DNA of 64,000 nt from Utricularia gibba (lineage: Eukaryota > Plantae > Magnoliophyta): NCBI GenBank assembly GCA_002189035.1, contig NEEC01000011.1, positions 2,356,001 through 2,420,000 on the forward strand, read 5' to 3'. Below are positions 1-64,000 of the stretch, piece after piece (the first letter of the stretch is position 1; each line of letters begins with the position of its first letter). The translations under genes were made by a program, and so were the position numbers. Below the pieces are notes generated by a model. That model was given only the letters and a program-made list of their open reading frames with translations, ran no database searches and was not told the origin of the DNA.

Positions 1-25251: not shown

Positions 25252-27229
25252 ATGTCCGTAAGGAGATCGTATCTCTCACGAAGAATCATGCATCGTCCCT
25301 TTATGCTCTCCAGATCTTGTAAGGATCTGAGTTTTTCCGATTTGGAATCGGTGATTTTTTCCAGTGGAATTGAAGGAGGCCAGGGGAAAGCGAAAAGCGT
25401 TGCCAGTGATGGGATCTCGGAGGAAACGAGGCGGCAGGACGGGGATTCTTTTGCGTCGGGATGGGCCGGTATGCTTCCGGAGTTGCTTGGTGAAATAATA
25501 CAGAGAGTCGAAGCCAGTGAAAATGTATGGCCGGAGCGAAAAAATGTTGTCGTCTGCGCCTGCGTTTGTGAGCAATGGAGGGAGGCAACGTTGAAGGTTG
25601 TTAATAGGGCTCTGATTGATAATCCAGGAAAAATCACGCTTCCTTCTTCGCTTAAAAAGGTAGTGCTCTTACTCTTTGGAGGGTTAGAACCTTGTGGATC
25701 ATGATCATGTCGTTCCTTGTGATGTTTGATGCCTTTGACCTGATCTTGTGATTCGACTTATATATGTGTGGTAAGAGTGGATTTGGGTTTAATCATTTTG
25801 TCAGGCATCAGTTTTTGTGAATTATGCGCTCTGTAGTGCCTTGTGGTGTATAATTTCTGGTCTCTGACCTGATAATTCGAGGCCTTTATCAGAGTGATAT
25901 TTCGCATTCTTTTCCTTTCCTGGTGCTCCTTGAGGTCAACCAATAGGATTTGCAGTTGGGGGACAGCAGCCTTGCGTTGTGTCTTCTTTTGAAAACGGTG
26001 GTGTCTACTCTTATTGTGATTTTTCAAGCGAATTCATTTGCAAAGCTGCTGTCAGGAAAGCTATTTATCCTAAGGTTGTGTCATTGTCGGAATGTCTGTA
26101 TCCATGACTCATGTCTTACATTTTTTTTTTTACAATAGTTGCGTGGTTCAACAATTTGAATGCTCCATTTATATATGTATTGCAGCCGGGGCCAGGGGAC
26201 TCTCCTGTTCAATGCATTATAAGGCGTGACAAGAAGAATGCATCATTTTATCTCTATCTTGCTCTTACATCAAGTAAGCTGACCTTTTTTGCTTCTCGTA
26301 TGGTGAGAAAGAAAGTGCTGAATGCCAAGAGTCATATCGTATCTCATATAAACCTTAAGCGGGGGGGAGGAATAAAACACACTTGAGGAAGTTCCCTTTT
26401 TATCTATCATCAATGATTTGCTTATGTTCACCTCTTCTTTTATGAACAGCGTTCACAGACAAAGGTAAGTTTCTCCTTGCTGCACAACGATTCAGGAACG
26501 GCCCTCACACAGAATATATTATCTCTCTTGATGCCAAAGATTTCTCTCAAGGAAGCAAAGCTTACGTGGGAAAGTTGAGGTAAAGATCACCCTCTGATTA
26601 TCCTTGCTTGAATGATGTTTTGGATTAAACCCTCATGTCCTCTTTGCAGATCGGATTTCCTTGGCACTAATTTTGTGATATACGACAGTCAACCGCCATA
26701 CAGTGGAGCTAAACCATCTAGCAATCGGTCTGGCCGACGTGTAGCAAACAAGCAGATTAGTCCGCAGGTTCCAGCTGGTAACTTTGAAGTCGGGACAGTT
26801 TCTTATAAATTTAATCTGCGTATGAAGTCGAGAGGTCCTAGAAGAATGGTCTGTTCAATCAAATCCCCATCTTCCGACATGGTGCTAGCTGAGGAATCTC
26901 AAGACGCCCCGAAAATGAAGAACATAAAAACCACGCCTTCCGAGTATACAGTCTTGAGAAACAAAGCACCAAGATGGCATGAGAACTTAGAATGCTGGTG
27001 CTTGAACTTCCACGGCAGGGTGACTGTAGCATCAGTCAAGAACTTTCAGCTCGTTAAAGCTTGCGATCCAAGTCAGCCCGATTGGAAGGGCCACGACGAA
27101 ACGGTTCTCCTGCAGTTCGGTAAAGTTGGTGATGATACTTTCACCATGGACTACAGACATCCTCTTTCAGCCTTCCAGGCATTCGCCATCTGCCTCACAA
27201 GTTTCGGCACTAAACTGGCATGTGAGTGA
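25252..27229 (+). CDS. TLP7: Tubby-like F-box protein (TLP7-like)
   Basis: F-box [17 protein letters not shown]...[11 protein letters not shown]. Tubby domain [82 protein letters not shown]. Confidence 0.92.
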
Positions 27230-28165
27230 TGCACTTAACAGGAAGGTGTCTATATTATATGTCCCTCACGATGAAGAGATTCCGGGTAGGGGATTCAGGT
27301 TACTCGTGTCTCTGCAATTCTCTTGGAAAACGTTGGACTGGTTTCAATTCGTTTCATCTTGACTACATGCTATGTATATATCACTCCTCGATTGGGATCC
27401 CCCCAACTAGCTCAGGAACTTGTAGCCTTGGCATAATTGTGTTGCGATCTGAGAATCTTCAGGGTAGCATCAGGATGTTCGTGTTACAAAACTGGCCACA
27501 CGTTCAGTAGCCCCCACTCTTCTTCAGTTCAGCTGATTGGATTTCATATTAATCAAAAACCGTTCATTTTGATTATTTCTGAATTAGAGTAATGAGATTG
27601 TGTTATTTCTTTTATGTAACCGTTTCATATGCGGGTTACTTTATTTTTTTGCATCAATCCATGTTCGGAAGTTCTGGAGAGGGTCAAGTGCAAGGGCCGT
27701 ACAATCCACAAGATGAGCAGATGCTCACTGAAGCTGAATCTTCATCACTTCCACAAGACACGGGCCAGACCAAATGAAATGCTTACGTGGGCGCCAAGTG
27801 AACAGTTGGTGCATGGCTGGGAGGTTCAACTGCCTAGAAACGAAAAGAGGCGGTGTAGAGTTGTTTGATTCTGGGCTTGCGGTGGCGGTGGAAGTGTAAA
27901 CCTGGGAGAGCAACATTGCATCATATTGCGTGATGGATGCTCGTCCTCTCGAGTGTTGAGTTGATTTCCTGCAACTTCGCTGAGCGATGCATATATGATG
28001 AATAAGCAAAGGGGGAAACAGTTTCATTATTACATGGGGCTGGGAGCATCAGAAGCAGTTAGTTTTGGTTGCAGAAGACAGGAGGAGTTTTAACTCACAG
28101 ACAACAAGCACCGAGATCATGAACGACACCCACAACAAAACAGGGGCAGTAGGAGAACACGTTCC

Positions 28166-29159
28166 TTATTTCTTTCCACGTAATTTTGCACCTAATGCTC
28201 TCTCAAGTTTGGAGATGATCTGCTGGTTGGGGATTGCTTTACCTGACTCGTATTCTTGGATTGTTTGTGGTTTCTCGTTGATCATCTGCAGGGCAGTGGC
28301 ACAGGATTGATGACATGCGGATGCAGATAGATGTAGGTAGAAGGGTGGAGGATGGGAGTGAGGCAAACCTGAGCAAGCTGAGCTTGGGTGAGTTTTTTAT
28401 CCATCCGAGCTTGCATGATTGCTTTCTTCATTTCAGAAGGAACCTTGTCATCTGCAAACAAATTTAGATCGAGTTGTATGAACATGAGTAAAAGTATTGC
28501 AATCAAAAGGAGAACTGTGCTTGAAAGGTTGCATCGTTAAAGAAACCATGAACAATAACCAGCAAACTGATCAATGATAAATCCAGATCCAAGGGATAAC
28601 AAAATGTAAAAAAGAAAGTAGCTTCTGAAAAGAAATGCAAATGTTGGTGTGAAAAAGAAAGCTCGAGGAAAAGACAACAACATGGATAGAAAAGAGAAGC
28701 ATGTGGCGATTGACGAGCACTCACGGGATAAATTTTCAGTGTCTTCGTCAAGCTTCCTGGTGTTCAGAGTGCCGGTGCTACTAGCAGCTTTGTTTGTCCC
28801 GGCGTTAGCTGCAACATCAACGTCAAAAAAACGCAGCGGATAAGGATCAATGACAAGAATTGGAAAACAAATCCTAACGCAATTCAAACGCAAAAGTAAT
28901 TTCATCTGAATAAAAATGAGCCGTATGCCCTTTAAATTAACCACGGAACAACAGAAACAACAAGGACACCAAAGAAAAAAACACAAATTGAGACACAAAA
29001 ATGACGAATCGGAACAGAAAGCTCACATTTCTTAATTGTTTCAATCTCAGCTCCGACGCGGCGGGCTGCGTTGACCGCTTTCTCATCTTTTCTGGCTGCG
29101 GCAGTCGGCGCTTTCTTCCTCAAAACCACTGGTTCCCAATCCTGCGAGATTCCCGCCAT
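28166..29159 (-). CDS. MBF1: Multiprotein-bridging factor 1 (MBF1a/b type)
   Basis: Four exons: [44 protein letters not shown] / [10 protein letters not shown]...[11 protein letters not shown] / [27 protein letters not shown] / [39 protein letters not shown]. Confidence 0.96.
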
Positions 29160-29197
29160 AAACACAGAGAGATGAAAATCGACGATGTGGGAGACAC

Positions 29198-29216
29198 AGA
29201 GAGAGAGAGAGAGAGA
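29198..29216 (+). repeat. (AG)n microsatellite (CT-rich on the minus strand) in the MBF1 5' UTR
   Basis: Direct reading of the sequence. Confidence 0.85.
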
Positions 29217-29468
29217 TGGAATGGCTAACGCCCAGGGGCGATTGTAGGATAAATATCTCCGATACAAAACAGCGTCAGTGACACGCCAATCCAGAAACTT
29301 TTGCATTTTCCTTTTTAAAAATTGTTTTATTTTCTAAAAAAAAGTTTTAATTAAATCAAAACGTCTTATTTAGTGTTTTTTTAATGGAAATTAGACATAG
29401 AAGCTCGCCGGAAATGCAATCAATCGCTGCGGCTATGCCGTCAATTGCTGCTCTCTACTTGATTAGAG

Positions 29469-31905
29469 ATGACGCGCCGCCTCCACACGACAGGGCTGGT
29501 ATGCATCGCCGGCGAAGAACTATCTGATCTGGGCGCCGCAAGGGAAGGCAGGCTGGTTGGCAATCCCAACCTTCTTATTTCTATCGATACTCAGTCGATC
29601 GCCCTTGCCAATGGCTCTTTGATTCTCATTCATAATTGGCGATTGTCGAGTGATGACCGCCCCATCCCGGAGACGCACCAGGTATTCAAGATCATACCCG
29701 AGCTATCTCCTATTGAAGCGGAGTATATATCCGCTATTGAGTTGCTCGTGTTCGCGGAGGATATTAGAGTTCTGATCGTCGGGACATCTTGTGGTTACCT
29801 TTTGATGTTTTCTCTTGACGGAAGGCTTGTTCATAGACAGGTTTGATACTGATTCTTAATCATACTTTCATTTTTGTCATGCCTTTATCTAGAAGTTAAA
29901 TTTATTCTCGTCATTAATCTTGATGCATATTTTCTGTGCTATAAGAAGAGTTAAAGCTGCTGTTTTGTGTTGCCGAATCGTTTTATCCACTATATCCATT
30001 CAATTGCAGTTTGTGAACCGTGCAAAGATTCTCAAATTAAGGGTTCATGGGATTATACAAGATCAAACACAGGATACATTGTTGGAAGGGGTTTGCGTGG
30101 TAATGCCTGGCACAATTGCGTGTTTCGAAGTATCTGATATCAAGGTGCGTGCGTTTTTTTTTTATTATTATTACGTTGGGTATACGACAGCATGCCGGGT
30201 TTTGCTTATGTGTAGCACATAATGGATACTCAAGATTAGTTACTCTATTGCATTTGAGTGTTGATCTATTCCAACATTATGCGGTTTCTTTGTAATGATT
30301 TCTGTAGTTTTAATGACTAATCCTAGTTAATGGCTTGTGCTGACTGAAAACACGATATTGTCATCTGCAACTCCCAGAACCTATTGCATCAATGGATTCA
30401 CAGAGCAAACTCCCAGTTCTGGGATGACAAATTTGGTGATGCTAACTATTCTGGGAATTCTCATTCAATCCTCCCTTACCACCTGTGGAACATCAGCAAG
30501 CATGGATTTTGTATTGATGCTGCAATAACTGGTGTCATGCCTCCATCTCTAATGGAGATACAGGTTTCCTAAACGTTAATCTTATATTTGTAAAATCTCC
30601 TAAGTTTAAAGGATTTAAGATATACTTCGTGATCAGTTAACATCTTGGTAGTTTTGGAACTCGTCACCAGCTTTTTTCTTACTTTTTTTGTGGCTACGTA
30701 GTTCCTGAATTTATATTAAACTAATTTGGTTTTATTGTTAGGCAGTCGAGCAACAGCTACTATTGTGCAGTCAGCATAGGAGATGATGCTTTTGTATCGG
30801 CTTATAGGTTAGTGAGACTCCTGCATATCCAAATCTTCATCATTGATGCTCTAAGTTATGTATAAAAATTAACTTTCTGTCGCTGTTCTATAACTCTAAG
30901 GTAGTTTTTTTTTCTTTGAAGACTTTCAGTTGACAAAAGCAGGTCAGTCGTGGGAGCCATCTTGTCAAAAGTTGTACCTGCAACCTTTTCAACAGTAGCT
31001 TCCCTTTCAAAATTGATTTTGCGAGGTGAAGCTATCCGCAAAAGGAATCCAGAGGCTACGCCTGAAGCAGCTCGAGGTGAGATAACTGTTTTCGGCATAC
31101 ATTTTGGTTGTTTGTTTTTTCATTAGGAACTTCGCTGTCTCATATTTTTGTTAGTAGAAGATTCGATAGTCATATATAGAACTTCATTTTTGTCCAGGTC
31201 CTATGTTCCATTTTTTCTGATTGCATTTTGTACTTTGTGGCAGCATCTCCAATCACGTGTTTAAAAGATCATCCTAGAAAGGGTGAGAAGCTGGCAATGT
31301 CACCTGTTGGCACATTGGCAGCAATAACCGATTCATTGGGCCGTATTTTGCTTCTAGACTCCAGGGCGTTTATTGTTGTTCGTCTATGGAAGGTAGACAA
31401 TTCTTCCAAGCTCCTGTAATTCGAAGAATCTCATCTCATTGATTTTGAATTCAGAAAATCCATCTGTTATCATTTCCATCAAAACCATCTATTTGACTAC
31501 ATTTCATTCACAGGGATATCGTGATGCAAGCTGCTTATTTGTTGAGATGCTTACAACGAAAGAGAAATCATCAGCACCTCTTCATGAATGTACAAAAAAT
31601 GATTATTCCCTTTGTCTAGCAATCCATGCTCCTCGGAAAGGAATTGTCGAGGTATTGCTCAACGCCTTAAAACAATCAGTGACATATTTACTTACCATTA
31701 TCATGAAAGTTCATCACAGGTGTGGCAAATGAGGACTGGTCCTAGGCTTCTCACCATCTCATGTCCTAACGGTAGCCGATTACTACAACCAACCTACCGG
31801 TCAAGTTCAGCATCAGAAATTTCATCTTTTTACGTGCCATTGCAAGTTTTCTTTCTCAATGAAGAATCAGGTCAAGTATCTGTTCTCAACCGATCCATTC
31901 ACTGA
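29469..31905 (+). CDS. Rab3 GTPase-activating protein non-catalytic subunit-like (RAB3GAP2 N-terminal domain)
   Basis: Exons read through in frame: MTRRLHTTGLVCIAGEELSDLG..., IDAAITGVMPPSLMEIQ, AILSKVVPATFSTVASLSK, CLKDHPRKGEKLAMSPVGTLAAITDSLGRILLLD, LWKGYRDASCLF, LAIHAPRKGIVEVWQMRTGPRL. Confidence 0.85.
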
Positions 31906-32442
31906 AATGCGCTTGATTCTTGTGAACTACATATAACATCTCGAGTTTCATTCCTAATGTCATCGTAGTCATTTAGCCTTGTATGAAAGGAAAAGGCAGC
32001 TCAAAAGAGCTTATGAAGTACTTTTCTGTTGACAATGAATGGAATTGCATATTCATCCTTTTAGCTTAACAAATTTCCAGATTCTGGTTTACTTGGGCAG
32101 ATCATCTCCCTTATTCTGCTGCCATATCTATGTTAGTAACTGTGAGAACTGTTCTAACATTCTATGGTGTCCGAAACATCATGACAATTCTAACAGAGCC
32201 GAATGACATTACTGCATCAGATCAATTTCTGAGGTGTTAAAATCTCTTAGTCATGGATCACATTGCTTCCCATTAAAGCATTGAGGTGTCCGTATTCAGA
32301 AGGTTCAGCTTGACCTCGTGGTGGATTTTGCACCATAATTTTTGTTTATATTTTTACAATTGTAAATCTTATTAATGCCCAAACCGAAGTCTTCTTTCCT
32401 CTTCTGCATTCTCTGTTTACTCGGCGGTGACTTTGGACGGCT

Positions 32443-34134
32443 ATGGCGCTTTTGCAATCTACTCTCCGTCCGGGGGTCTGTATTTGGCGCTCCGGTGACG
32501 GCGGTAAACTTTCGATTTACTCGCCGATTTTCTGCTGAGGCGACGCCGGAGAGGAAGGTAGCGATTTTGGGGGCGGCGGAGGGATCGGGCAGCCACTTTC
32601 GCTGCTGATGAACCTGAATCCTCTTGTGTCGAGTCTTGCTCTCTATGATATACAGGCACACGAGGGGTGGTTGCATCAACACCAGATCTGAGGTACGTTT
32701 GTGATGGTGCATGAACTTCGGATGCCTTTCCTTAAGGTTTAATTTGGAGGTTGCATTTTATGGCCTTGTGAAAATGCATAAAAGATGATCAGGATTGGGT
32801 TTTTTCGAAGGGTGGATATGTATTGTCATAAAGGTTCTCTTCTTTTTGTCTTTGGTATGTGTATGGATGAGTGTGACTTGAGCCTTTATGGAAATCATTT
32901 CCACTAAATTCGATGCAGGTGAAAGGCTACGAAGGGGATGAACTACAGGGTGAGGCTTTGGAAGGTTCTGATGTTATCATAATTCCAGCTGGTGTGCCCA
33001 GAAAGCCTGGCATGACTAGTGATGATCTTTTCAAGATCAATGCTGGTATCGTCAAGTCTCTTTGTGACGCCATTGCCAAGTTTTACCCAAATGTAACACG
33101 TTTGCCCTTGCTTGGTTTTGTTGAAGAATTTAAATTCTCATGTGATCAGCAACCCTGTAAATTCCACAGTGCCAATTGCTGCTGAAATGTTCAAGAGCAA
33201 GGGGGTATATAATGAGAAAAGGCTCTTTGGCGTAACAACTCTTGATGTTGTCAGGGCCAAGACATTTTACACCGGCAAAGCTGGAGCCATTGTACCTGGT
33301 ACAGCCATCCTTGACCTGATCCACACATCAGCTCTCTCGTGTCTTGTTATGTGTAGTCGATCATATTCCTTCCGTTTTCTGCAGATGTGAATGCCCCTGT
33401 CATTGGTGGCCATGCTGGAATTACAATCCTCCCCCAGTTTTCTCATGTAATGTTCGTGCTAATGTTCTCTCTCTGTTAACTCAGCCTCTGCATTGCCCAA
33501 TATCTTTTCCGCACAGGCAACTCCAACAGCAAATCTGTCTGACGAAGAAATCTCTGCTCTCAGCAAAAGAACACAAGATGGTGGAACAGAGGTTGTTGAA
33601 GCCAAGGCTGGAAAGGGATCGGCAGCATTTTCAATGGCGTAAGCCATCTATTCTACAACCCCCCAGTACTTTCACTCCGTTACACGCTATTGCTTCTTCA
33701 CTTACAACATCATGCTCCGAATCCTGCAGCTACGCCGGTGCAACATTTGCAGATGCTTGCCTCAAAGGATTGAATGGTGTCCCAGACGTGGTGGAGTGCT
33801 CCTTCGTCAAGCCTACCATCACCGACTTACCCTTCTTCGCTTCAAAGGTACCACTTTCTTTTCCTTGCATACTCCTCCTTTTCAGTCCTCCTGAACCCCC
33901 TCTGGCGTTGTGATAAGAGAAAACTCCGCCGTGAACAGATTTCATGACAACCGGCAGGTGAGACTGGGAGGGAATGGCGTCGAGGAAGTGTTGGGTTTGG
34001 GAACCCTCTCCCCTCACGAGAAACAAGGATTGGAATCCCTGAAGGCGGAACTGAAGAGCTCAAGGCAGCAGTTAAGCTGCCTAGACGCCATAACCCATCA
34101 GACATTCGGACAAGCCGCCACCCGCTGTTTTTAA
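32443..34134 (+). pseudogene. mMDH: Mitochondrial NAD-malate dehydrogenase pseudogene (introns retained)
   Basis: Recognisable blocks: [88 protein letters not shown]...[11 protein letters not shown]. Lesions: frameshift deletions at ~32579 and ~32650-32675, an eroded acceptor/exon start at ~33140, and an altered C-terminus at ~34060. Confidence 0.88.
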
Positions 34135-34682
34135 TAGCCACTCCTCCACAGGTGGGGCCAACTAACCGTCTACCGCCCCGTCATTTATTGCAGGACGGTG
34201 CTGAACTTAATCACACACGCGCCACCGTGGCCGACAGCGTACGCGCCGAGGAGATCCATAATAACAAGAATAAGGGGAGACAACGTTGCCTCTCTTTCGT
34301 GGGTCAAGAGGCATCCATGCACACAAAGAAGCTCACTACACGTGAATTCTTCACAGGGAATGCACGAGGTGTTCCATGTCACAAAGCACAGCGATCGATA
34401 CAAAGAATACCACTGAGATTACAACTAAAATATCTACATGTTTCTACAGTCCCACTAGAGAGTTATCAAAGAAAAAGGAAAAATACACTTCATCACTACT
34501 TCCCTCCTCCAACACTTGAAGAATCCCATTGAGATCCAACCCTGAAAACCAAGCTGTTCATGTTCAGTAGGGAGACAGCCTACATGGGCTCAGGACTCTA
34601 TAGGCATGTGCAAGTAGATAGAGATCTCATAAAAAAAAAATTCATCGATAGCTTGGTAACACTATCAGGAAGCAGTACCTCG

Positions 34683-37261
34683 TCATGTTCCAGGAGAATC
34701 TCCAGCATCAGATCCATCACCGGAGGAACTATCACTATCGGAGTCTGTTAATAAATAAATAAAATAGGCATGGTAAGTTCTCCACATTCGGTAAAAGATG
34801 AAACAAAAAAAAACCATAAAAATTACCACTTGAAGATGAGCCAGAATCACTGCTGGAGCTGCTTGAACTGCTATCATTATATGCTTCCCCCTTCCCTCCT
34901 TCGGCAGCATTGATACTTTTCTCAAAGGCTGTGATCAAAAGGTTTCACGGGTGAGCTCTGAAATGTACAAAAACAGAGAGTTCAGGATGGCTTGAGTTAA
35001 GTCATTACCACCGTTTTCTGTCTGGACGCCCGTTATGCCTTGAGCTGACCTCTGCATGATGTTGAAATAGAGTTAATCTTTTTACTAAATGACAGCAGAA
35101 AAGTGTGACCTCAATGGAAGAGTACTTACTGCTGCCAGAGCACCCTGACTAGCGGTGGTCCTTGCTTGGAGTGCAAGTTCAGCTTTCCTTTTGTTCTTGC
35201 TCAATCTCTTTTTGTAGTTGGAAACAAATCTATCCAGCTCCCAAAGCGTTTCTGGATCTACACTGTCAATGTCTACCTCAATCTCATCATCATGTTGAGA
35301 AAGAGCCGTGTTTCGTTTCTTGATTATCTGCAGGATAGCATCCAGCTTTTCCATGGGCAAGTCCTGGAGGTGTTTACTTAGCTTTTGCTTCTCATCCTGT
35401 GTCATGTCTCTTTTGTTGGGATCCTTTGCTTTAGGCTTTTTGGGAGCTGGAACTCGACCGAAATGAGACCGTGGAGTTCGAGGATCACCAGCGCCAGATA
35501 CCGACAAAGGTTCACGCTGATCAGAGGTCCTCTGGGGGCATCTGGAATATGCGAAGAAACAGGAGCATAACCGTATGAAGATGTCTGGATGGGAACGGAC
35601 ACGGGAAAAGAATTAGTCCTGAAGTATGGCTGCTCCTGAGCCTTCCTGGAAGCTGCTGCCGGCAATCTTCCATCTTTATACAACTGATACTGCCAGTAGT
35701 CATTATACTCCGCCTCTATCACAGCCCACCTTTCTTCAAAAATGTGAGACAGTTGTTCTGCCATGATGTGAACATCTTGTCCTTTTGGATTGTAAGTCAT
35801 GGCATTACGAAAAACAAGCCTTACATCCTCTGCAAAGTCCATCGGAGATTTGTACCAATTTTTGGATAATCTGCCCTTTATGGTGCCAAGATCCATAGGA
35901 TGCTTAATTATATCATGGTAATCAACCAATCCCAGTTGCTTTGCATCAACAGGAGCATTAAATACCCAACCAAACTTGTGCTTCATTAACCTCTGAAGTA
36001 GGCTGCTGCAAGTCTTAAAAAACTTATTATTGCCTTTATCGAATCCAAAACCAAAGCGGTATCCAGGTTCTGTGTTCCTCCCACTACCAGTCTTCGACCT
36101 CTTATTACTTTCGGAAGGAAGCCGATCCTTCCCTAGAAGGAATTCTGAGTTCCGGTAAAATTGGTTTGCCTTTGGTGTCCGTTTCTCCTTCTCGGCATAT
36201 TCACCATGCCTGTGGTTCGTCTCCATTACTGAAACACTAAGTTGCCTATTAAAAGGCCTGGCCCCCAGATTACGCTGAGTACCAATATCAGAAGTCACTC
36301 TTGATAATCCAACCGGCCGTCCCTCATGGTTCACTGTGGGTCCTGCCTCCGGATTCACTCTCAACAACAGCCTCTTCTGAACCAAATCAGGTCGTGCATG
36401 AAGTTGACCCTGATCATTGTCAACAATATTCAGAGCCTCAGAACCTGTAAAGCTACCATTGGTGGTGTATTTATTGTTGCTAAATTGATGCTCCTTCGTT
36501 TCTAACTGCTCAAAGATTCTCCTAATGCTTTCAAGATCATTCGCTAGCTTCTGGCTAAGATCCTCAATCTCGGCCCTTGATGATCTCTTACCTAACTTAA
36601 ATCTAATCATTTCACCAAAACTAGCTACAGCAAGAGATTCCCCATATCCTTGACCATCAATCAGACCTTCATCTTGTGCGCCTTGAGTAGAACTTGGCAT
36701 CAGTTTTCCATTCAAACTACCCTTGTGATCTAGAATCTGAGGCAACTCTTGATGAGTGTCACCTGGAGCATAGTTTTCACTCAAAGCATCATCTTTCGCT
36801 ACCCCATTCTGCGCTGAGCCACTGTCATTTAGGATAATCTGCCCATGCTGTGCTTGTTCCGGAAGCCCACAAGCCTTATCCTCCCCTCTGTTTGCGGTCT
36901 CTTGGTATGTACTTCGTCCTTCTTTGGGCAACGGCTTTCCAACAACGGCCCCATCTATGGCTCGGGCAGAAATGGTCTTTGAAGGCGGGGAAGCGACAGA
37001 AACGGTCGTCGCAGAGGGCTCACAAACACCGGCATCAGCAGCAGCAAAAGCCCCTGAAACCTCATGTTCTGGAGCAGAAGGAATTGCAGGGGCAGGCTTT
37101 CCAGCTAACGAGGTGGTGCAAACGGCATGATCGTCATCTTTGCACGATTTCCTAACCTTCTTACCAGCCCTCCGAGTGTAAACTATATCATACCCATTCA
37201 AACGATGTCTTCGATTCGGAATCAAATCATCTTCAGATTCCTCAAAAGAAGCTGAAGCCAT
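34683..37261 (-). CDS. GTE4: BET-family bromodomain + extra-terminal protein (GTE4-like)
   Basis: Contains EKEKRTPKANQFYRNSEFLLG and the bromodomain LMKHKFGWVFNAPVD...YHDIIKHPMDLGTIK...FAEDVRLVFRNAMTYNPKGQDVH. ET domain RDMTQDEKQKLS...EIEVDIDSVDPETLWELDRFV. Ser/Asp-rich tail ends SDAGDSPGT* at 34683. Confidence 0.9.
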
Positions 37262-37730
37262 ACATGAAATCGCCCAAAACTGAAGAACACAGTACCACTC
37301 CCCCAAAACCAACCCTCGAAAAGAACCCTAGGTAACCCAACCTCCGAAATCTAGGGTTTTACAAACCCTAGGCTCGAAATCACAATCCTCACCAGAGAGT
37401 GCCGAAAATCACAAAAATACACAACCCTAACCTCAATCAAATCAGAACACTGCATACGTACAGTTAACAACACAGATCCAGTACTTCCACTCCGACAACC
37501 AAAGAAAATGAAAAAAAAACAGCAGATTGGACAGGGGGATTCAAAGATCTAGGGAAGCCAACATCCAGAAAGAAATTTTCGGAATTAAAATTTTTAATTA
37601 AAAAAAAGGAAAGGGGTGAAATTTTTCTGGAAAATTAGGGTTCGTGATAGCAGAAAAGGGGGGCGCACGCGCGATCTGATCTTCGATCCGAACACCACTC
37701 GTTTCTCTCTCTAGAAAAAATCAGCTCTTT

Positions 37731-37754
37731 CTCTCTCTCTCTCTCTCTCTCTCT
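37731..37754 (+). repeat. (CT)12 microsatellite in the GTE4 5' region
   Basis: Direct reading of the sequence. Confidence 0.9.
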
Positions 37755-38742
37755 ATCGCGGTGTCGTTTGGGGGGGTGGCAACCACCTCCTTTTTTAACC
37801 TACACGCGCTTGAACATTAGGGCGCCACGTCAGCCGCAAGTGAAGCGCGTGCATCTCTTGGTGACGTAGTTGCAGGGAGCCTTCCGATTGGGCCGTGATC
37901 CTCACCGGCGGCGACCGCAAGTCAGATTCCGACACGTGCCCGACCAGCCCTTTTCCGTAATTTCCCCCTCCAATTGATCCGTTGGAACCTTACTACCAAA
38001 AAAGATCCCTCCAATATTATTCCCTTTAATGTAAAAAGCATGTAAAAGAAGCTCATAATTTCAGGGTTTCATTTTATGTAAATTATTTAGTGAACATATT
38101 TTACTATTTTAGTAATGAAGTTCAGATATGACGATATACATAATTTTTTATATGATATTATTCATTTTAAATACTTAATGATTATTATTTCACATTTTTT
38201 TCTTTTGAAAAAAAATCTCATAAAAATACTTTAAAAATTTAATTTATATAAACTATTTATCTACCAAATTCATAACTAATGTAAAATTCATTTAAAATCA
38301 TTATATGTAACTAATCCTTATAATCAAGAAGGGGTTGCCGGGCTAGTAGTAACCTATAACTGAACCAAAGGAGACCTCAAATTCCCTCTGCTGGCAAATA
38401 TGATGCGGATGCTGCCTCGCTGGAGCTGGTAGCAAGAGGGGAATGCAGGGAATGAGATGAGAAATGTAGGGATGCAGAGTGCATCATGCACTGGCTGCGG
38501 CTGGGGAGAATATTTCTGGATTTGTGAATTTGGCACAATTTTGGCATCTGGCCTACAGGTGGTTTCGGGTACACAAGTTCATCCATGCAACAGAACAAGC
38601 AGTACAGATACTTGAACTAGAACTAGGTGACCAAAGCTAACCTGAACTGAAGTATCAACTGAGAATCACAGAGATAAACTTCTATAAAATAATCAACTTG
38701 GAACTAGAGTAGAACAAGCAGGAGGTTAGAAACTGACTCTTT

Positions 38743-41700
38743 TCAGCGGTAGCTTCTGCCCCTTCCGCGTCCTCTCCAAACTCCTCTTCCTCTTCCTCTA
38801 CCTGTACCACTCAAGGCTTCGAATGCTGCTCGATTTATGAGTTGGTTCTGCATGCTACCTCCTCCTCTTCCCTTCTTTATTGCATTTGTGCTGGGCCCGT
38901 TAGGAGCGGATGCAGGTCGTTTTTGCCTGCAATGGCATACGTGTTTTAGAACTGAACTCTGCTATTTCTGGAGAGTGAGTTCCTAAGAGGATGTGATTTT
39001 ACCCGGCTGCAGGGCCCGAAGTTTTGGTTGCCTCTTTCCATGATAACGCAATTTTCTGGTCCCCAATGAACGTAGGAGCTTTTGAGTGCAATGGCTGCAT
39101 CGAGATTATAACTCATGAATAAGGGGGAAGGGGGAAGAAGTAAAAAAAGAGAAGAAACAGCGTATAAGAAACAACAAATCGCTTACGAAAGCAGTCACCT
39201 GAGTCAATGTAAGAATATTATTGCAGGAGCGAAGACCGGCTGTTGCATTTTGCTTCTGTTTCTTCTGCAGTTAAGTAGTGGTGACATGTGAAGCGCATTT
39301 TTTTGACAGAACCAAAGACAGAGCAAGGTTACAAAATTCTCTGATCGAAAATGGAGGTAGAAAGGCACAAGAAGAAGGCGCACAATTGATTCCCTTTCCT
39401 CTTCTGTCTTAGCAGCTTGCATTGCTTTATTGTGCTCAGCCATACCCTGTGTCAATTTTTTAATCATCGCTTTTGCTAATTCCTCTGTGGTTGTCAGCCT
39501 AACACATCCAGAAAATTACAGAAATTAGAAACACAAAGAGACCACAAAGAGCAGTACAGCGCTTAGGCCAATTCCACAGAAGAAAACAGTTTTAAAATAT
39601 AGGAAATGGAAAACACAAGAAAATGTAAGTCTTGAAGCAACCTCTCTGTAAAATCTTTATACAGCTCTGTGAAATCCTCACCAAGCCGATCTGAGGGTTG
39701 CCCAGTGACGATCTTGTATCCACAAAGGCTATTTGTAGCATTAGGGGTCTAAAAGGTTTTAGTATGGAGTATCAGACCGGTGACACAGAGAATTGATTGT
39801 GAAACAAGCTTTATCCCACACACACAAAAAAGAGAAACTTACCTTGTGGGATAAATGGTGAAATGAATATAACAAGCACTCAATGGACGTGAAATTCATT
39901 TCCTCAATCTTTCTTTTAACCATATGTTTCTGGAATAGAAGAGTATTAGAAGCAATATTGACCAAGAAAAAAACTCCAACACACAAGGAAATTACAGCAA
40001 CGTTCAACAATGCATCAATAAATAGATGTAGCATGTTTCCCGCGTATAGACAAAGGTTGCAGAACATAAGCTTTTCAGAGGCCGAACATCGACATATGCA
40101 AGAATGATATCGAGATGAGACTCACGAAAAAAAGGGAAACAGAATGAACCCAGATAAGACTAGAACAGGGGTGAAATTGTAGTAAATTATACCTTTAAGA
40201 GTTGGACAACAGATGGGAGTAGAAATCTTGAATCTTGTGGTTTCGCGTACGAGGAACTCTCAGCGACACTTTTGAGCAAGTCCAATTTTTGTTCTTCAGA
40301 AAGCTGAAGACGCAATGCCTTAGTACCATTAAAAAAGAAAAACTAACCGAAATTCAGAGATCTAGATTTCCAGGAAAAAGTTTCCTTCCAATATCAATGC
40401 GTGATGTCTTAATAACCAATAACAGAACCCAGATAATACATGATGAATGACTGGGATAATGATTATTGCCAAACATTACACTTTCCATGGGAAAAAGAAA
40501 ATAATGCATCCAGGAACTGGCTTATCAATGGTTCTACCTAATGATACCTTTCTACTAGTCTATGTAAACAGATTATCCTATCAACAAAAATAAACTTAGC
40601 CTTTAGGGTACCTTATCAAATACAGGGATAATTTGCTTGCTCAAATAGTTGAAGAACTTGTCGCTTGATGCACCGCTCTGTGATTATAAAAAATCTTCAA
40701 TCAACTGTTAGTTCAAGAATCGAAATTTATCAAGAAGACCCACTTACCGCAATAAAGGGTAAGGCCATCTGCAAGCAAGATACATATCGAGCAATGTGAT
40801 CACCATCGGACACCTGTTGGTAAAAAGGAGATACGTATGCAATTGTTGGTAAAGCGTCTTTCAACTGAATTTCAACCGTAATCGAGAAAACGGCTAGTCC
40901 CAAAAGTACAGGAACATACTCATGAGAGTTTTGGAAAGTGCCAGTAAGCAGAGTATCAAACAAGAAAAAACAGTTAAAGAAACGACCCAAATATGCAGAC
41001 AGAGGTCCAAAACATTAGGGTTGACCAGAAAGTAGAGGACTAGCAACTCACGGGAGAAAACAACATAAAGAAGCTGGATAAAATCCCAATGATATCTAAT
41101 CCTAAGCTTACATTAAATTGAGCATCCAGATCCGCCTGACTCTCAATAATCTCAACGAGTTCTTGAACTCTCTCCACTGGGGCATTAGCCCCAAATAAGC
41201 TTAAGCTCTTTAAAAAGTCTACAAACAATTTGAATTCAACAGCCGTCACATCGCTCAAGTTCTGAAATTTTGTGAGAAACAGGATCAAAACAGAATTTAG
41301 CCTTAACATTTTTGGATGTGTCACTTAAAAATATACGCTGAATACCTGTTTCACGAGATCAGTTATGTGTCTCTCTATTTCATCCTTTGGTTTGAATAGT
41401 TCAGATTTAACGGGAAATACCTAATGTGGTGGTCCACAATCAATTATGGGATTGGAAAGACTCCTCAAAAAAGAAAGAAAAACAAACAGGGAACCAGATA
41501 ATGTCTTTTACCTTGTCCCGGATGAAACAGAGAACCTTCTCACGAACAGTCTCCCATGCACTGGCATCTTCTGCATTTCGGTCAATGAAACTTCCAATAT
41601 GCTTAAATAAGGCTGTTAATGAAGCTGCAATAGAAGAGTAAACAAACTATGAGAGAAATTTGATTAAAAAAAGAAACAAGCAAGTTTGCAAACCCGATTA

Positions 41701-42643
41701 CTGATGAGATTCAACAGAATCTGAAGTAGGAGGTATGGGGATTGACAACACAATTAACATATTCCTGGCTCTTACTCTTGATATCCTGTCGCAATAAAGT
41801 CATTAAGGCTTTATGCACAGCATCACGCTCTACATTATCTCCTGAGATAAATCACCCGACATGAAAATAGATCCACCAATGAAAAATTAGATAAAAAAAA
41901 TGAATGATTACGTTACCTGCAACTAGGAGCTGACCAAGGATATCAACAATTTTTGCCACATTATCAGGTGTATCCTTGCAGAAAAGAGGAAGACCCCGAA
42001 TAGCCTGAACCCGGACCTGAAGAAAACAGATTGCTCATAGGTAAAGTATGCAATGAAAACTGACATCCTGAAACCAAACCGACTAGCAAAACTCTAAAAC
42101 AATGAAACTTCAGAAGTATTTAAAACCATAGAAAGAGGAAGAGAGAGAGAGAGAGAGCATTCAAAACAGCAATCTCATCCTTCCAACCAAATTTCAATGG
42201 GGCGCCCAATGACTAAGTGCATGGACAACCAATGCGTACTACCAGAGAAAGGTAACTGACAGTAGCTCGGGAAAGACCCAAAAGTACTTACACCAAGGTC
42301 CTCATCCTCGCACAAAAAGAAGTGCTGATCAAGAGCTTGCTCCGAAAGGTCAGGGAAATATTTGAAAAACTTGGGTATCATCTGCGCCGCCAGCTGCTTC
42401 GTCTTGACGCTCCCATTTGCAGTAGAAATTATCCCCTCATAGTACTCCCGGCTCTGCCCCCATCCCGGAATTAGAAATCCAAAACCCATAATTTTCATTT
42501 CAAAACCCGCAAAGTTGGGTGGTTCAAAGCAATGAATCCGGAACAAGTAGATCAACCTGAGACTTATCTTGCGCTTCGTCAAGCTTTTCGCAGTACTCGT
42601 AGAGCTTCTCAATATCCCTAGATTCGTCTGCGGCGCCGGCCAT
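38743..42643 (-). CDS. API5: Apoptosis inhibitor 5-like protein
   Basis: MAGAADESRDIEKLYEYCEKLDEAQDK, KQLAAQMIPKFFKYFPDL, VRVQAIRGLPLFCKDTP, ERDAVHKALMTLLRQD. RG-rich last exon GRGRGRGVWRGRGRGRSYR* ends at 38743. Confidence 0.9.
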
Positions 42644-42988
42644 GGCGAACTTCAATTGGGAAACAGAAAGTAGGGGGGTTTAAGCGCTCTTCTCACATTG
42701 GATTGTTTATTTATTTCGAAAAAACAAATTCGAAAATGATATTATAAAAATCAGAAAGTTTGGGAACTATAAATATCCACGAATTCTCTTCCCATAGACG
42801 CTACGTACGTGTTCCTTGGCGGACCGAGAGAACACATGCTACATTCCAAGTGCCGTTCCGCTGAATTGGGGGTTTTGGAGTCCGATGACCTCTGCAAGGT
42901 TTACAGAGGATGCGATTGGCAATTTTTTGGGTGATCTTCTACTGTAATTGGTGATACTTGTTTCGTTATCCGATTGGGATCGACGAGC

Positions 42989-45342
42989 ATGCGGTGGCAG
43001 ACGCGGCGGATTGACCGTGTCGTCCGATTTGCTTTGGGGACGAATTACTCTGTAAATGAGTGTCGGAGGAGTGTAGTTACGAGCTGCAGAGCGGTGATAT
43101 TACCGCGGTTTGGTGGCCCCGAGGTGCTGCAACTCCGTGACAATGTGGCTGTTCCTGATCTGAAGCCTAATGAGGTTCTTGTTCGCGCGTGCGCCGTTTC
43201 TGTCAATCCGCTCGACTGCAGAGTTAGTTCTATTTTGTTTCTTGTGGGTTTTATGGTTAATGAATTGTGGAGGTTTATTGTAAATAAGGTTCTCTCTGGT
43301 TATTCTCTTATCGTGATTGTGCGTGTTGATAAACTTGTATTAGAAAGTCTCAGTTTCTGTGAGGTTATTGCGAAGAGTATTTTGATATTATGCAAGTTGA
43401 TGTACCAGAAGCGCCCTGATAGTTCATTTGAATGATTATCAAAACAATACTCTGATTAGGAGAGAAAGATATATCCATTTGGAGTTCTCTAAGTAGATGC
43501 TTTTTAACCATCTTAAATATTGTAGGCTTATGCTCTAGTTTTTGTTTTAATTGTCGCATCAGATGCGAGCAGGCTATGGTCGTTCATTATTTGAACCACT
43601 TCTACCGGTGATCATTGGACGTGATGTTAGTGGTGAAGTTGCAGCTATTGGAAATGCTGTCCATTCGCTTCATGTTGGCCAGGAAGTGTTTGGTGCTTTG
43701 CACCCTACAGCAATGAGGGGTACATACACTGACCATGCAATTCTTGCAGAAGACCAACTTGCCCCAAAACCTAAATCAATTTCACATGTGGTAGGTGGGG
43801 TGACACACCCATATTTGTAATAAGTTGTTTTTTTTTTCCTAATGTCAGGGCATCAAAAATTATTTCCTTGATCCTCTAAACCCGGTTTTCTTGTGTAACT
43901 ATGGCCACACATTTACATATAGAATTCGTAATGATATTATGTTTAATTCTCTAGGAAGCTAGTGCAGTCCCATTTGCTGCTCTGACTGCTTGGCGTGCAT
44001 TGCGATCCACAGCAAGGATAAAAGAAGGGTACTTTCTTTATATTTATATTACCGATAGGGATGATCTGTCCAATGGTTTTATTGAAAGTTCTCATGGATA
44101 AGAATCAGGATACTGTACTGCCGTTGTGGGGAAGAATAAAAATTCAAGATTGGGTTGCAATTTAAGTGATAGTTTTCAGAAGTTTCATGAATCTTAATTT
44201 CCATTGAATCTGCTTGTCTATGGAAGTCTTTTGGATGTGTGGAGAAAAATGGTTTTTGGATTCATGCAATTTCAGCTGGTTTGAAAATCCATATTTTTCC
44301 CTGGCTATCATAGTTCACCGATACCTTCAAACTACTCATTAATATCATGTGTCACTTAAGCCACGTTCATAATAACTGGGGCACAATCGTACGTGAACCT
44401 CTTATGCATTTACCCTATTTCATTGTGACAGACAAAGGGTGCTAATTGTTGGTGGGGGAGGTGCTGTTGGTTTTTCTGCCGTTCAGCTAGCGGTTGCTGT
44501 TGGATGTCATGTTTCTACCACATGTGGACCTGAGAGCATAGATCGTGTTTTGAATGCTGGAAGTGAACAGGCCGTGGACTTCACTGTTGAGGTAGTGATT
44601 TAATTGGTTCCTAAAATGCTCAATCATGACCCTTCTTACATCCATGAACTTATATTATAGTCGAATATTAGTCTGTATGTAACACACATATCTAGTATCT
44701 CAGGACTATGAATCATCAATAAAGGGGTACTTTGACGCTGTACTGGATACCATCGGTGTGCCAGAGACTGAAAAAATTGGCATCAATGTTTTGAAGGGAG
44801 GGGGATGCTACATGACATTGCAGGTACCAGAAGGCTCTAAACTTCCCAAGTCCTTCGGTTACAATTATCACTGAATATGCTAATACATGTTGTCCACTGC
44901 ATTTTTTCAAGGGAGAGACTGCATCCTTTTCCGATAGATATGGACTGGCGCCTGGACTTGCTACAGCAGCAGCAGTTTTGCTGAAGAAACAAATTCAATA
45001 TCGGTTTTCTCACGGAATAGGTTCGTTATGTATGTACATTCGTTATTCTCCGAAAATTCTCTTGATGTTTCATGCCGTGCCAAAGTAGACATTACTCTTA
45101 CTATTCATTCCTATACCTCTTCTCCAAATGTGGATGTTATGCCACTGCTTTCCATTGCAGAGTATTTCTGGACCTACATGAGGACTGATCCTGAAGGATT
45201 GGAAGAAATTCGACGATTATCGGAAGCCGGGAAGCTGACGATACCGATCGAGAAGACGTTTCCGATTGCAAATGTGTGTGAGGCTCATGAAGCCAAGGAT
45301 AAGAGGATCATCTCCGGCAAAGTTGTCTTAGAAATCGACTAG
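42989..45342 (+). CDS. RTN4IP1: Reticulon-4-interacting protein 1 homologue, mitochondrial (zinc-independent MDR/quinone oxidoreductase)
   Basis: AVILPRFGGPEVLQLR...PNEVLVRACAVSVNPLDCRMRAGYGRSLFEPLLPVIIGRDVSGEV, PFAALTAWRAL, GGGGAVG nucleotide-binding motif, and KLTIPIEKTFP...ISGKVVLEID*. Confidence 0.9.
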
Positions 45343-45759
45343 CACTCAACCCTGTGAGTTAGATACGTTGCTTCCTTTGGGAGAGTGAACTGGACTCTGC
45401 CGTACGCTTTTCCCATGGGAAAATAAAAATAATGATTAATAGAATAAAATTGGATTATTATTTCCCAATTATAATGCGAAAATAATATGTTTTATTGCAA
45501 TAATAAATCGAATTAAATATTATTTTTACAATATTGTAAAATATCAGTCCTTTTTAAGATTAGGAAACCTAACCCCTGAATTCCCGCATCGCCGCTCCTT
45601 CTACCACCGGAAACACCGGTGCGCCACCGGGCTTCTCCTACGGTATCACTTCCATTGCGAAATATAGAAACTGAAGCAAACCTCAGGGAGATCAAACAAA
45701 AACAAAAGGAATGGTTATTGCATCAGTCTGCAGATTTTTCCGTTGAGAAGGCGGCAACG

Positions 45760-45996
45760 ATGGTTGTAGGTTTTCGGGAGGCGGTGGTTTTCCTGATGAT
45801 AGTGATGGCGGCGGCGCGTGTTGGAGCGCAGTACGATGAGGAGGAGCTACTTATGGAGTCCGCGATCGCCTTGGAACAGCTACGGAGAAGCGGTTACCTC
45901 AGCTACGGCGCCATGAGCCGCCGGCATTTGCCTCACAAACAGAGGGGCCAATTCTATCACAAGAAACCGCCGCGGACAATCGTCGCCGGCGTTTGA
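45760..45996 (+). CDS. RALF-like secreted peptide lacking the conserved cysteines
   Basis: Intronless 78-aa ORF: signal peptide, acidic pro-region (QYDEEELLMES), then RRSGYLSYGAMSRRHLPHKQRGQFYHKKPPRTIVAGV*. The YLSY motif and P-x-x-x-RG-x-x-Y pattern align with RALF YISY...PC..RG.SYY. Confidence 0.7.
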   Translation: MVVGFREAVVFLMIVMAAARVGAQYDEEELLMESAIALEQLRRSGYLSYGAMSRRHLPHKQRGQFYHKKPPRTIVAGV

Positions 45997-46333
45997 TCAT
46001 TGATTGACTGTCATCACAATTTACATTATTTAATTTTATTTAAATATTTATAATGCGGTTTTTTTCTGGGAAAATATTTCTAATTGACAGAGGTGTGAGT
46101 TTTTTATTATTTTAGTAGTTTTTTAATTTTTTTAAGCAATTTTGAAAATTTGTGGCCCTAAAATGGAGGCCCGTAGTTTAAAACGTCAATTATCTGGAGC
46201 AAAATCCTCAAGCCACATAAAAAGCATCGGCGGGATCCTCAGGCGGAGCCACGAGTTCTCCTCCAGCCACGCACAAAAACTGCCATCGCGGTGCTGAAAA
46301 CTCGGAACACGATCATCATTCTTGCATTCCTCT

Positions 46334-46992
46334 ATGGCTGCTCCTCTGGAAACGCTTGTACTTCGCCCTTCCGGTGTGCCGTCTGTCGGCCTTGCTCCGG
46401 TAGCCGTATCCGGCTCGATGGGGTTCAGAGGGCTGAATATTATGCCGGCGCCGTCGTCGGCGAAGCTGAGCTTGAGAAAGAGGCGTGGGCGCGGTGGTAG
46501 TAGGATTTTATGTGAGGCGCAGGAAACCACTATTGAAGGTATTTTGTCTGTTGTGAATTACATCGGGTTGGTTTCTGGGCATTGTGTTGTGTTTGAAGTT
46601 TGCATTGGTTCCACTTGTGTTGATGACCGCAAAAGTATACAATTTCAACAACTTTCCTTTGGTTTCTTGAATTTGTAGTGCCGGGTGTTACTGATTCAAC
46701 CTGGAAATCCCTTGTGTTGGAGTCTGATTTGCCTGTTTTGGTTGAGTTTTGGGCGCCATGGTGTGGTCCTTGCCGCATCATCCACCCTGTCATTGATAAT
46801 CTGGCTAAGCAGTATGCTGGTAAGCTCAAATGTTACAAGGTTAACACCGATGTAAGTCCTTCGATCGCAACCCAATACGGTATCAGGAGTATCCCAACTG
46901 TGTTAATATTCGAGAACGGTGAGAAGAAAGATGCCGTCATAGGTGCAGTTCCAGAGTCCACATTAACAACCTGCATAGAAAAGTTTGTGTAG
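46334..46992 (+). CDS. TRXm: Plastid thioredoxin m-type, 2 exons
   Basis: Transit peptide ends [11 protein letters not shown] before the intron; then [46 protein letters not shown]...[26 protein letters not shown]. Confidence 0.94.
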
Positions 46993-47523
46993 AGTTGTAA
47001 TTGTTAACTTGTATTCGGAGTACCATTGTTTACTTGTCGCCCCATAACCGCTACATTCTGAAAAGCGGCTCTGCAGGCCTTTGCAAGTGCTGTGTATAGC
47101 TCTTGATGCTTGATCTATTGCATAAAAGTACCATTGTTTATGCTCCTCTCTATGTCTTGTCCCAAGTCCAAGCAAGAGAAAATATTCGCAGGTTAAGAAA
47201 CCAGATTATAAGACAGAGATTGATGGAAATAATGTTGAGGAATGCATATCACAATGCTAGTCTGAACAGGGTAAATTAAATTGAGTTAAGCAGTTTAGTT
47301 CGGAGAACGATGATGCGGTTGGTATTTTTCAGGTAAAAAATTTTCCGCACGTGGTTTGGTTTCAATGCAAAGGGAGAAACTTTTTATATTTAGAGGTTTT
47401 TTTTTTTGCATATGCTGTGGAAGTGTGCCTGATGTTTCACATGAACCCTAGAAAAAGATGAATTTTTTATTAGAACTCAAAGCAGGCAACTGCTTTATCT
47501 GAAATTCTTGCTCTATCGCACGA

Positions 47524-49062
<1,539 letters not shown>

Positions 49063-49894
49063 TTCGAGCAGTAAGGTACCACTTTGTCTAAAGTTGCGAG
49101 AGAAGATACTTGTGGCATTAGTGTGATATGCATTTTATAGTGTGAAATGGGATGATGTTTTGGATATGTCGATGGATAACATTGCTGGATTCTTCTGGAC
49201 ATCTGGATTTTTGACAACCAATGAGAGCCTGAGGCTCAGATTTCTCCATGGGGGGAGGGCGTGGGCTTGTCAGTAAATCGATGGTCTTTGATAGGTTCCC
49301 ATCAGATGCCGGGCCCATCTACTCAGAGATAATCCTATCTATTTTACATTTTAATGTTTTTATTTTAAAATATAAATATCTCAGATATAATAAAATAATA
49401 TTTATTTACTGGTCGAAAGCATTGTACTAAAATTCGAGTAGAATTTTGCCGTATTTCGCCTTTTTGATCGAGATTTAGGTTTAAATCAAGGTAAATTGTG
49501 TTTAACTTGAATTTGTAGTTAAAATAATGACTGAAATTCCCTCAAAATTATGACCCTCTTATCTTTTTTTAATTTTTACTTTAAATTATATAGAATGGAA
49601 TTAATTTTAAGAGTCTTTATGAATGAATTCAATTTTTCATATTGTTAACTGTTTTATAAAATTATATTTTAGATTTTAATATATTATATATTGTAAAATT
49701 GAATAGGTTAAATTATTGTATAATTTACTGTAATAATATAATTTTTAAAATATATTGAAAAAAAGATTTAATAAATTCAATAATTACGTAAATTAATAAC
49801 ATAATTTGTATTTCTCATATTCTCTAATAATAAAATAAAATTAGAATTCATGTCAAAAATTACGTATGTTTTAATATGTGCAGTAAACAAATTG

Positions 49895-50000
49895 TGGGAA
49901 GGGCGGTTTCCCGATACCGCCCACTCCGACTACCGGACTGACGTCAAGGGTCAGATTCGATGGCAGGAATGGGAGGGATCGGAAAACCCTCGGCTGATGT
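49895..50000 (-). ncRNA. MIR482: Candidate miR482/2118-family precursor, copy A
   Basis: On the minus strand, TTTTCCGATCCCTCCCATTCC (49986-49966) pairs with GGAGTGGGCGGTATCGGGAAA (49927-49907) over ~21 bp with 2 mismatches and 2 G:U pairs. The pyrimidine arm is antisense to GGA ATG GGA GGG ATC GGA AAA (GMGGIGK, NB-ARC P-loop). The strand is inferred from the promoter at ~50180-50260. Confidence 0.72.
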
Positions 50001-50179
50001 GCTCGAGAATACCACTTTTTGTTCCGATTTCCTTTTTGTTGCTTCAACAAAGAATCAGATCCGAAACCGACGCTGAGAGATCGAGATTTTGAAAGACGCG
50101 ATCGACGGCAGAAAGAAAGAGAACTCGTCGCAGATCTGTGATCTGGAAGCGGTTGAGGTGGTGATATGGAGGAATCCAA

Positions 50180-50260
50180 ATGGGCCTTTGGATCCGATTA
50201 AATGGGCTTGTTTTTCTTTAACGGGCCAGCCCAATTGAAGCTTCTTTAAATAAGCCCTCC
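50180..50260. promoter_or_regulatory. Putative bidirectional promoter with site II (TGGGCY/GCCCA) motifs between the two miRNA hairpins
   Basis: ATGGGCC (~50181), ATGGGCT (~50201) and GGGCCAGCCCA (~50223), plus an AT-rich TTTAAATAA at ~50246 followed by a CT-rich leader. No function shown. Confidence 0.45.
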
Positions 50261-50408
50261 GCCTCGTCCATTTTCTTCTGTGATCCTCTTTCGTCGGGTC
50301 GACCTTCTTCTCTTCATGCAGTATGGCTGCTCGCTTTGAGATTGTTTAGGATTAGCGTCGCGATGATCAAATAAGATTTGTTGTTCGATTGGGAGATGAG
50401 GCGAATTT

Positions 50409-50512
50409 GTTCAGCCGTTTCCAATGTCACCCATTCCCACTGTCGGAACGGCGGTTGAAGCTACTCAGGTTGTAGGAGTGGGTGGTGTCTGGGAAAATCA
50501 CGGTGGCTCAAT
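50409..50512 (+). ncRNA. MIR482: Candidate miR482/2118-family precursor, copy B
   Basis: TTTCCAATGTCACCCATTCCCA (50418-50439) pairs with GTAGGAGTGGGTGGTGTCTGGGAAA (50472-50496) with a 1-nt bulge, one mismatch and several G:U pairs. Lower stem TTCAGCC/GGCTCAA. It differs at 3 positions from the tomato/potato miR482a sequence as I remember it (UUUCCAAUUCCACCCAUUCCUA). Confidence 0.72.
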
Positions 50513-50946
50513 CAGTCAGAAAATGAAGCAATGGCGGCGGTAGATTCAGATCCAGCGAAGAGATGGAAGCTTATCGGATTGGCTGAGGTGGGGGTTTTGG
50601 CATCCTTTTGCCGCTCCTCCTCCTCCGACCAGTAAATTTGGCTGTAGGGATCTCTTCTCTCGTTAGATTCTCAGAAAGATGTTCGTTTACAAAATGCAAC
50701 CCTTTCAGTTGGATTCAATGGTATACGAAAACCGCATCTTGCTATTTATCATCCCTGTTTGTCTCGATTTTGAGTCAGGATGGCTTTCGCGAGGCTCTTT
50801 GTTAGCTCGAATTTCAGAAACCATGGCGGATTTACATTCAAAACAAGCAAGTAAAGCACATCAAGTCGACCATGGAGGGTCTCCCCCTGGTAGATCTGAA
50901 CATGAACACTACACATCACATCTTAGAGCAGTAGCGCAGAAGGAGC

Positions 50947-51609
50947 CTAGACTCGGCCGGCGGCAACCCCAGCTTTGGGTTCAGCCCCCGTGCCGTAGGT
51001 CGGGTCCCCGTACCCGGGTCCATATCTGCTACTGAAAACTCCAGAATGGAGGAGGACAACGTACAGCAACTGAGTGAACGCCAGAACTATGACGAACCCT
51101 TCCAGGACTCTCAGATTCCACCCTCTGTACCCTCCTATATTGATCTGCTTGCACGCCAACCTGCAACAAATCATAAAGCATTTCTTTGCTTGTGCACAGG
51201 TTCTTCCAAGGAACTGAAAATGGTGGGTGCGAACCCGAAGGCGAGTGCAGTCACAGCCCACGATAGAATGGCAGTTGATCCAGCAGCTGCGAGGCTGTCG
51301 CTGCGCCACGCTCGGAGATGGCTTCCGCCGGCCACTTTGGACACGATTCCTAGCACCGCCGCGAGTATAGCGAACGTCAGGAAAAACCCGGTCGCCCCGT
51401 TTCCTCCATGTCTGCACAGAAGGAAGGATAGCTAACAAGTACAATAAAAAACACAGTGACTGATGAATGGAGAGAGTGCGTGGGGAACTACTGGGGTGAT
51501 TCGTCTGCCCATTGATGTACTTGTTCAGGCACCAGCTCGCGAAACCGAGCACAATGAAATACATGATGAGGTTCAGAAACAGCAACGGGGCTGCGAATGC
51601 TCTCGCCAT
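50947..51609 (-). CDS. AWPM-19-like (PM19) membrane protein, 3 exons
   Basis: MARAFAAPLLFLNLIMYFIVLGFASWCLNKYINGQTNHPS / GNGATGFFLTFAILAAVLG...LRAWRSDSLAAAGS...WAVTALAFG / LACKQINIGGYRGWNLRVLEGFVIVLAFTQLLYVVLLHSG. Confidence 0.92.
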   Translation of the reverse strand: MARAFAAPLLFLNLIMYFIVLGFASWCLNKYINGQTNHPSSSPRTLSIHQSLCFLLYLLAILPSVQTWRKRGDRVFPDVRYTRGGARNRVQSGRRKPSPSVAQRQPRSCWINCHSIVGCDCTRLRVRTHHFQFLGRTCAQAKKCFMICCRLACKQINIGGYRGWNLRVLEGFVIVLAFTQLLYVVLLHSGVFSSRYGPGYGDPTYGTGAEPKAGVAAGRV

Positions 51610-51694
51610 TTTTTTGCAGAACGGAGCTCGTGGAAAACCCAGAAGGCACTGCCGAGAAGCTTGGCGTGTGCAGCATAAATAACAGAATGGGGAA

Positions 51695-51830
51695 ACACCA
51701 CGTGTCCGTTTCGCAGCCTGTGAAGGTTGCACGCGTCGGACACCCGTCCCGCAGCTTCACTTTTTCATGCGAGAAAAAAAAGCCGTCACAGCCATTGATC
51801 CATCGCCGGGACGCCGACACGTGGACACGG
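51695..51830 (-). promoter_or_regulatory. ABRE/G-box cluster upstream of the AWPM-19 gene
   Basis: CACGTGTC at 51699-51706 and CACGTGG at 51818-51824, with a TATA-like TATTTATG on the minus strand at ~51675. AWPM-19 genes are known to be ABA-induced. Confidence 0.55.
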
Positions 51831-51938
51831 CCGGAAAAAACACTTCAACCCACGAATAAAAAAAAATCAGTCATCCCAATGGTTACCAACAGCAGGAATG
51901 CTACTGCTCCTATTCGCCTGGCAGTTTTTCACTCAGTT

Positions 51939-54531
51939 TCATTCGTACAAGGTTTGGTCGTTCCTTGAGTAACTCCGTGGCCTGTAGAACCCATTCCCTC
52001 TTTGTGGCCGGATGTAGTCGCCTTCGTCTTGATTGTCGATTCTCCGGCCGCCCCTCGTGCCGTCCGTCGAGTAACTTCCCCTGCCTCTGCCTCTGCCTCC
52101 TGTTGGGAAGCAATAAGGTTACTTGAGGGTAACGGGGAATGAGGGAAGACAGTTTTGAATGCTTACTCCCGCCTCTGAACAGGGTGCTTCTGTTTGGCCT
52201 CCGGCCTTCGATGTATAGCTGGTGACCTCGGATTTCAACGGCGGATGCCTGTAACGGAGGATCAAACCATGAAACTCCATTGTTGGAACAAATGGTCAGT
52301 TAATCAAGGTGCGTGGTGAGAGCCTGGGGGAGTATTATGCAAGTGGAACATAGCACTACGCCCATTGGATGGGTTGGAGCTTGATAGAGGATCCTTAAGA
52401 GGTATGTCTAAACTTGAGAGCAAAATGGGATTACCTTGATCGCGTTTTGGACACCAGACATGTCTTCAAATTCAACAAAAGCATAGCAGGCATCGATGTC
52501 CTGCAAACATTTTCCACCATGGTTCTGATATGTCGAGGAGAAAGAAGTGCAGAACCGAATATTGACAATGAAGCAGGAGACAGCAGGAAAAGCCCACCTT
52601 CCGTGTCCGAATGGCCACTCCCTCGGTAGTGAGTTTACCGAACTTCTTGAATTCTTCCCCAATTTCAGAGGCAGACATATTTGTAGGAACATTTTTACGT
52701 ATACCGACTTCATTTCAACTGCCAGAAAAAAAGAGGCAGTAAAACCAGAGGATTAATGAAGAAGGTAATGTTGACACAAGCACTTTGACATTATTTCACT
52801 ATATAATGAACAAATAAACAAGTAGAGATAAACATAAAAAGTTACCTTCATCATCCAATGGTGTTGTTTCGTCCAGAATCTCAAGACCAGAGAGTTCCAG
52901 AGTGTTTGATGGTTCAGTCAATGGGGTTTCAGGAATTTGCTGCAATTCTGACCGGGCAGATGGCTTGTTCATAGCTGGTGGAGGCTGTGACTTTGCAACT
53001 ATAGAAGCATAGGTATGTTTCTGGGGCTCCCCAACCGGCTCTGGAACCGGGGAAGAGAGACGATCCGGCAGGGAACTCACAGTTCCCGCTGAAGTATTTG
53101 AGTGGACAGCAAAGGTATCCTCCACAACATTTCTTGATTCGTCAGCCTGCTGATTTTGCTCCTCGAGGTAGCCATAATTGTTAAGATAAACACCATTTTC
53201 AGTTTCAACCGCAGGGTGAAATTCTCTGGAATGAACATCTTCAGCTAGGATGTAATTGGGCACTGGAAAGGTTACCACATGAGTCTCAAGAAGCAAGGTT
53301 GCAGCTCATATTTACGCAAAGAAAATGATACACTCATGCCACACATGTTCATGGAGTAAGGAAATCAAAATTCAGTAACCATGCACAAACACCATTCGCC
53401 GGCCAACTCCTTGAAAACATTTTTCCTGGCTTAAACGAACACAAAAGAATTCCCTTCGATTTTAATTCTAAAAAAACAATTCAAAGAATCACATCAGAAA
53501 AGATGGCTGAGAGAATGAACCTGGTTCTTGAAAAGAATGGAGCTTTGACTCAAGATTGCTCTTATGTGTGTATGCCATCGGATGCTGCAGAATTTGTTCT
53601 TCGTCGATATAATGGAACATATCAGTAAGAACAAAGTAGCCCTTATCTTGGGGGGCAAGAAAGAAGGTCTCCATAAATTGCCTTCTTCCACTGAAACCTT
53701 TTAGACGAACTGAACCAGAAACCATTACTAAAATACCGTGGTTCCAGGATTGCAAGGAGTGTGCAGTCTTGATGTCTATTTCCACATAGTTCAGGGACAT
53801 TACAAGCTGGTGAATTTGCTGCAATTAACAAAAAAAAATCAGATCTCCTCCACTAAACATATCCATTAAGAAACATATTTACGATGCAACAGACATTCTA
53901 CTTCGTAGCAACAAGAGATAACATGACCATATTATAGTAGGTTCACATTCAATCTATCGACACATGAACACTTGGAAAACAAAACAAAAAATGGCCAAAA
54001 AAGTACCAGCATGTCGCTGGCAGAATCCATCAAGTTTCCATCAACGCGGAGCATGGTGCTGCCATCACTATAAAACTGATGGAGGAAACTTGGCCGATTC
54101 TGAAGCATTTGGTAGTATTGCTTGACAAAGTAAGTACCCACCTACAAAAATTTGACGAAGTATCACCAAAATTATCCACAAACAACAACAAAGAATACCA
54201 AATGCATCTTTTCTACAAATAAAAATGCTTTCTTTATCCGTCCTCGTAGCCATAAACAAAACTCAATCCCGTTACCCAAACACCCAATTAAAAGTCACTA
54301 TTCCTACATTCAGAATGTCACCATATACCCTCAGCTATTCCAAGTAGTAAAAAAGCATACTCCCTCAAAATGTAAACTCCCTCAGAAGTATTCCGGCACC
54401 CAAAATTCTGAGATACAACAATATTTTTCGCGCAACAGCGGCAATAACATGAACCAAAAGTTTTTGAAAACCAAGGAATGATAAATACGAACCTGGGCAG
54501 CAGTGACCGGTAGAGGAAACGTCGCCGCCAT
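51939..54531 (-). CDS. NTF2-domain + RRM + RGG protein (G3BP-like)
   Basis: MAATFPLPVTAAQ / VGTYFVKQYYQMLQNRPSFLHQFYSDGSTMLRVDG / DIKTAHSLQSWNHGILVMVSGSV...FMETFFLAPQDKGYFVLTDMFHY. RRM KSVYVKN...ACYAFVEFEDMSGVQNAIK, then an RG-rich tail. Confidence 0.9.
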
Positions 54532-54899
54532 TGAAGAAACCCCAGATCTATAAACCCTCCCAATCAGCAAGATCTGCAAAAGGAGGAGCAGCTACAATCC
54601 AGTACAGCCCCAATTCCTAGTCAACTTTCCACATTATCCCTTCGCCCCCGCTCTCCGAGTTGGCTTACTATTGGAAACAAGCGACGCAAAAAAGGAGCCT
54701 TGGACTTTCTGCTGCTAGACAACCATTGGATCTTTATTTTTTTAAAAAAAAATAAATAAATACATATGGATGCAAAATTGCAAATTATAAAATCTTTGAA
54801 AAATAATAGAAAATCTTTAAATATTTCTTTTCAATAAAAGAAAAAGGAAGTAAATATCAAGAAACGACTCCAGGGCCCAGGCTCGCAGCCGTATTGAAA

Positions 54900-55820
54900 G
54901 ACGCCGGGTCTGGATGTTGCAGTTCAGATGTTCGATGAAATGTCGGACAGGGATGAGGTCTGCTTAGCCGCCGTGATCAACGCCTTCGCGAGAAATTCTC
55001 GCCACGTTGATCCTTTTACGGTATTTCGCCGAGATCGACTTCTCATAGTGCTTCCGGCGCGATGCGTGGACCTTCTGCGACGGCGATGCTCGATCATTGT
55101 ATGGTGGCTATTCATGCACATGCTCGATAAATCCAGCGTTGATCGACCGGTACGGCTTTGCAAGATATTCTTCTTCACAGTATTTCGCCGAGATCGACTT
55201 CTCATAGTGCTTCCGGCGCGATGCGTGGACCTTCTGCAACGGCGATGCTCGATCATTGTACGGTTGTTTTTCATGAGCATGCTCGATAAATCCGGCGTTG
55301 ATCGAACGGTAATGCAAGTGTGGCCTAGCTCTTTCGAATGGAAAGTAAACATGGAAGGGATGAATCTGCTAGTGAGCTTTTCATGCCTATGGAAAGGTAA
55401 AGAAACAGAGTCATATGGTTATAGGTCCTCGGCAGCTGTAAAGGCATTGCTCAAAAACATGAAACAGAGAACAGGGAACAAAAACATGAAGCTGCATTGC
55501 ATATCAGAGTTGCAGGTTGAGCACTGCACATGTTTTAGTGGGCGCATCGGGACTGAAGGAAGATTACATGACGCAGAGAAAGTTCCGCAAACAAGGGAAA
55601 CCCTAAACTTGCTAAGAGGATCAGCAAGAAGCTCTGTGATATCAACGGGGGCAATGATTGAGGCTTTGTCATTTTAGATAATGCGGAAGCAAGTGACAGA
55701 TGATGCAACAAAGGTAACGAAATATGGAAGATGATGGAATAAGAAGGCGCAGCTGAGAAGAGGGAAATCCTAGAAAAGGATAAAGAGAGTCTAAATGGTA
55801 TGGTGATACCTGGTGAGTGA
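54900..55820 (+). pseudogene. Decayed PLS-E PPR gene fragment
   Basis: PPR-like pieces in changing frames: MFDEMSDRDEVCLAAVINAFARNS, SASGAMRG...IHAH, EHCTCFSGRIGTEGRLHDAEK (compare EHYTCLVxxLGRAGRLxDAE), and E-domain-like EIWKMM. Many indels and stops. Confidence 0.7.
55018..55311 (+). repeat. Direct tandem duplication, ~134-bp unit with a 159-bp period
   Basis: GTATTTCGCCGAGATCGACTTCTCATAGTGCTTCCGGCGCGATGCGTGGACCTTCTGC... begins at 55021 and again at 55180, with few substitutions. Confidence 0.95.
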
Positions 55821-56176
55821 AGCAGGGTTTCTGAACTCAGAATCTCAAGCAAGCTTACAATTCAGTAGCAGAAGCAAAAAACATGACGTGATTTAAGAAC
55901 AGGGTAACGAAAGCACCAGCTCAGCAGTACTGAATTGAAACTTCGAAGCACCAGATCTGGAAAAGGCTATTTTTATTTCCAAAGAAACCAGGAGCAAGAA
56001 CAAAGAGAAGCGGCAACAGTAAGGCTATGACATAGAAACTGGGAGCAATTCCCAGAGATCAAGGTTCTGCAAATAAACAGATAAATGCATAATTCAAGCA
56101 AAGAAGATCAACTAAAGCCAGCAACTCACCATCCAATTCAAAATGCTCATAAAGTGAAACATCAGAAATGGGCAAA

Positions 56177-56494
56177 TCACTTGGGCTGGGCCACGAATGC
56201 CGGCTGGCCACCTGCAGCGCCTCCGAGAAGTGATGCCTCCTGCATCGCGGCTTCGTTGAACTGTGCTTCCCGATCCATCTCAATTATCAGCGGAATCCCT
56301 AGAACGATGAAAGTGGTGGCAGCAATCCACGCCGCGCGGCCTGTGCTCTTCAGTAGGCGCTTGGCTACATATCCGACATCGCTAGCAGTGGACTTTCCCT
56401 TCTTAACTATGGATGACTCGTTGATTCGAGAAAGGATTCCATCGCCGCCGCTGCCGGACTTTTTCAGGGCAGAGCGCTTACCTGATGAAGCCAT
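56177..56494 (-). CDS. TOM9: Mitochondrial import receptor TOM9 (plant TOM22 homologue), intronless
   Basis: MASSGKRSALKKSGSGGDGILSRINESSIVKKGK...AKRLLKSTGRAAWIAATTFIVLGIPLIIEMDREAQF. Confidence 0.93.
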   Translation of the reverse strand: MASSGKRSALKKSGSGGDGILSRINESSIVKKGKSTASDVGYVAKRLLKSTGRAAWIAATTFIVLGIPLIIEMDREAQFNEAAMQEASLLGGAAGGQPAFVAQPK

Positions 56495-56736
56495 CGGCGG
56501 AAAGGGGAACTTCGGTGGTGTCTGCGAAATCAAAAACCCTTGACGCTCACTTTTATTTTTATTTCATTTTTATATTTCTATATTTACATAGCTGATGACC
56601 AAATTACCTCTAATTTAGTGCTTTTATTATATTCCTTCTTAATTTGGCTTGTGCAAGTCGAACTCGTGAGGGTATTCAGGACATCTAGTCAAGCGGTGTC
56701 TCTTCTATTTCCCCTAATCTATCTGTTCTTTGGAAC

Positions 56737-58184
56737 ATGGCGACTGCACTTCCGGCGGCGGAGATTTCAGGGGAGGCGGCTCCGGAGAAGCAGCCCCATT
56801 ATTTGGAGAGGAAGTGGACTTTTTGGTTCGATAATCAGTCCAAACCTAGGCAAGGAGCCGCATGGGGCTCTGCTCTCCGGAAAGTTTACACCTTCGATAC
56901 CGTCGAAGAATTTTGGTGGTACGTATGAAGTCAGATTCGAAGTTTAAACGGAAGACCTAATTTTTGTGGTTTTTGGACTTGGTTATCCTTTAGATCTAAA
57001 GCTTTCTTTGTTGCTTAGGGTTAGAAGCCGCCCCCTACGTTAGTTTTTCTAAACCCCGAGCGGCTATCTATTAGCGCTGGATTCCTTAAGTTGAATAAAT
57101 ATCTATTGTTACTTGTAAGGTGTATTCTTTCGGTTTAATACGTAATGTTCTGTATGTACTGCAGCTTATATGATCATGTGTTCAAACCGAGCAAATATCC
57201 GGTGCCTTCTGCTGACTTTCACTTATTTAGAGCTGGGGTGGAGCCGAAATGGGAAGATCCTGATTGTGCTAGTGGAGGGAAATGGACTGTTACAAGTAAC
57301 CAAAAATCTAATCTGGACAAAATGTGGCTTGAAACTGTAAGAAACACTCCATCTTCATGATTCATTACAAGTAACAGGAGTTCATTGTTCATAGTGCCCT
57401 TGATATTCAGTTTGGCTGTTTTCTAAACTCCGAGTGATTTTGATCCCATGGCCCATCAGTTAATGGCTTTGATCGGGGAGCAATTTGATGAGGCCGATGA
57501 GATTTGTGGTGTGGTTGCTAGTGTCCGCCATAGGCAAGATAAACTCTCATTGTGGACCAAGAACGCAGCAAATGAAGCGGCCCAGGTACTTTTTTCATGT
57601 TAATCTAGCCTGCCATTATTGTGGACCAGAATTGCATCCATAGAGACCGCATATTGAATGTTAAACTCTTCTGTTGTCAATGATCCTACTACATCATGTT
57701 TGTGGGTACTTTAAAGCTTTTCCTGGATGGTGATGCGGTGTAACTCAAACACAAAAAAACATATGATATTTTTGGCTCAGCCCTTCTCAAATCTGATGTT
57801 TCGTCTTACGTTTTTCGAAATCTGTACAATCTTTCTTATCATACAAGACTGAAAATCTGGCCTAGAAACTATCCTCATTGTTAAAGTTGCTTGCCAGTTA
57901 CCATATAAATTGGGCTGCATATATCTGCTAATACTACCAGGTATGATCATCGGAGTTTATCTCTCAGCATTTTAAATGTCTGTGTCGCAGATGGGCATCG
58001 GACGGAAGTGGAAGACAATACTGGATGTCACTGATAAGCTTTCATACAGCTTCCATGTGCGTTTTTTGATCCAACTCCAGTGTCTGCTGCACTTCCATTT
58101 CCTGTTCTCAACTTCTCCCCTCCTCTGTGAACACAGGATGATTCCAAAAGGGAAAGATCCACAAAAGGACGATACACAGTCTGA
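56737..58184 (+). CDS. eIF(iso)4E: Eukaryotic translation initiation factor isoform 4E, 5 exons
   Basis: [25 protein letters not shown]...FDTVEEFW / [16 protein letters not shown] / [23 protein letters not shown]...[15 protein letters not shown] / MGIGRKWK / [15 protein letters not shown]. Confidence 0.95.
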
Positions 58185-59073
58185 TGATGATGGAAGCATG
58201 ATGCATCACCGAGCTTCTTACTACAAAAAGAAGCAGAGCAGAGCCTCTCCTCCCTGTGTCTGTGTCTGTGTCTGTCTGTATTATCCACCTTCTCGCATTC
58301 AGAATCGCTCTTTTTCCAGCATTTTATTTCCCAAGAACAACTTCCGTTTTCATCAGAACGGTCGTCCCAAACGGGGCTGCCGATCTTCCAGTCAAAATTG
58401 GTCTTCTTCGTTACATTTATCACAGTATCTGACTTCCACGATCCACTTCTCGGACCAACGGCATACCTCAGGGATAGCCTCGTAGACGCAGCATTAACAT
58501 CTCTCCCTGAAAATCCGCATTCGGCGGTTGTGTCCTTTCGCGGCAACTCCGGCCGCCGCCGCTATCACCCCCTCCGCCTCCCCTGCCGTGCCCTCGGTTT
58601 TCGAATTCGTATAACTATAATGTTTGTTTTGAAATTACTCTTCATTTTTAAAATTTCTGAATAAATTCTACAAAAATAGAATTCTTGAGAGCCAATGGGA
58701 TGCGTCCACGTGGAAACCGACAATGTTGACTATTCAAACCTTTCAACGCCATTTACGCGCTCTACATTCTAACCCGCCTTGAAGTCAACCCCTATTTACT
58801 CGTCATTAAACCCTAATTCCCATTTGCAGGTGTGATCCCTCCCAATTCCACCCCCACGTGACGATATTTTCCGATTTACTATTTTTCTACAGTTAAATTA
58901 ATACAAATCTGGATACCGCGGCCCCACTCACTGCTACACTAGGCCTGAGGAAGCAGGAGTCAAGACGAGTTCCACCACGGCGCCTCCTCCGCCCTATAAA
59001 GAACGGCTCGCCTCCCTCTCCCTCGGCAGCACACAGCACCTCCCTCCTCCTCCTTCTTCCTCTTCTTCGCCTC

Positions 59074-61172
59074 ATGGACGTCTGTGGAGAAGACGGCGCC
59101 GGCGCGTACACACAGGACGGCTCCGTCGACATCAAGGGACGGCCTGTTCTCCGATCCAAAACCGGAGGATGGACCGCTTGCTCCTTCGTCGTAGGTTCGT
59201 CTTGTTCCCCTGTCTTCACTTTCATGCCTCTTGTGTTCCAGCAGTTGTTAAAAAGTAACTGCAGAGAACAAGTTTTTAAAAGGGAATGGCGGCATTTTAC
59301 CTTCTTGTTTTGCTGATTAGGGCGTGGTTAATTAGCTGTTAATAAGGAGGATTAGTGGTTGATTTTTGGTTGTTTGAGGTTGCAGTGTACGAGGTGTTCG
59401 AGAGGATGGCTTACTACGGCATATCTTCGAATTTATTGATATACCTGACGACGAGGCTGCACCAGGGCACTGTGGAGGCGGCTAACAACGTGACCAACTG
59501 GTTGGGGACGGTCTGGTTGACTCCGGTGCTCGGCGCGTATGTCGCCGACGCCCTCCTCGGCCGCTACTGGACTTTCGTCATTGCTTCTGCAATCTATCTC
59601 ATGGTACTATCGCATTTCAGTACTGTCGGAGATTCGGAGGTTTCTTAACGATGGCGACTTTTGATTCTCAGGGAATGTGCTTGCTGACTCTCTCGGTGTC
59701 GGTGATTCCTCTGAAGCCGGACCCGTGCTCCGACCCCACCGGCGCGAGCTGCCCGAAGACCACGACTTTGCAATTGGGAGTCTTCTTCGGCGCTCTCTAC
59801 ACTCTGGCGGTCGGCACCGGCGGAACCAAGCCCAACATCTCGACCATCGGCGCTGACCAGTTCGACGATTTCGATCCGAAGGAAAAGTACCATAAACTCT
59901 CCTTCTTCAACTGGTGGATGTTCAGCATCTTCTTCGGAACCCTTTTCGCCAACACCATCCTTGTGTACATCCAGGATAACGTCGGATGGACTCTCGGGTA
60001 CGGCCTTCCGGCCGTCGGATTAGCCATCTCGATTGCTATCTTTCTCGCCGGAACGCCCTTCTACAGACATAAAATACCCACAGGGAGCCCTTTTAGTAAA
60101 ATGGCCAGAGTCATTTTGGCCTCTCTCAGGAAGTGGAATGTGCTCATCCCCTCTGATACCAAGGAATTCAACGGCGCCGATCTTGCCAAGCAACCGCCGG
60201 ATTCCACGTCGCTGAGGTACGGCCGTCGGGTTTTGGAAGATTATCATTAAGATTCGAATCTGAACATTCCGATGCAGGTTCCTGAACAAGGCAGCGGTGC
60301 AGACGGGCTCCACGAAGCGATGGATGCTCTGCAGCATAACAGAAGTGGAAGAGACGAAGCAGATTCTGCGGATGCTTCCAATCTTGGCGACCACCTTCAT
60401 TCCGAGTACGATGGTTGCGCAGATCTCAACCCTCTTCGTCAAACAAGGAACCACCCTGGACCGCCGGTTCGGCTCCTTCACAATCCCTTCTGCCTGCCTC
60501 ATCGCCTTCGTGACCCTATCCATGCTCATCTCAGTCGTCATCTACGATCGCGTCTTCGTAAAAGTCGTCCGGAAATTCACCAAAAACCCTCGCGGGATCA
60601 CTCTCCTGCAACGAATGGGGATCGGGATGCTGATCCACGTCGGAATCATGACCGTCGCGTCACTGACGGAGACCCATAGGCTCCATGTAGCCAGAGCTCA
60701 GGGAGATACTACCAAAGGGAATATAAGCATACTCCCCTTGTCCATCTTCATCCTCCTCCCGCAGTTCATTCTGATGGGCGTCGCCGACGCCTTCCTCGAA
60801 GTCGCCAAGATCGAGTTTTTCTACGATCAAGCCCCTGAAACCATGAAAAGCTTGGGAACTTCGTACTCCATGACAAGCTTGGGAATCGGGAATTTTCTGA
60901 GCAGCTGCCTTCTGTCATCCGTCGAGAAGATCACTAAGCGCAATGGCAGTGGAGGGTGGATCGAGAACAGCCTGAACGCATCCCATTTGGATCACTATTA
61001 TGCCTTCTTGGCGATCCTGGCAGCGATCAACTTCGTAGCGTTTCTGCTGATTTCCCGTATTTACATTTACAAGGAGGAGGTTTCGGATTCCATGGAAATC
61101 CTCAAGGAGGAGCTGGAGAAGAAGGGGGCAATTAAAGAAGTAACCTTGAGTGAAACCAAGAATGGAAGATGA
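59074..61172 (+). CDS. NPF5.2: NRT1/PTR family transporter (NPF5.2/PTR3-like)
   Basis: YTQDGSVDIKGRPVLRSKTGGWTACSF, ExxER motif YEVFERMAYYGISSNL, GGTKPNISTIGADQFD, SFFNWWMFSIF, EFFYDQAPETMKSLGT. Confidence 0.93.
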
Positions 61173-61873
61173 AGAACCCAAACCGCTTCCTCTGGTTGAC
61201 ACAGGTGTAAGATAAACAAGAAGATGATGTCTAACTATTTTCAAAGAACATTACAGACTCTGTAATGTTTTTAAATCTTTGTTTATATTATGCAGAAATT
61301 CATTTTATAATTTATGAATGAATTTAATTTAAGTTTTATATATAATATTATATTATATATTTATATCAATTAAATTATTATAAATTTTAATGTAATCATA
61401 TACATATATTTTTAATATATGTAAAAAAATAATGTAATTTTTTAAATTAATTTTTATTTAATATTAAAATCAAGATTTAAAAGTTTTGATCATTCATAAA
61501 ATTAATCTCAAAATTTAAATTTCTAATTTTTACATAAAAAATTAAAATCTATGTAAATCATTTAAAAAATAATAATTTAATTTTTAAATTGATAAATAAA
61601 TCTCTCACACAAATAATTTATTAAAATATTAGTACGTTAAATTATATTGTAATTGATGATCTATACCTTATCTGCATCTATATATCAAAATGCACCTTGC
61701 AAATGTAGCTCAGAATAATATAAATATAATTAATCATACTTTTCCCCTTTTCTTATCTATTTGTTAATTAATTAATGATTTATTTGTAAATTTAGATATA
61801 AATATTCTGTATTCTACTATCAAATCAACTCTAAGTGTTTTAGTTTTTAAACAGTATGACATCTACAAGAGGA

Positions 61874-63490
61874 TCAAACAGGAACCGTTCTGTGTGCCAT
61901 TTCTGTGATCTTCTCTTCTTTCTTGTCTTTTTCTTCTTCATCTACCATGTATTCTTTCGACATTTCTTCCAGGGATTTCCCTTTGGGCTCCGGTATCAGA
62001 AGCGTAAACACCATTCCCAGAAAATTGGCGCACCCCAGAAGGATCAACGACTTTCTGACTCCGATTCCGGCGGGATATCCGGCGTGCTTCATTGGATCTG
62101 GGGACTGAGCGGCGTAAAGAAATCCGAAAGCTCCAACGATGGAACCCGCTTTTCCGGAAGCCGCGGAAATCCCGTGACAGGTGGATCGGAATCTCGCCGG
62201 GAAGATCTCCGCCGCGACGACGAAAGTGGTGGCATTTGGTCCGAAATTGGCGAAAAAGAAGGTTAGTGCATAGATGACTAAGAACCCAATTCGGTTATCT
62301 TTCTGTGTCCAGTGATCGTACGGTATCGCCAGAGCAAACATAAACGCAGTCATGAAGAAGAAGCCCATTAACTGAATTGTGAAGCGCCCCAATTTTTCGA
62401 TGAACCCCATCGTGAACCAGAATCCGGGAAGTGCCAAGAGGGAGACCAGGATCTGGGCTCTGGTGACTTTGAAGACTTCTTCTAAAGCATTCACCGATGA
62501 AGGTATTGGGATCCATTTCATGGAGATGAAAATGTCTTTCTGAAACAGAGTTTGGCTGTAAAACGCGATGCCCATAAAAAACCAGGTACTGGTGGTGCCC
62601 AGAAGATGACGCCCATGGCGGCGGAGAAATTCCTTGGAAAATAAACCAAATTGGTTTCTTCTTTCGTCTAATTGCGACTCAGTTGTCTCCAGATCCACGT
62701 TCAGTACCTTGGACATATCGGCGGCGGCTTGTTTCGCGTTATTGGCGATGAGCGCCGTGTAACGAGCGGTTTCCGGCAATTTTCTCCGTTGGAAGAACGC
62801 GGCGGTCGCCGGAACGGCACCGAACATGAGCATCACACGCCACGCGAAGTCGGCTTGAGGGACAGTGGAGCGGATTGGATCAACGGCGTAGGGCGGAGCC
62901 GGGAACCCCGCCTTGAACGAGGAGGAGAGAATGAGCCCCACCATTCCTGCGGACATACTTCCGATGCCGCTCATCAAATAAACGGCGGCGAGAAACCTTC
63001 CTCGTGTTCTCTTATTCGCGTACTCCGCCACGATCGTCGCGCAAAGTGGTTGACTTCCACCCACCCCGAACCCCACCCAAAACCTAAAGAAACACAGTGT
63101 AGCCATGACGGACGCAGGCCGGTCGCTGAAAGAAAGCCCTGAACCAACGGGAGAGATGATCATGAACACCAGCGCAATCCCATACGCTTCTTTCCGGCCT
63201 ATTCGATCACCAAGCCACCCGAAAAACAACTGCCCCACCAACGCTCCACATAAAATAACTGCACTGATTGCGGACGACACGTTCGGCGGTAGAGTTCCCG
63301 GCATCGGCGATCCCTCATGGTGGTAATAAATGCGGCCAAGAAGCCTAGTTACCAAGGAAATGGAGAATAGATCGTACGCACCGGCGAGAAACCCGATCCC
63401 GGCGACAATTAACGCCGTGAAATGGAACTTTTGCGTCTTCGCCGAGTCCAGAGCATCCAGCACTTCCACCTTCCGCCCTTCTTCCTCCAT
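61874..63490 (-). CDS. PHT1: PHT1-family (PHS, MFS) transporter with a degenerate phosphate-binding site, intronless, 538 aa
   Basis: Colinear with PHT1 over its full length ([77 protein letters not shown]). The PHT1 signature reads [13 protein letters not shown] instead of GGDYPLSATIxSE. Confidence 0.93.
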
Positions 63491-64000
63491 TAAAAACCAC
63501 GATCGTTAATAACAGAAGAAGCTCACCCTTCTCCGTACCCATCTATTAATAACAGGGTTACCGCAGTGATAAAGACACTGTACCGGGTCAAAACCCTACC
63601 TCGTTGCGTTGACTTTTTAGAAGAAAAGTGAACCCTCGCCACACGATTGGACAATCAAAAGCCCTAATCTTCCAGATTAATATTAATTACACATGCTTCT
63701 AGAAGGAATCAATGGGAGGGGCGAAACTGGAACAACACAATTAAATGAGACCCCTCTTTTCAAAGCTGTCGAATTTTGAAGTATATCAAGGAATTAAATA
63801 GAATGACCAAAGGCTGAAAGATCTCAGCCGCTGGATCGTGCGAAATCGGACGGCTCAGCGATATTCTCAGCCCAAGAAGAAGCCAAGTCGGTTGTCGTTG
63901 ACTTTTAATTTTTAATATTTTGTTGCGTGGCGTGGTGTCATTGCAATTTGCAAACATAAAAAGTGCACCGCGGCCCACATCGGATATTGAAATAAAAAAA

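Follow-up and report, generated by a model that had tools for sequence, protein, structure and literature searches.

A head-to-head pair of miR482/2118-like hairpins with the P-loop-antisense strand on the 5' arm in Utricularia gibba

Results

Structure of the two hairpins

The window analysed here is a 64,000-nt (64-kb) stretch of Utricularia gibba DNA from contig NEEC01000011.1, and all coordinates refer to positions within it. It contains two hairpins, hairpin A at 49905..49988, for which the minus strand is the better reading, and hairpin B at 50414..50504 on the plus strand, which lie about 420 nt apart on opposite strands. Folding of both confirmed an earlier note on this DNA, which had placed two hairpins here, one on each strand. 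The neighbouring genes encode thioredoxin-m, protochlorophyllide reductase (POR), whose first exon ends near 49107, and PM19L/AWPM-19, whose transcript extends down to 50812.

Each arm of hairpin A contributes 31 positions to the stem, which is topped by a 5-bp helix and closed by a 7-nt loop. A 116-nt minus-strand segment folds with -48.9 kcal/mol; its z-score is -4.17, and 200 dinucleotide shuffles yielded no fold equally good. The 88-nt core reaches -44.8 kcal/mol with an MFEI of 0.86. According to the pair table, 49988..49958 pairs with 49905..49935, with four 1x1 mismatches and zero bulges, and the hairpin is retained when a 289-nt minus-strand transcript model is folded. Its 5' arm carries a guide-like 22-mer (49964..49985, minus strand; TTTCCGATCCCTCCCATTCCTG) that starts with U and whose complement encodes GMGGIGK. 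The predicted partner or star, derived from the pair table with 2-nt overhangs, occupies 49906..49927 on the same strand, starts with G and lies in the purine-rich arm that resembles the sense P-loop. In this duplex guide and partner contribute 22 facing positions each, and the mismatches, all 1x1 and none asymmetric, fall at positions 9, 12 and 21. The star 5' end is held by strong G-C pairs and the guide 5' end by weak U-A/U-G pairs. Three base pairs lie below the guide-like segment; above it there are 14 nt and the 7-nt loop. Plant MIRNA genes are recognized by a foldback of less than 300 nt and a duplex with at most five mismatched positions, at most three of them in asymmetric bulges. With three mismatched positions and zero asymmetric ones, hairpin A falls within these limits, and on structural grounds both foldbacks qualify as plant MIRNA hairpins, hairpin B as a borderline case.

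Hairpin B, whose stem of 24 bp includes five G:U pairs, is weak in its apical region. Its two bulges, one of a single base (C50489) and one of 5 nt (50495-50499), are both located on the 3' arm according to the pair table. The plus strand folds with -40.3 kcal/mol at a z-score of just -1.43 and the minus strand with -28.1 kcal/mol; because of this weaker minus-strand fold and the five G:U pairs, the plus strand is taken to be the meaningful one. The core has an MFEI of 0.64, and when a 521-nt transcript model is folded, upstream sequence captures the lower stem. The guide-like 22-mer is again found on the 5' arm (50418-50439, plus strand; TTTCCAATGTCACCCATTCCCA). Hairpin B owes its borderline position with respect to the MIRNA limits to one mismatch and two bulges, of 1 nt and, at the extreme duplex end, of 5 nt, as counted in the minimum-energy fold. 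Hairpin B is perhaps a weaker, decaying paralogue. The folding of both hairpins proposed in the earlier note thus gave a strong result for hairpin A and a weak one for hairpin B.

Likeness to miR482/2118 and to P-loop codons

A degenerate miR2118-type pattern matches three times in the 64 kb, against 0.13 matches expected, and all three matches fall on the arms of hairpins A and B. With the register assumed, the hairpin A 22-mer is identical to miR2118 (UUUCCGAUUCCACCCAUUCCUA; PMC5048172) at 19 of 22 positions in an alignment made by eye, and the hairpin B 22-mer, again in an assumed register, is identical to can-miR482b (UUUCCAAUUCCACCCAUUCCUA; PMC3667847) at 19/22 positions by scripted count. 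The complements of the 5' arms translate to GMGGIGK in hairpin A and GMGDIGN in hairpin B, where a G:U wobble at the D codon keeps the pairing with a G codon. The 3' arms translate to VVGVGGIGK (A) and VVGVGGV (B), so that pyrimidine arms antisense to the P-loop and partner arms in the sense direction are found as the earlier note described them. By predicted mature sequence, which lies within about four mismatches of known members, both hairpins are miR482/2118-like, and the pair is probably a real MIR482/2118-like locus that holds candidate family members.

In both hairpins the guide-like strand is the 5' arm, against the usual 3'-arm layout of the family. A miRBase-based survey lists all 99 guide-type miR482 sequences at the 3' position, while the 41 sequences at the 5' position belong to other groups (PMC11353999), and the guide-type sequences of a pine table likewise come from the 3' arm; the 3' arm is thus the normal place of the guide, as previously stated. 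As for the accompanying claim of a reversed order on either strand, it stands with respect to the 5'-arm guide in both copies, but independence from the strand is a property of every hairpin. Further, the layout had been regarded as an exception, with known loci of this kind named beforehand as a refuting outcome. Such loci exist in litchi, where 3 of 13 MIR482/2118 loci (Lc-miR482b, Lc-miR482d and Lc-miR482e) have the 5' arm as the source of the mature miRNA (PMC10955497). The layout of hairpins A and B is not new, since it has this precedent.

Members of miR482/2118 with a length of 22 nt are associated with a conserved bulge in the guide strand (PMC10955497). This bulge is absent here: hairpin A is symmetric and hairpin B has its extra bases on the opposite arm. 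Because of this absence, a length of 22 nt and the triggering of phasiRNAs are without structural support, and the 22-nt arms of the earlier note have an assumed length, one that does not follow from the structure.

Rfam scans of 48000-52500 and 49850-50550 with E-values up to 10 returned no MIR482 or MIR2118 match, the presence of both families in Rfam being inferred from family names in PMC5048172, and gave only chance-level matches of hairpin A to unrelated miRNA models. A text search of a paper collection with the exact sequences of both 22-mers found no paper. P-loop-like sites other than the hairpins, whether as template or as target, were not found in the 64-kb window, and when metagenomes were scanned for the 5'-arm layout, the two matches obtained were chance or low-complexity.

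Two other readings of the locus were rejected. Against a chance origin stand the enriched pattern, the pairing of the arms and the z-score with which hairpin A folds. A protein-coding role, either for a 102-aa minus-strand ORF or for a 34-aa ORF after hairpin B, has neither a family match nor transcript support.

Inverted duplication and the intervening region

Comparison of the two hairpins shows 16 of 22 identical positions (73%) in the 5' arms and about 85% identity in the 3' arms. Loop alignment beats shuffled sequences for A(-) against B(+) (p 0.005) but not for A(+) against B(+) (p 0.5). Since the loops align in this one orientation, the whole hairpin appears to have been duplicated in inverted orientation, which upholds the homology by inverted duplication read earlier from the letters of the sequence. 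Divergence between the copies amounts to 15-27% for the arms and about 40% for the loops, which indicates that the event is not recent. In miRNA paralogues the guide arm is usually the better conserved one. Here, the presumed guide arms are less alike than the 3' arms (73% vs about 85%), with counts too small for significance.

Between the hairpins lies a promoter-like region (50181..50253) in which site-II hexamers at 50181, 50203 and 50228 are accompanied by a TTTAAATAA box at 50245-50253, followed by a pyrimidine-rich tract. The site-II motifs that had been reported for this interval are therefore present, three in number. The hexamer occurs 44 times in the 64 kb, and 60-nt spans with three hexamers occur twice, one of them being this cluster with its hexamers within 55 nt. 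Judged by motif content and position, the cluster may work as a bidirectional promoter.

RNA coverage

Four RNA-labelled runs were compared over 49000-51800 as assembled contigs without strand information, the library type of one of them, X1, being guessed as RNA. No small-RNA run was among those listed for the species. In run X1 a contig of 185 nt (49862..50046, depth 7.8) covers hairpin A together with about 45-60 nt on either side. Nothing further is covered in 49000-51800 in this run, and the adjacent intergenic DNA as well as both neighbouring genes are bare, a pattern that argues against DNA carry-over. The contig differs from the window at two positions (49894 and 49898), both outside the hairpin A stem. 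In the remaining three runs, coverage falls on the neighbouring genes and on neither hairpin; for hairpin B it is zero across all four runs. An ATTAAA is found on the minus strand at 49875-49870, right before the end of the X1 contig, and a short minus-strand primary transcript of hairpin A is plausible. At least hairpin A is probably expressed, with the reservation that the X1 contig is strandless and its library type guessed.

NLR-like residues outside the duplex

The coding likeness continues past the P-loop core in both hairpins. In hairpin A a putative NLR vestige (49874..49942, minus strand) takes in the loop together with the 3' arm and 3' flank and reads LDVSPVVGVGGIGKPPFPQFVYCTY in frame, followed by a stop; the sense arm itself reads VSPVVGVGGIGKPPFPQFVY in frame. 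The corresponding vestige of hairpin B (50469..50517, plus strand) comprises the 3' arm and the lower stem and reads VVGVGGV, then, after a one-base frame slip at about 50490, GKITVAQSV. This slip falls at the bulged base of the stem, 50489.

The flanks were scored with BLOSUM62 against the published CNL P-loop motif (PMC5437156), with the core excluded and all six-frame windows of the 64 kb as background. For the eight residues after GK, likeness to the motif has a p-value of 0.0011 in hairpin A and 0.0007 in hairpin B (about 0.002 when three frames are allowed), and adding VSP, the three residues before the core, gives 4.7e-5 for hairpin A; in all cases the consensus was picked after the peptides had been seen. 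Within the TTLAQLVY stretch of the CNL motif, hairpin A retains Q, V and Y and hairpin B retains T, A, Q and V. Because the two copies retain different consensus residues, their ancestor may have read GKTTLAQ.VY. Neither Pfam, searched with the 102-aa minus-strand ORF and with an NLR-like piece of 29 aa, nor PDB, searched by sequence, gave a match.

Nine loci from other Lamiales were compared: three thioredoxin-m loci (Sesamum, Erythranthe and Abeliophyllum) and six PM19L loci from five species (Sesamum alatum, Buddleja, Erythranthe in two assemblies, Forsythia and Fraxinus), with best orthologues at 78-80% identity. None of the nine is syntenic, as no POR gene adjoins, and none contains a motif antisense to the P-loop or resembles 49100-50900 by BLASTN. 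No such motif occurs within 10 kb of the best PM19L orthologue in Sesamum alatum or Buddleja. This absence at the best PM19L orthologue loci is consistent with a lineage-limited origin, bearing in mind that the loci are not syntenic.

Discussion

Origin and predicted mode of action

The origin of young miRNAs by duplication of a target gene in inverted orientation was proposed by Allen et al. in 2004 (summarised in PMC5026261), and miRNAs that target the P-loop have been born repeatedly and convergently from NLR inverted repeats (PMC5026261; PMC4651229). Two readings of the present locus had been put forward, an arm-swapped MIR482 lineage and an independent origin from an NLR fragment. The resemblance of the 3'-arm codons past the duplex to the CNL P-loop motif favours birth from an NLR fragment, and on these residues the evidence leans towards such an origin rather than a rearrangement of MIR482; convergent birth as such is already described (PMC5026261). 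A long near-perfect foldback, as expected of a very recent inverted repeat, is not found, the stems comprising 24-31 positions with mismatches.

We tentatively favour, with a confidence that stops somewhat short of an even chance, an explanation in which the head-to-head pair of diverged hairpins derives from a P-loop fragment of a CC-type NLR gene through an inverted repeat and a later inverted duplication, is transcribed outward and represses NLR genes by means of a guide from hairpin A; under this explanation, and with the same reserve, hairpin A would be the working or better-preserved copy. The fragment would have formed an inverted repeat with its antisense copy as the 5' arm and its sense copy as the 3' arm, and the entire hairpin would then have been duplicated in inverted orientation. 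Both copies would probably be transcribed outward from the site-II-rich region. DCL1 could release a 21-22-nt duplex from hairpin A by cutting from the loop to the base, since with 3 bp below the duplex and 14 nt plus the 7-nt loop above it, this is the one mode that gives the proposed register. AGO1 loading is favoured by a 5' U and by the more weakly paired 5' end of a duplex. The P-loop-antisense strand of the 5' arm is predicted to load by these rules because it has both features, whereas its partner starts with G at a G-C-rich end. NLR mRNAs would then be paired with the guide at their GMGG[I/V]GK codons and reduced in level, in the manner of miR482/2118.

A more specific version seems possible, if doubtful: a separately born, lineage-limited P-loop-targeting miRNA whose passenger arm still carries the CNL motif in frame (VSPVVGVGGIGK..Q.VY) and which was subsequently duplicated head to head around one bidirectional promoter. 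If true, the locus would be a legible convergent re-invention of miR482/2118.

Alternative explanations

The two hairpins may instead be relics, i.e. what decay has left of an NLR fragment's inverted repeat, with little or no transcription, no precise DCL1 cutting and no regulatory role, so that likeness to the family would reflect the common P-loop template. Taken as a whole this is rather unlikely in our judgement, and it would apply especially to hairpin B, which folds no better than many shuffled sequences and is uncovered by RNA. The absent guide bulge, the lower conservation of the presumed guide arms relative to the other arms and the lack of conservation in six PM19L loci (five Lamiales species) and three thioredoxin loci, none of them syntenic, also fit decay. 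However, hairpin A has kept a clean stem (z -4.2) despite a divergence of about 40% between the A and B loops, which suggests that the stems have been maintained. The restriction of the RNA contig to hairpin A, the suitable placement of the promoter-like motif cluster, and a 5' U and end-stability asymmetry that suit a guide further argue against mere decay.

An alternative with the same function but a different ancestry, which we consider unlikely, is that hairpins A and B are rearranged descendants of ordinary MIR482/2118 genes and were not born anew from an NLR fragment. Tandem clusters offer one example of a route: in them, a hairpin's miRNA arm is also complementary to the star arm of its neighbour, and loss of the outer arms would leave the guide on a 5' arm. 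MIR482/2118 genes are often clustered and the litchi family does have 5'-arm members, and identity to family members at 19 of 22 positions in the (assumed) miR2118 register fits descent. Yet this degree of identity is expected of any sequence antisense to GMGGIGK codons (PMC5026261). The CNL-motif-like residues past the duplex also stand against rearrangement, whereas most members of the superfamily lack NBS likeness outside the mature sequence (PMC5026261), and the Rfam precursor models remained unmatched.

We give very little credence to a single plus-strand transcript spanning both hairpins, in which the purine arm of A (49966-49985) would pair over a long range with the pyrimidine arm of B (50418-50437) and restore the usual order of star on the 5' side and guide on the 3' side around a loop of about 430 nt. 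In its favour, unconstrained folding of plus-strand 49880-50530 selects these pairings (-215.3 kcal/mol vs -202.4 kcal/mol at a pair limit of 150 nt), and the outer arms A5'(+) and B3'(+) pair with -46.3 kcal/mol, which beats either local hairpin. Against it, the 430-nt interval with its site-II cluster, TATA-like box and pyrimidine tract looks like a promoter and not like a loop, the sole RNA contig ends at 50046 with none over 50047-50811, and local hairpins would presumably form first during transcription. It is equally improbable that the purine-rich 3'-arm strand, sense to the P-loop, is the functional product, acting on antisense transcripts or as a decoy with the pyrimidine strand as passenger: the 3' arms have diverged less between the two hairpins (about 85% vs 73% identity) and the extra base on the 3' arm of hairpin B would make this strand longer, but the difference in conservation is not significant, the strand starts with G at a strongly paired duplex end, both unfavourable for AGO1 loading, and no target class is evident.

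Confirmation by small RNAs would make this a second plant lineage with miR482/2118-type guides from the 5' arm and would provide a precursor in which NLR ancestry is still readable, with a bearing on how often NLR regulators are re-invented as opposed to inherited. Because the guide bulge is missing, the locus would also serve to test if phased siRNAs are still triggered by a copy of this kind. As a miRNA locus the pair is a prediction, and it leaves the known picture of NLR control by miR482/2118 unchanged.

Comparison with known systems

The closest parallel in arm order is found in litchi, where Lc-miR482b, Lc-miR482d and Lc-miR482e likewise have the family-type sequence on the 5' arm of the precursor. 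Unlike hairpins A and B, the litchi loci are backed by small-RNA sequencing, and they are compared here by their published description. The guide-strand bulge that the litchi study reports as conserved in 22-nt members is missing in A and B.

With can-miR482b, of the Solanaceae miR482b type, and the legume miR2118, hairpins A and B share the P-loop target codons, the U start and, if the assumed register is right, a register of the miR2118 type. In Ammopiptanthus and Medicago the miRNA lies on the 3' arm and the 5p partner is a GGAUAUGGG-type star (PMC5048172); relative to this arrangement of a 3'-arm miRNA and a GGAUAUGGG-type 5' star, the order in A and B is reversed. The source for can-miR482b states no arm (PMC3667847).

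A likeness in origin is offered by Norway spruce MIR482q and related long precursors, in which one arm reads as NLR coding sequence beyond the miRNA and which are taken to have been born by inverted duplication of an NLR fragment (PMC4651229). The spruce arms measure about 176 nt and show clear BLASTP similarity, whereas the stems of A and B span 24-31 bp and their likeness covers about 8-11 residues outside the core, significant by the targeted test alone. In addition, the coding-like arm in spruce is the 3' arm in reverse complement and the miRNA lies on the 3' side, while the guide-like strand of A and B lies on the 5' side.

Among the P-loop-targeting families of independent origin, miR2089 may be a 5p miRNA. 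The Medicago paper confirms its sequence and does not give its arm. Like miR6024, miR6026, miR1510, miR2089, miR5300 and miR472 (PMC5026261), the hairpins described here would be lineage-limited, born from an NLR inverted repeat and convergent on the P-loop site. These independent families have their own mature sequences and registers, whereas the mature sequences of A and B would be named miR482/2118.

Pairing potential and short repeats around the hairpins

The two miR482/2118-like stem-loops, hairpin A (49905-49988, minus strand) and its inverted duplicate, hairpin B (50414-50504, plus strand), are more complementary to each other through their outer arms than the two arms of either hairpin are to one another. 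On the plus strand, 49900-49935 pairs with 50468-50505 over about 24 contiguous pairs at -46.3 kcal/mol, and a read-through transcript of any kind spanning both hairpins would form this long-range duplex. A 16-nt direct repeat (14/16 identical) also occurs here, with one copy just outside hairpin A (49893-49908) and the other within the loop of hairpin B (50441-50456), an arrangement that is non-collinear with the inverted duplication of the hairpins.

Downstream of hairpin B, a plus-strand ORF of 34 codons (50530-50634) begins 26 nt past the stem-loop in a good ATG context. Its first 32 nt recur as a 72% copy at 50817-50848; neither transcript nor family support was found for the ORF.

Nature of RNA run X1

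Run X1, an RNA-labelled set of about 25,000 assembled contigs, lacks the highly expressed neighboring protochlorophyllide reductase gene (POR), which is covered at a depth of 95-567 in the other three runs. The 185-nt contig covering hairpin A (49862-50046) is nevertheless present in X1 despite the absence of POR. X1 may have been made from a non-green tissue, or its library may be of a special type.

Neighboring genes

At 54924-55677, a plus-strand ORF of 249 aa overlaps a minus-strand ORF of 142 aa. In both, a block of roughly at least 30 residues is duplicated internally, suggesting that about 200 nt were tandemly duplicated in a gene or repeat at this position.

On the other side of the hairpin pair from POR, the PM19L/AWPM-19-like gene (transcript 50812-51708, minus strand) has exons 1 and 2 whose frames disagree when the window sequence is used. 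A short C run at 51406-51407 (within 51403-51412) has four letters in the window and five in a contig of RNA run X3, a one-base difference due either to an assembly error in the homopolymer or to a frameshift allele. Once the additional base is included, the gene encodes an uninterrupted, normal PM19L protein of 170 residues, sharing 80% identity with its Sesamum alatum counterpart.
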